NCBI GenBank assembly: GCA_963702005.1
Contig: OY969696.1
Location: 3,616,001 to 3,680,000 of the forward strand
Source of the DNA: Candidatus Aminicenantes bacterium
Lineage (GTDB): Bacteria; Acidobacteriota; Aminicenantia; Aminicenantales; JAFGBC01
Length of the DNA stretch: 64,000 nt
Direction: 5' to 3'
This document shows, piece by piece, positions 1 to 64,000 of this stretch. A program made the position numbers and the translations under genes. The notes beneath the pieces are model-generated. The model saw only the letters and a program-made list of their open reading frames with translations, had not been told where the DNA came from and did not search any database. Position 1 is the first letter of the stretch; the number at the start of each line of letters is the position of its first letter.

Positions 1-2
1 TG

Positions 3-734
3 GACACGCTGGGTATCGGCAGTTTCGCCCAACAGACGGCGCTCTTCAAGTTCTTTAAGATGGTCGACGACAGGATCATCCCCGGCACCATGAACGTCGG
101 CAACACGCTCGCCACTGTCACCCAGGCTTTCATCTTCATGTCCGTCGTCAGCGTCCAGCCCTTGACCCTCGCCTCCATGTCCATCGCCGCACCGGTCGGG
201 GCCGTTCTCGGCGCGGGACGGGTCGCCAAGATGTCCCGCCGGAAAATCCAGCTCGGCATGGGATGCGGGCTGCTGGCGATCGCCCTGATCATTCTGGCCG
301 GACTCCTCAACTGGTTTCCACTGGGCGGGATCGCGACCGGCCTGACGGATTGGAAGCTGGCTGTGGCCGTGGTCATGAGCTTCGTCTTCGGCGCCCTTCA
401 GACGATCGGCGTCGGTTTTTACGCGCCCTGCATGGCTACGGTCTATGCCCTGGGCATGCATCCCAAGACGGCCTTCCCGATCATGATGACGGCCACGGCC
501 ATGCTCATGGCCGCGGGGAGCGCCCGGTTCGTCAAGGAAGACGCCTATGACCGCAAGGCCGCTATCGCCCTGACCGTGTTCGGGATCCTCGGCGTCTTCA
601 TCGCGGCCTTCATCGTCAAGTCCCTGCCGTTGACCGTCATGAAATGGGTTGTGTTGGGCGTCGTCCTTTATACGTCGGTCTGGATGTTCATTTCGGCCGC
701 CTCGAACCGTCCTGCGGCTGACCGGCGGCCGTAA
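3..734 (+). CDS. Sulfite exporter TauE/SafE family membrane protein (5' truncated by window edge)
   Basis: Frame is open from base 3 (DTLGIGSFAQQT...IIPGTMNVG). Multiple TM helices and the repeated G-I-G-x-F/Y-A motif typical of TauE/SafE. Confidence 0.8.
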   Translation, partial: DTLGIGSFAQQTALFKFFKMVDDRIIPGTMNVGNTLATVTQAFIFMSVVSVQPLTLASMSIAAPVGAVLGAGRVAKMSRRKIQLGMGCGLLAIALIILAGLLNWFPLGGIATGLTDWKLAVAVVMSFVFGALQTIGVGFYAPCMATVYALGMHPKTAFPIMMTATAMLMAAGSARFVKEDAYDRKAAIALTVFGILGVFIAAFIVKSLPLTVMKWVVLGVVLYTSVWMFISAASNRPAADRRP

Positions 735-746
735 TCCCGAAAGACC

Positions 747-2360
747 ATGGAAAGTCCGCGGCGTGCGGGCCGTCGCTCTTTATCCGTGGGCGACCTCCGG
801 ATGGGCGCTCGCTTTCTGAGGCGGCTTCCGGCGGTCCTGCGGCGGCCGTGGCGGCTTCCTCAGGCCCGGCAGGTTCTCCGCGAACGGTTTGAGAATCGGA
901 CCTCCCGCTTCCTGGCCGCGGCCAAACGCCTGATTTACAAAAATCCATCCAGCCCCTACCGCGCCCTCCTGGCCTCCGCGCGCTGCTCATTCGAGGACCT
1001 GGAGCGGCTGGTCGGACGGGAGGGAATCGAAGGGGCGCTGAGGGCTCTCTATCGGTCGGGCGTTTATCTGACCGTGGAGGAATTCAAGGGCCGCCGGCCG
1101 GTCGTCCGCGGGACGGCCGCCCTCAACGTCGATCCTCAAGCTCTCCGCAACCCGCTGGGCCGAAGCCATCTCGCCCTGAAGAGCGGCGGAAGCCGCAGCC
1201 GGGGAACCCCCGTCCATTTTGACCTGGATTTCATCAACGACTGCGCTTTAGACACCGGGCTCGCCCTCGACGGCCGGGGCGGTCTGGATTGGCAAAAAGC
1301 CACCTGGGAAGTCCCGGGGGGAGGGGCGCTCTTTTCGCTCCTCGAGTTCAGCCAGTTCGGAGCGCGGCCGGTCCGCTGGTTCTCCCAGCTCGACCCCGAA
1401 CGGGACGGTCTTCCGGCCCGCTATCGCTGGAGCGGCCGCGCTTTCCGCTGGGGATCCCTGCTGGCCGGCGTATCCCTGCCCGGGCCCCAATATGTTTCCT
1501 TGGAGGACGCCGAGCCCATCGCCCGCTGGATGGCCGAGACGGTCGCGGAGGGAGGGACGCCCTACCTCCTGACCTACCCCAGCTCCGCGCTCCGCGTCTG
1601 CCAATCGGCCGCCCGCGCCGGCCTCGACCTTTCCGGAGCCCGGATGACGATCGCCGGCGAGCCTTGCACTCGGGCGCGCCTGGAGGCTATTCGTCGGACG
1701 GGAGCCGACGTCCTTCCCAAATACGCGGCTATGGAAACGGGGCCGATCGGCTACGGCTGCCTTGACCCGCGGGCGCCGGACGACATCCATCTTCTGTCCG
1801 ACCTTCTCGCCGTCATCCGGGTCGAAGACGAAGCCGCGTCCGGACCTCTCCTTCCCGGCTCGATCCTCTTCACGTCCTTGATGCCCACGGCGCCCTTCGT
1901 CCTCTTCAACGTATCGATGGGCGACCAGGCCCGGCTCGAAGAGAGGAGCTGCGGATGCCCGCTCGAACGGCTGGGATGGACGGTCCATCTCGATACGATC
2001 CGGAGCTCCGAAAAATTGACCTGCGGCGGGATGAACTTCATGGATTCCTCGATTATCAGGGTCCTCGACGAGGTCATGCCCGCCCGATTCGGCGGCGGGC
2101 CAACGGACTACCAAATCCTGGAAGAAGAAGACGAGAACGGCGAGCCGGTCCTGAGACTCCTTATCAGGCCCGGCCTCGGCCCCGTGGACGAAGCGGAAGT
2201 GGCCAGGACGTTCCTGGCGGAGATCGGCCGGGGCGGCGGCGCCGAGGCCGTCATGGGGCTGGCCTGGCGGGACGGAAAAATCCTTCGACTGGAACGACGG
2301 GACCCTCTCCGGACGCCTTCGGGCAAGATCCTCCACCTGCACGTCAAACACTCCCCATGA
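747..2360 (+). CDS. Phenylacetate-CoA ligase (PaaK/CapK)-like adenylate-forming protein
   Basis: Degenerate ANL motifs SGGSRSRGTP, AGEP, YAAMETG, GDQARL and C-terminal RTPSGK. Start could be the ATG at 801. Confidence 0.65.
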   Translation: MESPRRAGRRSLSVGDLRMGARFLRRLPAVLRRPWRLPQARQVLRERFENRTSRFLAAAKRLIYKNPSSPYRALLASARCSFEDLERLVGREGIEGALRALYRSGVYLTVEEFKGRRPVVRGTAALNVDPQALRNPLGRSHLALKSGGSRSRGTPVHFDLDFINDCALDTGLALDGRGGLDWQKATWEVPGGGALFSLLEFSQFGARPVRWFSQLDPERDGLPARYRWSGRAFRWGSLLAGVSLPGPQYVSLEDAEPIARWMAETVAEGGTPYLLTYPSSALRVCQSAARAGLDLSGARMTIAGEPCTRARLEAIRRTGADVLPKYAAMETGPIGYGCLDPRAPDDIHLLSDLLAVIRVEDEAASGPLLPGSILFTSLMPTAPFVLFNVSMGDQARLEERSCGCPLERLGWTVHLDTIRSSEKLTCGGMNFMDSSIIRVLDEVMPARFGGGPTDYQILEEEDENGEPVLRLLIRPGLGPVDEAEVARTFLAEIGRGGGAEAVMGLAWRDGKILRLERRDPLRTPSGKILHLHVKHSP

Positions 2361-3778
2361 AAATCCTCCTGGCCGATCCTCCCCTCAAAGAAAGCTATTT
2401 CCACGCGAATTTTCCCAACCTGGGAATCCTCTACTTGATCGGAAGCCTCCGGCGCACACTCGGAGAGTCATGCCAGGTCGGGTATCTGGACGCCCACCGC
2501 GGCCTTAAGGACCATCTGGACGCGGTCGCCACCTTCCGGCCCGATCTCTACGGACTTTCCTTCGCGTTCTTCACGAGGCGGCTGGCCTATGCGACCATCC
2601 ATGAGGTCAAGGCCCGCTTCCCGCGACTGCCGGTCGTCTGCGGAGGCCCCATGCCTTCCGCCGCGCCCGCCGAGGTTCTCGAGAACTCGGAGGCCGATAT
2701 CTGCGTAAGGGGCGAGGGGGAGACGGCCATCGCCGAATTGGCGCAGGCGTTTCGCGATGGGCCGGCGTCTCTCGACGGCATCCCCGGGATCGTCCTCAAG
2801 GACGGCCGGGGCGGGCTCATCGAAACGGCGAAGCGGCCGCCCCTTCCCGACATCGATGCCATTCCCTTTCCGGCCTGGGATGCGGTCGATCTATCCAAGT
2901 ACAAGGGCTGGCACATCCGCAAATCCGATCCCCAAGCCCACATCCTGGTCAGCCGGGGTTGTCCTTTCAACTGCGTCTACTGCTCAAACCCGGTCTGGAA
3001 ATACGCCAAGCCCTGGCTCCGCTTGCGAAGCCCCGCCGACATCGCCGCCGAAGTCCGGCTCCTCCACGGGATGGGCGTCCGCGAGATCTACCTCTCGGCG
3101 GATGAGTTCAACACGAGCGAGGCCTGGACCCTGGCCGTCTGCGAAGCGATCGAAGGCCTCGGCCTCAAGGACCTGTTCTTCAACTGCAACATCCGGCCCG
3201 ATCCCATGACGCCGGCCCTCGCCCGGGCCTTCCGGAGGATCAACCTCTGGGTCGTTCATCTGGGCATCGAAACCGGGAACCAAGCGACCTTGGACGGCGT
3301 GGGAAAGAAGGTCCGGCTGGACGAGATCGTCGACGCTTGCCGGATTTTAAAAGCGGAGGGCGTCAAGGTCTTCGCTTTCGTCATGCTCTACCACGCCTGG
3401 GAGGAGGACGGCGTTCTGCGCTGGGAAACGGCGGCGGACGTCGACCGGACCTTGGCCTTCTGCAGGAAACTCCTCAAGCGCAGGCTCGTGGATTACATGT
3501 CATGGCAGGTCGCGACGCCGATGCCGGGCGCGCGTCTTTGGGACCTCGCCCTCAAGCACGACCTGTTGCCCGAGCGCGAGACAAGGGGTTTTTTCGAGCA
3601 AAGCTTGCGGCTGCCCGGTTTGCGCGGACGCGATGTCCGGAAATCTCTGCGCAAGGGCCTTTGGCTGAAGAGCTATTACACGCTCCGGAACGGGAACGTC
3701 AATCTCAGGCACCTTCCCGCCGCCTGGGCCAACCTCCGGGTCATGCTCGGCCTCGGCCCGCCCCGCGGAGCCCACTGA
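2357..3778 (+). CDS. Cobalamin-binding radical SAM protein (class B-type)
   Basis: ATGA overlap with the upstream stop. N-terminal B12-binding domain (PNLGILYL, GGPMPS, GEGE), SRGCPFNCVYC motif and LGIETG. Confidence 0.9.
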   Translation: MKILLADPPLKESYFHANFPNLGILYLIGSLRRTLGESCQVGYLDAHRGLKDHLDAVATFRPDLYGLSFAFFTRRLAYATIHEVKARFPRLPVVCGGPMPSAAPAEVLENSEADICVRGEGETAIAELAQAFRDGPASLDGIPGIVLKDGRGGLIETAKRPPLPDIDAIPFPAWDAVDLSKYKGWHIRKSDPQAHILVSRGCPFNCVYCSNPVWKYAKPWLRLRSPADIAAEVRLLHGMGVREIYLSADEFNTSEAWTLAVCEAIEGLGLKDLFFNCNIRPDPMTPALARAFRRINLWVVHLGIETGNQATLDGVGKKVRLDEIVDACRILKAEGVKVFAFVMLYHAWEEDGVLRWETAADVDRTLAFCRKLLKRRLVDYMSWQVATPMPGARLWDLALKHDLLPERETRGFFEQSLRLPGLRGRDVRKSLRKGLWLKSYYTLRNGNVNLRHLPAAWANLRVMLGLGPPRGAH

Positions 3779-3808
3779 TTCCGGTTTCGTCGTCCGCGGT
3801 GGTCGGGC

Positions 3809-4402
3809 TCAGAATTCCCGGCCGAGCCGGAAGGCCCGCGCCAGATTCTGTTCCCGGTAGGTATCGACCTTGGGCAGCATGCCGCCCAGGATTTCCATCC
3901 TCGCCTCGGCGACGCCGATCCCGAGAAGTCGGTCGTTAAGCATGATACAGCGCATGGCCTCGGCGATGCCGATCTCCTCGAGGTGCTCGATCGTGTGCCC
4001 GGCCGGGCAGATGACGAGCGCCTTGCGAATCCGAATCCGCGTCCCACGGTTTTCGTCGGTATCGTAGAAATAAGCGTATCCGTATGTCCAGACCCGGTCG
4101 AACCAGCCTTTGAGCTTGGCCGGGCAATCGCTCCACCAGACGGGGTAAATGAAGGCCAGGGCGTCGGCCCGGGCGATCTTCTCCTGTTCGGTCCGAACGT
4201 CGTCGGGGATAAGAAGGTCCGGGTCCCGGCCGACTTCACGTTCATACTGGGCGGCGTCCATTTCGGACAGGAAATCCCCGGCGTAAAGATCGGCGACCTC
4301 GAAGGTGTGCCCGGCCTCGTCCAGGCCCCTGGTGAACGCATCCAGGACGTCCCGGCAGAAAGATCTCCGGGCCGGGTGGGCGTAGAGGATATAGACATGC
4401 AC
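3809..4402 (-). CDS. NAD(P)H-dependent oxidoreductase, flavodoxin-like fold (Flavodoxin_2/NQO)
   Basis: YAHP, DLY and YPVWWSDCPAKLKGWFDRV motifs. GTG start lies 2 nt after the GH38 stop. Confidence 0.9.
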   Translation of the reverse strand: MHVYILYAHPARRSFCRDVLDAFTRGLDEAGHTFEVADLYAGDFLSEMDAAQYEREVGRDPDLLIPDDVRTEQEKIARADALAFIYPVWWSDCPAKLKGWFDRVWTYGYAYFYDTDENRGTRIRIRKALVICPAGHTIEHLEEIGIAEAMRCIMLNDRLLGIGVAEARMEILGGMLPKVDTYREQNLARAFRLGREF

Positions 4403-4404
4403 GA

Positions 4405-7359
4405 TCAGGCGCCCTTCCTTTCCCGGAGCCTCAAGGTCACGATGGAGAAGGCCGGGACGGGGACGGGAGAGCTCATGTCAAGGACGGGAGCCCCCTCGAT
4501 CGCGTCCTCGGCGATCCCGACGGCCTGGAGCGAACAGGCCGATGGGGTAAAGAGAGCGCTCGCCAGCCGGACCTCGGCGGCGCGGCCCGCGATTTCCCGC
4601 AGCCTGACGATCCAGCCGTCGCCGTCCTCGGCCTTCTTGAAGGCTTGGATGACGATGTTGGGCTGATCGACGCTAAGGAGGCTCGCGGTTCCGGCCGGAA
4701 GCGTTCCACCGCTCCCTTCCCTGAGCCAAACGGCATCGAGGGGGAAGTGGGTCTCCCATCCAAACCGGGTCGATGCGACCGGGTCGCGGCCGCCGGCTCG
4801 GCCGGTCAGGCTGTAGCGGAAGGCGATCCGACCGCCCTGGGCGGCTTTGAAGTTGGTCATCCAGTAGTTGTTTATCGCATAGGAGAAAAGGCGGGCGTTC
4901 GCGATGTCGAGCGTTTTGAGCCACTTCCCGGTGTTGATGTCGCAGAATTGGACAAGGGGCGCCTCGACCGGAGACCAAACGATGGAACGGTCCTTCCCGG
5001 CGACCTCGACCCAGTTCTGAACCGTATGCCAGTCGCGCGTCGTGCCCGGAAGTTGCTCGGTCTCGGGAGACATCCAGCCGTCGGCGATCTCGAACGTGAA
5101 CCGGGCTTGGGGCAGGGCGAAGGGGAAGGCGAAGTAGACGGCCTCGGGCTCGAAGGTCTCTTCTTTGTCCAGAGTGTCCACGATGTCGATCCGGTCCAGG
5201 CCGTTGTAGAGGACGACTTCTTGATCGAGGCTCCGGCAGCGAAGAGGGGTCGAGCGGGCGGCCAGGCTCCAGGCGACCGGACCCCGGAGGCGCGGTTCGA
5301 TCCGGGCCGAGGTCGGACTCGCCCGGTTGAAGGCGGCCCTGACCTCCATGTTGTCGACGGCCGGCCGCCCGCCGCGGGGATTTTCGTAGACATATTGGTT
5401 CAAGGTGTATCCGCTCGTTCCGTCGACGATTTCCGCGTTGGTTGTTTTGTCGACTAGGCTCGAGATCCCTCCCGCGGCCGGGTCGAGGCTGAGACGCCAG
5501 CGGCCGCTCTCGATGGAGTTGTCCTTGATCGCGACCGGCGGCTCCGTTCCCGCCGGGGGCGGCTCTTGGGCCGGAATGAAGCTGTACACGGAATAGCCCA
5601 AGGCCGGCACGTCGCGGGCGATGAAGAGAATCGAGTTGCCGTCCACGGCCTGAAAGGCCGTTTCCGCCCCGGACCTCGCCTCGACCAGCCTGAACCGGCC
5701 TTCGCTCTTGGCGAGCGCTTCGGGAAGCGCGACCTTGACGAGGCCGGTCCGCTCCCAGGAGAGGGCGTTGAAAACGGCCAGGCTGCGCGGAGCCGGGGCC
5801 GCGATTTTCGGCGCCAGGGCGGCGAGCGCGCCGTTCAAGAGGCGGCGCGACTTCTCGCGGGCGCCGTAGGCAAAGGCCGATTTGAACGTCCACTGGCTCC
5901 GGGCCAGCTCGGAATACGGGTCGTCGATGCTGTTCCAGGCTCCCCAAGTATGCTCGTCGAAGAGCAAGGATTCGTTGCCGCCCTCGCGGATCTCCACGGC
6001 CGGATAAGCATAAGCCGGATCGAGGCGGGCGGCCAGGGCGGACCAGGCTTCGCCGGCCGCGAGCTCGTCGTGGGCGACTCGATTGAGGCCCGTCTCGAAC
6101 GCCGTCGAGGCGGCGCCGTCCGTCCAATAATCGGGCCAGCCGAGCTTGTAGGCGGGGATCCGATCCCGGTACTTGGACTCGAGGGCGCCGAAGAATTCGC
6201 TCATGGTCGCCAGCCTCAGCCGGGGCCAGGCCCAGCGGCCGTTCCAGTCCTTGACGGTGTCGGAGAGCCCGCGCCCGGGCGGACAGTTGTCGGTGACCCA
6301 GGCGCTGATGTTGAAAGCGATCAAGTCATAGGGATAATCGCCCCGGGCCTCGAGCCGGGCCAGATAATCGCGGACTTTGGGGACGGCCGCGTCCGACCCT
6401 TCATGAAGGCGCAACTCGTAGTTGGCGAATAGATAGTGTTCTCCGTTCCAGTGCAGGATGCGGCTCCCGTCCTGGGACTCCCAGTAGAACGGGTTGGGCC
6501 GCCGCAGCGGGGCCCGGGAGCGGGTCTCGTTGATGCCGGTCGTAAAATATTTGACGCCCGCTTTGGACAGGACTTGGGGCGCGGCCCAGCTGAAACCGGT
6601 CACGTCGTCGTTCATGGCCGAGACGACCGGAACGCCGTAGCGGCGGCCCAGCTCGCGGGCGAGATAGACCGAGCGGATGAGCCCCTCGTGGCTGAAGCAG
6701 TCCGACATGTTCAGGTACCAGGCCGAGAGCTCGACCCGGCCGGCCTTGACGAGGTCCATGAGCTCGCGGAGCCGGGATTCGGGATAGAACTTGAGGAGCT
6801 GCTCGAGGCTCCAGGTGACCTCCACGTTCCACTTGAACTTGGCGCCGTCCGGATAGGCATCGGTCTCCCGGCAATATTTGATGACCGAATCGAGGTAGTC
6901 GGCGTGGTTGCGGGCGACGCGCGTCTGGAGCTCGGTGTAGCCGATGTCGGAGTGGGAATGATGGAAAAGATAGATCGTCCACTTGCGGGCGGGGCCGAGG
7001 CGGAGTTTCAGGGATCGCTCCTCCCCGCCGCAGCGGAGCCGGAACTCGGCCGTCGCCGCCGAAAATTGTTCGGGGAGATAGAACGCGTAGCGATCCGAGC
7101 CTTGTTTGACGGCCGCGATCGGGAAGCGGGCGGTCTCGGCCCCGGCCCGGACCGTGATCTCGGCTGGCGCCGCGTCGCCGCCGTTCTCGATGACGGCTTC
7201 GTAGCGCTGCTTGAGGCGGGCCCCGTCCTGGACGAAGAAGACGGTGGGCGCGACCTCGAATTTCACGATCCTGGGCGCGGGCGCCGGACCGGGGCCGGCC
7301 GCGACCTGTCCGACCAGGGCCAAAACCGAAAGAAGGGTTGCGATTCGCTTCGTTTTCAT
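4405..7359 (-). CDS. Secreted glycoside hydrolase family 38-like (alpha-mannosidase-type)
   Basis: Signal peptide; HSHSDIGY metal motif; DDVTG nucleophile region; FYWESQDGS; DEHTWG; FNALSW; NNYWMTNF. GGAGGAG SD. Confidence 0.85.
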   Translation of the reverse strand: MKTKRIATLLSVLALVGQVAAGPGPAPAPRIVKFEVAPTVFFVQDGARLKQRYEAVIENGGDAAPAEITVRAGAETARFPIAAVKQGSDRYAFYLPEQFSAATAEFRLRCGGEERSLKLRLGPARKWTIYLFHHSHSDIGYTELQTRVARNHADYLDSVIKYCRETDAYPDGAKFKWNVEVTWSLEQLLKFYPESRLRELMDLVKAGRVELSAWYLNMSDCFSHEGLIRSVYLARELGRRYGVPVVSAMNDDVTGFSWAAPQVLSKAGVKYFTTGINETRSRAPLRRPNPFYWESQDGSRILHWNGEHYLFANYELRLHEGSDAAVPKVRDYLARLEARGDYPYDLIAFNISAWVTDNCPPGRGLSDTVKDWNGRWAWPRLRLATMSEFFGALESKYRDRIPAYKLGWPDYWTDGAASTAFETGLNRVAHDELAAGEAWSALAARLDPAYAYPAVEIREGGNESLLFDEHTWGAWNSIDDPYSELARSQWTFKSAFAYGAREKSRRLLNGALAALAPKIAAPAPRSLAVFNALSWERTGLVKVALPEALAKSEGRFRLVEARSGAETAFQAVDGNSILFIARDVPALGYSVYSFIPAQEPPPAGTEPPVAIKDNSIESGRWRLSLDPAAGGISSLVDKTTNAEIVDGTSGYTLNQYVYENPRGGRPAVDNMEVRAAFNRASPTSARIEPRLRGPVAWSLAARSTPLRCRSLDQEVVLYNGLDRIDIVDTLDKEETFEPEAVYFAFPFALPQARFTFEIADGWMSPETEQLPGTTRDWHTVQNWVEVAGKDRSIVWSPVEAPLVQFCDINTGKWLKTLDIANARLFSYAINNYWMTNFKAAQGGRIAFRYSLTGRAGGRDPVASTRFGWETHFPLDAVWLREGSGGTLPAGTASLLSVDQPNIVIQAFKKAEDGDGWIVRLREIAGRAAEVRLASALFTPSACSLQAVGIAEDAIEGAPVLDMSSPVPVPAFSIVTLRLRERKGA

Positions 7360-7424
7360 GCGCTTGCTCCTCCGGAACGGTCTCCCCCCTTAGTTAACAT
7401 ACCGCTCCCGCCATGTAAAGCTTC

Positions 7425-8449
7425 TCAGGCCTTCTGCATGTCGCACAGAAAGCCGGGGATGACGGCCAGGGAGCCGCCCGCCAGCGCGGCTTTGATCGGA
7501 CAGACCCAGCAGTGCCCGATCCGGGGGCATAAAAAGCAGGGCCCCCGGGGCGTTTCGGACCGGTCCATGGAAAACCGGGCGTAATGGGAGGCCGTCCGGC
7601 GCGCGGCCGCTTCGGTCCATCGCGACGGGAGCCGGACCGACCCGAATGAATAGCGCCGTAAAGCGGCCGTATCGCCGCGGTCCCGAATATAATCCGCGAA
7701 CAGGACGCAGCCCCAAACTCGTCCCTCGGGATCCACCGCCATCCGGTCTTTCCCGGCGCTGCAATAGCGAAGGCGGCGGGGCGCGGCCTCGCGAAAGTTC
7801 ATGACCGGGCTTCGGTCGATCGTACCGTATCGGTCGAGGACGCGGAACCTCAATCGCTTCAATTCGCGCCGCAGCCGGCCGATGTCCGCGGCCGCCCACG
7901 GCTCCAATACCGACAGGCTGTAGCGGACCCGAGGAACGCCCCGCTCCAGGAGCTCGATCAGGGTCTCGGCCAGGGACCCGACCCCGGAGGGCGTGAAAAC
8001 GCTGTTGGTTTCGAGCCGGATCCGGGGCCGGGATGCGATCCGGTCGATCAGGGCGAGAATGCCCTCCCGGCTGCCCGCCCGCCTCTGGATGTTCTGCCGG
8101 GTCCCGTCATAGCTTAAGGTGACCGCGAACCGCTCCGCCTCGAAAAAGCCGAGGACAGCCTCGTCAACCAGGCTGCCGTTGGTGGTGATCGAGAAGCGCG
8201 GACGCCGTCCCCTTCCCCGACAGGCCGCCCGAACGCGGGCGACCGTCTCGCGGATCAGGTCGAACTCGAGAAGCGGCTCTCCCCCGTAAAAGGCGAGGAC
8301 GAAATCCCGGTTCAGGCGCGGCAAAAAAAAACGACGGCCCGGCGGGCGACCGCATCCGTCATCCGGGTCGGCCGACGCGTCTTATAGCAGTAGCGGCAGC
8401 GGAAATTACAGTCGTCGGTGACGACGAGCGCCAGCAACCCTAAGCCCAT
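7425..8449 (-). CDS. Radical SAM/SPASM enzyme (anSME/peptide-maturase type), split by a 1-nt frameshift at a T9 run
   Basis: ATG 8449 gives MGLGLLALVVTDDCNFRCRYC..., which stops at 8312. The adjacent frame carries FYGGEPLL, ITTNG, SYDG and SPASM Cys motifs (CSAG...EGRVWGC; CFLCPRIGHCWVCP; PGFLC). One extra T in the run at 8323-8331 joins them into 341 aa. Confidence 0.88.
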
Positions 8450-8453
8450 GCGG

Positions 8454-8657
8454 CTAACGGATGATCATCGTCCCGCCCGGACAGTTGCGTCCCTGCCTGG
8501 GCTGGGGCACGCCGCGGAACGTCCGCTCCAAATAAAGGAGCGCGCCCTTCGCCTTCGTCTTCGATGTCCCGGACGGGAGCTTCTCGGCCGCCGCCTTGAG
8601 GATGCGCAGGCACTTACGCACGTTAGGAGTGACCCTGATGACACGACTTTCTGCCAT
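8454..8657 (-). CDS. 67-aa basic peptide, candidate RiPP precursor
   Basis: Strong SD (AAAGGAG) overlapping the end of the upstream gene. 4-nt gaps to both neighbours. C-terminal QPRQGRNCPGGTMIIR. Lies directly upstream of the rSAM/SPASM gene. Confidence 0.75.
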   Translation of the reverse strand: MAESRVIRVTPNVRKCLRILKAAAEKLPSGTSKTKAKGALLYLERTFRGVPQPRQGRNCPGGTMIIR

Positions 8658-8661
8658 TTCT

Positions 8662-10443
8662 CTATTCTCCTTTGCTGAAGATTAAATCGCGGGATTTCAT
8701 TTGCTCGAAATTCGGATTGATGTCCAGGTAGCGTTTATGAATGAAGCGCATCGCATCCGTCCGTTTGTCTTTGATAAACTTCCTGAGGATCTCTTCGGCT
8801 TTGGCCGTCTCGCCGATGCCGGCGAACATGGACGCGAACCAGACGGCGTTTTCATGAATGGGGTTACTGAGGGCCGAGTCCAGCCGCTCGATTTCCGCGA
8901 CGATCCGCCGGACGGCCGCGACATCATTCCGCCGAGCCGCGATCATTCCCATCAGAAGGAGGGCGTCGACCTCGTTGTCCTGGTTCGCGAAGCGGCGGAT
9001 GACGGCTTCGCTCCGGGCGAGCTCGCCTTGGTAGAAAAGGATTTCGGCGCGGCGAAATTCGACCAGAAGGGGGTCCGGGGTCCGCTGGATGATGTCGCAG
9101 ACCCTGAGAGCCTTGTCGAATTCCCTGCGGAGCATCAGCAACTCGGCATAATTGACGTTGAAGGGCGAACTCGGGTTGGACAGGAATCCCCTCTCCTTGT
9201 AAAGAAGAGCCCGGTCGAGATCCGCCTCGCGTCCCTCGCGGCCGAATTTGAGGAACCAGCAATAGCCCGCCATGGAATTCAGCGGGCCGTCGTTGGGAAA
9301 TTGGGCCAGTCCGCGCTGGGCAAGGGCGAAATAGGTTTTAACGCTATCGGTCCCTTGGATGAGGTCGCGGATGAGGAGGGCCTCGATCCGGAGCTTAAAA
9401 TATTCGGGCAGCTTGGGGTAGAGAGCTTCGGCCTGTCTGATCAATCCCTCCGCCTTATCCAGCCAGCGAAGGTCCATATCGATGCCGAGGTTGAGGAAGT
9501 TGACATAGCATTGGGCCAGACCGAGCAGAGCCGGCGCGAATCGCGGGTATTTGTTGACGACCCTGTTGAAAAGCCTCAGCGCCAGCTCATTGGACTCCTT
9601 GTTGTCGAGGCGGCTGTAGTAGGAAGCCTGGTGGTAGAGCGTCCAGGGATCCTGCCGCTCTCCGGAAATCCGGCTCAGGAGGAAATAGCCGGTCAGGTAG
9701 AGTTCGAGGGTGTCGGGCCCCGAGGGTTCGTCCGCGGCCGCGCTCCCGATTGAAGCGGAAATTTTCAAGGTCTCGAAAACCCGCCTGCAGACGTCGCTCA
9801 GGCAGGCGGTCAGCCCCTCGACCGGCTGGTCGTAGTCCTTTGTCCAAACGACTTTCTTGTTCTTCAGCCGCTGGAGGGAAACGGTCAGCCGCGAGCGGCC
9901 GTTCTCCCTCTTCAGAGCGCCTTCCAGCAGATAGTCCGGTAGATCGGTCGGCCCCAGGACGATCTGGGAGCGGGGATCTCCGGAGCTCTCCGACGGCAGA
10001 GGGGTGATCCGAATCAGCCCGGATGAGGAGAGCCTCCTCTGGATTTCCGCCCGAAATCCCTCCCCCAGAAAAAAATCCTGTTCGGAGGACCCGGGGTCGA
10101 CGGCGGCCAGGACCGCGATCGCCGGAGTGCGCGAAGTCGTCGAGAAAATCCGAGTTTTCATGAGAATAAGCACGGGCGTCAGGACGAGGAGGGCCGCGGC
10201 GGTCGGAAGCATGAATCGGCGGAATCCCGGCCTTTCCGCCTCCGTGAGAGACACGATCCGTTTCTTGGCGAGCCACTCGTCGAGCTCGGATCGATAGGCG
10301 AAAACCGGGGACCGGCGGGACTCAGCGTCGATCCTCCGGACGGGAAGTCCGCACTCCGCCTCCCACCTCGCGCACGTCTTCCGGTCGCACTTTAAATAAC
10401 GGGCGATTTCTTTCCAGGAACGCAGAATTCCGTCTTCCGGCAT
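8662..10443 (-). CDS. Membrane-anchored HTH / TolB-N-like / TPR protein (putative one-component regulator)
   Basis: N-terminal LRSWKEIARYL...RWE..GLPV..VFAYRSELDEW (excisionase/MerR-like HTH), one TM helix, a PAIAVL TolB-N-like domain, then TPR-like helices. Confidence 0.75.
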   Translation of the reverse strand: MPEDGILRSWKEIARYLKCDRKTCARWEAECGLPVRRIDAESRRSPVFAYRSELDEWLAKKRIVSLTEAERPGFRRFMLPTAAALLVLTPVLILMKTRIFSTTSRTPAIAVLAAVDPGSSEQDFFLGEGFRAEIQRRLSSSGLIRITPLPSESSGDPRSQIVLGPTDLPDYLLEGALKRENGRSRLTVSLQRLKNKKVVWTKDYDQPVEGLTACLSDVCRRVFETLKISASIGSAAADEPSGPDTLELYLTGYFLLSRISGERQDPWTLYHQASYYSRLDNKESNELALRLFNRVVNKYPRFAPALLGLAQCYVNFLNLGIDMDLRWLDKAEGLIRQAEALYPKLPEYFKLRIEALLIRDLIQGTDSVKTYFALAQRGLAQFPNDGPLNSMAGYCWFLKFGREGREADLDRALLYKERGFLSNPSSPFNVNYAELLMLRREFDKALRVCDIIQRTPDPLLVEFRRAEILFYQGELARSEAVIRRFANQDNEVDALLLMGMIAARRNDVAAVRRIVAEIERLDSALSNPIHENAVWFASMFAGIGETAKAEEILRKFIKDKRTDAMRFIHKRYLDINPNFEQMKSRDLIFSKGE

Positions 10444-10478
10444 GAGGCTCTACGTCGTTTAAGATAAACCTGAGTAAA

Positions 10479-10506
10479 ATTATATCCCTCTGGGAAGTGA
10501 AGTCAA
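10479..10506 (-). promoter_or_regulatory. Sigma70-type promoter of the HTH-TPR/peptide/rSAM operon
   Basis: TTGACT-16 nt-TATAAT on the minus strand, about 35 nt upstream of ATG 10443. Confidence 0.75.
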
Positions 10507-10555
10507 TATGGGAAGGATATCCCGGCCCTTGGGGATTGGGCCGTGTTCCGAAATG

Positions 10556-10614
10556 GAAAAATCGGGAGCGGGAAGGGAACTGTCGGCGTCGGCCGCAGCT
10601 CCCCTCCCCTTCCC
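10556..10614 (-). terminator. Probable intrinsic terminator after the dehydratase-family locus
   Basis: GGGGAGGGGAGCUG...CAGUUCCCUUCCC stem followed by GAUUUUUCCAUUU. Confidence 0.5.
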
Positions 10615-10699
10615 TGCTCTCCCCCAAAACTCCCCGTCCTCGGCGTCCTACGAGGGTGCCAACAACAGCGAGCCGTCTGCCGCGACGAGACTCGTCACG

Positions 10700-10789
10700 C
10701 TACAACTGAAAGATGAATCAGGACCCCTCGAGAATCAATACCTTGGCGGGCTTCTCCGCATTATTCCCCATTATTACCCATCCTCTCAT
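10700..10789 (-). CDS. Micro-ORF MRGWVIMGNNAEKPAKVLILEGS-UGA(Sec?)-FIFQL
   Basis: ATG 10 nt after the upstream stop. In-frame UGA at 10720-10718 is followed 26 nt later by a GU-loop hairpin. Motifs are shared with the micro-ORF at 13031. Confidence 0.4.
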
Positions 10790-10799
10790 TCGTCGAAAA

Positions 10800-12875
10800 T
10801 CAGGCCTCCCGGCCCTCGACGACGGACAGGAACGACTCGATCCTGAGCCGGATCTGCTGACTGTCCGAAGGGGAATAATCGGTCTCGATCATAAGATAGG
10901 GAAGGCCGCGTTTGTCCTCCACGTGGCGACGGACGGCCCGTGCCTCAACGCTGTAAGTATGGCAAGCGCTCCAGACGAGGTCGATGACACCCTGGGGATG
11001 GAACCGCTCGATGAGCTCGTCAAGGAGCTCGAACCGGCCCGTGTTAGGCGTCATGCATGAGCAGGGCAGATGAAAATATTTCCGGGCGATCGCTTCGAGC
11101 GGATCGCCCTCGAGGCTGATATCCTCGACCAGCGGCTTGAGGCCCGTGCAATTTTCCTGAGCGACCACGACCGCTCCGGCTTCCTCGACGATGTCGATGA
11201 CTTTTTCGGCGCCGTGGGGCATCGGAACTCCCGTCATCAGGATGCGCGTCTTGCGGGAGGGAACGGCCTTGGCCCGGGCCTGCTCGATGACCGCCCGATA
11301 GGCCGCCAGGTCCTGGGGGATCCCGGAAATGAGGTTCTTGGCGTCCAGAATCTCGCGCCCGCTGAGCCCTCGTCCCCCGAATTCGGCGATCGTCCTGCGC
11401 AGGCGCCGCTCCTTGTTCATGAGCCGGATCGCCCGGCGGAGGCCCGTCCGGGTGATCCTAGCCCCCGTCAGTCTCTCGAGACGCTTCTTGAGGAGCCTGA
11501 CCTCGGACAGCCAGTGGGCGAAGGCTTCTTCCTGATCGGGCTTTTGGGTCAGCTCGAGCACGTGCATCGGCTTTGTCCGGCCCATAAGCTCATACATCTT
11601 CTTCTTGCCGTCGCAGGTCGTTTCGGCCACGATGAGGTCGGCCATCTCAAAAATCGGGTTGGCTTCCTCGAGCATGAAGCCGTAGGAGGACTTGATGAGG
11701 GGGCAGAGGTTGACCGGGAGTTCCCGCTCTCCGGCCAGGGCCATCTCGTGGCTTCCGCCGCAGGCGCAGACGGGAACGGCTCCCGCCGCCAAGATAAGCT
11801 CGCGGGGCGTGTATTCGCAGAAAATGCAGACGATCTTCTTCCCGGACGCCTTTGCCTTCCGGGCGTGATCGATGGCGATCGTGACCATGCGGTCGAACCT
11901 CTTGAGGGCCGGCACGGAGTGGAGATGAGCGGCCGCGCCCGAGGAGCCGGATTCGACCGGCCGCGTTGAGGACGCGGGAGCGGCTTCGGACGTTCCGCAT
12001 CGTGCCGGCTCGCCGTCCCGTCCGGCCGAGGGTCCGATCGGACCACTTTCCAACTTAGCCTTAGGGAGACGGCCCGATGCCAGGACCGTCCTCTTTCCGA
12101 TTTTCCGGGCCGCAAGCAGGGCCGCGCCCAGAGCGCCCGTCAGTCTGGGATCCTTAGGAACCCATAAGCGTTCCCTGAGCTCCCGGCCCAAAGCGATGAC
12201 CATGGCCCTGTTCAAGGCCACCCCTCCGGTGAAAACGACGGGCGCTTCGAATCTTCTCCGCTCGGTCAACCCGGCCACCCTCCTGGCGATGGCCCGGTGA
12301 ACGCCGGCGGCGATCTCCGGCCTCCCCACCCTTTTAGCTAGAAGGCCGATGACCTCGCTCTCGGCGAATACGACGCAGGTCGAGCTGATCTCGAGTTCGC
12401 GGCGGGCCCCGGCGGCGAGCTCGGCCATCCCGTCGATGTCCGTCCTCAGGATGCCGGCCACGACTTCGAGGAAGCGGCCCGTGCCCGCCGCGCAGCGGTC
12501 GTTCATGGCAAAATCCTTGACCGAGCCTTCGGCGGACAGATAGATGGACTTGCTGTCCTGGCCGCCGATATCGATTACGGTCCGCGCCCGCGGAAACAGG
12601 GCCAGCGCGCCCACGGCATGACAGGTGATCTCGGTCACGACATCGCCGCCGAGCTCGGCCGTGTAGCGCCCGTAGCCGGTCAGGATGGTGGCGGCGACAT
12701 GAGAGGGCCGCAGCCCGGCCTCGTTCAGAACGGCCTTGAAGATCCGTTCGGCGTCGGAGCGATGATCGCCGGTCGCGTCTGCGACATGCGCGGCTACCAC
12801 GACGCGGCGGCCGGTGTCGAAGAGGATCGCTTTGACGGCCCGGCTTCCCAGGTCGATACCGGCGGTGATTTTCAT
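10800..12875 (-). CDS. Fusion of ATP-dependent activase (HgdC/BcrAD/YjiL-type) and double-cubane-cluster / 2-hydroxyacyl-CoA dehydratase-family protein (YjiM-type)
   Basis: N-half has GIDLGS, TGYGR, TEITCHA, DIGGQDSK, MNDRCAAGTGRFLE, STCVVFAESE and FTGGVA. After a low-complexity linker, the C-half has FCEYTP, NLCPLIKSSYG, ETTCDGKKKMYE, ENCTG, CSC, ACHTY and IETDYS. Confidence 0.9.
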   Translation of the reverse strand: MKITAGIDLGSRAVKAILFDTGRRVVVAAHVADATGDHRSDAERIFKAVLNEAGLRPSHVAATILTGYGRYTAELGGDVVTEITCHAVGALALFPRARTVIDIGGQDSKSIYLSAEGSVKDFAMNDRCAAGTGRFLEVVAGILRTDIDGMAELAAGARRELEISSTCVVFAESEVIGLLAKRVGRPEIAAGVHRAIARRVAGLTERRRFEAPVVFTGGVALNRAMVIALGRELRERLWVPKDPRLTGALGAALLAARKIGKRTVLASGRLPKAKLESGPIGPSAGRDGEPARCGTSEAAPASSTRPVESGSSGAAAHLHSVPALKRFDRMVTIAIDHARKAKASGKKIVCIFCEYTPRELILAAGAVPVCACGGSHEMALAGERELPVNLCPLIKSSYGFMLEEANPIFEMADLIVAETTCDGKKKMYELMGRTKPMHVLELTQKPDQEEAFAHWLSEVRLLKKRLERLTGARITRTGLRRAIRLMNKERRLRRTIAEFGGRGLSGREILDAKNLISGIPQDLAAYRAVIEQARAKAVPSRKTRILMTGVPMPHGAEKVIDIVEEAGAVVVAQENCTGLKPLVEDISLEGDPLEAIARKYFHLPCSCMTPNTGRFELLDELIERFHPQGVIDLVWSACHTYSVEARAVRRHVEDKRGLPYLMIETDYSPSDSQQIRLRIESFLSVVEGREA

Positions 12876-13075
12876 CCAACGCTCCTTTCAGTGGGAATCT
12901 GGCCGCTCCCCCTGAAAGGAGCCGGGCGGGGCTTTTCAGACGAGAGCGGAATTCGGGCTCTGACCGGGAAGGGATCGAACCGATCCCCTAAATCCCGCTC
13001 AGGACGAGTTGAGGATGAGCCATGGTCTCATCGTCCCGCTCTCCTTTCAAGAGATGCCCCGGAGTAGGCTCCGGA
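12876..13075 (-). promoter_or_regulatory. Structured 5' leader with uORF, SECIS-like hairpin and SD-sequestering stem
   Basis: Perfect 11-bp pairing of GCUCCUUUCAG (12922-12912) with CUGAAAGGAGC (12891-12881, main SD). Hairpin AGGGGAUCG-GUU-CGAUCCCUU (12989-12969). 5' hairpin CCGGAG-CCUA-CUCCGG. Confidence 0.65.
12936..13031 (-). CDS. Leader micro-ORF MRPWLILNSS-UGA(Sec?)-AGFRGSVRSLPGQSPNSALV
   Basis: Strong SD AAAGGAG 9 nt before ATG 13031. UGA at 13001-12999 is followed by a SECIS-like stem-loop. Next stop is at 12938-12936. Confidence 0.5.
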
Positions 13076-13096
13076 TCAGATCCGTCGGTGAGAGAA

Positions 13097-13125
13097 TAAA
13101 TACCATCGGGGGACTCTAAAGTCAA
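13097..13125 (-). promoter_or_regulatory. Putative sigma70 promoter for the leader/dehydratase transcript
   Basis: TTGACT-17 nt-TATTTA with an upstream TG. The -10 is imperfect. Confidence 0.45.
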
Positions 13126-13165
13126 GGCGGCAACCTAGCTACAGCGGCGAAGGCTCACGACGGAA

Positions 13166-13194
13166 TTGACTTCATACCTCCGTTTTAATATTCT
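13166..13194 (+). promoter_or_regulatory. Putative sigma70 promoter for serine hydrolase
   Basis: TTGACT-17 nt-TATTCT. Confidence 0.55.
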
Positions 13195-13237
13195 CGTTGA
13201 GAACGAACATGGAAGGACGGCTCGCATGGAGGGAGTC

Positions 13238-14161
13238 ATGAAGAAATTCGAAAGAACGGCTGTCGTCGGACTCATTATCGTCATTGGACTGGCGTCGACC
13301 TTGGCGGCGGCCGATAAGGCCGCGATCCTCGATCAGAAGTTCGAGGCGGGCTTGAAGGCCGTCGCCGACGGCTTGGACGGAGTCATGGGCTATGCCATCA
13401 AGGATATCAAAACGGGGAAAGCCTATCTTCTCAACGAGAAGGAGGTCTTCCCCCAGGCGAGCTCCATCAAGATCGCGATCCTGCTCGAGGTCTTCAAGCG
13501 GGCCGAGGAGGGAACGCTTAAGCTCGACGAGAGGATCGACCTCACCCCGGACAAGAAGGTCGCCGGGAGCGGCGTCCTCTACTATCTCGGCTTCCCGTCG
13601 CTCAGCCTTTCCATCAAGGACATCTGCGTCCTGATGATCGTCCTCTCCGACAACACGGCCACGAACCTCCTGATCGACCGGGTCGGGATGGAATCCGTCA
13701 ACAAGCGGATGGACGCGCTCGGCCTTCCCGCCACCCGGCTACGGCGCCGGATGATGGACCTCAAGGCCGCCGCGGAAGGCCGCGAGAACGTCTCGACGCC
13801 CCGGGAGATGATGACTTTACTCGAGAAAATCTGGAGCGGCGCCGTTCTTAAAGAACCCCTGCGGACGGGGATGCTCGATATCCTGTCTATCGAGAAGGAG
13901 AGCCCCCTGCGCGCCGGCGTCGCGGCCGTCGCAGAGGACATCGCCGTAGCCGAGAAGCCGGGCGAGCTCGAAGCCGTCCGTTGCGACTCCGGGATCGTCT
14001 TCCTCAAAGACCGGCCTTACATCATCTCGGTCATGACGACCTATCTCAAGCGGGACGGCGACGGCAACCCGGCCATCGCGGCCGTCTCGCGCCTGGCCTT
14101 CGAGCATTTCCTGAGGCTCAAGCGCTCGAGCGACCTGGGCCGGGTCGTTTCGATGAAGTAA
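13238..14161 (+). CDS. Secreted serine hydrolase, class A beta-lactamase-like fold
   Basis: GGAGG SD, signal peptide, SxxK (ASSIK), SDN and KPG motifs. Confidence 0.85.
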   Translation: MKKFERTAVVGLIIVIGLASTLAAADKAAILDQKFEAGLKAVADGLDGVMGYAIKDIKTGKAYLLNEKEVFPQASSIKIAILLEVFKRAEEGTLKLDERIDLTPDKKVAGSGVLYYLGFPSLSLSIKDICVLMIVLSDNTATNLLIDRVGMESVNKRMDALGLPATRLRRRMMDLKAAAEGRENVSTPREMMTLLEKIWSGAVLKEPLRTGMLDILSIEKESPLRAGVAAVAEDIAVAEKPGELEAVRCDSGIVFLKDRPYIISVMTTYLKRDGDGNPAIAAVSRLAFEHFLRLKRSSDLGRVVSMK

Positions 14162-14183
14162 GGGCTGGCGGCTCCGTCGCCGA

Positions 14184-15308
14184 TCAGAACGGCCCTTCGA
14201 CTCCCAGGCCGGGCCGGTCGTTGAGGAAGATGCGGCCCTTCTCGGTCCGGACGCCCTTGAAAGGATCGTTGCTGATAAGCACGTTCCCGTCGAGGTCCAG
14301 GTCGTCGAACAGGGGGGCGACGGCCGCCGCGGCCGATATCCCGATCGAGGTCTCGACCATGCAGCCCAGCATAATCTTGAGACCGAGGGCGCGGGCCATG
14401 GCCGCGATCCGGACCGCCTCCTGGATCCCGCCGCACTTCATGAGCTTGACGTTGATCCCGTGGAAGGCCCCGGCGATTCGGGGCAGGTCGGCCGTCATCA
14501 TCAGGCTCTCGTCGGCGAAGATCGGGATCGGACTCCGCTCCTTGATCCAGGCGATATCGTCGAGCTGGGCGGCCGGCATCGGCTGTTCCATGAGCTCGAC
14601 CCCGAGCCCGGACATCCAGCGGATCATCTCGAGCGCCTGCTCCTTGTTCTTCCAGCCCTCATTGGCGTCCACGCGGAGGGGTTTGTCGGTGACGGCCCGG
14701 ATCCCCTCGATGATCGCCCGGTCGTTGTCGGTCCCGACCTTGATCTTGTAGACCGAGAAATCGGCCGCTTCCTTGACCTTCGCCTGCATGACCGGGACCT
14801 CGTCGATCCCGATCGTGAAGGTCGTGACGAGGTCCTTGCCTTTGTCGAGCCCCAGAAAACGGTAGAGAGGCAGGCCGAGCTTCTTCCCGATCCAGTCGAG
14901 CATGGCCATGTCCAGGGCGGCCTTGGCGGCGTGCTCGCCCGGGGCGAGCGCGTCGATTTCATTCCAGAGGTCGTGGAACGTCCAGAGGTCTTTTTGAAGG
15001 ATGGGCTTGGCTTTCTCGATGAAGGCCAGCCCGCTCTCGGCGCTTTCGTTGTAGCGGGCGATCGGCGCCGATTCGCCCAGGCCGAAGACGCCGTCCTTTT
15101 CGAGCCGGACGAGGACGTTGCGGCGCGTGGTCCAGGTCCCCCGCGACAAGGTCCAAGCGTGTTTGAGTTGAACCTCATAGACCTTGGCGTCGATTCGGCA
15201 ACTCCCGACGACGCCCGCTGGAAAGGGAGCCGCGGCGCCCCGCCGGCCCGGCATCAGGGACCCGGCCATGGTCAGGCCGGCCAGCTCCAGGAATTCTTTT
15301 CGTTTCAT
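14184..15308 (-). CDS. L-Ala-D/L-Glu dipeptide epimerase (enolase superfamily) with Tat-like signal
   Basis: KIKVG, RVDANEGW, EQP, ADES, NVKLMKCGG, GCMVE and DLDG motifs. N-terminus MKRKEFL. Confidence 0.9.
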   Translation of the reverse strand: MKRKEFLELAGLTMAGSLMPGRRGAAAPFPAGVVGSCRIDAKVYEVQLKHAWTLSRGTWTTRRNVLVRLEKDGVFGLGESAPIARYNESAESGLAFIEKAKPILQKDLWTFHDLWNEIDALAPGEHAAKAALDMAMLDWIGKKLGLPLYRFLGLDKGKDLVTTFTIGIDEVPVMQAKVKEAADFSVYKIKVGTDNDRAIIEGIRAVTDKPLRVDANEGWKNKEQALEMIRWMSGLGVELMEQPMPAAQLDDIAWIKERSPIPIFADESLMMTADLPRIAGAFHGINVKLMKCGGIQEAVRIAAMARALGLKIMLGCMVETSIGISAAAAVAPLFDDLDLDGNVLISNDPFKGVRTEKGRIFLNDRPGLGVEGPF

Positions 15309-15464
15309 GATGACCTCCCCGAGAATCGTAATGACCGTCCGAGAAATAATGCCAGTTTATTATGTCGAAAATCCCGGCGTTTGTCATCCTGATGTTCGCA
15401 ATAGAAATCCCGGCAAAGAAAACGCCGGTTTTGAGGAGAGCCGGTGGGTGTCCGCGCGAAGGCA

Positions 15465-15473
15465 TGATATAAT
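15465..15473 (+). promoter_or_regulatory. Extended -10 promoter for the NlpC/P60 gene
   Basis: TGaTATAAT followed by GGAGG SD and ATG 15495. Confidence 0.55.
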
Positions 15474-15494
15474 AGCCGCCCGGAGGTAGCCATC

Positions 15495-16400
15495 ATGATA
15501 AAAAGTATTACCGGCATCATTCTCGTTTCATTCGTTGCGCTCGGATCGGGATTCGGCGAGACGCCCCAAGCCGGCGTCGTCGTCAAGGGGGTTGAAAACA
15601 TGTATTCCAAGCCCGACGACGCCTCGGACGTCGTCAGCCAGGCCCTGCTCGGTGTCACCGTCAAGATCCTCGCTTCCGAAAAGAGCATTAAGGCCGAGGA
15701 TTGGTACAAGGTTGAAACGCCCGACACCTACCAGGGCTGGATGGCCGGTTCCGGGCTTCGGATCTATAAAGAGGGAGAGCCCGCCTACGCCTCCCGGGGC
15801 AAGGTCTTCGAGGTCACGAGCCTGCTGGCCCTGGTCTACGAAACGCCCGACGTGACCGAAAAGAAACCCCTCGTCAAGGCCCCCATCTCGGCCTGTCTCG
15901 AAGCGGGCGCGCCCGAAGAGCGCTGGTGCGAAGTGACGCTCCCCTGCGGCGCCAAGGGGCACATCCAGGTCGGAGACGGCGTTCTGCGCGAAGCGGGCTT
16001 CAAGCGGCCGCGCCTTGCCCCGGAAGAGACGGCCGCCCTCGCCCAGCGCTTCCTGGGCCTCCCCTATCAATGGGGGGGCAATTCGCCGCTCGGGATCGAT
16101 TGCTCCGGTTTCGCCCAGCTCCTCTACCGCCTGAGCGGGGTCGAAATCCTCCGCGACGCCGACATCCAGCGCGACAAGAGCGGCCTGGTCGAAGTCGCCA
16201 AGGGCAAAGAGGAGACGACCGACCTCGTCTTCTTCGGCAGTGCGCCCGACAAGATCGGCCATGTCGGGATGATGATCAGCCGGACCCAGTTCATCCACGC
16301 CACGACCCACGACAAGCCCGTCGTCCAGATTTCGACTTTGGCCGATTCCTACTGGCAGTCGATCTACCAGGGCGCCCGGAGGCCAAAGAAGAATTCATGA
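15495..16400 (+). CDS. SH3 + NlpC/P60 gamma-D-glutamyl endopeptidase (YkfC-like)
   Basis: Signal peptide, SQALLG/YQGW SH3b, PYQWGG..GIDCSG, RDADIQ, HVG and FIHA. Confidence 0.9.
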   Translation: MIKSITGIILVSFVALGSGFGETPQAGVVVKGVENMYSKPDDASDVVSQALLGVTVKILASEKSIKAEDWYKVETPDTYQGWMAGSGLRIYKEGEPAYASRGKVFEVTSLLALVYETPDVTEKKPLVKAPISACLEAGAPEERWCEVTLPCGAKGHIQVGDGVLREAGFKRPRLAPEETAALAQRFLGLPYQWGGNSPLGIDCSGFAQLLYRLSGVEILRDADIQRDKSGLVEVAKGKEETTDLVFFGSAPDKIGHVGMMISRTQFIHATTHDKPVVQISTLADSYWQSIYQGARRPKKNS

Positions 16401-16687
16401 CCGATCCCACCGCAAAAGCCCCGAACCCGGTTCTCCAGAAAGCGGCCGATTTCCTGATCGGCTTCGGTCTCATCATCAAAGGCTGCGACAAGCTGGAGCA
16501 TTTCGACCGCTCCCCCCTGCTGGTCGGATTCCTGTTCCTGGCCGCGGCGGCGGCGACATTTGTCCTTAATGCCATCTTCGTCCATATCATTTGGATGAAC
16601 ACAACGGCGGCCGCATTGGCCGTCGGCGGGATCATCATCTTTCTGACTGGTAAAGACGCCGCAGGGCAGCGCGATTCCAAAAGATAG
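16397..16687 (+). CDS. Small membrane protein of unknown function
   Basis: ATGA overlap with the NlpC stop. 96 aa with about 3 hydrophobic segments. Confidence 0.5.
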   Translation: MTDPTAKAPNPVLQKAADFLIGFGLIIKGCDKLEHFDRSPLLVGFLFLAAAAATFVLNAIFVHIIWMNTTAAALAVGGIIIFLTGKDAAGQRDSKR

Positions 16688-16834
16688 CTACGTGCCTTCG
16701 AGCCATCCTGCCCCGAGCCCTTCCGAGGAAGACGGGAGTCTCGGGTGATCTTGATCGGAACGGGGAGCGAGGACCGCTTTCAAAACCCTTCTATCACATC
16801 ATCTTAGAAGAGATTTACGGTGGGATCCCGGTGA

Positions 16835-16863
16835 TTGACAGGCACCGGGCCTTTCGCTATAAA
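16835..16863 (+). promoter_or_regulatory. Sigma70 promoter for CBS protein
   Basis: TTGACA-17 nt-TATAAA. Confidence 0.65.
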
Positions 16864-16955
16864 TAAGGGTGTGCGCACCGTCCGTCCCGGACGGGGCAGA
16901 ATTGACCCGGACGGGACGGACGGTGCGGCACAGGTTTGGGAAGGAGAGTCTCACC

Positions 16956-17393
16956 ATGATGACCGTCAAGGAAATACTCGACGCCAAAGGGAGCGCTGTC
17001 TGGACGATCGCGCCGAACGCCAAAGTCATCGACGCCCTCAAGCTCATGGACGACAAGGGCATCGGCGCCCTGGTCGTCGTCGAGAGAAACCGCGTTATCG
17101 GCGTCATCTCCGAGCGCGATTACGCCCGTAAGGTCGTCCTCGAGGGCAAGACCTCCAAGGACACCCCGGTCAAGGACATCATGACCTCGCCCGTCTACGG
17201 CGTCCGCCTGGAGACTACGGCCGAGGAATGCATGGCCCTGATGACGGGTAAGCACATCCGCCACCTCCCCGTCTGCGAAAACGAAAAGCTCCTCGGCGTC
17301 GTCTCGATCGGCGACGTCGTCAAGTCCATCATGACCGAGCAGAAGGTCACGATCGAGAATCTCCAGAATTACATCATGGGCAAGTACGTCTGA
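16956..17393 (+). CDS. Tandem CBS-domain protein
   Basis: AAGGAG SD; GVISERDYARKV, RHLPV and GVVSIGDVVK motifs. Confidence 0.92.
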   Translation: MMTVKEILDAKGSAVWTIAPNAKVIDALKLMDDKGIGALVVVERNRVIGVISERDYARKVVLEGKTSKDTPVKDIMTSPVYGVRLETTAEECMALMTGKHIRHLPVCENEKLLGVVSIGDVVKSIMTEQKVTIENLQNYIMGKYV

Positions 17394-17546
17394 GCCGCTT
17401 CCGGCCGCCCCGATAAAACGCCGCCCGTCCGGCCGGAGATATTCCCGCTCCCAATCCGCAATCCCTGGATCGCGGACTCCTCGACAAGCGCGAAGCCGAG
17501 GCCGGCTTCCCGAAAACGAAGGCTTAGTCCTCGCTCAAGAAATCTA

Positions 17547-17608
17547 TTGACAAAGGGGAAGTTTCGCTTATTATTAAACTGTGAAAACTGATAGAGTTTT
17601 TCCAGTTT
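17547..17608 (+). promoter_or_regulatory. Promoter and probable TetR operator
   Basis: TTGACA-16 nt-TATTAT. Nested inverted repeats AAAACT-gatag-AGTTTT and AAACTG...CAGTTT overlap the start codon. Confidence 0.55.
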
Positions 17609-18267
17609 CCAGAAAAACCGAACCCCCGGACGGCTCGCTCAAGGCCCGGATCGTCGAGGCGGCCCGGGACCTTTTCATAAAATTCGGGTTCGTCCGGGTC
17701 AGGGCCGACGACATCGCCGCCAAGCTGGGGATCTCCAAAGCGACCCTCTACAAGGAGTTCGCCAGCAAGGAGGAGATCCTTCGGGCTGTCGTCGGCCGGA
17801 CTGTCGCCACGATGGCCGCCGCCATCGAGGCCGTCGTCCGCGATGAGTCCCGGGACTTTATTGAGAAGACGATCGGACTGATGGGCTTCGTGAAATCCGC
17901 CATCACCCTGATGGGGGGACCGCTCGGACAGGATATCGAAAAGTACGCACCCGAAATCTGGAAAGAGATCGACGAGTTCCGACGGAAGATGATCCTGGCC
18001 AACTTCAAGATCCTGATCGAGGCCGGTGTCCGGGAGGGCGTTCTCCGCGAGGACACCGACCGGGATATCGTCGTCCTGCTCTGGGTCACCCTGGTCCAGA
18101 GCCTGCTGAGGCCCGAAATGGTCCTCCGGCTCCCCACCTCGGCCGACACCGTTTTCGAGATCATGATTAAAATCATCTTCGAAGGCCTGCTCACGGACAA
18201 AGGCCGTCGGACATACGCCGCTAAAAAAGGGACGCTCGTCGCCCCGAAGAAGGAGATCCTGCCATGA
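17581..18267 (+). CDS. TetR/AcrR family transcriptional regulator
   Basis: IVEAARDLF..GF....DDIAAKLGISKATLYKEFASKEEI HTH. Start uncertain (GTG, possibly leaderless). Confidence 0.9.
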   Translation: MKTDRVFPVSRKTEPPDGSLKARIVEAARDLFIKFGFVRVRADDIAAKLGISKATLYKEFASKEEILRAVVGRTVATMAAAIEAVVRDESRDFIEKTIGLMGFVKSAITLMGGPLGQDIEKYAPEIWKEIDEFRRKMILANFKILIEAGVREGVLREDTDRDIVVLLWVTLVQSLLRPEMVLRLPTSADTVFEIMIKIIFEGLLTDKGRRTYAAKKGTLVAPKKEILP

Positions 18268-19289
18268 CACGAATCCCCCGCCGCCTTTCCATCCCCCTCT
18301 CGATCGGGCTCATCGGCTCGGCCCTCGCCCTGGCGACCGCCTGCCGCAGGAGCGGCGACCCGAACGTCATCAGCGCGACCGGGACGATCGAGGCCGTCGA
18401 GGTCCGGATCGCCTCCAAGCTCCTCGGCGAAGTCAAGGACATCCTCGTCGATGAGGGCGCCCGGGTCAAACGCGGCGACGTCCTGGCCGTGGTCGATCAG
18501 ACCAGCCTCGACTTCCAGCTCAAGCAGGCCGAATCGGCGGTCGACCTCGCCCAGGCCCAGACCGACCTCATCCGCAAGGGCTCCCGCGCCGAGGACATCC
18601 GGCAGGCCGAGGAGGCCCTCAAGCAGGCCGAGACCGGCCTCGAGGTCGCCCGCAAAGACGCCGAAAGGGCTCGAGACCTCGCCCTCAAAGGAAGCGCCAC
18701 GGCCAAACAGAAGGACGATGCCGAGGCCCGCTTGGCCGTCGCCGAGGCCCAGCGCAGCCAGGCAGCCGAGCTCCTGAAAAAAGTCCGGACGATCACCCGG
18801 CCCGAGGACATACGCTCGGCCGAGGCCCGCCTCAGCCAGGTCCGCGCCGCCGCAGACCTCCTCCGCAGGACCATCGTCGACTGCACGGTCACGGCTCCCG
18901 CCGACGGCGTCATCACCCAGCGCTTGGCCCAACCGGGCGAATTTGTCATACCCGGGGCCGGGCTCCTCATCCTGAGCCGGCTCGACACGGTCTATGTCAT
19001 GATCTACGTGACCGAGAAAGAGCTGGGAAGGGTGCGGCTCGGCGACGCCGCCGAAATCCGGATCGATTCCTTCCCGGACCGGCCCTTCCCCGGCAAAGTC
19101 ACCTACATTTCGCCCGAGGCCGAGTTCACTCCTAAAAATATCCAAACTAAGGAGGATCGGGTCAAGCTCGTGTTCGGGGTCAAGGTCGAGATTCCCAATC
19201 CCGACGGCCTCCTCAAGCCGGGGCTCCCGGCCGACGCCGTCATCCGGGTCCGACCCGACCTCCCTCCCGCCCCGGGAGGCGCCCGATGA
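18264..19289 (+). CDS. HlyD-family membrane fusion protein (YbhG-like), lipoprotein-type signal
   Basis: SATGTIEA, V.EG..V..GD, coiled coil, AP.DG and ISPEAEFTPKNIQT motifs. Confidence 0.92.
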   Translation: MTRIPRRLSIPLSIGLIGSALALATACRRSGDPNVISATGTIEAVEVRIASKLLGEVKDILVDEGARVKRGDVLAVVDQTSLDFQLKQAESAVDLAQAQTDLIRKGSRAEDIRQAEEALKQAETGLEVARKDAERARDLALKGSATAKQKDDAEARLAVAEAQRSQAAELLKKVRTITRPEDIRSAEARLSQVRAAADLLRRTIVDCTVTAPADGVITQRLAQPGEFVIPGAGLLILSRLDTVYVMIYVTEKELGRVRLGDAAEIRIDSFPDRPFPGKVTYISPEAEFTPKNIQTKEDRVKLVFGVKVEIPNPDGLLKPGLPADAVIRVRPDLPPAPGGAR

Positions 19290-20245
19290 CGGAGACCGGC
19301 CCCGCGATCGAGACGCGCGGTCTGACCCGGCTCTTCGGATCCGTCCGGGCCGTGGACGGCCTCGACCTTCGCGTCGAGCGGGGCGAGATGTTCAGCCTGG
19401 TCGGCCCCGACGGCGCGGGCAAGACGACGGCCATCCGGATGCTGTGCGGGATCCTCAAGCCCAGCGCCGGGAACGCCACCGTCCTGGGCTATGACCTGTC
19501 CCGGGAGGCGGAGATCCTGAAGAGCCGCATCGGCTACCTCTCCCAACGTTTCAGCCTCTACGGGGATCTGACGGTCGACGAGAACATCGAGTTCTTCGCC
19601 GAGATCCATGGTGTCCGGGATTACCGTGAGCGCCGCGAGGAGTTGCTCGAGTTCACCCGGCTCACCCCTTTCCGGGTTCGCCTGGCCGAGCGCCTCTCGG
19701 GCGGGATGAGACAAAAGCTGGCCCTGGCCTGCACGCTCATTCATACGCCATCCCTCCTCCTTCTCGACGAGCCGACGACGGGGGTCGATCCCGTCTCGCG
19801 GCGGGAATTCTGGAAGATTCTGTCGAGCCTGCTCAAGACCGGGATGACCATCCTCCTGACCACCCCTTACCTGGACGAAGCCGAACGGTCATCCCGGGTC
19901 GGTCTCATGAGCGAAGGGAGGATTCGAGCCGCCGGAACGCCCCGGGAGATCCAAGGCCTCATGAAAGGGACCATCATCGAAGTCGTGAGCTCCGACGTCC
20001 GGAAGGCTTTCCATGCCCTCCAGCCCCTCAAAGGGCCCAACGAAGTCCAGATGTTCGGGGACCGGCTCAACATCGTCGTCGATGACGCGGCTCGCGAGGC
20101 GCCGGCCCTGACGGCCGCCCTTAAGCGGCAGGGCGTGGAGGTCCTCCACTGGCAGGAAGTCCCGCCCTCCCTGGAAAATGTTTTTATCATGCTGACTCAA
20201 TCGCCATCGACGGAGGCCCGCCATGATCAAGTTCGGACGTCCTAA
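19286..20245 (+). CDS. ABC transporter ATP-binding protein (YbhF-like)
   Basis: GPDGAGKT, LSGGMRQK and LLLDEPT motifs. Confidence 0.95.
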   Translation: MTETGPAIETRGLTRLFGSVRAVDGLDLRVERGEMFSLVGPDGAGKTTAIRMLCGILKPSAGNATVLGYDLSREAEILKSRIGYLSQRFSLYGDLTVDENIEFFAEIHGVRDYRERREELLEFTRLTPFRVRLAERLSGGMRQKLALACTLIHTPSLLLLDEPTTGVDPVSRREFWKILSSLLKTGMTILLTTPYLDEAERSSRVGLMSEGRIRAAGTPREIQGLMKGTIIEVVSSDVRKAFHALQPLKGPNEVQMFGDRLNIVVDDAAREAPALTAALKRQGVEVLHWQEVPPSLENVFIMLTQSPSTEARHDQVRTS

Positions 20246-21611
20246 AAAAACAGCTTGGGCGCTGATTGTCCTCGGGTTTATCGCGGCCGCCGCGGCGCCG
20301 GTAAGCGCCGCGCCCACCGACGCCGAGAGGACCCTGACGCTGGATGAATGCATCGGCTTAGCCCTCGAGAATTCCAAGGCCCTCCATGCCTCTTCCCTCA
20401 GGGTCGAATCGGCCGAGGCCAAGGTCAAGGAAATCAACGCGGCCCGCCTCCCCTCTTTACGGCTCGGCGCGAGCTACACCCGGTTGAGCGAGATCCCGCC
20501 GTTCGAGATCACGCTCCCCGCTTTTCTATTTCCGAAGCCGATGAAGTTCGAAGTCTCGCCCGTCTTTCTCGACAACTACAACCTCAGGCTCTCCTTCGTC
20601 CAACCGCTGTTCACGGGGTTCAGGCTCAAGAGCGGCGAGGAGGCCGCCCGCTGGGGCGCCCGGGCCAGCGAGGAGGATTACGGGCGCGACCGGACCGAGC
20701 TTGTCTTCGCCGTCAAGAGCGCCTACTGGAATCTGTTCAAGGCCCGGGCGGTGGCCGGCATCGTCGCCGAGAACGTGGACCAGATCCGGCGACACCTCCA
20801 GGACGTCGAGAACCTCCTCGGGAACGGGCTCCTGACCCGGAACGAAGTCCTTCGGGTCAAGGTCCAGCTCTCCCAGGTCGAGATGCTGCGCGTTGAAACG
20901 GACGACGCCGTCGAGCTTGCCTCGCTCTGGCTCAAGAACGTCATCGGGCTTCCCCTCGAGGAGGAGATCACGATCCCGGCCGAAGCGGGGGAGACCGGGC
21001 TTTCGACGCCGACGCCCGCCGGTCCGACAACTTGCGACGAATGGGTCGCCAGGGCCCTCGAAAACCGGCCCGAGCTCAAGGCCATGGATTATCGGGTCCG
21101 GGCCGCCGAATCGGGCCTGGCCGTCGCCCGCTCTTCCTGGTATCCCCAAGTCTTCTTCGCCGGGAACTACACCTTCGCGCGTCCCAACCCGCGGATTCTC
21201 CCCTCGAAGGACCGTTTCTACGATACCTGGGACTTCTCCATCTCCGTCTCCATGGATCTCTGGAATTGGGGCGTGACCTCCTACCAAACCGCCCAGGCCA
21301 AAGCCCAGATCGCCCAGGCTCAGGACGGCCTGAGTCAGGTCCGCGACGGCGTCATCATCGAGGTCCGGAGCGGTTGGCTGGCCCTCGAGACGGCCGGACG
21401 TAAAACTGCGGTCGCCGCCGAGGCCATCCTCCAGGCCGATGAGAACCTCCGCGTGACCCTGGACCGCTTCAAAGACGGCGTCGCCCTGAACGCGGATGTC
21501 CTGGACGCCAAGGTCGCCCTCCTCCAGGCCAAGACGGCCCAGGCTCAGGCCCAAGCCGACCGGGCCGTCGCCCTGGCCCGGCTGGCCAAGGCGGCCGGCG
21601 AGGCGCGCTGA
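20223..21611 (+). CDS. TolC-family outer membrane efflux protein
   Basis: Signal peptide, LTLDECI.LALEN, QPLFTGF, ALENRPEL and duplicated OEP halves. Confidence 0.92.
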   Translation: MIKFGRPKKTAWALIVLGFIAAAAAPVSAAPTDAERTLTLDECIGLALENSKALHASSLRVESAEAKVKEINAARLPSLRLGASYTRLSEIPPFEITLPAFLFPKPMKFEVSPVFLDNYNLRLSFVQPLFTGFRLKSGEEAARWGARASEEDYGRDRTELVFAVKSAYWNLFKARAVAGIVAENVDQIRRHLQDVENLLGNGLLTRNEVLRVKVQLSQVEMLRVETDDAVELASLWLKNVIGLPLEEEITIPAEAGETGLSTPTPAGPTTCDEWVARALENRPELKAMDYRVRAAESGLAVARSSWYPQVFFAGNYTFARPNPRILPSKDRFYDTWDFSISVSMDLWNWGVTSYQTAQAKAQIAQAQDGLSQVRDGVIIEVRSGWLALETAGRKTAVAAEAILQADENLRVTLDRFKDGVALNADVLDAKVALLQAKTAQAQAQADRAVALARLAKAAGEAR

Positions 21612-21630
21612 CGGGATAGAAACGAAAACC

Positions 21631-22578
21631 ATGGCCGAGCCGACCATCGACGTCAGGGAGTTAACCAAAACCTTCGGTTCTTTCACGGCCGTGGACCGGG
21701 TCAGCTTCACGGTCGGCCGCGGCGAGATCTTCGGATTTCTGGGCGCTAACGGCGCCGGGAAGTCGACGACGATCCGGATGCTCTGCGGCCTGCTCAGCCC
21801 GACCTCGGGGACGGCCCGGGTCGGCGGCCACGACATCCGGACCGAGCCCGAGGACGTCAAGCGCCGGATCGGCTACATGTCCCAGAAGTTCTCCCTCTAC
21901 GACGACCTGACCGTGGAGGAGAATATCGTATTCTTCGGCGGCGTCTACGGCCTGACCAGGGACAGGATCCGCCAGCGGATGGCCTGGTTCCTCGACCTGG
22001 CCGGCCTGCGCGGCCTGGAGAGAAGCTTGGCCCGCGAGCTCTCGGCCGGCTGGAAGCAGCGTCTGGCCCTCGGCTGCGCCATCCTTCACGAGCCGGAGAT
22101 CGTCTTCCTCGACGAGCCGACCGGCGGAGTGGATCCCATCATGAGGCGGCGTTTCTGGGAGCTTATCAACAGCCTCTCGGAGGGGGGCGTAACCGTTTTC
22201 GTCACGACCCACTACCTCGACGAGGCCGAGTACTGCAACACGATCCGCCTCATCCACGACGGACGGATCATCGCCGGCGGGAGTCCGCGCGAGCTCAAGA
22301 CAACCGTTTTCGGCCAGTCCATCTTCGCGGTCGAGGCCGACAACGTCATCGAGGCTCTGGAAGCGCTCCAGGCCGATCCGGGCGTGCTGGAAACGTCGGT
22401 CTTCGGCGTTTCCCTCCACGTCAGCCTCAAGGAGGCCCGGGAGGGCGAGGCGCGGCTGCGCCGGATACTGGCCGGCCGGGGCCTTCGAGTCCGCCGGATC
22501 GCCCGGATCACGCCCTCGCTCGAGGATGTCTTCATCCATAAAGTCGAGGAAGAGCGCAAGAAAGGGGCGCGGCCATGA
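21631..22578 (+). CDS. ABC transporter ATP-binding protein
   Basis: GANGAGKS, LSAGWKQR, FLDEPT and TTHY motifs. Confidence 0.95.
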   Translation: MAEPTIDVRELTKTFGSFTAVDRVSFTVGRGEIFGFLGANGAGKSTTIRMLCGLLSPTSGTARVGGHDIRTEPEDVKRRIGYMSQKFSLYDDLTVEENIVFFGGVYGLTRDRIRQRMAWFLDLAGLRGLERSLARELSAGWKQRLALGCAILHEPEIVFLDEPTGGVDPIMRRRFWELINSLSEGGVTVFVTTHYLDEAEYCNTIRLIHDGRIIAGGSPRELKTTVFGQSIFAVEADNVIEALEALQADPGVLETSVFGVSLHVSLKEAREGEARLRRILAGRGLRVRRIARITPSLEDVFIHKVEEERKKGARP

Positions 22579-23714
22579 GCATGATCCGGGACCGGATCCG
22601 GCCCGTCGTCAGGAAGGAGCTGCGGCAGATCCGGCGCGACCCGCGGACGCTCGTCCTCCTCCTGGCCATGCCCATCTTTCTCCTCATCATGTACGGCTAC
22701 GCCCTCAACTTCGACGTCAAGCACATCAAACTCGCCCTCTGCGACCAGGACCGGAGCCGGTCGAGCCGCGAATTCGCCGGGATCTTTCTCCACACGGAAT
22801 ATTTCGACCTGGTCAAGACGATCCCCGACCCGGCCTTGATCGACGCCCTCATCGACCGCGGCCTAGCCAAGGCCGGACTGGTCATCCCGCACGGATTCGG
22901 GGCGGACATCGCGGCCGGCCGCTCGCCGGCCGTCCAGGTTCTTCTGGACGGCTCCGACCCGACCAGCGGCGCCACGGCCGTCGGCTATATCAACACGATC
23001 GCCCTGACCTATTCCATCAAGCTCGTCACGGTCCGCCTCGATCGTTTCGGGATCTCCGGGACGCAGCCGCCCCTCGACCTCCGGCCCCGAGTTTGGTACA
23101 ACCCCGAGCTGCGGAGCGTCCGCTTCCTGATCTCGGGGCTGATCGCCTTCATCCTGATGACGGTCGTCGTCGTCTCGACGGCCTTCTCCGTCGTCCGTGA
23201 GAAGGAGCGGGGGACGATGGAGCAGATCCTCGTCTCGCCCCTGCGTCCTCTGGACCTCATCGCCGGGAAGACCATTCCCTACATCTTCATCTCGCTTGTC
23301 TCGAGCCACGCCGTTTTATTGGTGGCCGCCCTCCTGTTCGAAGTGACGATCAAGGGGAGCTACTTATGGCTCCTGGCCGTCATGCTCCTGTTCCTGGTCG
23401 GAGGCCTGGGGCTGGGGATCCTGATTTCGACGGTGGCCCGGACTCAGCAGGTCGCCTTCATGATGGCCATTTTGATGACACTTCTCCCGACCTTCATCCT
23501 GTCCGGGTTCGTCTTCCCGATCCGGAACATGCCGGCGGCCGTCCAGGTCGTGACCTACTTCGTCCCGGCCCGCTACTTCCTGAGCGCCCTGCGGGCCGTC
23601 CTCCTCAAGGGGGCCGGGCTCAAAGCCTTCTGGGACCAGCTCCTCTTCCTGTTCGGGTTCGCGGCCCTGATGATCGGAGCCAGCGCGGTGCGGCTCCGCA
23701 GGGGGGAGGGATAA
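22575..23714 (+). CDS. ABC-2 type permease (YbhS-like)
   Basis: KELRQIRRD, WYNPEL, REKERGTMEQ and LSGFVFPI motifs. Confidence 0.93.
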   Translation: MSMIRDRIRPVVRKELRQIRRDPRTLVLLLAMPIFLLIMYGYALNFDVKHIKLALCDQDRSRSSREFAGIFLHTEYFDLVKTIPDPALIDALIDRGLAKAGLVIPHGFGADIAAGRSPAVQVLLDGSDPTSGATAVGYINTIALTYSIKLVTVRLDRFGISGTQPPLDLRPRVWYNPELRSVRFLISGLIAFILMTVVVVSTAFSVVREKERGTMEQILVSPLRPLDLIAGKTIPYIFISLVSSHAVLLVAALLFEVTIKGSYLWLLAVMLLFLVGGLGLGILISTVARTQQVAFMMAILMTLLPTFILSGFVFPIRNMPAAVQVVTYFVPARYFLSALRAVLLKGAGLKAFWDQLLFLFGFAALMIGASAVRLRRGEG

Positions 23715-23723
23715 AGGGATCCC

Positions 23724-24851
23724 ATGACGGTCGGATCCATCATTCGCAAGGAGTTCGCCCAGGCCCGGAGGGACCGCCGGATGGTCTTCATCATGTTCGC
23801 GGCGCCCGTCTTCCAGCTGCTTCTGTTCGGATACGCAGCCAACCTCGACGTCCGCGACATCCCGATCGCCGTCTGCGACCTCGACCGGAGCCCGGCCAGC
23901 CGCGAGATCCTGGCCTCGTTCACGAACTCGGGCTATTTCACGGTCTCGGCCCGGGCCGAACGGCTCGAGGAGATCGACGGGCTCATCGACAACGGCCGGG
24001 CCGCCCTGGCGATGATCTTCCGGCGCGGGTTCGGATCCGATGTCCGGGCCGGCCGGCCGGCCTCCATCCAGTTGATCGTCGACGGAACCGAAAGCCGGTC
24101 GGCCCTGATCGGCCTCAACTACGCCGCCATGATTACGGGCCGGGCCAGCCAGCGCCTCCTCCTCGAAACGATCGGCCGCCGCCTCCCGGCCGGGGCTTTC
24201 GAGCCGGGCCTGGTCGAGCCCGCCTTCCGCGTTTGGTACAACCCCGAGCTCCGCAGCCGCTCCTTCATGGTCCCCGGCGTCCTGGCCCTGATCCTCCTGA
24301 TGATGACGATGATGTTGACGTCAATGGCGATCGTCCGCGAGAAGGAGACGGGGACCCTCGAGCAGCTCATCGTGACCCCGATCCGGCCCTGGGAGCTCAT
24401 CCTGGGCAAGCTTCTGCCCTTCGTCCTGGTCGGCCTCGCCGACGTCACCCTCATCTTGGGCGTGGCTAGATTCTGGTTCCGGGTGCCGCTCCGGGGGAGC
24501 GTCCCGCTCCTCTACGGACTCAGCCTCATCTTCATGCTGAGCACGCTCGGCCTGGGACTTCTCATCTCGACCGTCTCCCGCAACCAGCAACAGGCCATGA
24601 TGACTTCAGCCTTCACCATGATGCCCATGTTCCTTCTGTCCGGGTTCGCTTTCCCGATCGAGAACATGCCCCAGATCATCCAGGCCGTGACCTACCTCAT
24701 TCCACTCCGCTACTACTTCGTCGTCATCCGGGGCATTTTTCTCAAGGGCGTCGGGCTGGCCGCCCTCTGGGATGAGGCCCTGGCCATGCTCGGACTGGGA
24801 GCGGCGCTTTTGGCGCTGAGTGTAGTCCGCTTCCGGAAGAAGATCGAGTGA
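23724..24851 (+). CDS. ABC-2 type permease (YbhR-like)
   Basis: KEFAQARRD, WYNPEL, REKETGTLEQ and LSGFAFPIENMP motifs. Confidence 0.93.
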   Translation: MTVGSIIRKEFAQARRDRRMVFIMFAAPVFQLLLFGYAANLDVRDIPIAVCDLDRSPASREILASFTNSGYFTVSARAERLEEIDGLIDNGRAALAMIFRRGFGSDVRAGRPASIQLIVDGTESRSALIGLNYAAMITGRASQRLLLETIGRRLPAGAFEPGLVEPAFRVWYNPELRSRSFMVPGVLALILLMMTMMLTSMAIVREKETGTLEQLIVTPIRPWELILGKLLPFVLVGLADVTLILGVARFWFRVPLRGSVPLLYGLSLIFMLSTLGLGLLISTVSRNQQQAMMTSAFTMMPMFLLSGFAFPIENMPQIIQAVTYLIPLRYYFVVIRGIFLKGVGLAALWDEALAMLGLGAALLALSVVRFRKKIE

Positions 24852-24858
24852 GCGCCGG

Positions 24859-26310
24859 CTAATAAGCGAATTTACTGAAATAGCTCCAGCGGGGATAGTC
24901 GCCGGCATAGAACCAGATCGTGTTGACAACGGCCAGCGAGCCGGAAGAGAAGGCCCTGATCAAGGGCTCGAGAACAAACGCCTCCTTCTCGAACGTGAAG
25001 CTCTGAGCCTTGAGCGCGACGGCTCCAGTCAGGGCATTGATGGAATAAAAACAGTACTGCTGCTCATATCGGTTGGAGTCGCCATCTTTCCGGCCGTTTG
25101 CGCCGTTTTTCCTGTCGTAGATGGAATGAGCCCGAGAGGTATACAGAGTCCCGCCCCTGGCCGCCAGAGGAGACCAAATATCATCCGGATACTCAATTTC
25201 GGCGTCCGGGTCGTAGACGAGCTTATGGGTCAAAACCGGCACGGATATTTTTTGGCTATTGAGAAGAGTCCCCGCCCCGCCGATCCTATTCAGGCTGAAG
25301 CTGTAGCTAAACATATCCAGTTTCCGCTTGGCTTCGGGCACGTACTTCTGCTTCTTTAGGAAGAGGATTTGGTCGGCCGCCGTATCCGGATAGGGTGTCA
25401 GCCACATATCGCCGTAGGGCTCCCAGCCGGGCGTCATGTCGGACGCAATTCCGTGGGCAACGGCCTTGTGAGCCGCATCCGAGCCCACCGTATAAACGAA
25501 GGCTTTTTTCCCATAAATATCCTCCTCCCCTCCGGGGCTCTTCATGAGGACCGCGGCGACGGGGACGAGCCAGCACAGCCCGTTCCAGGCCGGAGCATAG
25601 CCTTGGGCATCCAGATAATCACCGCCCTGGGGAAGCTGCAGCAGGACGGGCGTTCCGACAAGGTCACCCTGCTGGCTGCCGATCTCCAGGAAATAAACCA
25701 GGGATTTTCTTTGGCCTTGATTGTAGTTATAGGACAAGGTGGAAACGACGGCGACGGAATTCCCCCGGCTTAAAGCGAAAATATTTTCGCTGCCGATATA
25801 GCGGCCGGCGGGACTTTTGACCTTGAGGAGTTCCTTCCAGTCCCCCACGACCTTTCCCTGGGAATCGAACTTTGCCATCCAGACACTGGCCGTCTCCGAC
25901 TTGGGATTGGAAATGTAGACTTCGAAAAGGACGAAGACGTAGCCGAAGGGGGTACCGGCGTCGACGCCGGCCAGGCCACCCTCGAACCAGACGCAGGCCG
26001 CCTCATAAGGTCTCCCCTTCCCGGTGGCGATGGTCTGAGGAGGAGAAACGGCGCCGGTATTGGACATCTTGAAACTGACCAAGCTGTAATTATAGGTGCC
26101 CTTGCCCTGGTTCCCGGCAAAGGCGACGGCCGAAGTCTGGGACACCGGCACCCAGTCAAAGACGCCTTTGAAAACGCCAAATCCCCCGGTGCTGAGCTTC
26201 TTCAGGGGATAGGCAGGGACGCCGTCCGGACCGGCAGACGCCGCCGCTCCGGCTAAGAGAATTCCCGCACAAACAAGCCATAGACCGACCCCTTTCCATC
26301 GTCCGTTCAT
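24859..26310 (-). CDS. Secreted hypothetical protein, beta-strand rich
   Basis: GGAGG SD, signal peptide, 483-aa ORF, no recognised family. Confidence 0.7.
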   Translation of the reverse strand: MNGRWKGVGLWLVCAGILLAGAAASAGPDGVPAYPLKKLSTGGFGVFKGVFDWVPVSQTSAVAFAGNQGKGTYNYSLVSFKMSNTGAVSPPQTIATGKGRPYEAACVWFEGGLAGVDAGTPFGYVFVLFEVYISNPKSETASVWMAKFDSQGKVVGDWKELLKVKSPAGRYIGSENIFALSRGNSVAVVSTLSYNYNQGQRKSLVYFLEIGSQQGDLVGTPVLLQLPQGGDYLDAQGYAPAWNGLCWLVPVAAVLMKSPGGEEDIYGKKAFVYTVGSDAAHKAVAHGIASDMTPGWEPYGDMWLTPYPDTAADQILFLKKQKYVPEAKRKLDMFSYSFSLNRIGGAGTLLNSQKISVPVLTHKLVYDPDAEIEYPDDIWSPLAARGGTLYTSRAHSIYDRKNGANGRKDGDSNRYEQQYCFYSINALTGAVALKAQSFTFEKEAFVLEPLIRAFSSGSLAVVNTIWFYAGDYPRWSYFSKFAY

Positions 26311-26319
26311 GCCCGCCTC

Positions 26320-26790
26320 CTATTTTTTCCGATTTTTCTTAGCGCGTCCAAAATCGATATCGTCCGGGAGCTCATTGACGTCCGTCGCCGCGTCGTAGGG
26401 GAAGTGGGCCTTGAGCTTGTCCCCGGCCGACTTGATCGCGGCGACCAGGCCCTCCGTGAATTCCCTTTTCCTGAAGCTCCCGGAGAGGACCGCGGCCAGC
26501 CCGTCCCAAAACTCCTGGCCGACCTTGGCGTGAATGCCCTCGTCGCCCAAGACGGCGAACGTCCGGCGCGAAGGCACGATGAAGAACAGAATGCCGTTCC
26601 GGGCCTTGGTCTTGGTCATCCCCATCCGGACGAAGGCTTTCTCGGCGACTTTTCGGACCGATCCCCAGAAAAAGGGCGCGACCGAAACCCGGATTTCCCC
26701 CGACGTTTCGTGTTCGGCTTCCCGGATCGCTTCGCGAACCCCATCGACGTCGATGAGCTTTCTAAGTCTACGCCGTGTCATGCCTATCAT
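26320..26790 (-). CDS. TPM domain protein
   Basis: AE.ETSGEIRV, TKARNGILF, GDEGIH and NELPD motifs. Confidence 0.9.
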   Translation of the reverse strand: MIGMTRRRLRKLIDVDGVREAIREAEHETSGEIRVSVAPFFWGSVRKVAEKAFVRMGMTKTKARNGILFFIVPSRRTFAVLGDEGIHAKVGQEFWDGLAAVLSGSFRKREFTEGLVAAIKSAGDKLKAHFPYDAATDVNELPDDIDFGRAKKNRKK

Positions 26791-26802
26791 CGCCGCCCTC
26801 CC

Positions 26803-27543
26803 CTACCAGGAGCCCGAGGCCCCGCCGCCGCCCGATCGGCCTCCCCCGCCGCGGAATCCCCCTCCTCCGCCGCCCCCGCCCCGGCCCCCGGACAGGATGG
26901 AAAAGAGGAGCCAGAGGGCCAAGGAGGGATTGGTGATGAACAGGATGAGAAACCCGATGACGGCCAGGATGATGAAGATTTTATTGACGGAAGACAGCGG
27001 CTTGGACTTGACGCCCTCGCCGCCCGCTTCGGCGGATTGCCCCTGGGGCCCGGCGATGGCGTCGAGAACGCCCGTCACGGCCTCGGTCACGGCCCGGTCA
27101 TTGTCGCCGGCCTGGATGCCCGGGACAAGGATATCGTTGATGATCCGTCCCGCGATGATGTCGGGGACGACCCCTTCCAGGCCGTAGCCGACTTCGATTC
27201 GCGCCCTCCGGTCCTCGGCCATGATGAACAGGACGAGGCCGTCGTCGAGGCCGCGCCGTCCCACCTGCCAGGCCTTGAAGACGCGGACCGCCCAGTCCTC
27301 GATCGGGACGCCGCCCGTCGTCCGACCGATGTAGACTAGGATTTGATGGCCGGTCGAACGCTCGAAGGATTCGAGCCGCGCGTCGAGGTCGGCCCGCGTC
27401 GCGGCGGAAATGAACCCGGCCTCATCCGTCACCCAGCGGTCGGGCGAGGGCGGGAGGGGCGTTTCCTGGGCGGCAGACCCGGCCAAGGGGACGAGGACGA
27501 GAACCGCCCCGGCCAGGATCGAAAAGACGCGCCGCGGACGCAC
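26803..27543 (-). CDS. TPM domain protein (YgcG-like) with Gly-rich tail
   Basis: WVTDEAG, RIEVGYGLEG and C-terminal GGGGRSGGGGASGSW. Confidence 0.92.
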   Translation of the reverse strand: MRPRRVFSILAGAVLVLVPLAGSAAQETPLPPSPDRWVTDEAGFISAATRADLDARLESFERSTGHQILVYIGRTTGGVPIEDWAVRVFKAWQVGRRGLDDGLVLFIMAEDRRARIEVGYGLEGVVPDIIAGRIINDILVPGIQAGDNDRAVTEAVTGVLDAIAGPQGQSAEAGGEGVKSKPLSSVNKIFIILAVIGFLILFITNPSLALWLLFSILSGGRGGGGGGGGFRGGGGRSGGGGASGSW

Positions 27544-27570
27544 AGATAAGACTCGGCTAAATCAGTCTGA

Positions 27571-28179
27571 TCAGAACTTAACCTTGGGAGCCGTCTCTGC
27601 GCCCGCCTGGGCCTGGAAGAAGGCCTTTTCCTTGAATTTTTCGCCGAAGAATCCGGCAATCAAGACGGTGGGAAATTTGTTACGCTTCGTATTGAAGGCC
27701 TGGGCCGTCTCGTTGAAGCGCTGGCGCTCGACGGCGATCCGGTTCTCGGTCCCCTCGAGCTGGACCTGGAGGTCCCGGAAGTTTTGGGTCGCCTTGAGCT
27801 CGGGATACTTCTCGACGACGACCAGTAGCCTCGACAGGGCCGAACCCAAGCCGTCCTGGGCCGCCTGGAACTTGGCGAAGGCCTCGGGATTATTGACGAT
27901 GCTCTCGTCCAACTTGACCTGGCCGACCTTGGCCCGGGCTTCGGTTACGGCCGTGAAAGTGTCCTTCTCGAAGGCGGCGGCGCCCTTGACGGTCTCGACC
28001 AGGTTGGGTACGAGGTCGGCCCGCCTCTGGTAGACGTTTTCAACCTGGGCCCACTGGGAGCGGACGCCCTGGTCCAGCGTCACCAGCGAGTTATAGGTCC
28101 CGGCGACGCTGAAGCCGATGATGATGAGGAGCAGCACCAGGACGCCCAAACAACCGAGGAGAGTTTTGCTCTTTGCCAT
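27571..28179 (-). CDS. lemA: LemA family protein
   Basis: YQRRADLVPNLV, EKYPELKA and LEGTENRIAVER motifs. Confidence 0.95.
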   Translation of the reverse strand: MAKSKTLLGCLGVLVLLLIIIGFSVAGTYNSLVTLDQGVRSQWAQVENVYQRRADLVPNLVETVKGAAAFEKDTFTAVTEARAKVGQVKLDESIVNNPEAFAKFQAAQDGLGSALSRLLVVVEKYPELKATQNFRDLQVQLEGTENRIAVERQRFNETAQAFNTKRNKFPTVLIAGFFGEKFKEKAFFQAQAGAETAPKVKF

Positions 28180-28227
28180 GGTCTGTGTTTCCTTTCCTCC
28201 TGAAGTTCTCGACCCGAAGTCGAATTC

Positions 28228-28256
28228 ATTGTATCGGGAACCCGCCCCGAATTCAA
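28228..28256 (-). promoter_or_regulatory. Sigma70 promoter of lemA-TPM operon
   Basis: TTGAAT-17 nt-TACAAT. Confidence 0.6.
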
Positions 28257-28311
28257 GGCGGCGTTCCCGCCGGGCCGCCTTTGTTGTTATACGCGAAAAA
28301 CCGGGATTTGT

Positions 28312-29451
28312 TTATTTCCAGATGATCCTGTACCTCTTGACGAGAGGGATGTCCTCGTCGCCTTCGTTGGCCCATGTGTATATACTGTCGTTCTTAATGA
28401 CTTCAACCCGTTCCCGTTCATCCAGCGGGAATCTGGAGATATAGCGCCCCTCCGGATCGAAGACATCAAAATAGGTTCCGCCCTTGCCGTCCTTTTCATA
28501 GGTCTTAACATATATTTTGCCGACGTCATCGCTCACAATCCGGGAAGCGACGGGATATTGCCCCGGGAATTCATATTGAACTTGAATCCCGCCCGACCGG
28601 GACCGCTCTTCCTTCAAGATTTTTTCTTTATCCGCGTCCGTAATCTTGACGGATGGATGGTCCTTGAGGATTCGTTTGACCGTGACGCCCTTTGCGTTCA
28701 CGACATGGATATCGTAGGCCGAGGTATGGAGCCATATGAATTCGTCGTTTTTCGACACGGCGAAAATGCAGGTGGGAGCGAACGGATTCATCATCCCACG
28801 CTTTCCGATCGCCTGAGCGGAATGATAATTGGCGATCGGTTTGAAGGACGCGTCGAGCTTTATCAATTCCTCAAGCCCCTTAGGATCCCGGCTCATCTTA
28901 AGCAGATAAATATCCCCCTTGGAATCCATAATAAAATATCCCATCGGAAGACGACCCGCGTCTACAGTCTTCAGGACCGTTCCCTCGGGCGTCAGATAGG
29001 TCAAGCGGCGGCTCAGGACGTCGTAGACGACGAGGTCTCCATTCGGCCTGATCCAGATCTGGCCCGGCCCGCTGTATTCCCCCGGCCCCTGCCCGCTCTT
29101 ACCGAAGGCTCGCAGGAACCTCCCCTTAGGATCGAAGACTCTGATTATTATTGATTTAGGGTCTATGGTGTAAATATTTCCGTCCTCATCGACGGCCAGA
29201 GAGTTCAGCCAAGAGAACCAATAATTTTCTTTGTCCTGATTTCGTCCGATGACAAGCTCTTCCACGATGGAAGCGGTTGAACGATATCCCGGAGGCGGGA
29301 CGGGAAGGTTGGGATTTCGGACAACAGTCACCCCGTCTTCGGTCTTGACGCTTATGGCCTGAGGCCGCAGGATAGCGGGCTCCAACAGGACCTCGACTAA
29401 GACGATCGCTGAGATCCCAATTCGGCAGCAAGCCAGGAATCGTCTATTCAT
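28312..29451 (-). CDS. 6-bladed beta-propeller (NHL-like) exported protein
   Basis: AVDEDGNIY, VFDPKGRFLRAFGKSGQGPGE and DVFDPEGRYI repeats. GGAGG SD. Confidence 0.85.
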   Translation of the reverse strand: MNRRFLACCRIGISAIVLVEVLLEPAILRPQAISVKTEDGVTVVRNPNLPVPPPGYRSTASIVEELVIGRNQDKENYWFSWLNSLAVDEDGNIYTIDPKSIIIRVFDPKGRFLRAFGKSGQGPGEYSGPGQIWIRPNGDLVVYDVLSRRLTYLTPEGTVLKTVDAGRLPMGYFIMDSKGDIYLLKMSRDPKGLEELIKLDASFKPIANYHSAQAIGKRGMMNPFAPTCIFAVSKNDEFIWLHTSAYDIHVVNAKGVTVKRILKDHPSVKITDADKEKILKEERSRSGGIQVQYEFPGQYPVASRIVSDDVGKIYVKTYEKDGKGGTYFDVFDPEGRYISRFPLDERERVEVIKNDSIYTWANEGDEDIPLVKRYRIIWK

Positions 29452-29622
29452 GGATTACCCTCCAATTTCCTTGCCATCGTCCCCTTGCCTTTAACACAGG
29501 GATATCAATTACTTAGTCCCATTTTGAAGATAATGTCAAGACGAACCTGAATTCATGTAAAATATCCCCATGAATCGGCCGCAACGGCCAAAATCGGCGC
29601 GCTCTTCGAAGGGAGTCTCATT

Positions 29623-32163
29623 ATGAACATGTTGAAATCCTTATTTTCTGCTTTTCTAATCTTTATCGCGGCCGCGGCCGGCCCGGCCGCCGCCGGCCCC
29701 GCGTCTTCTGAAAGTCTGGAGAGGATATCGCTTGACGGAGCCTGGGAATTCAAGAATATCAAGGACGCCGCCTGGCGCCCGGCCGTCGTCCCCGGCTGCG
29801 TCCACACCGACCTCCTGGCGGCGGGCCTCATCCCCGATCCTTTCATCGGGGACAATGAAAATAAAGTCCAGTGGGTCGACAAGGAGGACTGGGAATACCG
29901 GAGGACGTTCGAGGTCTCGCCCACCCTTCTCGCCCGCGGCCATATCGAGCTCGTCGCCCGCGGCCTGGACACCTACGCCCATATTTATCTCAACGGCCAC
30001 CTGCTCGCCGAGACGAACAACCAGTTCCGCCTCTGGCGTTTCGACGTCAAGCCCTTACTCGCCGCCGGCGAGAATGAGATTCGGATCGTCTTCGATTCGC
30101 CGCTGAGGCGTGAAAACGAGCTCAAGGGCCGCCTTCCCTACCGGCTCCCGGGCGAGGCGCCCCACTCCCGGAAATCGCCCTATCATTTCGGCTGGGACTG
30201 GGGGCCGCGGCTGACGACGAGCGGGGTGTGGCGGCCGATCGGGCTCGAAGCCTGGGACGGCGCGAGGATCGAGGACGTCCAGGTCCTTCAGGAACCCAAG
30301 CCGAAAGGCGTCGTCGACCTCCGCATCCGCGTTCAGGTCCTTTCCGACCTGGCCCAGGATCTCGCCCTCAAGGCGGTTCTGTCCGGGCCTCAAGCGCTCG
30401 ACAAGAGTCTCAAGATCCGCGTTCCGCAGGGGGAGTCGTGGCACGAGGTCCTGCTCAGCCTCAAGAAGCCGGCCCTGTGGTGGCCGAACGGAATGGGCGG
30501 ACAGCCCCTCTATACGGCGGCGGCCGCGCTCAGCCGCAGCACGGCTCTCCTCGACGCCGGCTCGCGCCGGATCGGAATCCGGACCCTGACTCTGGAACAA
30601 AAGCCCGACGAGTGGGGAACGAGTTTCTATTTCGCCGTGAACGGCGTCCCCCTCTTCGCCAAGGGCGGAAACTGGATCCCGGCCGATAGCTTCGCCGGCC
30701 GCGTCACGCCCGATAAATACCGCCGGCTGCTCGGCTCCTGCCGCGAGGCCAATATGAACATGGTCCGGGTTTGGGGCGGCGGCTACTACGAGAATCCCGA
30801 GTTCTACGACCTGTGCGACGAGCTGGGCCTCCTCGTCTGGCAGGACTTCATGTTCGCTTGCGCCCTCTTCCCGGGCGACCAGGCCTTCCTCGACAACGTC
30901 AAGCTCGAAGCCGAGGACGTCGTCCGCGCCCTCCGCCATCACCCCTCGATCGCGCTCTGGTGCGGGAACAACGAGTGCGAGGAGGGCTGGTTTTTTTGGG
31001 GTTGGAAGGAAACGCTCCCGGCCAAGGTCTTCGAGGATTATCAAAAAATATTCGACGGCATCCTCCCCAAGGCCGTGGCCGATTTTGACCCGGGACGGCC
31101 CTACTGGCCCAGCTCGCCCCACTCGACCCAAACCGGAGATCCCCGCTCGGAGCGCTCCGGCGACATGCACGTCTGGACGGTCTGGCACGGGATGGAGCCG
31201 TTCTCGGGATACACCAAGAAAGGCCACCGCTTTATGAGCGAGTTCGGTTTCCAGAGCTTCCCCCTGCTCGAGACGGTCAAAGCCTACGCCGCTCCCGAGG
31301 ATTGGAACCTGACCTCGCCGATCATGGAGCTCCACCAGAAGCACCCGACCGGGAACAAGCTCATCCTCTACTACATGCTCGACCACTACCGGCTCCCCAA
31401 GGACTTTCCCTCCCTCCTCTGGCTGAGCCAAGTCCTCCAGGCCGAGGGGATGAAGACGGCCGTCGAATACTGGCGGAGCGTAATGCCCCGGACCATGGGC
31501 GCCCTCTACTGGCAGCTCGACGACTGCTGGCCGGTCGCCTCCTGGTCGGGAATGGATTATTTCGGGCGTTGGAAGGCTCTCCATTTCTATGCCAAGAGGT
31601 TCTACGCGCCGCTCATCGTCGTGCCCCGGGTCCGTGAGGGCCGGCTCGAAGTCAGCGCCGTCTCCGACCTCGACGCCGAGACCGACGCCGAGTTCGTTTG
31701 GCAGGCCGGGACTTACGAGGGCCGCGTCCTCGTCTCGGGGAGCGAGCCCGTCCGCGTCAAGCCCCGGGCGAGCGCCGTCGTTTGGGCGCGACCGGTCGCG
31801 GAGCTCAAGGGAGGCCTCGCCGACGAAGAGGTCTATTTCGCCTGCGAAATCGTCCGGAAGGGAGAACGGCTCAACGCCAACGCGTTCCACTTCTCGGAGC
31901 TCAAGCGGGTCCGCCTCCCCAAGCCCCAGATCCGTTTCGAAGTCCGGGCCGAAGGCTCCTCCATCAAGATTGACCTCGATAGCTCTGTCTTCGCCAAGGA
32001 CGTCTATCTCGAAGCGGACGGCGTCCCGGGACGATTCTCCGACAATTTCTTCGACATTATCCCGGGACGGAAAACGACCGTGACCTTCGAACCGGAAGAA
32101 AAGACGGAAGCGAGGATCCTCGAAAAAACCTTAAGAATCAGGAGCTTACGGGACGGCTACTAA
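29623..32163 (+). CDS. Secreted beta-mannosidase (GH2)
   Basis: GLDT, RKSPYHFGWDWGP, RVWGGG, WQDFMFAC, WCGNNE, SEFGFQS and YWQLDDCWP motifs. Confidence 0.95.
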   Translation: MNMLKSLFSAFLIFIAAAAGPAAAGPASSESLERISLDGAWEFKNIKDAAWRPAVVPGCVHTDLLAAGLIPDPFIGDNENKVQWVDKEDWEYRRTFEVSPTLLARGHIELVARGLDTYAHIYLNGHLLAETNNQFRLWRFDVKPLLAAGENEIRIVFDSPLRRENELKGRLPYRLPGEAPHSRKSPYHFGWDWGPRLTTSGVWRPIGLEAWDGARIEDVQVLQEPKPKGVVDLRIRVQVLSDLAQDLALKAVLSGPQALDKSLKIRVPQGESWHEVLLSLKKPALWWPNGMGGQPLYTAAAALSRSTALLDAGSRRIGIRTLTLEQKPDEWGTSFYFAVNGVPLFAKGGNWIPADSFAGRVTPDKYRRLLGSCREANMNMVRVWGGGYYENPEFYDLCDELGLLVWQDFMFACALFPGDQAFLDNVKLEAEDVVRALRHHPSIALWCGNNECEEGWFFWGWKETLPAKVFEDYQKIFDGILPKAVADFDPGRPYWPSSPHSTQTGDPRSERSGDMHVWTVWHGMEPFSGYTKKGHRFMSEFGFQSFPLLETVKAYAAPEDWNLTSPIMELHQKHPTGNKLILYYMLDHYRLPKDFPSLLWLSQVLQAEGMKTAVEYWRSVMPRTMGALYWQLDDCWPVASWSGMDYFGRWKALHFYAKRFYAPLIVVPRVREGRLEVSAVSDLDAETDAEFVWQAGTYEGRVLVSGSEPVRVKPRASAVVWARPVAELKGGLADEEVYFACEIVRKGERLNANAFHFSELKRVRLPKPQIRFEVRAEGSSIKIDLDSSVFAKDVYLEADGVPGRFSDNFFDIIPGRKTTVTFEPEEKTEARILEKTLRIRSLRDGY

Positions 32164-33956
32164 GACGCCTTTTTCGCGTCGCGTTTCTCGAGCTTATCCC
32201 TGAGGACCAAGGCCGGCTTCCAGTCGGGAGCCATCTCTAAAACCCGGCGGTTGAGCTGACGCGCCTCCTCCCAATCGCCCTGCTTGGCCGCCAGGACCGC
32301 CTTGTCGTGGAGGGCCTCGATGTTCTTGGGGTTGATGGCCAGGGCCCGGTCCAAGTGCTTAAGGGCCCGGTCGACATCGCCCAGCGTTCCGTAGACTACC
32401 CCCAGGTCAACCTGGACTCCGTCGAATTCGGGCTCGATTTCGGCGGCCTTCAGGTACCATCCGAGCGCCGCCTGGAAATCCTTCCGGCGCGACGCCAAAT
32501 TGCCCAAGTTCAGGCAGGAAAGAAAATTCGTGGGATCGGCGGCCAGCGCTTCGATATAGTTTTTCTCCGCTTCGTCGAGCCGTCCCAGCTTGTCGTAGAC
32601 CACGGCCAGGTTGTAGTGAGTCAAATCCTTTCGATACTCGAACCCGGCCAGATGAGGCGCGGCGAGGGCAAGGACGATCCCGGCCCCTCCCAAGACGCGT
32701 TTGAAGCCGAGGCCCGTCCTCAAGCCTTGCCAGAACTCGACAAGCGGTACGGATGCGAATAATAAAAGAGCCGGGACGACCGGAACCCGATACCGTGAGA
32801 AAAGAAAGAAGATGATGGTCGAAGCCATCCAGGCCAGGATGAAAATCCAGGTGGGGGCCATCGTCCTCCAGGCACGGCGCTTGAGGACCAACCCGGCCAG
32901 GGCCAGCAGGCTGACCGCGCCGAATTCGACCAGGGGGAGGCCAAGGACGAACGACTTGGAACGGACGTAATAGTAATCGACGGCGTCCGGCCGTTCGTAC
33001 CATTCCCAGAACATCCTCGTCTTCTTGGCCAGCAAGCGGAGGAAATCGCCGGGGTTAGCACGGGCCCAGCGCAGGGCCTTGCCCATCCAGAAGCGAGAGG
33101 ACTGGGCGGCCGTCAGGGGATGTCCCGTTTCCTGTTCGGCGACGCGAATCGGCTCGCTCCGTTCGTATTCGGGCATGTGTTTGCCGGGGACTATCGATTG
33201 GTACCAGCCGTCGGCGGCCGCGTTGTTGCCGATGTAGAAATTGACGCCACCCTGGAACGTCGTGGGGAGAAAAACGCCCCCGACGATCCCGTTCCGGAGC
33301 GCGACGGGGAGGAGGACAAGAAGGCAGCCGCCGACGAGGCCGGCGGCGCTCCGGAGCCGCCGGCCCCAGCCATCTTCCTTCCTGAAAGTTAGGAGGACGA
33401 GGACGGGCAGGACGAGAAGCATGTTCTCGCGCAGGAGCGCGATAAGGCCGGTCAGCAGCCCCGCCCCGAGCCAGGTCGCGGCCCGTCCCTTGTCCCGGGC
33501 CGAGGCCAGGGTCCAAAGAAGGAAACACACGAGGTTGACGGCCGGGGATTCCTTGAGGACTTGGACGTCGTAGAAAATGAAGACTCCATAGAGAGCGGCC
33601 AGGCCGGCAGCCGCGAGGCCATAGCTTTCCCCGAGCAGCAACCGGCCCGCCCGGTAAAGGGCGTAGATCCCGGCCAGGCTGAATAGAATCTGAAGGAGAT
33701 AGACGGCCGCGTAGGAATGCCCCCAGACGGCGTAGATCAAGGCCAGAAGGTAGGGATAGAGAGGCGCCTGGAAGAAGAGCTCCCGGCCCAGCCAGTCGCC
33801 CTTCACGATCCGGCCGGCCCAGTTGTCGTATTCCCAGCTGTCCATGGCCGGCTGGCCGAAGAAAGGCTGATGACGGACCTGGAGCCAGTGGCCGACCCTG
33901 AGCAATCCGGCGACGGCCAGGATCAAGATCAAAATCGCGGGAATGCACTTCTTCAC
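32160..33956 (-). CDS. GT-C (PMT/ArnT-like) membrane glycosyltransferase with C-terminal TPRs
   Basis: DSWEYD, QAPLYPY, GGVNFYIGNN and RYRVP motifs, many TM helices, TPRs. Probable GTG start at 33956. Confidence 0.8.
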   Translation of the reverse strand: MKKCIPAILILILAVAGLLRVGHWLQVRHQPFFGQPAMDSWEYDNWAGRIVKGDWLGRELFFQAPLYPYLLALIYAVWGHSYAAVYLLQILFSLAGIYALYRAGRLLLGESYGLAAAGLAALYGVFIFYDVQVLKESPAVNLVCFLLWTLASARDKGRAATWLGAGLLTGLIALLRENMLLVLPVLVLLTFRKEDGWGRRLRSAAGLVGGCLLVLLPVALRNGIVGGVFLPTTFQGGVNFYIGNNAAADGWYQSIVPGKHMPEYERSEPIRVAEQETGHPLTAAQSSRFWMGKALRWARANPGDFLRLLAKKTRMFWEWYERPDAVDYYYVRSKSFVLGLPLVEFGAVSLLALAGLVLKRRAWRTMAPTWIFILAWMASTIIFFLFSRYRVPVVPALLLFASVPLVEFWQGLRTGLGFKRVLGGAGIVLALAAPHLAGFEYRKDLTHYNLAVVYDKLGRLDEAEKNYIEALAADPTNFLSCLNLGNLASRRKDFQAALGWYLKAAEIEPEFDGVQVDLGVVYGTLGDVDRALKHLDRALAINPKNIEALHDKAVLAAKQGDWEEARQLNRRVLEMAPDWKPALVLRDKLEKRDAKKAS

Positions 33957-33966
33957 GGCGGCGCCT

Positions 33967-34004
33967 TCGCCCCGTCGCGAGACTATCGTCTCGCGACGGG
34001 GCGA
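33967..34004. repeat. Perfect 17-bp inverted repeat after rplQ
   Basis: TCGCCCCGTCGCGAGAC-TATC-GTCTCGCGACGGGGCGA. Confidence 0.85.
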
Positions 34005-34017
34005 TTGTCCCAAAACC

Positions 34018-34422
34018 CTATTTAGCGGAGGTTTTCTTTTCCTTCTTCTTGATTTTCTTCTTGAACTCGGAGCCGACAAGCTCGATCATGGCCATGCGAG
34101 CCCCGTCGCCCGAGCGAAGGTCGAGCTTGACGATCCGGGTATAGCCGCCCGGCCGCTCGGCGAAGCGGGGGCCGATCTCGCCGAACAGCTTGGTGACGGC
34201 CGATTCCTTGTAGAAAAACGCCAGGGCTCTCCGCCGGGCGGCCAGCGTGTTGGCCTTGGCCAGGGTGATCATCTTCTCGGCCAGGGGGCGGGTCTCCTTG
34301 GCCTTGGCCAGGGTCGTCCGGATCCGCTCTTTCTCTATGAGCGAGGCGACGAGATTCCGGAGCAAGGCCATCCGGTGCTCGGTCGTCCGCCGGAGCTTCC
34401 TGCCTGCGACTGCGTGCCTCAT
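34018..34422 (-). CDS. rplQ: 50S ribosomal protein L17
   Basis: MRH....KLRRTTEHR and RPGGYTRI motifs. Confidence 0.98.
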
Positions 34423-34428
34423 GAGGGT

Positions 34429-35451
34429 CTACTCCTTGTCTTCTTTCTCCCGTCCGGTCTCGCCCTTGATTCGTTCCATAACCCGCGGGGACAGGTCCAG
34501 GTTCAGGCTCAGGCCCAGGTTGGCCAGGGTTTCCTTGATCTCGGCCAGCGACTTCCGGCCGAAGTTCTTGGTCTTGAGGAGGTCCTCCTCGGTTTTCTGG
34601 ACGAGCTCGTAGATCTTCTCGATGCCGGCCGATTTCAGACAGTTGTTGGACCGGACCGAGAGCTCGAGATGCTCGATGGACTTGGCCAGGAGGTCGGTCT
34701 GATCGAGGAAGGGGACTTCCTTCTTCTGGGCAGAAGGCTCTCGTTCCAGGGGTTCGTCGACGACGTTGAGGAAGATGGCCAGGTGCGCCCGGAGGAGCTT
34801 CGAAGCCTGGGACAGGGCGTCGGTGGGATGGATGGCGCCCGTCGTCCACAGCTCGAGGGTCAGCTTCTCGTAGTCGATCCTCTTGCCGACGCGGGCCGGC
34901 TCGACCCGGTAGTTGACCTTGAGGATCGGGGAATGGGAGGAGTCGAGGGGGATGTAGTCGACGCTGAGGTCCTCGTCGAGGTTCTGGTCGGCCGTGATGT
35001 AGCCCCGACCGTTCTTGACGACCATCTCGATGTCGAGGCTGCCGTCCTCGTCGAGGGAGGCGATCGGGATATCCGGGTTGAGGATCTCGATGTCCCCGTC
35101 GTGGCTGATGTCGGCCGCCGTGGCCTTGGCCGGACCCTCCTTCTTGAGGGTCATCCGCCGGGGCTGGTCGCCCTTGAGCTTGAGTGGGATGGTCTTGAGG
35201 TTGAGGAGGATGTCGGTGACATCCTCGACGACCCCGGGAATCGTCGAAAATTCGTGGAGGACGCCCTCGATGCGGACGGCCGTGATGGCCGCGCCCGTGA
35301 TGGAGGACAGGAGGACCCGCCGCAGGGCGTTCCCGATCGTGACCCCGTAGCCCCGCTCGAAGGGCTGGGCCGAAAACGACCCGAATCTTTCGGTCAGGGT
35401 TTCGTAATCACACTCCAAGAATTTCGGCCTCTGAAAGCCTTGATCCGTCAT
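34429..35451 (-). CDS. rpoA: RNA polymerase alpha subunit
   Basis: PFERGYGVTIGNALRRVLLSS, LSVRSNNCL and NFGRKSL motifs. Confidence 0.99.
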   Translation of the reverse strand: MTDQGFQRPKFLECDYETLTERFGSFSAQPFERGYGVTIGNALRRVLLSSITGAAITAVRIEGVLHEFSTIPGVVEDVTDILLNLKTIPLKLKGDQPRRMTLKKEGPAKATAADISHDGDIEILNPDIPIASLDEDGSLDIEMVVKNGRGYITADQNLDEDLSVDYIPLDSSHSPILKVNYRVEPARVGKRIDYEKLTLELWTTGAIHPTDALSQASKLLRAHLAIFLNVVDEPLEREPSAQKKEVPFLDQTDLLAKSIEHLELSVRSNNCLKSAGIEKIYELVQKTEEDLLKTKNFGRKSLAEIKETLANLGLSLNLDLSPRVMERIKGETGREKEDKE

Positions 35452-35494
35452 CGCTCCTCCTTATGCGGTCCAGTCAATCCCCCGTCCGGGGGCG

Positions 35495-36121
35495 TCACTT
35501 CGAGTAGAGCTCCACGACGAGGTGCTCCTCGACGGGGAGGGTCACATCGGCCCGGGTCGGCAAAGACTTGATCCGGCCCTGGAAGCCGGCCCGATCGACC
35601 TCGATCCAACTGGGGACCGTCTTGGTCTGGTTGGATTCGACGAGTTCCTTGATTTCGGCGGTCTGGGCGGTCCGGGCCCGGAACCGGATGACGTCGCCGG
35701 CGTCGACCTCGTAGGACGGGATGGTGACCCGATGGTCGTTGACCAGGAAATGGCCGTGGCCGACCAGCTGGCGGGCGTGGACCCGCGATCGGGCGAATCC
35801 CATCAGGGTGACGACGTTGTCGAGCCGCCGCTCGAGCATGGACAGAAGGTTCTCGCCGGTGACGCCCTTCCGCCGCTCGGCCCGCTCGAAGAAGAGCCGG
35901 AACTGCTTCTCGGTCATCCCGTAGTATCTTTTAAGCTTCTGCTTTTCGCGGAGCTGGATGGCGTAGCCGAGGATCCGCCTTCTCATCTTGCCGTGCTCGC
36001 CCGGCGCGTAGGATCGGCGCTCGACCGGGCACTTGGCGGACAGGCATTTATTGCCCTTCAGAAGCAGTTTCGTCTTCTCGACCCGGCACTGCCGGCAGAC
36101 CTGTTCTCTTCTCTTCGGCAT
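35495..36121 (-). CDS. rpsD: 30S ribosomal protein S4 (Zn-binding type)
   Basis: CRQCR, QLREKQK, LERRLDN and VELYSK motifs. Confidence 0.98.
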   Translation of the reverse strand: MPKRREQVCRQCRVEKTKLLLKGNKCLSAKCPVERRSYAPGEHGKMRRRILGYAIQLREKQKLKRYYGMTEKQFRLFFERAERRKGVTGENLLSMLERRLDNVVTLMGFARSRVHARQLVGHGHFLVNDHRVTIPSYEVDAGDVIRFRARTAQTAEIKELVESNQTKTVPSWIEVDRAGFQGRIKSLPTRADVTLPVEEHLVVELYSK

Positions 36122-36148
36122 CGTATTCTCCTTTAGCGGCTCATGGCC

Positions 36149-36544
36149 TCAGACCCGACGCCGCCTCCGGGTGCGGCAGCCGTTGTGGGGGATGGGAGTC
36201 ACGTCCCGGATGGATTTGATCTCGATGCCCGACGTTTGGAGGGAGCGGATGGCCGACTCGCGGCCTGCGCCCGGCCCCTTAATCCGGACGTCGACGTAGC
36301 GGACCCCGAACTCCTTGGCCCGCTGGGCCGCTTCCTTGGCGGCGAGCTGGGCGGCGAAGGGCGTTCCTTTCCGGGCCCCCTTGAACCCCGACGTCCCGGC
36401 GCTCGTCCAGCAGACCGTGTTGCCGTGATGGTCCGTGATGGTGATGATCGTGTTGTTGAAGGTCGATTGGATGTGGGCCAGCCCATAGCCGATCTCCTTC
36501 CTCGTCTTTTTCTTCTTGACCTTGGTCTTGGCGGTGGTTGCCAT
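36149..36544 (-). CDS. rpsK: 30S ribosomal protein S11
   Basis: STFNNT, GPGAGRE and [11 protein letters not shown] motifs. Confidence 0.99.
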
Positions 36545-36570
36545 GATGGGACTCCCTCAGCCGGCCGGCC

Positions 36571-36951
36571 TCAGGCCGACTTCTCCTTGATCTTCTTGAT
36601 GGCGTGGCCGCGCGGCCCCTTGCGGGTCCGGGCGTTGGTCTTCGTCCGCTGGCCCCGGGTCGGCAGTTTCCGCTTGTGGCGCTGGCCGCGGTAGCAGCCG
36701 ATCTCGATCAGCCGCTTGATGTTCATGGCGACTTCCTTGCGAAGGTCGCCCTCGATCTTCTCCCGCTTTTCGATGATCTGGCGGATCTTGTTGATTTCGT
36801 CCTCGGACAGGGCCTTGACCTTCTTGTCCTTGTCGATCTTGGCCTCGGCCAGGATTTGATTGGACTTGGAACGGCCGATCCCGAAGATGTAGGTTAAGCC
36901 GACCTCGATCCGTTTCTCGGCGGGAAGAGTGATGCCTGCAATACGTGCCAT
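36571..36951 (-). CDS. rpsM: 30S ribosomal protein S13
   Basis: MARIAG and [14 protein letters not shown] motifs. Confidence 0.99.
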
Positions 36952-36962
36952 GGTGACCTCGT

Positions 36963-37076
36963 TTAACCTTGCTTTTGCTTATGCCGGGGGTTGCTGCAGA
37001 TGACGCGGACGATCCCCTTCCTGCGGATGATCTTGCAGTTCCTGCAAATCTTCTTGACGGACGCTCTGACTTTCAT
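36963..37076 (-). CDS. rpmJ: 50S ribosomal protein L36 (not in ORF track)
   Basis: Read by hand: [37 protein letters not shown]. Confidence 0.98.
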
Positions 37077-37087
37077 GGTCGCTTCCT

Positions 37088-37306
37088 CTACTTATAGCGA
37101 TAGGTGATCCGCCCTTTGGTCAGGTCGTATTTGGACAGCTCGACCAGGACCCGGTCGCCGGGGAGGATTCGGATGAAGTTCTTGCGCATCCGGCCCGAGA
37201 TGTGGGCCAGGATCCGGTGCTTGTTGGCCAGCTCGACCCGGAACATGGCGTTGGGCAGGTTCTCGAGGACCGTTCCTTCCGCCTCGAACATGTCATCCTT
37301 GGGCAT
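37088..37306 (-). CDS. infA: Translation initiation factor IF-1
   Basis: [15 protein letters not shown] and GRITYR motifs. Confidence 0.99.
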
Positions 37307-38093
37307 AAGGATTCTCCTTGGCGATCCAGATCGCGGAGCCCTCGGGCGGCGTCGACAGACTCAGGATCTCGGCCCCGCCGGCGGTCAGGGCGACGGAGTG
37401 CTCGAAGTGGGCGGACAGGCTTCGGTCCGCGGTCACGGCCGTCCAGCCGTCATCGAGAATTTCAACCTCCCAGCCGCCGGCCGCGATCATGGGCTCGACG
37501 GCCAGGATCATCCCCGGCCGGAGGCGCGGTCCGCGGCCGGGCGCCCCGAAGTTGGGGATCTGCGGATCCTCATGGAGAGACCGGCCCACGCCGTGGCCGA
37601 CGAACTGGCGGATGACCGAGAAACCCTCGGCCTCGACCGCGACCTGGATGGCGTGGGAAACGTCCGAAAGCCGGCCGCCTTCCTTGATCTCGGCGAGGCC
37701 CGTGCCGAAGGCCCGCTCGGCCGTCGCGATCAGACGGCGGGCCAGGGGAGTCGCCTCCCCGACGGCATAGGTCCGGGCGGCGTCGCCGTAGAACCCGTCC
37801 AGGACGACGCCGAAATCGACCCCGACGATATCCCCCTCGCGGAGGACGCGGACCGAGGGAATGCCGTGGATGATTTCCTCGTTGACCGAGGTGCATAGAG
37901 TCGCCGGGTAGCCCCGGTAGCCCTTGAAGGCCGGGACGGCCCCGAGCTCCCGGGTGCGCGCCTCCGCGTAGGCGTCGAGGTCCCGGGTCTTGACGCCGGG
38001 CTTGATCATCGCCCCGATCTCGTCCAGGACGCGGGCGACAACCCGGTTGCTGCGCCGGGCGGCCTCGATCTCGTCAGCGCTGTAGATGATCAT
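37293..38093 (-). CDS. map: Methionine aminopeptidase type I
   Basis: [27 protein letters not shown] and HFEH motifs. Start at MIIYS. Confidence 0.96.
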
Positions 38094-38097
38094 GATA

Positions 38098-38760
38098 TCA
38101 TTGTCCAGACTTCCGGGAGGCCAGACGGGCGTCCAAGACGGCCGAGAGGAGGAGGAAGACGCCTTCCATGGTCCCGCTGCCGTCGACGAGCTGAAACACA
38201 TTTTTGCCCGCGTAATAATCCCGGAGGGGCCGGGTCTGCTCCTGATAGACTTTCAAGCGTTCCCGAATGATCTCGGGCTTGTCGTCGTCCCGCTGGACAA
38301 GCGGTTCCCGGCATTCGGGACAGCGGTTGCCTGGGACTTCGCCCGGCTTGGCCTGAGTCGTGACCGCCTTGCAGCGGGGACAGACCCAACGCCGGGAAAG
38401 GCGCTCGAGGAGGAGCTGCTCGGACAGGGCGATTTCCAGCGCCAGCTCGGGCCGGCTTCCGTCCATGCGTTCGACGTCCCGGGCCTGGGCCAGATTTCTC
38501 GGGTAGCCGTCGAGGACGTAGCCGTTCCGGCTCTCGGGCCGCTGGATGCGCTCCTCGACCAGCGAGGCCACGATGTCGTCGCCGACCAGCTCGCCCCGGT
38601 TCATGAGATCCCGAACCTTGAGACCGAGGGGCGTCCCTTCTTGGACGGCGGCCCGGAGAATGTCCCCGGTCGAGATCTTGGGAAACCCGTAGCGCTTCTC
38701 GATGAGGACCGCCTGAGTCCCCTTGCCGCTGCCGGGCGGCCCGAGCAGGATCACCCTCAT
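38098..38760 (-). CDS. adk: Adenylate kinase (Zn-lid type)
   Basis: GPPGSGKGTQA, STGDILR, LDGYPR, CxxC...CxxC lid and QRDDD motifs. Confidence 0.97.
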   Translation of the reverse strand: MRVILLGPPGSGKGTQAVLIEKRYGFPKISTGDILRAAVQEGTPLGLKVRDLMNRGELVGDDIVASLVEERIQRPESRNGYVLDGYPRNLAQARDVERMDGSRPELALEIALSEQLLLERLSRRWVCPRCKAVTTQAKPGEVPGNRCPECREPLVQRDDDKPEIIRERLKVYQEQTRPLRDYYAGKNVFQLVDGSGTMEGVFLLLSAVLDARLASRKSGQ

Positions 38761-40139
38761 CAGCGTCTCCCCCGGATCCGGCTCCGCCGCATGAAGCCGT
38801 CGTAGTGGCGCATGACGAGCTGGGCCTCGACCTGCTGGAGGGTGTCCATGGCCACGCCGACGACGATCAGGATCGAGGTCCCGCCGAAGTAGAAGTCGAC
38901 GTTGAGGCCCTGGGTGAACCACTTGGGCAGGTTGGCCTCGAGGAAGGTCCCGATGAAGGGAAGAGTCCCAACCTTGAAACCCGTCATCATGAACTCGGGC
39001 AGGATGGCGATGGCGGCCAGGTAAATGGCCCCGACCAGCGTGATCCGGGACAGGACCGAGTCGATGAAGTCCGAGGTATTCTGGCCGGGCCGGATGCCGG
39101 GGATGAAGCCGCCGTACTTGCGGAGGTTGTCGGCGACGTCGACCGGGTTGAAGATGATCGAGATGTAGAAGTAGGTGAAGAAGATGATGGCCGCGACGTA
39201 GAGGAGGTTGTAGAGGGGCATCCCCAGCCCGAACTGGCGGGAGAAGGTCTGGAAGAGCGGCGTCTTGACGAGCGAAGCCAGGGTCGTGGGGATGGTGATG
39301 ATCGAGGCCGCGAAGATGATCGGGATGACGCCCCCGGTGTTGACCCGGAGCGGCAGGTGCGTGCTCTGGCCGCCGTAGATCTTCCGGCCGACGACGCGCT
39401 TGGCGTAGGAGACGGGAATCCGGCGCTGGCCGCGCTCGACAAAGACGATGAAGGCGACAACGGCCAGCATCAGGACGACCAGGAAGATGAGCCGGAGCGG
39501 ATCCATATTCCCAGACCGGAGCCCGGTCAGGATGCTCTGGACTCCGCGCGGCAGGCCGACGACGATCCCGGCGAAAATAATCAGGGAAATCCCGTTTCCG
39601 ATCCCCCGTTCCGAGATCTGTTCGCCCAGCCACATGATGAAGACCGTTCCCGTCGTCAATGTCAAGACCGTCAGGGCCTTAAAGCCTATGCCCGGGTGGG
39701 GGACGATCGGGGCGCCGCCGGGGGCCTTGAGGGCCTCGAGGAGGAGGGCGATTCCCATCCCCTGGATGAAGCAGATACCCAGGGTCCCGTAGCGGGTGTA
39801 CTGCGTGATCTTCTTCCGGCCCATCTCTCCTTCCTTGGACAACCGTTCCAAGTAGGGCCAAACGACCTGGAGGAGCTGGAGGATGATCGAGGAGCTGATG
39901 TAGGGCATGATCCCCAGCGCGAAGATCGTCATTCTGGACATATTCCGGCCCGAGAAGAGATCGACGAAGCCGAGGATGGTCCCCTTCTGGGCCTGCCAGA
40001 ACTCGGCCAGGGCCGAAGCGCTGATCCCCGGGTTGGGGATCTGGGCGCCGAGCCGGTAGACGGCCAGCAGGGCCAGGGTGAACAGGACCCGCCTGCGGAG
40101 GTCGGGAATGCTGAAGATATTGCGGACACTGTCAAGCAT
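38760..40139 (-). CDS. secY: Preprotein translocase SecY
   Basis: IFALGIMPYISSSII, GIGNGISLIIF and GGFIPGIRPG motifs. Confidence 0.99.
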   Translation of the reverse strand: MLDSVRNIFSIPDLRRRVLFTLALLAVYRLGAQIPNPGISASALAEFWQAQKGTILGFVDLFSGRNMSRMTIFALGIMPYISSSIILQLLQVVWPYLERLSKEGEMGRKKITQYTRYGTLGICFIQGMGIALLLEALKAPGGAPIVPHPGIGFKALTVLTLTTGTVFIMWLGEQISERGIGNGISLIIFAGIVVGLPRGVQSILTGLRSGNMDPLRLIFLVVLMLAVVAFIVFVERGQRRIPVSYAKRVVGRKIYGGQSTHLPLRVNTGGVIPIIFAASIITIPTTLASLVKTPLFQTFSRQFGLGMPLYNLLYVAAIIFFTYFYISIIFNPVDVADNLRKYGGFIPGIRPGQNTSDFIDSVLSRITLVGAIYLAAIAILPEFMMTGFKVGTLPFIGTFLEANLPKWFTQGLNVDFYFGGTSILIVVGVAMDTLQQVEAQLVMRHYDGFMRRSRIRGRR

Positions 40140-40584
40140 GGCTCCCCCCTATCAGCAGCGCCTTCCCGCCGGCGTCCTCGATCTTTTTCCGGGCGGCCGC
40201 GGAGAAACCATGGGCGTGGACGGTCTTGGCTTTGGTCCAGGGCCCGCGGGCCAGGATCTTGATCTTTTCGGACTCTTTCTTGATCAGGCGGGCCTCGACG
40301 AGGTCCTTGGGCGTGATCTCGGTCTTGGCGATCCTGTCCAGGCGGTCCAGGTTGACCACGGTGTACTCAGTCCGGAAGATGTTCGTGAAACCCCGCTTGG
40401 GGAGGCGCCGGACGAGAGGCATCTGGCCGCCCTCGAACCCCTTCATGCCGGAGTAGCCGGCCACGGACAGCTGGCCCTTGTGGCCGCGACCCGAGGTCTT
40501 GCCGCGGCCCGAGCCGGGTCCCCGGCCGACCCGCCGGACTTTCTTCCTGGAGCCCTTCGCCGGATGCAGGTTGCTGAGGTTCAT
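40132..40584 (-). CDS. rplO: 50S ribosomal protein L15
   Basis: GRGPGSG.GKT.GRGHKGQ and FEGGQMPL motifs. Confidence 0.98.
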   Translation of the reverse strand: MNLSNLHPAKGSRKKVRRVGRGPGSGRGKTSGRGHKGQLSVAGYSGMKGFEGGQMPLVRRLPKRGFTNIFRTEYTVVNLDRLDRIAKTEITPKDLVEARLIKKESEKIKILARGPWTKAKTVHAHGFSAAARKKIEDAGGKALLIGGSHA

Positions 40585-40595
40585 CGTCCCTCTCC

Positions 40596-40817
40596 TCACT
40601 CGACTTCCAATAGATGGGAGATCTTCCGGATCATGCCTCGGACCTGGGGCGTGTCGGGACGGACGACCTCGGAGCGGAGCTTGCGCAGCCCCAATCCTTT
40701 GACGACCTCCCGCTGCTCCCGCGGATAGCCGATCAGGCTCCGGACGAGCCGGATGCGGAGCTTTCGAGGCGGGGCGGCCTCTCCCGTCTTGGCCGTTTTC
40801 TTGCCTGTCACTGCCAT
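40596..40817 (-). CDS. rpmD: 50S ribosomal protein L30
   Basis: LVRSLIG, GLGLRK and [11 protein letters not shown] motifs. Confidence 0.95.
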
Positions 40818-41329
40818 ATCGTCCCCTTCGTTTTGCCGCGTTTGGCCGAGATCTGCTCGGGATCATAGAGACGCCGGAGGGCGTTCATCGTCGCGTTGGC
40901 GACGCTGATCGGGTTGCTGGAGCGGATGGACTTGGTCAGGATGTCCTTGATCCCGGCCAACTCCATGATAACCCGGACGGCGCCGCCCGCAATGACGCCC
41001 GTCCCCTTGGAGGCGGGCCTCAGGATGACAAGGCCGGCTCCGTCGACGCCGCGGATGAGATGAGGGATCGTCGTCTCTTTGAGGGGGACGGTGATCATCT
41101 TCTTCTTGGCGTCCTGGACGGCCTTGGCGATGGCCATCGGCACCTCGCGCGCTTTGCCCTTGCCGATCCCGACCGTGCCCTTTTCGTTCCCGACGGCGAC
41201 CAGGGCCAAGAAGCTCAGGTTCTTGCCGCCCTTAACGACCTTGGTGACGCGGCGGATATTGATGACCTGGTCCTTGAACTCCAATTCCGGCTCTTCGCTC
41301 CCGCCCTTCCTAAAATCTCTGTAAGCCAC
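40808..41329 (-). CDS. rpsE: 30S ribosomal protein S5
   Basis: RVTKVVKGG and GTGVIAGG motifs. Confidence 0.98.
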
Positions 41330-41351
41330 TGTTCCTCCTCATTCCGACCGG

Positions 41352-41726
41352 TCAGAAGACCAGGCCGCCCTTGCGCAGGCCCTCGGCCAGGGCTTGGACG
41401 CGGCCGTGGTAGGGATAGCGTCCCCGATCGAAGACGATCGTCTTGATATTCTTGGCCAGCAGGCGCTGGGCCAGGATCTCGCCCAGCAGGCCGCAGGCCT
41501 CCCGGTTCTTGGCGTTCTTAGACTTTTCCTGGAAGGCCTTCTCGAGGGAGGAGGCCGCGACCAGGACCGCCCGGCGGTCGTCGTCGACGGCCTGGGCGTA
41601 GACGTAGCGGTTGCTCTTGAAGACGTAGACCCGGGGCCGGGCTTCGACGCCGCGGACCTTTTTCCGGATCCGTTTCCGGATGCGGATCTTCGTCTCGGTC
41701 TTGGCTAAGGATTTGTCTTTAAGCAC
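41352..41726 (-). CDS. rplR: 50S ribosomal protein L18
   Basis: FDRGRYPYHGRV motif. Confidence 0.98.
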   Translation of the reverse strand: MLKDKSLAKTETKIRIRKRIRKKVRGVEARPRVYVFKSNRYVYAQAVDDDRRAVLVAASSLEKAFQEKSKNAKNREACGLLGEILAQRLLAKNIKTIVFDRGRYPYHGRVQALAEGLRKGGLVF

Positions 41727-42264
41727 CGGCCACCCCCGCTTTCCGTTCCTTCTTGATGAGCTTCTCGCCGGCGTGGCGGATGCCCTTGAGCTTGTAGACG
41801 TCGGGCCGTCTGAAGTTCTTGATCTCCTGGGCGACCTGGCCGACCCGCTGCTTGTCGATCCCCTTGACGGTGATCAGGGTCGGCTTGTCGAGGACGATCT
41901 CGATGCCCTTGGGGATCGGGTAGACGACCGGCTTCGAGTAGCCCAGGTTGAGCTCGAGCTTCTCTTTATCGACCTTGGCCCGGTAGCCGACCCCGAAGAT
42001 CTCGAGCTGCTTCTGGTAGCCGGCCGTGACGCCCAGGATGGCGTTGGCGGCCAGGGTCCGGCACAGGCCGTGGAGGGCTTTCTGCTCCTTACTGTCGTCG
42101 CGGCGGGCGAGCTTGAGCGTCTTGTCCTCGAGGACGGCCGTGATGCCCGGCCGCAGGGGGGAGTCCAGCCGGCCCTTGGGACCTTGGATTTCGATCCGGT
42201 CCGGGCCGATCGTGACCTTGACCTCCGGCGGCACCGTGATGGGTAACTTTCCGACTCGTGACAT
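41719..42264 (-). CDS. rplF: 50S ribosomal protein L6
   Basis: MSRVGK, GVGYRA and PDVYKLKGI motifs. Confidence 0.98.
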   Translation of the reverse strand: MSRVGKLPITVPPEVKVTIGPDRIEIQGPKGRLDSPLRPGITAVLEDKTLKLARRDDSKEQKALHGLCRTLAANAILGVTAGYQKQLEIFGVGYRAKVDKEKLELNLGYSKPVVYPIPKGIEIVLDKPTLITVKGIDKQRVGQVAQEIKNFRRPDVYKLKGIRHAGEKLIKKERKAGVAGA

Positions 42265-42288
42265 GTTCGTCCCTCTTCCCTTAAGGAC

Positions 42289-42687
42289 TCACCAGATCGT
42301 GCAGAGAACCTCGCCGCCCGTCCCGAGCTCCTCGCACCTCCGCCCGGTACAGACGCCCTTCGAGGTCGAAACGATGACGACCCCCAGGCCGTCCAGGACC
42401 TTGGGGATGGAATCCTTGGTGCAGTAGATCCGGCAGCCGGGGCGGCTGACCCTCTGGAGCCCGGTGATGACGCTCCGGTTGTCGTCCGCGTACTTGAGGA
42501 TGATGTTGAGGACGCCCTGCTTGGGGTCGTCGACGACCTTGAAGTTACGGATGTAGCCTTCGTCCTTGAGGATCTTGGCGATCTCGACCTTCATCCGCGA
42601 TAAGGGGATGTTGACCTCCCGCTTCCTGGCCTTGGCCGCGTTCCGGATCCGGGTCAGCAGATCGGCGATGGGGTCCGTCACACTCAT
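42289..42687 (-). CDS. rpsH: 30S ribosomal protein S8
   Basis: DPIADLLTRIRNA and STSKG motifs. Confidence 0.99.
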   Translation of the reverse strand: MSVTDPIADLLTRIRNAAKARKREVNIPLSRMKVEIAKILKDEGYIRNFKVVDDPKQGVLNIILKYADDNRSVITGLQRVSRPGCRIYCTKDSIPKVLDGLGVVIVSTSKGVCTGRRCEELGTGGEVLCTIW

Positions 42688-42708
42688 GATCCTATCCTTT
42701 CTTCCCGC

Positions 42709-42894
42709 TCACCAGGACGCCTTGATGATCCCCGGGATCTCCCCCTTGAGGGCGAGCTCGCGGAAACAGAGCCGGCACAGGTCGAATTTGCGGTAGTAGC
42801 CGCGGGAACGCCCGCAGATCCGACAGCGCCGCCTATGGCGGATGGCGTACTTCGGGGTTCGGTTGTCCTTGACGATGGATGCTGTGGTCGCCAC
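42709..42894 (-). CDS. rpsN: 30S ribosomal protein S14 (type Z, Zn-binding)
   Basis: [15 protein letters not shown] and KASW motifs. Confidence 0.98.
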
Positions 42895-42917
42895 GTTCGT
42901 CCTTCCTTTTCCTCGAC

Positions 42918-43463
42918 CTACTGGGCCTCGCGGAACGGCATGCCCAGCCGCTTGAGGAGGGCGAAGGCCTCCCGGTCGGTCCGGGCCGAGGTCACGATCG
43001 TGATGTTCATGCCCCGGGACCTCTCCACCTTGGTGTAGTCGATCTCGGGGAAGACGAGCTGGTCTCTCATGCCCAGGGTGTAATTGCCCCGGCCGTCGAA
43101 ACCCTTGGGGTTGACGCCCCGGAAATCGCGGACCCGGGGCAGGACGATGTTGACGAGCCGGTCGAAGAACTCGTACATCCGCTCCCGGCGCAGGGTCACG
43201 TAGCAGGCGATCGGCTGGCCCTTGCGGAGCTTGAAGGCCGATATGGACTTCTTGGCCCGGCCGACGGCGGGGAGCTGCCCGGTGATGAGGCTCAGCTCGG
43301 CCTTGGCCGTGTCCAGGACCTTGATGTTCTGGATGGCCTCGCCGACGCCGACGTTGACGATGATCTTCTCGAGACGGGGCACGGCCATCCGGTTGCCCAG
43401 TCCGAGCTCCTGCTGGAGCTCGGCCAGGATCTCCTTGAGGTATTTCTCCTTGAGTCGGCTCAT
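42918..43463 (-). CDS. rplE: 50S ribosomal protein L5
   Basis: LPRVRDFRG and FDGRGNY motifs. Confidence 0.99.
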
Positions 43464-43473
43464 CGCGCTCTCC

Positions 43474-43806
43474 TCACTTGACCTGGTCCAGGCTGCCTTG
43501 GCATCGGGCGCAGAGCCGGGTTTTGCTCCCGTCGCCGAGCCGCTTGACGCGGACGCGGACGCCCCGTCCGCAGTCCTCGCAGAAGATCATGATGCTGGAG
43601 AGGGCGATCGGCGCCTCCTTCTCCATGATCCCGCCCGAGATGTTCTTGCTCCGGTCGGGCCGGATGAACTCCTTGACGAAATGGACCTTCTCGACGATGG
43701 CCCGGTGCGTCTCGGGGAGAACCATCAGGACCTTCCCCTGCTTGCCTTTGTCCCGTCCCCGCCGGACGACGACGATATCGTTCTTCTTGATGAGGGGCTT
43801 GGCCAT
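43474..43806 (-). CDS. rplX: 50S ribosomal protein L24
   Basis: [10 protein letters not shown] and EAPI motifs; C-terminal CxxC...CxxC. Confidence 0.97.
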
Positions 43807-44174
43807 CAGAGGACCTCCGGAGCGAGTGAAACGATCTTCATGAATTTCTTGTCCCGCAACTCGCGGCCGACCGGCCCGAAGACGCGGGTCCCGATCGGCT
43901 CCCCGGCCTTGTCGATGATCACGGCGGCGTTGTCGTCGAAGCGGATGTAGGAGCCGTCCTTGCGGCGGATTTCCTTGCGGACCCGGACGACGACGGCCCG
44001 GATGACCTTGCCCTTGGCGATCTTGCTCTCGGGGTCCGCCTCCTTGACGGTCGCCGAGATGACGTCGCCGATCGTGGCCGTCCGGCCCACGCTCCCGCCC
44101 AGGGGCGTGATGCACATGATCCGCCGCGCGCCGGAGTTGTCGGCGACCCTGAGCATCGTTTGCTGTTGGATCAT
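43806..44174 (-). CDS. rplN: 50S ribosomal protein L14
   Basis: MIQ..T.L.VADNSGA and SLAPEVL motifs. Confidence 0.99.
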
Positions 44175-44479
44175 TGTCGGATGTCCTTCGTCTTCGATTC
44201 GGGCTCGGGGGCGGCCAGCCCGACGATCTCGAGGACCCGCCAGCGCTTCAACTTGCTGATGGGCCGGGTCTCGATGATCCGGACGACGTCCCCGACCTTG
44301 CACTTCTCGTACTCATCGTGAACCATGAACTTCTTACGCCGCTGGACCGTCTTCTTGTAAAGGGGATGGCGGAACTGCCGCTCGACCAGAACGGTCACCG
44401 TCTTCTTCATCGTCTTGCCGACGACGACGCCGACCTTGAACGTCTTCCGCTTGGGGGCTTGGGCGCTTGTCGTATCCAT
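44171..44479 (-). CDS. rpsQ: 30S ribosomal protein S17
   Basis: HPLYKK and [11 protein letters not shown] motifs. Confidence 0.98.
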
Positions 44480-44482
44480 GTC

Positions 44483-44683
44483 CTACTCCGTTCGCGTCCG
44501 GCCCAGGTCGCCGAGGAGGGTCTGGATCCGGGCGATGTCCTTCTTGATCGTCCGCAGCTTGGCGGCATTCTCCAGCTGCCCCAGGGCGTGCTGGAAGCGC
44601 AGCTTGAACAGCTGGTCCCGCAGCTCGGTTTCCTTGGCCATGAGCTCGTCGGTCGACAGCTCGCGCAGTTCCTGGATCTTCAT
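44483..44683 (-). CDS. rpmC: 50S ribosomal protein L29
   Basis: LFKLRFQ and KKDIARIQT motifs. Confidence 0.97.
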
Positions 44684-45102
44684 CGCAACTCCACGTTGTC
44701 TCTCGAAATGAATCGCGTCTTGATCGGCAGCTTGTGGCCCGCCAGCCGCATCGCCTCGCGGGCGATCTCCTCGGAGACGCCCTCGAGCTCGTAGAGGATC
44801 CGTCCCGGCCGGATGACGTCGACCCAGAACTCGGGGTCGCCCTTGCCCTTTCCCATCCGGACCTCGGTCGGTTTCTTGGTGACGGGCTTCCAGGGGAAGC
44901 TGCGCAGCCAAAGCCTGCCATGCCGCTTGATGAAGCGGGTGATCGTGATCCGGCCGGCCTCAAGCTGGCGGGCCGTCAGCCAGCAAGGCTCCAAGGCCTG
45001 GAGGCCGAACTCCCCGAAGGAGAGGGTCCCGCCCCGGAGGGCCTTGCCCCGCATCCGCCCCCGTTGGGACTTCCGGTATTTGACCTTGCTGGGCATCAAC
45101 AT
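44680..45102 (-). CDS. rplP: 50S ribosomal protein L16
   Basis: RMGKGKG and KLPIKT motifs. Confidence 0.99.
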
Positions 45103-45104
45103 GG

Positions 45105-45773
45105 CTAGATCTCCTCGACTTCGGGGGTTTGGATCGTCATCTTGGGCTTATCGACGTCGCCCCGGTAGATCCAGACCTTGATCCCGATCTGGCCGTAGGT
45201 CGTGAAGGCCTCGGTGAAGGCATAATCGATGTCGGCCCGGAGGGTCTGGAGGGGAAGCCGGCCCTTGAGGTACCACTCGGTGCGGGCGATCTCGACCCCG
45301 CCCAGGCGGCCCGAGCACATGACCTTGATCCCCTTGGCACCCATGCGCATGGCGTTCTCGATGGCCTTGCGCATCGCCCGCCGGTAGGCGATCCGCTTTT
45401 CGAGCTGGATGGCGATCCCCTCCCCGGTCAGCAGGGCGGTCAGTTCGGGCTTGTCGACCTCGCGGATGTCGACGTAGACGTCCCGCTTGGCGACCTTCTC
45501 GAGAAGCCCCTTGAGGCTCTCGATCTCCTTGCCGCCCCGGCCGATGATGATCCCGGGCCGGGCGGTGTGGATGATGACCCGGACCTTGGGGCCGACCCGT
45601 TCGATATCGATCGAGGCGATTCCGGCGTGGGCGTACTTGTTCTTGATCTCCTTCTTCATCCGGAGATCCTCATGGATGAGGCGGGCGTAGGCCGCGCCCT
45701 TGGCGAACCAGCGGGAACTCCACTGCTTATTGAACCCCAGCCGAAACCCGAATGGATGCGTCTTCTGTCCCAC
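45105..45773 (-). CDS. rpsC: 30S ribosomal protein S3
   Basis: [12 protein letters not shown] and [11 protein letters not shown] motifs. Confidence 0.99.
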
Positions 45774-45776
45774 GGT

Positions 45777-46193
45777 TCATCTCCCTTTGCGATCTTCTAA
45801 GTAAACGTGGACGTGGCTCGTCCGCTTGAGGATCTGGAAGGCCCGTCCCATCGGCGCGGGCCGGATCCGCTTGAACTGCGGCCCCTGGTCGACGAAGATC
45901 CGGGCGATGTAGAGGCTGTCGACGTCGATCGAAGGGACCTTGTTCTGGGCGTTGGCGATGGCCGAGCGGAGGGCTTTCTCGATGATGGCGCTCGCCTTCC
46001 TTTTCTCGTTGTGGCGGAGGATGGTCAGGGCCTCCCCGACGAAGCGGTCCCGGACCAGGTCGGCAACCAGGCGGGCTTTCTGGGGCGAGATCCGGATGTA
46101 GCGGGCCGCGGCGCTCGAAACGAAAGCGGACTCGCGTCCCTGATCGTGTTCTTGTTCGTGATCGTGATCGCGGGCCTGGCTGCGCTTGTCCAT
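45777..46193 (-). CDS. rplV: 50S ribosomal protein L22 with N-terminal extension
   Basis: ISPQKARLVAD, SAIANA and KRTSHV motifs. Confidence 0.96.
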   Translation of the reverse strand: MDKRSQARDHDHEQEHDQGRESAFVSSAAARYIRISPQKARLVADLVRDRFVGEALTILRHNEKRKASAIIEKALRSAIANAQNKVPSIDVDSLYIARIFVDQGPQFKRIRPAPMGRAFQILKRTSHVHVYLEDRKGR

Positions 46194-46194
46194 G

Positions 46195-46485
46195 CTACGC
46201 CTTCACCTTCACGGCCTTGGCCGACTTCGAAGTATGTCCCTTGAAGGTCCGGGTCGGGGAGAACTCCCCGAGCTTGTGGCCGACCATGTTCTCGGTGACG
46301 AAAACCGGGATAAACTTGCGGCCATTGTGGACGGCAATCGTCAGTCCGACCATCTCGGGGATGATCGTCGAGCGCCGGGACCAGGTCTTGATGACCTTCC
46401 GCTTCTCGCCCAGGGACTCGAGGGCCTTGACCTTGGTCAAAAGGTTGCTATCGATGAAGGGACCTTTAGCGAGGGACCTGCCCAT
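46195..46485 (-). CDS. rpsS: 30S ribosomal protein S19
   Basis: KTWSRRS and [11 protein letters not shown] motifs. Confidence 0.99.
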
Positions 46486-46487
46486 GA

Positions 46488-47315
46488 TTACTTGCTCCTT
46501 CTCCGGACGATGAAGACCTTGGTCCGTTTGTTTCTGCGCGTTTTAAAGCCTTTGGTCGGGATCCCCTCGGGGCTGACCGGGTGGCGGCCGCCCTTGGACC
46601 GGCCTTCGCCGCCGCCGTGGGGATGGTCGATCGGGTTCATGGCCGTCCCGCGAACGTGGGGCCTCCAGCCGCGCCAGCGCGTCCGGCCGGCCTTGCCGAT
46701 GTCGATGTTCTGGTGGTCGAGGTTGCCGACCTGTCCGATCGTCGCCCGGCAGTCGAGGTGGATCTTGCGGATCTCGGACGAGGGCATCCGGACTTGGGCG
46801 TAGTCCCCTTCCTTTGCCAGGATCTGGGCGCCGCTGCCGGCCGACTTGGCGACCTGACCGCCCTTATCCTTGCGGAGCTCGATGTTGTGGATGATGGTGC
46901 CGAGCGGGATGAAGCGGAGGGGCATGGCGTTGCCGGGCAGGATGTCGACCTGCTCGTTCGAGGACAGGACGGTCTGTCCGACCTTGAGGTCGCCCGGGGC
47001 TAAAATGTAGCGGCGCTCGCCGTCGGCGTACTTGACGAGCGAAATGAAGGACGACCGGTTGGGGTCGTATTCGACCGTCTCGACCCGGCCCGGGATGCCG
47101 ATCTTGTCCCGCCTGAAGTCGATGATCCGGTAGACCCTTTTATGTCCCCCACCGTGATGGCGGATCGAGAGATGTCCCCGCGAGTCGCGCCCGCCCGACT
47201 TGGGCAGGGGCTCGAGGAGGGGTTTATAGGGCCGGGATTCGCTGAGCTCATTGTAGTCCAGGCCCGTCCGGTGCCGGATGCCCGCGCTGGTGGGTCGATA
47301 GGTTTTAATGCCCAT
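46488..47315 (-). CDS. rplB: 50S ribosomal protein L2
   Basis: EYDPNRS and [13 protein letters not shown] motifs. Confidence 0.99.
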
Positions 47316-47317
47316 GG

Positions 47318-47614
47318 TTAGGCCCCCTCAAAATACTCGATCATTTTCTCGCCTTCGCGGAGCTTAACATAGGCCTTCTTCCAGTCTCCGGTCGGGCCCA
47401 TGCTCCGGCCGACCCGCCTCGTCTTGCCGACCATGTTCTGGGTTCGGACGTTGGCAACCTTGACCTTGAACAGCAGCTCGACGGCCCGCTTGATCTCGGA
47501 CTTGTTGGCGTCGCGGCGGACGGCGAAGCAAATAATGCGGCTTCGGTCCTTGAGGGCCGTCGTCTTCTCGGTGATGACGGGCTTGAGGATGATCCGGGTC
47601 GCGTCTCTTGTCAT
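47318..47614 (-). CDS. rplW: 50S ribosomal protein L23
   Basis: PVITEK, ANKSEIK and WKKAYV motifs. Confidence 0.97.
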
Positions 47615-48231
47615 TTGAGCCTCTCCATCAGGGAATCGAACGCCCGCCGGCTCAGGACGAGCCACTTAAAGCGCAGGACATCGAAGGCGTTGACCTGCCG
47701 CTCGTCGATGGCCTGGACCCGGGGAATGTTCCGGAGGGCCTGGAACAGGTTGACGTTGGCGCTGCTGTCGACGACCAAGGCCGAATCGAGCTTGAGGGCC
47801 TTGAGCCAGTTCGCGCCTTCCTTGGTCTTGGGGGCCTGGAGGGCGATCTCGTCCAGGACGAGGAGGCTCGCCTCCTTGTGCTTGAGGGCCAGAGCCGAGC
47901 GGAGGGCATTGGCCTTGACTTTTTTGGGAAGCTCGTAGGCGTAGTCGCGGGGTTGCGGCCCGAAGACAATTCCGCCTTTGCGCCAGAGGGGATTCCGGAT
48001 CATGCCGACGCGGGCGCGGCCGGTCCCTTTCTGCCGCCAGGGCTTCCGATTGCTGCCGGTGACTTCGCCCCGCGTCTTGGTCGCGGCCGTGCCCCGGCGC
48101 CGGTTGGCGAGCCGGTTGACGGCCGTTTCGTGAAGGAGCTGTTCCTTGACCGGATAGCCAAAAACCCGGTCGGGCAGCTCGATGTCCCGAGTGGGATGGC
48201 CGCTCGAGTCGAGTACGGATATTTTAGACAT
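47611..48231 (-). CDS. rplD: 50S ribosomal protein L4
   Basis: [12 protein letters not shown] and GGIVFGP motifs. Confidence 0.99.
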
Positions 48232-48859
48232 GGAAGTTGTCCTTGAGGATCAGAAGGTAGCCGTTCCGGGCCCCGGGGACGGCCCCCTTGACGACGAGGA
48301 GGTTCTGCTCGGGATCGGTCCGGACCACCTCGAGGCCGCGGACCGTGACCCGGTCCTGCCCCATATGGCCGCCCATCCGCATCCCCTTGACGACGCGGGA
48401 GGGGTAGGACGAGGCGCCGATCGATCCGGGCGCCCGGTGGAACATCGAGCCGTGGGCGGCGCCGCCGCCCCGGAAATGATACCGCTTGACGACGCCGGCG
48501 AAGCCCTTGCCCTTGCTCGTCCCGGTGATGTAGACCTTGTCCCCTTCCTTGAAGATATCGACCAGGACCTGGTCGCCCTCCTTGATTTCGGCCTGGGCCG
48601 CGAACCGGAACTCGCGGAGGACCCGGACGGGCGGGATGCCCGATTTTTTGAAATGGCCGATCCGGGGCTTGGTCGTCTTCTTGAGGCCCTTGTCCTCGAC
48701 GAAACCGAGCTGGACGGCTTCGTAGCCGTCCTTATCCTTAGTCTTCCTCTGGATGACCGTGCAGGGGCCGGCCTTGATGACGGTCACCGGAACGACGTTT
48801 CCGTCGGGGTCGAAGGTTTGGGTCATCCCGATTTTCTTGCCGATCAACCCTTCCACCAT
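48224..48859 (-). CDS. rplC: 50S ribosomal protein L3
   Basis: [14 protein letters not shown] and KGAVPG motifs. Confidence 0.99.
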
Positions 48860-48861
48860 GA

Positions 48862-49182
48862 TCAATCTCCTCCGGCCCCGAAGGCCTTGATCTCGACGTC
48901 GATGCCGGCCGGGAGGTCCAGCTTCTGGAGTTCTTCGATCGTCTCGTTGTTGTATTCGCTGATGTCGATGAGGCGTTTGTGAATCCTCATCTCGAAGTGC
49001 TCACGGGATTTTTTGTCGACGTGGGGGGAGCGCAGGACGCAGAAACGATGAATCCGGGTCGGCAGCGGGATCGGGCCCGCGATGTGAGCGCCCGTCCGTT
49101 TGGCCTTGACGACGATGTCCTTGACGGACTGGTCCAGCAGCCGGTGGTCAAAGGATTGCAGCCTGATTCTGATCTTTTCCAT
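48862..49182 (-). CDS. rpsJ: 30S ribosomal protein S10
   Basis: GPIPLPT and [13 protein letters not shown] motifs. Confidence 0.99.
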
Positions 49183-49266
49183 CGTTCGTTCCTCGGTTCT
49201 TCAGATTCATCGCCTCTGCCTGGGGACGGACCGGGCCGTCCCCGCTCTCGGGCCGTTCGCGACCCG

Positions 49267-50469
<1,203 letters not shown>

Positions 50470-50496
50470 GGCTGACTTGGACCTCCTCTCAGCGTC

Positions 50497-52587
50497 TTAG
50501 TAAGCCGGAATCCTTCCCTCGATCCGGGCGATGATCTCCTCGGCGACGGCCGGCGGAGCCTGCTCGTACCGGAAGAATTCCATGGAAAATACTCCGCGAC
50601 CCTGGGTCAGGGTCCGGAGGATGGTCGCGTATCCGAACATTTCGGCCAGGGGGGCGAAGGCCTTGACGACGCGGGCGCCCGCCCGCATCTCCATGCCCTC
50701 GACCCGTCCCCGCCGGGCGTTGATATCCCCGACGACGTCCCCCAGGTAGTCGTCGGGGGCGATGACCTCGAGCTTCATGATCGGCTCGAGGAGCGTCGGC
50801 GAAGCCTTGATGGCGGCCTCCTTGAAAGCCAGCGAGCCCGCGATCTTGAAGGCCAGCGGGCTGGAATCGACTTCATGGAACGTCCCGTCCAGGAGCGTCA
50901 CCCGGATATCGGCCATCGGAAAGCCGGCCAGGATTCCGACATCCATGGCCTCCATGACGCCGTTCTCGACGGATGAGGCGTATTCCTTGGGGAGAACCGC
51001 CTCTCGCGTCAGGTCCACGAACTCGAACTCCGTCCCGCGCGGGAGAGGCTCGACCCGTACCCGGCAGTGGCCATATTGGCCCCGGCCTCCGGTCTGGCGG
51101 ATGTACTTCCCCTCGCCCTCGGCCGCGCTCCGGATGGTCTCCTTGTAGGCGACCTGGGGTTTGCCCAGCCCGGCCTGGACCCCGTACTCCCTCTCCATCC
51201 GGTCCATGATGATCTCGAGATGGAGCTCGCCCATGCCGCGAACCAGGGTCTGGCCCGTGTTCGGGTCCCGGGCGATCTTGAAGGTGGGGTCTTCCCTGGC
51301 CATCTTGGCCAGGGCGTTGGCGAGCCGGACATGGTCCGCCTTGGTCCGGGGCTCGATCGTCGCCGAAATGACCGGCTCGGGGAACTTGATCGATTCGAGG
51401 ATGAGGGGCCGGCTCTTGAGGCAGAGGGTATCCCCGGTCGAGACGTTCTTGAGGGAGCCGAGGGCGGCGATATCCCCGGCGTGGAGCTCCTGGACCTCGC
51501 GCCGCTTATTGGCGTGCATCTCGAGGATCCGCGTCAGGCGCTCGTCCTCGTCCTTGGTCGAGTTATAGGCGGCCTGGCCGAGCTTGGCCTTCCCCGAATA
51601 GACCCGGACGTAGGCCAGCGTCCCGACGTAGGGATCGTTCATGATCTTGAAGACGAGACCGGAGAACGGCTCATCGTCGGCGGGCCGCCGGGTTTCGACG
51701 TCGAGTGTCCGGGGATGGTGGCCGACGACGGGGGGGACGTCGGCCGGCGAGGGAAGATGATCGACGATGGCATCGAGCAGGGGGTGGACCCCCTTGTTCC
51801 GGAACGAGGCCCCGAACAGGACGGGCACAAAATCGAGGGCGATCGTCCCCCGCCGGATGGAGGCCTGAAGCTCCGCGGCGGAGAGATCCGCCCCGCTCAG
51901 ATACCTCTCCAGGAGGATATCGTCCGTCTCGCTCAGCCGTTCGATCATCTCGTTCCTTTTCGTCAACGCGTCCCGGCGCTCCTCCCCGGCGACGTCCCTG
52001 ACTTCGAAGGACGTCCCGAGCAGGTCCGCGCCCCAGTCGATCTCCTTCATCCGGACGAGGTCGACGACGCCCCGAAACGTATCTTCCCGTCCCAGGGGCA
52101 TCTGGACCGGGAGCGGCCGGGCCCCCAGCCGCGTCCGGATCTCTTCGATGGCCCGCTCAGGCTCCGCGCCGACGCGGTCCATCTTGTTGATGTAGACGAC
52201 CCGCGGGACCCGGTACCGGTCGGCCTGCCTCCAGACCGTCTCCGATTGGGGCTCGACGCCGCCAACCCCGCACAGGATGATGACGGCCCCGTCCAGGACC
52301 CTCATGCATCGTTCCACCTCGGCCGTAAAGTCGACATGGCCGGGCGTATCGATGATATTGATACGGTGGTCATTCCAGGCGCAGGTCGTCGCGGCGGACG
52401 TTATCGTGATCCCGCGCTCCTGCTCCTGGACCATCCAATCCATAACCGCGGTCCCCTCGTCCACTTCGCCCATCTTGTAGGTGATCCCGGTGTAGAAAAG
52501 AATGCGCTCCGTGGTCGTAGTCTTGCCGGCATCGATGTGCGCCATGATACCGATGTTCCTGACGCGCTCGATCGGATAGGAACGCAT
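50497..52587 (-). CDS. fusA: Elongation factor G
   Basis: [27 protein letters not shown] and GMGELHL motifs. Confidence 0.98.
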
Positions 52588-52641
52588 AACTTCTTCTCTC
52601 CATAAATCTCGGCGTCACCTGCACTCTGGGAATACGGGAGA

Positions 52642-53112
52642 CTACCATTTATAATGGGCAAACGCCCTGTTGGCCTCCGCCATTTTATGCGTGTCTTCGC
52701 GCTTCTTGATCGCCCCGCCCTTGTTGGCCAGGGCGTCGAGAATCTCCGCCGACAGCTTCTCTTCCATGCTCCGCCCGCCCCGCTCCTGGGCGTACTTGAT
52801 GAGCCAGCGGATGCCCAGGGAGGTCGACCGCTGGGTGGGGACTTCGATCGGAACCTGATAGGTGGCCCCGCCGACCCGCCGCGATTTCGTCTCGAGCAGG
52901 GGCCGGACGTTCTCGACGGCTTTCTCCATGGCCTTGAGAGGGTCTTCCTTGGACTTGTCCTTGACGATGTTCATCGTGTCGTAAATGACACGCTCGGCGA
53001 CGTTCTTCTTCCCGCGCTTCATGCTCAGGTTGATGAACTTGGCGATGAGCGTGCTGTTGTAGAACGGGTCCGGCTGGGGCTTTCTCTTCTTGACAATTCC
53101 ACGTCTGGGCAT
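52642..53112 (-). CDS. rpsG: 30S ribosomal protein S7
   Basis: SRRVGGATYQVP and MAEANRAFAHY motifs. Confidence 0.99.
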   Translation of the reverse strand: MPRRGIVKKRKPQPDPFYNSTLIAKFINLSMKRGKKNVAERVIYDTMNIVKDKSKEDPLKAMEKAVENVRPLLETKSRRVGGATYQVPIEVPTQRSTSLGIRWLIKYAQERGGRSMEEKLSAEILDALANKGGAIKKREDTHKMAEANRAFAHYKW

Positions 53113-53130
53113 CGGGGGACTCCTTGGGCG

Positions 53131-53520
53131 CTAGGACGCGACCTTTTTCTCCTTGGGCTTCTTGGCGCCATAGCGGGACCGCGCCTTCATCCGGTTCTGG
53201 ACGCCCTCGGAGTCAAGGGTCCCCCGAATGAGGTGATAGCGAACGCCGGGGAGGTCCTTGACGCGGCCGCCCCGGACGAGGACGATCGAGTGCTCCTGGA
53301 GGTTGTGGCCGACTCCGGGGATATAGCCGGTGACCTCGACGTTGTTGGACAGGCGGACTCGGGCGACCTTGCGCATGGCGGAGTTCGGCTTTTTAGGGGT
53401 CGTCGTAAAAACCCGGATGCAGACGCCCCGTTTTTGCGGACATCTATCGAGAGCGGGCGACTTGCTCTTGTATCTCTTCAGAGTCCGTCCTTTTCTAATG
53501 AGTTGGTTAACGGTCGGCAA
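53131..53520 (-). CDS. rpsL: 30S ribosomal protein S12 (TTG start)
   Basis: PKKPNSA and [12 protein letters not shown] motifs. Confidence 0.99.
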
Positions 53521-53599
53521 AACAGCTACTCCTCTCTAGACGCGAATTGAAAAAAACAGGCATCCATCCCGGTACAGACCTCCCGGGACGAATGCAGGG

Positions 53600-53628
53600 A
53601 TAATACCAAAATTGGCATTTTCTGTCAA
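53600..53628 (-). promoter_or_regulatory. Sigma70 promoter of the str/S10 operon
   Basis: TTGACA-17 nt-TATTAT with extended TG. Confidence 0.75.
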
Positions 53629-53647
53629 CACTCCCTATAGGGGCGCA

Positions 53648-57822
<4,175 letters not shown>

Positions 57823-57826
<4 letters not shown>

Positions 57827-60800
57827 TCTCCTTTTAAAATTTGGGGGACTTCGATGCCCCAGGGAAGGATTTTATCCTTCTCCTCCCGTTCGAGCTCGAC
57901 GTTGAGGCAGAGGCTCTGGAGCTCCCGGATGAGGACGTTGACGGATTCGGGGAGGCCGGGCGTGAATTCGAGATCGCCCTTGACGATGGCTTCGTAGATC
58001 TTGGCCCGCCCGTCGACGTCGTCGGACTTGACCGTTAAAAGCTCCTGGAGAGTGTAGGCGGCCCCGTAGGCCTCGAGGGCCCAGACCTCCATCTCTCCGA
58101 AGCGCTGGCCGCCGAACTGGGCTTTGCCGCCCAGGGGCTGTTGGGTGATCAAAGAATAGGGTCCGGTCGAACGGGCGTGGATCTTGTCGTCGACGAGGTG
58201 GTAGAGCTTCATCATATAGATGTGGCCGACCGTGACCTCCTGGTCGAGGATCTCGCCGGTGACGCCGTCGTGGAGGGGCGTCTTGCCCGAGGCGGGAAGG
58301 CCCGCCTGCTTGAGGAGGTCCTTGATCTGGTGCTCGGAGATCCCGTCAAAGACCGGCGTGGAGATGAACAGACCGAGTTGCTTGGCGGCCCAGCCGAGAT
58401 GGGTTTCCAGGATCTGGCCGACGTTCATTCGCGAGGGGACGCCGAGAGGATTGAGGACGATCTCCACCGGTGCCCCGTCCGGGAGCCGGGGCATGTCCTC
58501 CTCGGGGACGATCTTGGCGATGATCCCCTTGTTCCCGTGGCGGCCCGAGACCTTGTCGCCGACCGAGAGTTTCCGCTTCATGGCGATGAAGACCTTGATG
58601 GCCTGGATGACGCCGGGGGCGAGCTCGTCCCCCTTGCGGAGGTTGTCGATCTTATCCTTGTGGAGGAGACGGAGGGCCTCGATCTGCCGTTTGACCTTCT
58701 TCTCGAGGTCCTTGATCCGCTGGTCCCGCTCCTCGTCGTCCTTGATCTTGAGCTTGAGGAGGTCCTCGCCCTCGATCTGGTCGAGCAGGCGCTCGGTCAG
58801 CTTGGCGTCCTTGTCGAGGGTCAGGTTGCCGACCTTCTGGTCTTTGTCGAGGAGGGCGCCTTTGAGGATGGCCCGGATCCGGCGGTCCTTCTCGGTGTCC
58901 AGGATGCGGATCTCGTCGTCGAGGTTCCGCTTCATGTTGGCGATCTCGTCCTTCTCGATCTGCTTGGCCCGGACCCCCTTCTCGCTCCCCCGCCGGGAGA
59001 AGATCCGGACGTCGATGACCGTCCCTTCGACGCCGGGCGAGCAGTACAGGGAGGCGTCTTTGACGTCGAGAGCCTTCTCGCCGAAGATGGCCTTGAGGAG
59101 CTTCTCTTCGGGCGAAAGCTGGGTCTCGCCCTTGGGCGCGACCTTGCCGACCAGGATGTCGCCGGACTTGACGTGGGCCCCGATCCGGACGATACCGTTC
59201 TCGTCGAGGTTGCGGAGCAGGTTCTCGGGGACGTTGGGGATGTCCCGGGTGATCTCCTCGGGGCCGAGCTTGGTGTCGCGGGCTTCGATCGTCTCCTCGA
59301 CGATGTGGAGGGAGGTGAAGATGTCGTTCTTGATCAGCCGCTCGCTGACGATGATGGCGTCCTCGAAGTTGTAGCCGCGCCAGGGCATGAAGGCGCACAG
59401 GACGTTCCGGCCCAGCGAGAGTTCGCCCTTATCCGTGCAGGTGCTGTCGGCCAGGATTTGACCCTTGACGACCTTGTCGCCCTTGCGCACGATCGGGCGG
59501 TGGCTGAGGCAGGTGTTCTGATTCGTGCGCAAGAACTTGATCAGGAGGTAGAAGTCCGTCCCGACGTCGTACTCGCGGTAGTTTTCCTTCTCGTCGACCC
59601 GGACCAAGATCCGCTCGGCGTCGACGAACTCGACGACGCCGGACCGCCTGCAGACGATGACGTCCCCGGAGCCCTTGGCGACCAGGTGCTCGATCCCGGT
59701 CCCGACCAGGGGCGCCTCGGGCCGGAGCAGGGGGACGGCCTGGCGCTGCATGTTGGACCCCATCAGGGCCCGGTTCGCGTCGTCGTGCTCGAGAAACGGG
59801 ATGAGGGCGGCCGAGAGCGAGACGAGCTGCTTGGGCGAGACGTCGATATAGTTGATCTGCTCGCGGGAGATCTGCTTGAAGTTCCCCTTCTGACGGGCAC
59901 TGACGAATTCGGCCGTGAACCGGCCGTCCTCGTCGACGGCCGCGTTGGCCTGGGCGATGTTGTACTTTTCCTCCTCCCAAGCCGTCAGGTAGAAGCAGTA
60001 GGCCTCGGCGACGGGGAAATGGCGGACGTTGGCCCGCTTGAGCTTCTGGAACTCGCGGCTGTAGGCGTCCTTCTCGACGATGTCGCCGACCTTGTATTCG
60101 CTGTCGCCGGGATGCTGGATTTGGATATAGTCGATGATCCGGCCGTCCTTGGCCTTCCGGTAGGGCGTCTCGACGAAGCCGAAGTCGTTGACGCGGGCGA
60201 AGCAGCTCAAGGACGAGATGAGGCCGATGTTGGGGCCTTCGGGCGTCTCGACCGGGCAGATGCGGCCGTAGTGGGAGGTCTGGATGTCGCGGACCTCGAA
60301 CCCGGCCCGCTCCCGGCTCAGGCCGCCCGGGCCGAGGGCGCTCAGGCGCCGCTTGTGGGTGATCTCGGCCAGGCTGTTGATCTGGTCCATGAACTGCGAG
60401 AGCTGGGAGCTGCCGAAGAATTCCTTGAGGGCGGCGATGACCGGTTTGGAGTTGATGAGGTCCTGGGGCATGGCCGAAGCCAGGTCCGGGGTCACCGTCA
60501 TCTTCTCCTTGATCGTCCGCTCCATCCGGGTCAGTCCGATCCGGAAGGCGTTCTCGACCAACTCGCCGACCGAGCGGACCCGGCGGTTGCCCAAATGATC
60601 GATGTCGTCGGTCTCGCCCTCGCCGTTGCGGAGACGGAGGAGGTACTTGAGGACCTCGACGTAGTCGAGAGGGGCCAGGACCTTGTCGTCGAGGGAGGTC
60701 TGGAGGCCGAGCTTGATGTTCATCTTGAGACGGCCGATCCGGGAGAAGTTGAACTTCTGGGGGTTGAAGAACAGGTTGTGGAAGAGGGTGTGGGCGCTCT

Positions 60801-62103
60801 CCAGGGTGTGCGGCTCGCCCGGACGGAGCTTCCGGTAGATCTCGGCCAGGGCCTGGTTGGTGTCCTTGCGGAGGTCCTTCCTGAGGGTCGCGGCGATGAT
60901 CGGCCCGGCCGGGTCCTGCTCGGGGAAGTAGACCTCGAACGGCTCGCCCTTCTCGGCCAGGGCGGCGATCTGGGCTTCGTCGAGGTCCTCGCCGGTCTTC
61001 GCCTTGGCCTTGACCGGGGCCAGGCTGAAGGCGCCGACCAGCTCCTTCTTGACCAGCGGGACCTTGCTGATCCCGTGGTCTTTGAGCTTCTGATAACTTT
61101 CCTCGGTCAGCTTTTTCTTGCCGGGGGCCAGGAGGGACCGGGACCGGCTCGATTCGACATCCTCGGCGACGGTCTTGCCGATGACGTGCTCACCGAGCTC
61201 CCAATACAGCGTCCCCTCCTCGGGGATGACCTTATAGACTTTGTAGAATAGGCGGATGATATCCTCGTCCGAGCCGAAGCCGAGGGCGCGCAGGAATACG
61301 GTCGCCAGGAATTTCTTCTTCCGGTCGAGCCGGACCCAGAGGGCGTTCTTGACGTCGTATTCGAACTCGACCCAGGCCCCCCGGTAGGGGATGATCTTGG
61401 CGATGAAAAAGCCCTTGGCCTCGGCCGGCCGGAAGAAGACGCCGGGCGAACGCTGGAGCTGGGAGACGACGGTCCGCTCGATCCCGTTGAAGATGAAGGT
61501 GCCCTTGTCGGACATGAGCGGGATGTCGCCGAAATAGACCTCCTGTTCCTTGATGTGCCTGAGGCGCTTGCTCTTGGTCGCGGCGTCCTTCTCCCAGGAG
61601 ACGAGCCGGACCTTGATCCGGAGCGGGACGGCGTAGGTGTACCCCTTTTGGATGCACTCGGTCGGCGTGTATTTCATCTTGAGGGAAACGCGGTCCCCGC
61701 AGTGGTCGCAGACGGGGATTTCGATCTTGCGGGCGGCGCCGCAGTAGGGGCAGACTTCCTTCTCGGTCAGCTCGACCTCCGAGGGGAGCAGGGTCCCGCA
61801 GCCGTTGCAGCGGGCCCGGGCGTTCTCGACGCCCTTGAGCCGTCCGCACTTGCACTCCCAGTTGCCGATCGAGTAGCTGACGAAGTCGAGTTGGGTCGTT
61901 TCCTTGAAGTCGGAGATCGGGTAGACGTCCTTGAAGGCCGACTGGAGGCCGGTGTCCTTCCGCTCCTCCGGAAGGCGGTCCATCTGGAGGAATTCGGCGT
62001 AGGACTGCTTCTGGATGGCCAGCATGTCGGGCATCGGAAAGACAGCCTTGATCCTCGAGAAATCGACCCTGTCCAGATAGATATTTTTAGATTCGTTGAG
62101 CAT
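57823..62103 (-). CDS. rpoB: RNA polymerase beta subunit
   Basis: [23 protein letters not shown] and GGQRFGEME motifs. Start at MLNESK after the GAGGG SD. Confidence 0.99.
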
Positions 62104-62201
62104 CGTCCCTCTCGATAAAAACAATTCCCTTGCGCGATCCGGCACGCCTCATGCTCGGATCCGACTTCTCTCCCGGGCCCTAAGTCCCGGAACGACCGGG
62201 C

Positions 62202-62597
62202 TCACTGGATCTCGACGACCGCGCCGACTTCGGCGAACTTGGCCTTGATGGCTTCGGCCTCGTCCTTGGCGATCTTTTCCTTGAGCGGCTTGGGAACGGC
62301 GTCGACGAGATCCTTGGCCTCCTTGAGGCCGAGGCTGGTGACCTCGCGGACGACCTTGATGACGTTGATCTTTTTGTCCCCGACATCCTTGAGGATGACG
62401 GCAAACTCGGTCTTGACCTCTTCGGTCTTGGCTTCGCCCGGGGCGGCGGCGGCGCCCAGCACGGCCATCGGCACGGCTGCGGCGGCGCTGATGCCGTAGC
62501 GTGTCTCGAATTCCTTGATGTAGTCGGCAAGTTCGAGAACGGTCAGCTGATCCAGGTGCTCGAAGAACTGTTCCTTGCTGAGTTTTTCTTTGGACAT
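62202..62597 (-). CDS. rplL: 50S ribosomal protein L7/L12
   Basis: [10 protein letters not shown] and [10 protein letters not shown] motifs; GGAGG SD. Confidence 0.99.
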
Positions 62598-62611
62598 GTT
62601 TACCTCCAACC

Positions 62612-63124
62612 CTATTTTTGGTTTTTAAGTTGAGACAACAACCTGCCCATGCCGGAGAGGGGGGCTTGCCAGGTCGTTTGGAATTGACGGAGCGGATAGG
62701 CCAGCAGATAGCCGAGTTTGCCCAGGAGATCGTTGCGGGAGTTAAGCCGGGACAGCTCGGCGAACCGGTCGGCGCTCAGATAAATGCCCTCGACGACGCC
62801 GGCCTTGACGGTCAGCGTCTTGGCCTGGGCCGCGAATTCGCGGAGGATCCGGGCCAGCCCGATCGGATTGTGATCGGCGAAGGCGATCGCCGAAGGCCGG
62901 ACGAAGAACGGCTTAATGTCGGCCGGGATGGCGGCCGGCAGCGCCCGCAGGGCGATCCGGTTCTTGACGACCTTGTAGGTATAGGCGTTCTTCCTGAGCA
63001 GCTTGCGGAGCTCGACGGACTGGGCGACGGGCATCTTCTTGAATTCGAGCAGGAAGAAGGTATCGTTGGCCTTGAAGTGGCCGGCCAGATGATCGGCGGT
63101 TGCGAGCTTCGTTTCGCGCTTCAC
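62612..63124 (-). CDS. rplJ: 50S ribosomal protein L10
   Basis: VVKNRIA motif; position between rplA and rplL. Confidence 0.95.
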
Positions 63125-63831
63125 TTCGATTTCTCCTCTTTCTCCAGGACGGCCTCGGACAGCCGGAAGGACGGCCCCATCGTCGAGGACACCGACATCG
63201 ACCGGATGTACTTCCCCTTGGCGGCCGCCGGCTTGGCGTGAACGATGGCCTGAAGGAAGGAGTGGATGTTCTCGGCCAGCTTGTCCTCGCTGAACGAGAC
63301 CTTCCCGACCGGCGAGTGGACGATGCTCGTCTTGTCGACCCGGAACTCGATCTTGCCGGTCTTGGTCTCCTCGACGGCCTTCTTGACGTCGAAGGTGACC
63401 GTCCCGGCCTTGGGGTTGGGCATCAGGCCCTTGGTCCCCAGGATGCGGCCCAGCTTGCCGACCCCGCGCATGACGTCCGGGGTGGCGATGACGACGTCGA
63501 AGTCGATCCAGCCCCCGGCGATCTTTTCGATCATGTCGTCGCCGCCCGCGAAGTCGGCGCCGGCCTGCTCGGCCTCCTTGATCTTCTCGCCCGAGGCGAT
63601 GACGCAGATCTTTTTGGTCCGGCCCGTCCCGTGGGGAAGGACCATCGTCCCCCGGACCATCTGGTCGGAATACTTGGGGTTGACCCCGAGCCGGAGGGAG
63701 AGGTCGACCGATTCGTCGAACTTGACGTAGGCGGCCTTCTTAAGGAGGGCGACCGCCTCTTCGACGGAGTACTCCTTGTTCTCCTCCTTGAGGGTCCTGG
63801 CTTGGGTGTACTTCTTTCCTCGTTTAGTCAC
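63121..63831 (-). CDS. rplA: 50S ribosomal protein L1
   Basis: [17 protein letters not shown] and STMGP motifs. Confidence 0.99.
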
Positions 63832-64000
63832 TGACGATCTCCAATCCCATGTTCTTGGCGGTCCCTTCGATGATCTTCCTGGCCGCCTCCAGGTCGTAGG
63901 CGTTGAGGTCGGCCAGCTTGAGGCGGGCGATCTCCTCCACCTGCTTGACGGTGACCTTCCCGACCTTGTCCTTGTTGGGGGCGCCCGATCCCTTGGCGAT
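63824..64000 (-). CDS. rplK: 50S ribosomal protein L11 (C-terminal part; continues beyond window)
   Basis: Read by hand: [17 protein letters not shown]...[28 protein letters not shown]. Confidence 0.96.

What the first reader, a model, noticed from the sequence alone, without database searches (positions are those of the whole stretch)
10681..13049. Two related micro-ORFs ending LILxxS-UGA, each with a SECIS-like hairpin, bracket the double-cubane reductase gene
Seen (minus strand, both absent from the ORF track): upstream MRPWLILNSS-UGA (13031-12999) and downstream MRGWVIMGNNAEKPAKVLILEGS-UGA (10789-10718). They share an MRxW(L/V)I start and an LILxxS-UGA end despite different codons (CTC ATC CTC vs TTG ATT CTC), which suggests selection at the peptide level. 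Each UGA is followed by a tight hairpin whose loop begins GU: AGGGGAUCG-GUU-CGAUCCCUU (loop 18 nt after UGA) and CGUGACGA-GUC-UCGUCGCG (26 nt). Known: bacterial SECIS elements lie just 3' of the Sec UGA with a G/GU in the apical loop. Inference: tiny selenopeptides that are substrates or partners of the ATP-driven low-potential reductase, or Sec-sensing regulatory peptides. I know of no described system like this. The motifs are short, so chance similarity cannot be excluded.
Basis: partly seen in the sequence, partly recalled or inferred. Interest (0 to 1): 0.85.

Follow-up and report, generated by a model that had tools for sequence, protein, structure and literature searches.

The report
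Selenocysteine-decoding leader ORF before reductase gene
The short reading frame and hairpin just upstream of this iron-sulfur reductase gene look like a conserved "selenium gauge", a tiny leader frame with a selenocysteine codon whose read-through would switch the gene on or off, while the look-alike frame downstream of the gene is not conserved.

Summary
Both micro-ORFs and both hairpins exist as described. The downstream one (10789-10718) is not conserved: the region is missing in the 86%-identical ortholog, and the 81%-identical one has lost the TGA and the frame.

The upstream one is a real, conserved element. I found it in 12 loci (11 distinct sequences, 5 clades), always heading the fused activase/double-cubane reductase gene or a methyltransferase-HGD-D-reductase operon.
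- Invariant features: a UGA, a 7-9 bp hairpin whose G-first triloop starts exactly 18 nt after the UGA, and an in-frame AUG/GUG 6-13 codons upstream.
- Reading through the UGA gives 18-20 more codons. They end at a stop that varies (UGA/UAG/UAA) and lies 2-13 nt before an anti-Shine-Dalgarno strand that sequesters the main gene's ribosome-binding site.
- The "LILxxS" peptide is not conserved.
- The hairpin has the same geometry as this order's own SECIS elements. Thioredoxin-like UxxC selenoproteins show d=18 and loop GGU/GUU/GUC in 12 of 12.
- All six genomes carrying the leader have selA, against 109 of 246 in the order.

Best reading (about 0.6): a selenocysteine-decoding leader ORF that couples expression to Sec-tRNA/SelB status. 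The direction of control is unresolved, and nothing here is experimental.

The parts
13097..13125 (-). Inferred promoter of the leader transcript: TTGACT, 17 nt, (TGG)TATTTA.
   Evidence: Read by eye. Equivalent TTGACA-N17-TAGAAT / TGGTA-type sites sit at the same place in G018, G223, L143, L144 and L139. The consensus scanner did not list it, because the second hexamer lacks the final T.
13041..13044 (-). GGAG Shine-Dalgarno, 9 nt before the leader AUG. Seen in clade A only.
   Evidence: Identical in L138 and L139. Clades B, C and D have no comparable SD.
12936..13031 (-). Leader ORF read through the UGA: MRPWLILNSS-U-AGFRGSVRSLPGQSPNSALV, then the distal stop UGA (12938-12936).
   Evidence: translation with TGA=U; the same layout in 11 of 11 distinct sequences.
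12999..13001 (-). Candidate selenocysteine codon UGA, invariant in all members.
   Evidence: UGA in 11 of 11, never UAA or UAG and never UGU or UGC. It is kept in G150, where the following GAGCGG is changed to GAGAAU.
12969..12989 (-). SECIS-like hairpin: 9 bp stem (one G.U) with triloop GUU. The loop starts 18 nt after the UGA.
   Evidence: 98.6-100% of cells paired, with 2 pairs changed on both sides (U-A to C-G, A-U to G-C); same geometry as the Trx-like selenoprotein SECIS (d=18; loops GGU, GUU, GUC).
12944..12949 (-). Conserved CCGCUC, able to pair with GAGCGG at the UGA (13000-12995). In clade A it can also pair with GAGCGG copies at 13039-13034 and 12907-12902.
   Evidence: The helix has no covariation support: 3 of 6 pairs never vary, the departures are mismatches, and it is broken in G150.
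12912..12922 (-). Anti-Shine-Dalgarno strand GCUCCUUUCAG. It starts 13 nt after the distal stop.
   Evidence: MFE pairs it with 12891-12881. In clades B, C and D the equivalent strand starts 2-5 nt after the distal stop.
12873..12891 (-). CUGAAAGGAGC (Shine-Dalgarno of the main gene, sequestered), then a 6 nt spacer and AUG 12875.
   Evidence: The unpaired probability of GGAG is at most 0.09 in 9 of 11 free leaders.
10800..12875 (-). Regulated gene, 691 aa: BcrAD/BadFG-type ATPase (activase) fused to a double-cubane-cluster reductase (HGD-D fold).
   Evidence: PF01869 2.1e-56, PF06050 1.4e-98. NF040772 double_cubane 405.5 bits (cut-off 350); TIGR00241 240 bits.
10557..10625 (-). Long G+C-rich imperfect hairpin followed by AUUUUU. 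Probable terminator of the monocistronic transcript.
   Evidence: chance miRNA-model hits that trace the hairpin at 10556-10626. It is conserved in L139. The terminator scanner did not list it.
10681..10789 (-). Downstream micro-ORF plus GUC-loop hairpin in the 3' UTR. Not part of the system and not conserved.

Best explanation
The upstream micro-ORF is the first part of a 25-32 codon leader ORF in the 5' leader of the activase/double-cubane-reductase gene. In some relatives the same leader heads a methyltransferase - HGD-D - reductase operon.

Its UGA is followed at the organism's standard SECIS spacing by a SelB-type hairpin.
- When Sec-tRNA(Sec)-SelB-GTP is available, the UGA is read as selenocysteine. 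The ribosome runs 18-20 codons further, to a stop codon at the foot of a stem-loop in which an anti-SD strand sequesters the main gene's Shine-Dalgarno sequence.
- When selenium is lacking, translation ends at the UGA, about 60 nt earlier.

The position where the leader ribosome stops would therefore report selenium status to the expression platform.

I favour 'read-through opens the SD', meaning the gene is ON with selenium. In 4 of 5 clades the distal stop abuts the anti-SD strand. Double-cubane reductases are also tied to selenium use in the literature.

Shown: the anatomy, its conservation, and its match to genuine SECIS elements. Inferred: that the leader is translated, that Sec is inserted, and the direction of control.
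For: 1. The family. There are 12 loci and 11 distinct sequences in 5 clades: A = own, L138, L139; B1 = G018, G223; B2 = L143, L144 (= L145); C = L142, G222; D = G146, G150. All lie directly upstream of the orthologous gene or operon.

2. Invariant features in 11 of 11.
- A UGA.
- A hairpin loop that starts 18 nt after the UGA.
- An in-frame AUG (GUG in L139) 6-13 codons upstream with no stop between. The base rate for random genomic TGAs is 5.1% for ATG and 7.0% for ATG or GTG (n=5913).

3. The hairpin covaries. 98.6-100% of cells are paired and 2 pairs changed on both sides. The peptide before the UGA is not conserved.

4. Genuine Sec sites match it.
- The Trx-like proteins have U at the CxxC position inside a Thioredoxin_7 domain.
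- Their SECIS has a 7-9 bp stem, a triloop GGU, GUU or GUC, and d=18 in 12 of 12 genes from the six leader-bearing genomes.
- Twelve BNR-type paralogs use a GGUC or GUUC loop at d=19 or 22.
- The leader loops are GUU, GUC, GGU, GGA and GGC.

5. The stop codons contrast. The first UGA never varies, even in G150 where the flanking helix is lost. The distal stop at the homologous position is UGA (A), UAG (B1, B2, C) or UAA (D).

6. The expression platform.
- The distal stop lies 2-5 nt (B, C, D) or 13 nt (A) before the anti-SD strand.
- SD and anti-SD are complementary in 11 of 11, with different sequences in different clades.
- Masking a ribosome footprint at the distal stop raises the SD's unpaired probability from 0.00-0.09 to 0.25-0.72 in clades C and D, 4 of 11 sequences.

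7. Sec machinery. selA, selD, selB and tRNA-Sec are in G000. selA is in 6 of 6 leader-bearing genomes, against 109 of 246 in the order.

8. A generic scan of the DCCP-related loci for ATG/GTG - short ORF - TGA - hairpin gave 21 hits for TGA and 0 for each of three control trinucleotides. Eleven of the 15 distinct hits are this leader.

9. Literature passages.
- 955 of 970 NF040772 double-cubane proteins above 400 bits are in SelD-positive assemblies (Haft & Gwadz, bioRxiv 10.1101/2022.07.06.499078). The own protein scores 405.5 bits.
- DCCP is described as 'provisionally linked to selenium metabolism' (PMC10418091).
Against: - There is no expression, ribosome or 75Se data. No RNA run holding the stretch was listed.
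- 4 of 11 leader loops (GGA in G223; GGC in L144, L142, G222) lack the U that all 12 Trx SECIS loops have.
- Only clade A has a good SD before the leader AUG. In B1 and B2 a GAGG lies only 2 nt from the AUG, and clades C and D have only weak purine runs.
- The frame after the UGA is open, but so are the other two frames (0-1 stops), so openness says nothing.
- No homolog has Cys (UGU/UGC) in place of the UGA.
- All members come from one bacterial order plus a few unplaced metagenome contigs. Kin are not independent, and selA in 6 of 6 against 44% is weak evidence.
- For the window's own clade A, the footprint model does not open the SD (0.00-0.01 in all three states).
- In B1 and L143, a footprint at the first UGA opens the SD as much as or more than one at the distal stop (0.32 and 0.46 against 0.19 and 0.15). 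The direction of control is therefore unresolved.
- The conserved GAGCGG / CCGCUC strands are unexplained by this model.
Confidence: 0.6

Rival explanations
1. The leader ORF simply ends at the UGA as an ordinary stop. The hairpin and flanking strands form a structured leader, such as a riboswitch-like or protein-binding element or a plain translational attenuator, that has nothing to do with SelB.
For: - The hairpin sits between conserved complementary strands GAGCGG / CCGCUC, with an SD-sequestering platform after it. That is a riboswitch-like layout.
- 4 of 11 loops lack U.
- UGA-plus-hairpin pairs arise by chance about 35 times in this genome.
- The whole own leader folds better than shuffles (z = -4.2).
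Against: - No Rfam family matches, even at E up to 10.
- The outer helix has no covariation and is lost in G150, while the UGA, the spacing and the hairpin stay.
- The exact 18-nt spacing and the G-first triloop equal the genomes' own SECIS in 12 of 12.
- The first stop never varies, while the distal one uses all three stop codons.
Confidence: 0.17
2. The hairpin is a SelB-binding operator, like the SECIS-like element in the E. coli selAB leader. SelB occupancy itself modulates translation, and productive Sec insertion is not the signal.
For: - The hairpin has the same SECIS-like geometry.
- The precedent is Thanbichler & Bock 2002. I recall it, and saw it only as a reference-list entry of PMC3892789.
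Against: - An in-frame AUG...UGA at the decoding distance is conserved in 11 of 11.
- The read-through frame ends next to the anti-SD. An operator needs neither feature.
Confidence: 0.1
3. The read-through product is a functional small selenopeptide, for example a carrier, a substrate or a partner of the methyltransferase/reductase enzymes.
For: - The part after U is fairly alike across clades: A-A/G-R/F-Q/K/R-G-S/P-G/V-R-S.
- G146 and G150 have a Cys two residues before U.
Against: - That similarity coincides with the hairpin nucleotides. A compensatory stem change turns Ser to Pro there.
- The N-terminal part and the tail vary freely.
- No NCBIfam family matches.
- The position in front of an SD-sequestering platform is that of a regulatory leader.
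Confidence: 0.08
4. The downstream micro-ORF (10789-10718) and its hairpin are a second member of the same system.
For: - By the post-hoc N6+C6 score it is the best peptide match to the upstream ORF among 35,990 small ORFs.
- Its hairpin has a GUC triloop and an 8 bp stem.
Against: - The region is absent in L138. In L139 the TGA is lost and the frame broken.
- G018 has a convergent gene there.
- There is no nucleotide homology to the leader.
- The loop is 26 nt from the UGA, not 18-22.
- An in-frame UAG comes before the hairpin.
- The covariance models do not hit it.
Confidence: 0.04

Closest known systems
Bacterial SECIS element (SelB-dependent UGA recoding)
   Same: - A UGA followed at a fixed short distance by a hairpin with a G(G)U-type apical loop.
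- The geometry is identical to the SECIS of Trx-like selenoprotein genes in the same genomes (d=18; loops GGU, GUU, GUC).
- The Sec machinery is present.
   Different: - It sits in a tiny leader ORF in a 5' UTR, not in an enzyme's active-site codon.
- The peptide is not conserved.
- 4 of 11 loops lack U.
- No Cys-containing homolog exists.
Leader-peptide translational attenuators with SD sequestration (the ermC/cat type; trp/his leaders as sensors of charged tRNA). Recalled general knowledge.
   Same: - A short upstream ORF.
- The position of the leader ribosome is proposed to decide whether an anti-SD:SD helix holds.
- It senses the supply of one charged tRNA.
   Different: - The sensing step would be stop-codon recoding (terminate or read on), not stalling at sense codons.
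- It needs a dedicated elongation factor and a cis hairpin.
Selenium-dependent attenuation inside fdhF(Sec) of Treponema primitia (Matson et al. 2013, PMC3892789; passages read)
   Same: - Selenium supply is read through decoding of a UGA/SECIS.
- It affects expression downstream.
   Different: - There the UGA is the enzyme's own Sec codon, and the effect is on transcript elongation within the gene.
- Here a separate leader ORF precedes a gene that has no Sec codon, with an SD-sequestering platform.
SECIS-like element in the E. coli selAB 5' leader (Thanbichler & Bock 2002). Recalled; seen only as a reference-list entry.
   Same: A SECIS-type hairpin in a 5' leader used for control.
   Different: There no decoded UGA/ORF is needed, and the target is the sel operon itself.
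Bioinformatic link between double-cubane reductases and selenium (Haft & Gwadz 2022 preprint, passages; PMC10418091, passages)
   Same: The same enzyme family (NF040772) is tied to selenium use.
   Different: - Those papers report co-occurrence and neighbourhood only.
- The Haft text does not contain the word 'leader' at all.
- Supplements were closed and not seen.

Membership tests
Bacterial SECIS / Sec-recoding site | The genome encodes selA, selB, selD and tRNA-Sec. | tested here: met
   G000 has selA 561.7 bits, selD 364.6, selB 255-288 and tRNA-Sec 73.8 bits, clustered at C1:765451-770102. selA is also in G018, G223, G146, G150 and G222.
Bacterial SECIS / Sec-recoding site | The hairpin lies just 3' of the UGA at the spacing used by the organism's proven or probable Sec sites. 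| tested here: met
   The loop starts 18 nt after the UGA in 11 of 11 leaders and in 12 of 12 Trx-like selenoprotein genes. BNR-type sites use 19 or 22 nt.
Bacterial SECIS / Sec-recoding site | The apical loop carries the G and U contacted by SelB. This feature is recalled from E. coli and Moorella work. | tested here: inconclusive
   G is first in 11 of 11 loops. A U is present in 7 of 11 (GUU, GUC, GGU) and absent in 4 of 11 (GGA, GGC).
Bacterial SECIS / Sec-recoding site | The UGA lies in frame in a translated ORF that continues beyond it. | tested here: inconclusive
   An in-frame AUG/GUG and 18-20 further codons are present in 11 of 11, but the other frames are also open and translation was not shown.
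Bacterial SECIS / Sec-recoding site | Homologs carry Cys at the Sec position. | tested here: not met
   0 of 11 distinct sequences have UGU or UGC. A regulatory leader would not need such homologs.
Bacterial SECIS / Sec-recoding site | Selenium is incorporated (75Se labelling or mass spectrometry). | not testable with these tools
   This is a bench experiment.
Leader-ORF translational attenuator | The Shine-Dalgarno of the regulated gene is sequestered by an upstream complementary strand. | tested here: met
   Complementary strands are present in 11 of 11, with clade-specific sequences. The unpaired probability of GGAG is at most 0.09 in 9 of 11.
Leader-ORF translational attenuator | The position of the leader ribosome changes SD accessibility. 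| tested here: inconclusive
   Footprint masking with the ribosome at the distal stop gives these SD unpaired probabilities:
- 0.25-0.72 in clades C and D (4 sequences)
- 0.13-0.19 in G018, G223 and L143
- 0.00-0.03 in clade A and L144
This is a thermodynamic model only.
Riboswitch (ligand-binding aptamer) | A conserved multi-helix aptamer supported by covariation, or a match to a known class. | tested here: not met
   There is no Rfam match. The outer helix has no compensatory change and is lost in G150. Only the hairpin covaries.

The most novel reading that the evidence does not exclude
This would be a natural selenium sensor built from the genetic code itself. A dedicated leader ORF carries a UGA/SECIS that is decoded as selenocysteine only when Sec-tRNA-SelB is available. 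The resulting read-through ribosome opens the ribosome-binding site of a methyltransferase / double-cubane-reductase operon. That would be the first recoding-based attenuator. It would also be the first regulatory evidence that these ATP-driven low-potential reductases work in selenium (for example methyl-selenium) metabolism or need selenium for their cofactor.
Probability: 0.5. Interest if true: 0.9.

Novelty: new variant of a known kind. Interest (0 to 1): 0.8.

Why it matters
If this is right, bacteria use selenocysteine decoding not only to make selenoenzymes but also as a regulatory read-out of cellular selenium status. That would add a new sensing principle, terminate or recode, to leader-ORF control.

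It would also give a direct, testable handle on an open question: what double-cubane-cluster reductases do. Two bioinformatic studies link them to selenium by co-occurrence only. A selenium-gated leader in front of a methyltransferase - HGD-D - reductase operon would be independent regulatory evidence. It also points to experiments, namely reporter fusions with and without selenite.

The compact 100-nt module could serve as a selenium-responsive genetic part.

Tried and rejected
Rfam. The gathering-threshold scan of the whole window and the E<=10 scan of 10440-13260 gave nothing relevant. The only hits were chance miRNA and CRISPR-model hits on the terminator hairpin.

tRNA-like idea for the GGUUCGAUCC hairpin. 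ARAGORN finds only tRNA-Val at 7827-7915.

A formate dehydrogenase Sec site as the SECIS reference. There is no FdhA above the cut-off in G000.

First two de novo selenoprotein screens. Codon log-odds were swamped by antisense shadows and were dropped. A six-frame Markov model worked.

Outer helix 'P1' as a riboswitch stem. It has no covariation and is broken in G150.

A consensus fold of the expression platform across all clades. MAFFT could not align clade A with the rest, giving 0 pairs. Without clade A, RNAalifold returned the inner G+C hairpin and a small alternative AGAG:CUCU hairpin, not the SD helix. SD:anti-SD pairing therefore rests on per-sequence folds.

Other intergenic UGA+hairpin candidates in G000 (780180, 3595306, 711491, 2567880) lie inside long open frames. 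The L173/L198 hit lies inside a coding gene.

Duplication of the leader downstream of the gene: no nucleotide homology.

Leader peptide against NCBIfam: no family.

Search for the leader elsewhere.
- Exact pattern in 246 genomes of the order: 5 hits, of which 3 are true and G189 and G040 are unrelated contexts.
- Model R1 in 151 genomes of the class: 3 hits.
- R2 in family f4: 2 of 87.
- R2 in family f3: 3 of 27.
- R2 in 100 other DCCP loci: 0.

Expression: no RNA holder was listed.

Papers on a Sec-decoding leader ORF: none turned up in three full-text searches. Supplements of the papers were closed and not seen.


Full report
**What is there**

On the minus strand the window carries a 691-aa gene (10800-12875). 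It fuses a BcrAD/BadFG-type activase ATPase to a double-cubane-cluster reductase.
- Pfam: PF01869 and PF06050.
- NCBIfam: NF040772 at 405.5 bits and TIGR00241 at 240 bits.

It is transcribed divergently from a beta-lactamase-family gene. It is followed by a long G+C hairpin with a U run, and then by a strong promoter-like site for the next gene.

**The downstream micro-ORF**

- In the closest ortholog (L138, 86% protein identity) the region is absent.
- In L139 (81%) some nucleotides remain, but the TGA is lost and the frame is broken.
- In G018 a convergent gene follows instead.
- Its hairpin loop lies 26 nt from the UGA, and an in-frame UAG comes before the hairpin.
- The peptide resemblance to the upstream ORF is striking by a post-hoc score: best of 35,990 small ORFs. 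There is no nucleotide homology, however: 43 of 500 shuffles score as well.
- I treat it as chance, or at most a decayed relic.

**The upstream element is conserved**

I collected 12 loci (11 distinct sequences) in five clades. They came from orthologs found by protein search, one exact-pattern scan and two covariance models.
- A: own, L138, L139
- B1: G018, G223
- B2: L143, L144 (= L145)
- C: L142, G222
- D: G146, G150

In G146 and G222 the leader heads an operon: a SAM methyltransferase, HGD-D-fold genes, and the fused activase-reductase. In G223 a 28-codon ORF behind the leader looks like a relic of that methyltransferase's N-terminus joined to an HGD-D C-terminus.

One hundred other double-cubane loci, mostly Planctomycetota, have no such leader.

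**Anatomy shared by all 11**

- An AUG (GUG in L139) 6-13 codons before an invariant UGA.
- A 7-9 bp hairpin whose triloop begins exactly 18 nt after the UGA.
- 18 codons (clades B, C, D) or 20 codons (clade A) of open frame after the UGA.
- A distal stop that is UGA in A, UAG in B1, B2 and C, and UAA in D.
- Then, 2-5 nt later (13 nt in clade A), an anti-SD strand, a small G+C hairpin, the complementary Shine-Dalgarno sequence and the start codon of the main gene.

The hairpin is 98.6-100% paired, with two pairs changed on both sides.

The peptide before the UGA is not conserved.

The flanking GAGCGG / CCGCUC strands could pair, but they show no compensatory change. They are lost in G150, while the UGA, the spacing and the hairpin stay.

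**Is the hairpin SECIS-like by this organism's own standard?**

G000 has selA, selD, selB and tRNA-Sec in one cluster.

A six-frame Markov screen for TGAs with coding sequence on both sides, plus a hairpin-first scan, gave two groups of genuine-looking Sec sites.
- Two secreted thioredoxin-fold/TPR proteins. U stands at the CxxC position inside a Thioredoxin_7 domain.
- Twelve paralogous BNR/Sortilin-type proteins.

The thioredoxin-type SECIS has a 7-9 bp stem and a triloop GGU, GUU or GUC that starts 18 nt after the UGA. This holds in 12 of 12 genes from the six leader-bearing genomes. The BNR type uses a GGUC or GUUC loop at 19 or 22 nt.

The leader hairpin has the same stem length and the same 18-nt spacing. 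Its loops are GUU, GUC and GGU in 7 of 11 sequences, and GGA or GGC in 4 of 11.

All six genomes with the leader have selA. In the order as a whole, 109 of 246 genomes do.

**Why I read the UGA as a Sec codon rather than a plain stop**

- It never changes, although the distal stop at a homologous position uses all three stop codons.
- An in-frame start is present in every clade in unalignable contexts. The base rate for this is 5-7%.
- The read-through frame always ends at the foot of the SD-sequestering stem.
- A generic scan for 'start - short ORF - TGA - hairpin' in the DCCP-related loci gave 21 hits, against 0 for each of three control trinucleotides.

**Mechanism: what is inferred**

With Sec-tRNA-SelB available, the leader ribosome would run on to the distal stop and invade or mask the anti-SD strand. 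Without selenium it would stop about 60 nt earlier.

I masked a ribosome footprint and computed the SD's unpaired probability.
- Clades C and D: a footprint at the distal stop raises it from at most 0.09 to 0.25-0.72.
- B1: the effect is weak.
- Clade A, which includes the window: no effect.
- G018 and L143: a footprint at the first UGA opens the SD at least as much.

Alternative pairings exist: AGAG after the distal stop with CUCU of the anti-SD, and three GAGCGG copies in clade A. The direction of control is therefore open. I favour ON with selenium, from the geometry and from the literature link.

**Literature**

- Haft & Gwadz (bioRxiv 10.1101/2022.07.06.499078; outline and passages read) report that 955 of 970 strong NF040772 proteins lie in SelD-positive assemblies. 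They raise a selenium role. The word 'leader' does not occur in that text.
- PMC10418091 (passages) calls DCCP provisionally linked to selenium, within methyl-selenium gene clusters.
- Matson et al. 2013 (PMC3892789; passages) show selenium-dependent attenuation inside fdhF(Sec).
- Three full-text searches found no paper describing a Sec-decoding leader ORF.
- Supplements were closed.

**Caveats**

- Everything here is sequence inference.
- The taxonomic range is narrow.
- Translation signals for the leader are weak outside clade A.
- Four loops lack U.
- No Cys variant is known.

**Verdict**

The upstream element is a conserved, probably selenium-sensing, Sec-decoding leader (confidence about 0.6). 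The downstream element is not part of it.

Noticed in passing
G000 C1 (outside the window): T of TGA at 756866, 759043, 761161, 773567, 781499, 872843, 2078302, 3456209, 3597567, 3599647, 3974490, 4137330: Twelve paralogous secreted BNR/Sortilin-Vps10-type proteins each carry an in-frame UGA ('..GG-U-..VYRSVDGG'). The SECIS hairpin CGUCUACA-GGUC-UGUAGACG is built from the codons of the Asp-box motif itself. Five of these genes flank the selA-selD-selB-tRNA-Sec cluster (765451-770102). The best NCBIfam match is the F510_1955 glycosylhydrolase family at 171.5 bits against a 175 cut-off, and that family is not flagged as a selenoprotein. This may be an undescribed selenoprotein family.
   Followed up: partly
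G000 C1:1013502 (+) and 2163945 (-); L233-L244 in five relatives: These are secreted thioredoxin-fold + TPR proteins with U-x-x-C in place of CxxC. Several paralogs occur per genome, and every copy found has one in-frame TGA (16 matches). The SECIS is highly uniform (ACUGCUG-GGU/GUU/GUC-CAGCAGU).
   Followed up: partly
L136 (G223) about 1625-1711; L135 (G018) about 1620-1665: Between the leader and the reductase gene lies a 28-codon ORF (14 codons in G018). Its start resembles the methyltransferase N-terminus (MK..L.DVQGVYSG) and its end resembles an HGD-D C-terminus (..RRRRA*). It looks like a deletion scar that removed the first operon genes but kept the leader.
   Followed up: partly
L225 (G146 C5:160500-169400), minus strand 8646-3243: The full operon behind the leader reads as follows:
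- a 277-aa SAM methyltransferase (best NCBIfam matches are sub-threshold: DVU_1556 family and ArsM-like)
- two HGD-D-fold ORFs of 246 and 461 aa
- a 717-aa activase/double-cubane fusion
A methyltransferase next to these reductases fits ideas of methyl-selenium or organometallic chemistry.
   Followed up: partly
window 10479-10506 (-): A near-consensus promoter-like site (TTGACT-16-TATAAT, 11 of 12) lies just after the terminator hairpin, in front of the 593-aa TPR protein gene (8662-10443). The reductase gene is therefore probably monocistronic here.
   Followed up: no
window 7827-7915 (-): A tRNA-Val (GAC) overlaps the listed ORFs 7390-7899 and 7425-8324. The 299-aa 'radical SAM' frame (27.2 bits, below the Pfam cut-off) may be a spurious or mis-started ORF.
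   Followed up: no
G001 and G002 (same genus as the window's genome): Neither genome gave a full-length match to the activase/double-cubane gene. G001 (92% complete) had none, and G002 had a 109-residue fragment. The gene with its leader looks accessory within the genus.
   Followed up: no

Follow-up and report, generated by a model that had tools for sequence, protein, structure and literature searches.

A conserved mRNA leader with a UGA-terminated upstream reading frame and a selenocysteine-insertion-type hairpin, a possible selenium-status switch of an anaerobic reductase gene

In a 64,000-nucleotide stretch of DNA from a Candidatus Aminicenantes bacterium (GCA_963702005.1, contig OY969696.1, positions 3,616,001 to 3,680,000; hereafter the window), the gene of an anaerobic reductase is preceded by a conserved mRNA leader of about 215 nt, in which a tiny upstream open reading frame (uORF) ends at a UGA that is followed by a hairpin of the selenocysteine-insertion (SECIS) type. 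This arrangement may decide whether the ribosome-binding site of the reductase gene is unmasked, and would in this case be a selenium-status switch of a kind that has not been described before. The leader was recognized in 11 sequences from about 5-6 lineages, namely 6 genomes of one order and 5 metagenome contigs, and all share a short uORF ending in UGA, an 8-bp hairpin (P2) with compensatory changes, an in-frame second stop inside a mimic of a Shine-Dalgarno (SD) sequence (X), an anti-SD (Y), and the SD of the regulated gene (Z). Individual sequences are denoted by L numbers and genomes by G numbers in the following, and the leader of the window together with its two close relatives is referred to as the window group, as opposed to the 8 distant leaders. 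The features are compiled in Table 1, all being read on the minus strand.

Table 1. Features of the leader and of the downstream gene (window coordinates).
Feature	Coordinates	Strand	Description and support
Promoter-like site	13097..13125	-	TTGACT (13125-13120), 17-nt spacer, TATTTA (13102-13097); inferred transcript start near 13090; aligned positions in L002, L146, L147 and L266 carry TTGACA-17-TAGAAT; not listed by a consensus scan whose rule requires T at position 6 of the second hexamer
SD block of the uORF	13041..13049	-	UGAAAGGAG; overlaps a 5' copy of GAGAGCGGG that can pair with P1'; conserved in L141 and L142, absent as a strong SD in the 8 distant leaders
uORF	12999..13031	-	10 codons (MRPWLILNSS), ATG at 13031, ending at UGA1 (13001-12999)
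P1, 5' strand	12991..13000	-	GAGCGGGAUU; starts inside UGA1 and pairs with 12953-12944
P2, SECIS-type hairpin	12970..12988	-	stem +14..+21 with +25..+32, triloop GUU at +22..+24 (12980-12978), closing pair G21:C25
P1', 3' strand of P1	12944..12953	-	AAUUCCGCUC; can also pair with the 5' copy at 13043-13035 and with GGGAGCGG (12909-12902)
X, SD mimic	12932..12939	-	CUGAAAAG; contains the in-frame second stop UGA2 (12938-12936)
Y, anti-SD	12912..12922	-	GCUCCUUUCAG
P4, inner stem-loop within the Y-Z hairpin	12893..12910	-	part of the MFE fold; distant leaders carry CCGGGCG...CGCCCGG at this place, with a G:C to A:U change in L145
Z, SD of the main gene	12881..12891	-	within CUGAAAGGAGC; contains the third in-frame UGA (12890-12888)
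Main gene	10800..12875	-	691 aa; acyl-CoA dehydratase-type activase ATPase fused to a double-cubane-cluster anaerobic reductase domain; Pfam PF01869 and PF06050; NCBIfam NF040772 405.5 bits (cut-off 350); TIGR00241 240 bits

The leader had first been noticed in a sequence-only reading, and the observation made there is confirmed. The block UGAAAGGAG indeed occurs twice, at 13049-13041 and at 12890-12882, and GCUCCUUUCAG pairs perfectly over 11 bp with CUGAAAGGAGC, with an additional inner stem. This pairing is part of the MFE structure (-103.7 kcal/mol, z -3.41, 0 of 200 shuffles folding as well). The same anti-SD can pair with the uORF SD block over 9 bp plus CGGG/CCCG, and GAGAGCGG pairs with CCGCUCUC. 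The uORF start lies 156 nt from the main ATG (12875) and in frame with it, the only in-frame stops between them are the UGA codons at 13001, 12938 and 12890, and thirteen bases lie between UGA2 and the stem. The sequestration of the SD is more than chance, as among 3258 SD-led ORF starts (150 aa or longer) of the genome only 2 have a perfect complement of 11 nt or more to their SD region 26-100 nt upstream, and the gene described here is one of them. Other details are lineage-specific: the third UGA is missing in L142, the frame link to the main start is broken in L146 (121 nt), and identical SD blocks exist only in the 3 window-group leaders.

The interpretation offered in that reading, a translational attenuation in which the fate of the ribosome at UGA1 depends on Sec-tRNA and SelB, is partly supported, its Sec/SelB idea largely so. 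Supported are a conserved attenuator-like arrangement with a sequestered SD, the presence of Sec machinery, and a hairpin after UGA1 that has the spacing, the closing pair and, in 7 of 11 leaders, the loop type of genuine SECIS elements of the same genomes. Also the expectation that no known RNA family would be recognized was borne out, since no Rfam model matched the leader strand at E up to 10, but as Rfam gave no hit on a genuine SECIS of this genome either, its silence says nothing about SECIS. Not supported as a general feature is the proposed toggle, in which the anti-SD pairs with either the uORF SD or the main SD, because this is possible only in the 3 window-group leaders, whereas in all 11 leaders the conserved competitor for the anti-SD is the SD mimic with the second stop. 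The frame link to the main ATG and the series of exclusively UGA stops are likewise not conserved, and the proposed positioning of a ribosome at UGA2 against the stem does not hold in the window group, where such a ribosome would end 3-4 nt before it (offset 16 nt).

The model R1 of the leader found one copy each in 6 genomes (6 of 151 genomes in one search, and 2 of 87 in another, both already among the six), which together covers 194 of the 246 genomes of the order, and five further copies lie on metagenome contigs upstream of orthologues. BLASTN with the leader core over the 246 genomes gave only chance-level hits and missed the true homologue in G018. A strict IUPAC pattern hit 11 of 401 genomes of the phylum including G000, but the other 10 hits, one of them in the genome G269 that is flagged as unpublished and on which no claim rests, have non-matching palindromes and look like chance, the reversed pattern giving 1 hit as a control. 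All 11 leaders descend from one ancestor, and counts over them are therefore not independent.

An ATG- or GTG-started ORF of 6-13 codons ends at the aligned UGA in 11 of 11 leaders. Both differences between L146 and L147 are synonymous, as are 3 of 5 changed codons between L269 and L270, and in the window group the changes CTC>CTT, AAC>AAT and CGC>CGA are seen. The peptides differ between lineages (MRPWLILNSS, MNTGNL, MTIKNL, MFRHNL, MIRTTHRL, MRTNCR, MNTYCR), and there is no common arrest peptide apparent. After the UGA the frame stays open for 19 or 21 codons to the second stop in 11 of 11 leaders, this stop being at codon 21 in the window group and at codon 19 in the 8 others (UGA in 3, UAG in 6 and UAA in 2 cases). 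The in-frame position is partly automatic, as the domain length is fixed at 57 nt in 5 lineages and a U followed by two purines is a stop in 3 of 4 cases, and the putative read-through peptide shows no clear excess of synonymous change. UGA also already accounts for 51% of the stops in long ORFs of this genome.

In the alignment of P2, 97.7% of cells are paired, and 2 pairs carry compensatory changes in 8 cells (UA<->CG and GC<->AU, 4 sequences each), a score reached by 0 of 500 shuffles. The P2 stem sequence is highly conserved and the spacing from the UGA to the loop is invariant in 11 of 11 leaders, while the junction between P2 and P1' varies in sequence and carries a 6-nt indel. A P1-type duplex of -10 to -29 kcal/mol is found in all 11 leaders, but its register differs between lineages and it is nearly lost in L270 (-10.1 kcal/mol). 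Y:Z duplexes have 11-16 pairs (8-11 contiguous) at -16 to -24 kcal/mol in 11 of 11 leaders, X:Y duplexes range from -7 to -17 kcal/mol, and X, Y and Z co-vary three ways (CUGAAA/UUUCAG/CUGAAA, AGAG/CUCU/AGAG and AAGGA/UCCUU/AAGGA).

A standard for SECIS elements was obtained from the same genomes. A thioredoxin-like protein has its Thioredoxin_7/_2 domain spanning an in-frame TGA, and of its 16 matches in 5 other leader-bearing genomes 14 carry a TGA, the other 2 being C-terminal pieces. The 14 distinct SECIS sites have 8-9-bp stems, which are invariant, and a triloop at +22..+24 closed by G21:C25, with the loops GGU (11 sites), GUU (2) and GUC (1). The leaders have an 8-bp stem with the same positions and the same closing pair in 11 of 11, with the loops GUU, GUC, GUU, GGU, GGA, GGU, GGC, GGC, GGC, GUC and GUC. 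Seven of the 11 are thus found in the genuine set, whereas four (GGC three times, GGA once) were not seen among the 14 sites and lack U. The only conserved apical-loop feature that is named for bacterial SECIS is a G (PMC1794560), which is the first loop base in all 11 leaders. Only 13 of 118180 TGA trinucleotides in the genome have this geometry, and of the 3 longest stems one is the leader and one is the selenoprotein. The hairpin geometry of the leader matched genuine SECIS elements closely enough that the same simple scan recovered selenoprotein genes in this genome. The other selenoprotein candidates of G000 have their loops at +23 or +26. Searches for a Sec formate dehydrogenase as a further standard gave none, the one TGA-containing match being a NuoG-like region with no Sec.

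SelB scores above its cut-off in 6 of 6 leader-bearing genomes, against 100 of 246 in the order, but this co-occurrence is weak once the rates of the individual families of the order are used (21 of 27 in family f3, 40 of 87 in family f4), the product of the family rates being about 0.17. tRNA-Sec is present in G000 and G018, selD in G000, and selA plus a selD-like AIRS-domain gene in G018. In G018 the orthologue lies 10-17 kb from selA, the selD-like gene, selB and tRNA-Sec, but as unrelated genes are in between, this proximity is regarded as a coincidence.

Equilibrium folding with ribosome footprints gave mixed results, and such folding of long GC-rich leaders is unreliable. In the 8 distant leaders, Y begins 5-9 nt after the second stop, and masking a footprint at this stop raised the predicted openness of the SD in 7 of these 8, for example from 0.02 to 0.50 and from 0.14 to 0.85. 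In the window group, a footprint at the second stop opened the SD in 0 of 3 leaders (0.12/0.12/0.12 and 0.07/0.07/0.12 across the states), and in L142 the openness rose only with a ribosome at UGA1. A footprint at UGA1 opened the SD clearly in 2 of 11 leaders (L002, 0.13 to 0.76; L142, 0.24 to 0.50) and changed little in 8 of 11, L146 rising only from 0.37 to 0.48.

The explanation that accounts best for these data, although it is held to be only about as likely as not, is a translational attenuator whose sensing step is the decoding of a UGA followed by a SECIS-type hairpin. In this view, Y pairs with Z in the resting fold and initiation at the first gene of the operon is blocked. A ribosome translating the uORF would reach UGA1, where P1 begins, with the P2 loop at the position of genuine selenocysteine insertion elements in these organisms. 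If the SelB-GTP-Sec-tRNASec complex is available, it would bind P2, and the ribosome would pause, insert Sec, and run on for 19-21 codons to the stop inside X, thereby melting P1 and P2 and, in 8 of 11 leaders, also moving onto the 5' part of Y, so that Z is released and the operon is translated. Without the complex, RF2 would terminate at UGA1, the leader would refold, and the SD would stay masked. What the analysis itself establishes are the conserved parts, their pairing, the SECIS-like geometry and the co-occurrence with selB, whereas uORF translation, SelB binding, Sec insertion and the sign of the response are inferred in the absence of expression, ribosome or selenium data, an activation by selenium being only slightly favoured over the opposite. 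The regulated enzymes have no known link to selenium. In the window's own lineage, the methyltransferase and two reductase genes that follow the leader elsewhere are gone, and the SD serves the fused activase-reductase gene directly.

If the reading is correct in its full form, to which slightly less than even chances are given, the leader is a selenium-status sensor built from the genetic code itself, in which SelB-delivered Sec-tRNASec and RF2 compete at the UGA of a leader ORF and thereby decide whether the SD of a methyltransferase/double-cubane-reductase operon is unmasked. It would be the first recoding-based attenuator for selenium and would tie an enzyme system of unknown substrate to selenium metabolism. 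Beyond the binding of SelB to the selAB leader in E. coli, it is largely unknown how bacteria sense their selenium status, and a uORF whose stop is a bona fide Sec-decoding site would give a direct, cis-encoded read-out of charged tRNASec/SelB. It also points to a possible physiological context for a double-cubane-cluster reductase operon with an ArsM/UbiE-like methyltransferase. No paper joining SECIS with a bacterial uORF or leader, and none on double-cubane proteins together with attenuation, was found in the literature searched.

The strongest alternative, possible but considered less likely, is an ordinary uORF-dependent attenuator of the ermC/cat type without any role of selenocysteine. 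A ribosome terminating or dwelling at the uORF stop would melt P1 and, in the distant leaders, the pairing between the uORF end and X, so that X captures the anti-SD and exposes the SD, and the UGA and the hairpin spacing would simply follow from a stop at the foot of a two-tier helix. The conservation of the uORF, P1, X, Y and Z agrees with this, X pairs with the last uORF codons in L002, L266, L146, L147, L145 and L268, the modelled effects of a footprint at UGA1 in L002 and L142 fit, and Erm-type attenuation is well documented (PMC5118997, PMC5499644). However, a footprint at UGA1 has little effect in most leaders, the peptide is not conserved, and neither the exact +22..+24 G-first triloop with a G:C closing pair shared with genuine SECIS nor the invariant spacing and the in-frame second stop inside X are explained.

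It is unlikely that P2 is merely a SelB operator, a SECIS mimic that binds SelB-GTP-Sec-tRNASec as in the E. coli selAB leader and sets SD access by stabilizing or blocking a fold, without Sec being inserted. The geometry and the selB co-occurrence apply here equally and there is the E. coli precedent, but that element lies 3 nt from the SD, whereas P2 is about 80-100 nt upstream of the regulated SD (about 80 nt in the window), and a mere binding site needs no start codon, no in-frame UGA at the canonical distance and no in-frame second stop, all of which are kept in 11 of 11 leaders. Equally unlikely is a metabolite riboswitch or a site for another protein, with P1, P2 and the junction as aptamer or operator, X/Y/Z as expression platform and the uORF as incidental. 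The layout resembles such a combination, P2 is highly conserved, and as no known family matches, an undescribed class is possible, but the variable junction and the changing register of P1 are unlike a ligand pocket, and the uORF is kept in 11 of 11 leaders. The palindrome could also be a DNA operator, but it lies about 110 nt inside the transcript; this possibility, a T-loop mimic and a +1 frameshift site were rejected by reading the sequences only. A long Sec read-through fusion to the main protein was rejected because in-frame UAG or UAA stops follow in the distant leaders and L146 is out of frame, and a selenoprotein inside the regulated operon was rejected because reading TGA as U in L271 and L272 gives 6 TGA each, which indicates frame changes rather than Sec. 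That the hairpins only stabilize the mRNA or are remnants with chance resemblances is very unlikely, since, despite the lack of experimental data and the weakness of equilibrium folding, the leader is conserved across families while the downstream gene content changes, P2 and X/Y/Z show compensatory changes, and the anti-SD helix ranks 2 of 3258 in the genome.

With the bacterial SECIS elements, such as that of E. coli fdhF (loop numbering G23/U24) or those of the thioredoxin-like selenoproteins of the same genomes, the leader shares an in-frame UGA, a lower helix that includes the UGA, an upper 8-9-bp hairpin with a G-first loop at about +22..+24, a frame that continues past the UGA, and the Sec machinery in the genome, but the element sits in a 6-13-codon leader ORF and not in an enzyme gene, its putative product has no conserved sequence, is too short and too variable for a homology comparison and has no known Cys homologue, and four of 11 loops fall outside the observed genuine set. 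With the ermC, cat and cmlA leaders it shares a short leader ORF, an SD held in a hairpin, and an alternative pairing that would free the SD when a ribosome occupies the leader, but the proposed trigger is recoding of a stop codon and not drug-induced arrest on a specific peptide, the peptide is not conserved, and there are an extra SECIS-type domain and an SD mimic carrying a second stop. In tnaC, where Trp blocks termination, and in prfB with its +1 frameshift at UGA, downstream expression is set by the fate of a ribosome at a leader or early stop codon, as is proposed here, but tnaC uses a conserved 24-residue peptide and Rho, prfB senses RF2 by frameshifting, and neither uses a SECIS hairpin or an SD sequestration of this form. 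In the selAB 5'-UTR of E. coli, a SECIS look-alike couples the SelB/Sec-tRNASec status to translation, as is proposed here, but there the hairpin represses by binding alone and regulates the sel genes themselves, whereas here it follows a uORF UGA, lies far from the SD, and would regulate a methyltransferase/double-cubane reductase operon.

The gene behind the leader codes for 691 aa and starts 363 nt from a divergent class-A beta-lactamase-like gene. Its N-terminal half is an acyl-CoA-dehydratase-type activase ATPase, and its C-terminal half matches the NCBIfam equivalog for the double-cubane-cluster anaerobic reductase above cut-off (405.5 against 350 bits), and therefore the term "reductase" used in the sequence-only reading is apt. 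Every sequence feature that this reading had listed is present at the stated coordinates, and the observation itself holds. The hairpin that masks the SD is part of the MFE structure, at -103.7 kcal/mol and z -3.41, with 0 of 200 shuffles folding as well. When 3258 SD-led ORF starts of the same genome were taken as a control, only 2 had a perfect complement of 11 nt or more to their SD region lying 26-100 nt upstream, and this gene is one of them. Another gene start, outside the window, has a 10-nt perfect anti-SD (GCCTCCTTTCC ... GGAAAGGAGGT) about 50 nt upstream and is one of 9 genes in the genome with a complement of 10 nt or more.

Coordinates of the genes and sites discussed (G, genome, G000 being that of the window; C, contig; L, fetched locus)
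Feature	Sequence	Position	Strand
Activase-reductase fusion gene	window	10800-12875	-
Class-A beta-lactamase-family protein (PF13354), signal-peptide-like N-terminus	window	13238-14161	+
Sigma-70-like site	window	13166-13194	+
Gene start with a 10-nt anti-SD	G000:C1	541093	-
Thioredoxin-like/TPR selenoprotein	L273:270-1793 = G000:C1	about 2162569-2164092	- (L273)
Second thioredoxin-like/TPR copy, TGA	G000:C1	1013502	+
Example of the paralogues with TGA in a GGU-G..D.Y context	L286:1-2043 = G000:C1	2076964-2079006	
Leader, orthologue and sel genes of G018	L260/L261 (G018:C31)	28000-58000	
First double-cubane-like gene of the G131 operon	L271	3775-4812	-

Relatives of the leader were not usefully found by BLASTN, but protein-guided fetching gave close orthologues with collinear leaders, L141 at 86% and L142 at 81% identity, which together with the window's own leader are referred to as the window group, and also more distant orthologues that share the same blocks, namely L002 (from genome G018), L145, L146, and L147, which is identical to L148. 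A covariance model of the core found exactly one copy in each of 6 genomes, that is 6 of 151 in the order, and no further ones among the 87 genomes of one family (2 of 87, both already known), so that in total 194 of the order's 246 genomes were searched. This added leaders from the genomes G213, G212, G131 and G135. The set comprises 11 distinct leaders from about 5-6 lineages, and as they share one ancestor, the counts given for them are not independent. The 16 bases GGATCGGTTCGATCCC of the window's P2 are also contained in a repeated element of about 80 nt in the loci L133 and L135 of the genomes G221 and G024, which is present in at least 3 contigs of G221 and 2 of G024 and looks like a dispersed repeat.

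In G131 and G212, the leader precedes four genes: a SAM methyltransferase (Methyltransf_11, with only sub-threshold similarity to DVU_1556-type and ArsM-type families), two HGD-D/double-cubane-like proteins, and the activase-reductase fusion. The first double-cubane-like gene of the G131 operon appears frame-shifted, as the HGD-D match stops at profile position 223 and 5 TGA follow in that frame, which could be an assembly error or a pseudogene. In G213 and G018, only a remnant of the methyltransferase ORF follows the SD, and in several lineages, upstream of the fused gene in the loci L266, L002, L158 and L207, the methyltransferase gene is reduced to a short remnant ORF (MK..G..L.DVQ.VY.G...), of which in L207 only the N- and C-terminal ends remain. 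In the window group, the SD serves the fusion gene directly. The leader has thus been kept while the first gene behind it changed.

The shared anatomy begins with a promoter-like site, followed by a uORF of 6-13 codons with an ATG start (GTG in L142) that ends at UGA in 11 of 11 leaders, and by P1, a helix whose 5' strand begins in or next to the UGA, whose register differs between lineages and which is weak in L270. Then follow the 8-bp hairpin P2, a variable junction, P1' as the 3' strand of P1, the purine-rich SD mimic X, which contains a stop codon in the uORF frame (codon 21 in the window group and codon 19 elsewhere; UGA in 3, UAG in 6 and UAA in 2 leaders), the anti-SD Y, an inner hairpin, and the SD itself, Z. 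Y:Z duplexes of 11-16 pairs, 8-11 of them contiguous, at -16 to -24 kcal/mol, exist in all 11 leaders. X, Y and Z change together, with CUGAAA/UUUCAG/CUGAAA in the window group, AGAG/CUCU/AGAG in the L002 type, and AAGGA/UCCUU/AAGGA in L269 and L270, and this three-way agreement is the best evidence for a real switch between X:Y and Y:Z. P2 is 97.7% paired and has two compensatory pairs, and 0 of 500 shuffles reach the observed score. The sequence-only reading had proposed a toggle in which one anti-SD pairs with either the uORF SD or the main-gene SD. This is possible and, as an isolated duplex, strong in the window group, but the distant leaders have no such SD block, and the toggle is therefore a lineage-specific addition. 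Also the frame link between the uORF and the main start, which that reading had included, is broken in L146, and the third of its in-frame UGA stops is missing in L142.

The presence, start codon and stop position of the uORF are kept in all 11 leaders. Within close pairs the changes are often synonymous, 2 of 2 between L146 and L147, 3 of 5 changed codons between L269 and L270, and three in the window group, whereas between lineages the peptides are unrelated, so it is probably the act of translation that matters and not the product.

The further suggestion of that reading, that Sec-tRNA/SelB availability at the uORF stop UGA1 sets access to the SD, could have failed at several points. The genome has selD, selB and tRNA-Sec, and all six leader-bearing genomes have selB above cut-off, against 100 of 246 genomes in the order, but because selB is common in the relevant families (21 of 27 and 40 of 87 genomes in two of them, f3 and f4), this alone is weak. 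In G018, the leader and orthologue lie 10-17 kb from tRNA-Sec, selB, a selD-like AIRS-domain gene and selA on the same contig, with unrelated genes (ABC membrane protein, amidohydrolase) in between, while in G000 the sel genes are 2.8 Mb away, and this proximity is treated as coincidence.

To obtain the organism's own SECIS standard, G000 was scanned for TGA-interrupted ORFs, and this revealed a secreted thioredoxin-like/TPR protein whose Thioredoxin_7/_2 domain spans an in-frame TGA at the CxxC position (GGUGSC). Of its 16 matches in the five other leader-bearing genomes, 14 carry a TGA, and the remaining 2 cover only the C-terminus; tandem paralogues occur in G018, G213, G131 and G135, all with a conserved TGA and SECIS. 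The 14 distinct SECIS sites are uniform, with an 8-9-bp stem and a triloop at +22..+24 (counting the U of UGA as +1) closed by G21:C25, and with the loops GGU (11), GUU (2) and GUC (1). The leader hairpin P2 has an 8-bp stem, a triloop at +22..+24 and a G21:C25 closing pair in 11 of 11 leaders. All 11 loops start with G, and a G is the only conserved apical-loop feature named for bacterial SECIS in PMC1794560; in 7 the loop comes from that same set, whereas the other four (GGC, GGA) fall outside it. The UGA-to-loop spacing never varies, although the junction downstream has a 6-nt indel. Across G000, only 13 of 118180 TGA trinucleotides have this geometry with 7 or more pairs, and of the 3 longest stems, one is the leader, one is the selenoprotein, and one is an out-of-frame site inside a transporter gene. 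Rfam recognises neither the leader nor the genuine SECIS, and its silence is therefore uninformative here. About 13 paralogous proteins of roughly 660-830 aa in G000 also have an in-frame TGA, in a GGU-G..D.Y context; the one checked is a BNR/beta-propeller-like protein close to the F510_1955 glycosylhydrolase family. In most copies the TGA is followed by a near-identical palindromic hairpin, CGUCUACA[GGUC]UGUAGACG, with the loop at +23 or +26 (12 of the 13; one copy has a degenerate loop), and this may be an expanded selenoprotein family.

A decoding-based attenuator is therefore favoured, and to this extent the interpretation of the sequence-only reading is supported in part. In this view, SelB-Sec-tRNASec bound to P2 would compete with RF2 at UGA1, and read-through would carry the ribosome through P1 and P2 to the stop inside X. 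In the 8 distant leaders, Y starts 5-9 nt after that stop, which is inside a ribosome's downstream reach, and masking a footprint there raises the modelled SD openness in 7 of those 8. In the window group, the offset is 16 nt (9 in L142, for an extended duplex), and modelling shows no SD opening with a ribosome at this second stop, while a footprint at UGA1 helps only L002 and L142. While the conserved parts, their pairing and the SECIS-like geometry are seen in the sequences themselves, the sign of the response is therefore inferred, and so are uORF translation, SelB binding and Sec insertion. For the window's own leader the step from read-through to SD release is not explained; it may depend on kinetics, on P1'+X pairing with Y plus GGGAGCGG, or on the 5' SD block. 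With four loops outside the genuine set, no expression data and a common ancestry of all the copies, the favoured reading can be held only as about as likely as not.

Among the alternatives, a Sec-independent uORF attenuator explains the switch but not the SECIS geometry. A SelB operator without decoding has a precedent in the E. coli selAB leader, but does not need the start codon, the in-frame UGA or the second stop. A metabolite riboswitch is unlikely given the variable junction.

No bacterial uORF or leader that uses a SECIS was listed in the literature searches. The proposed element would be a variation on what is already known from leader-ORF attenuation, from recoding sensors and from the SelB/SECIS-like operator, and what would be new in comparison to these is the sensing step.
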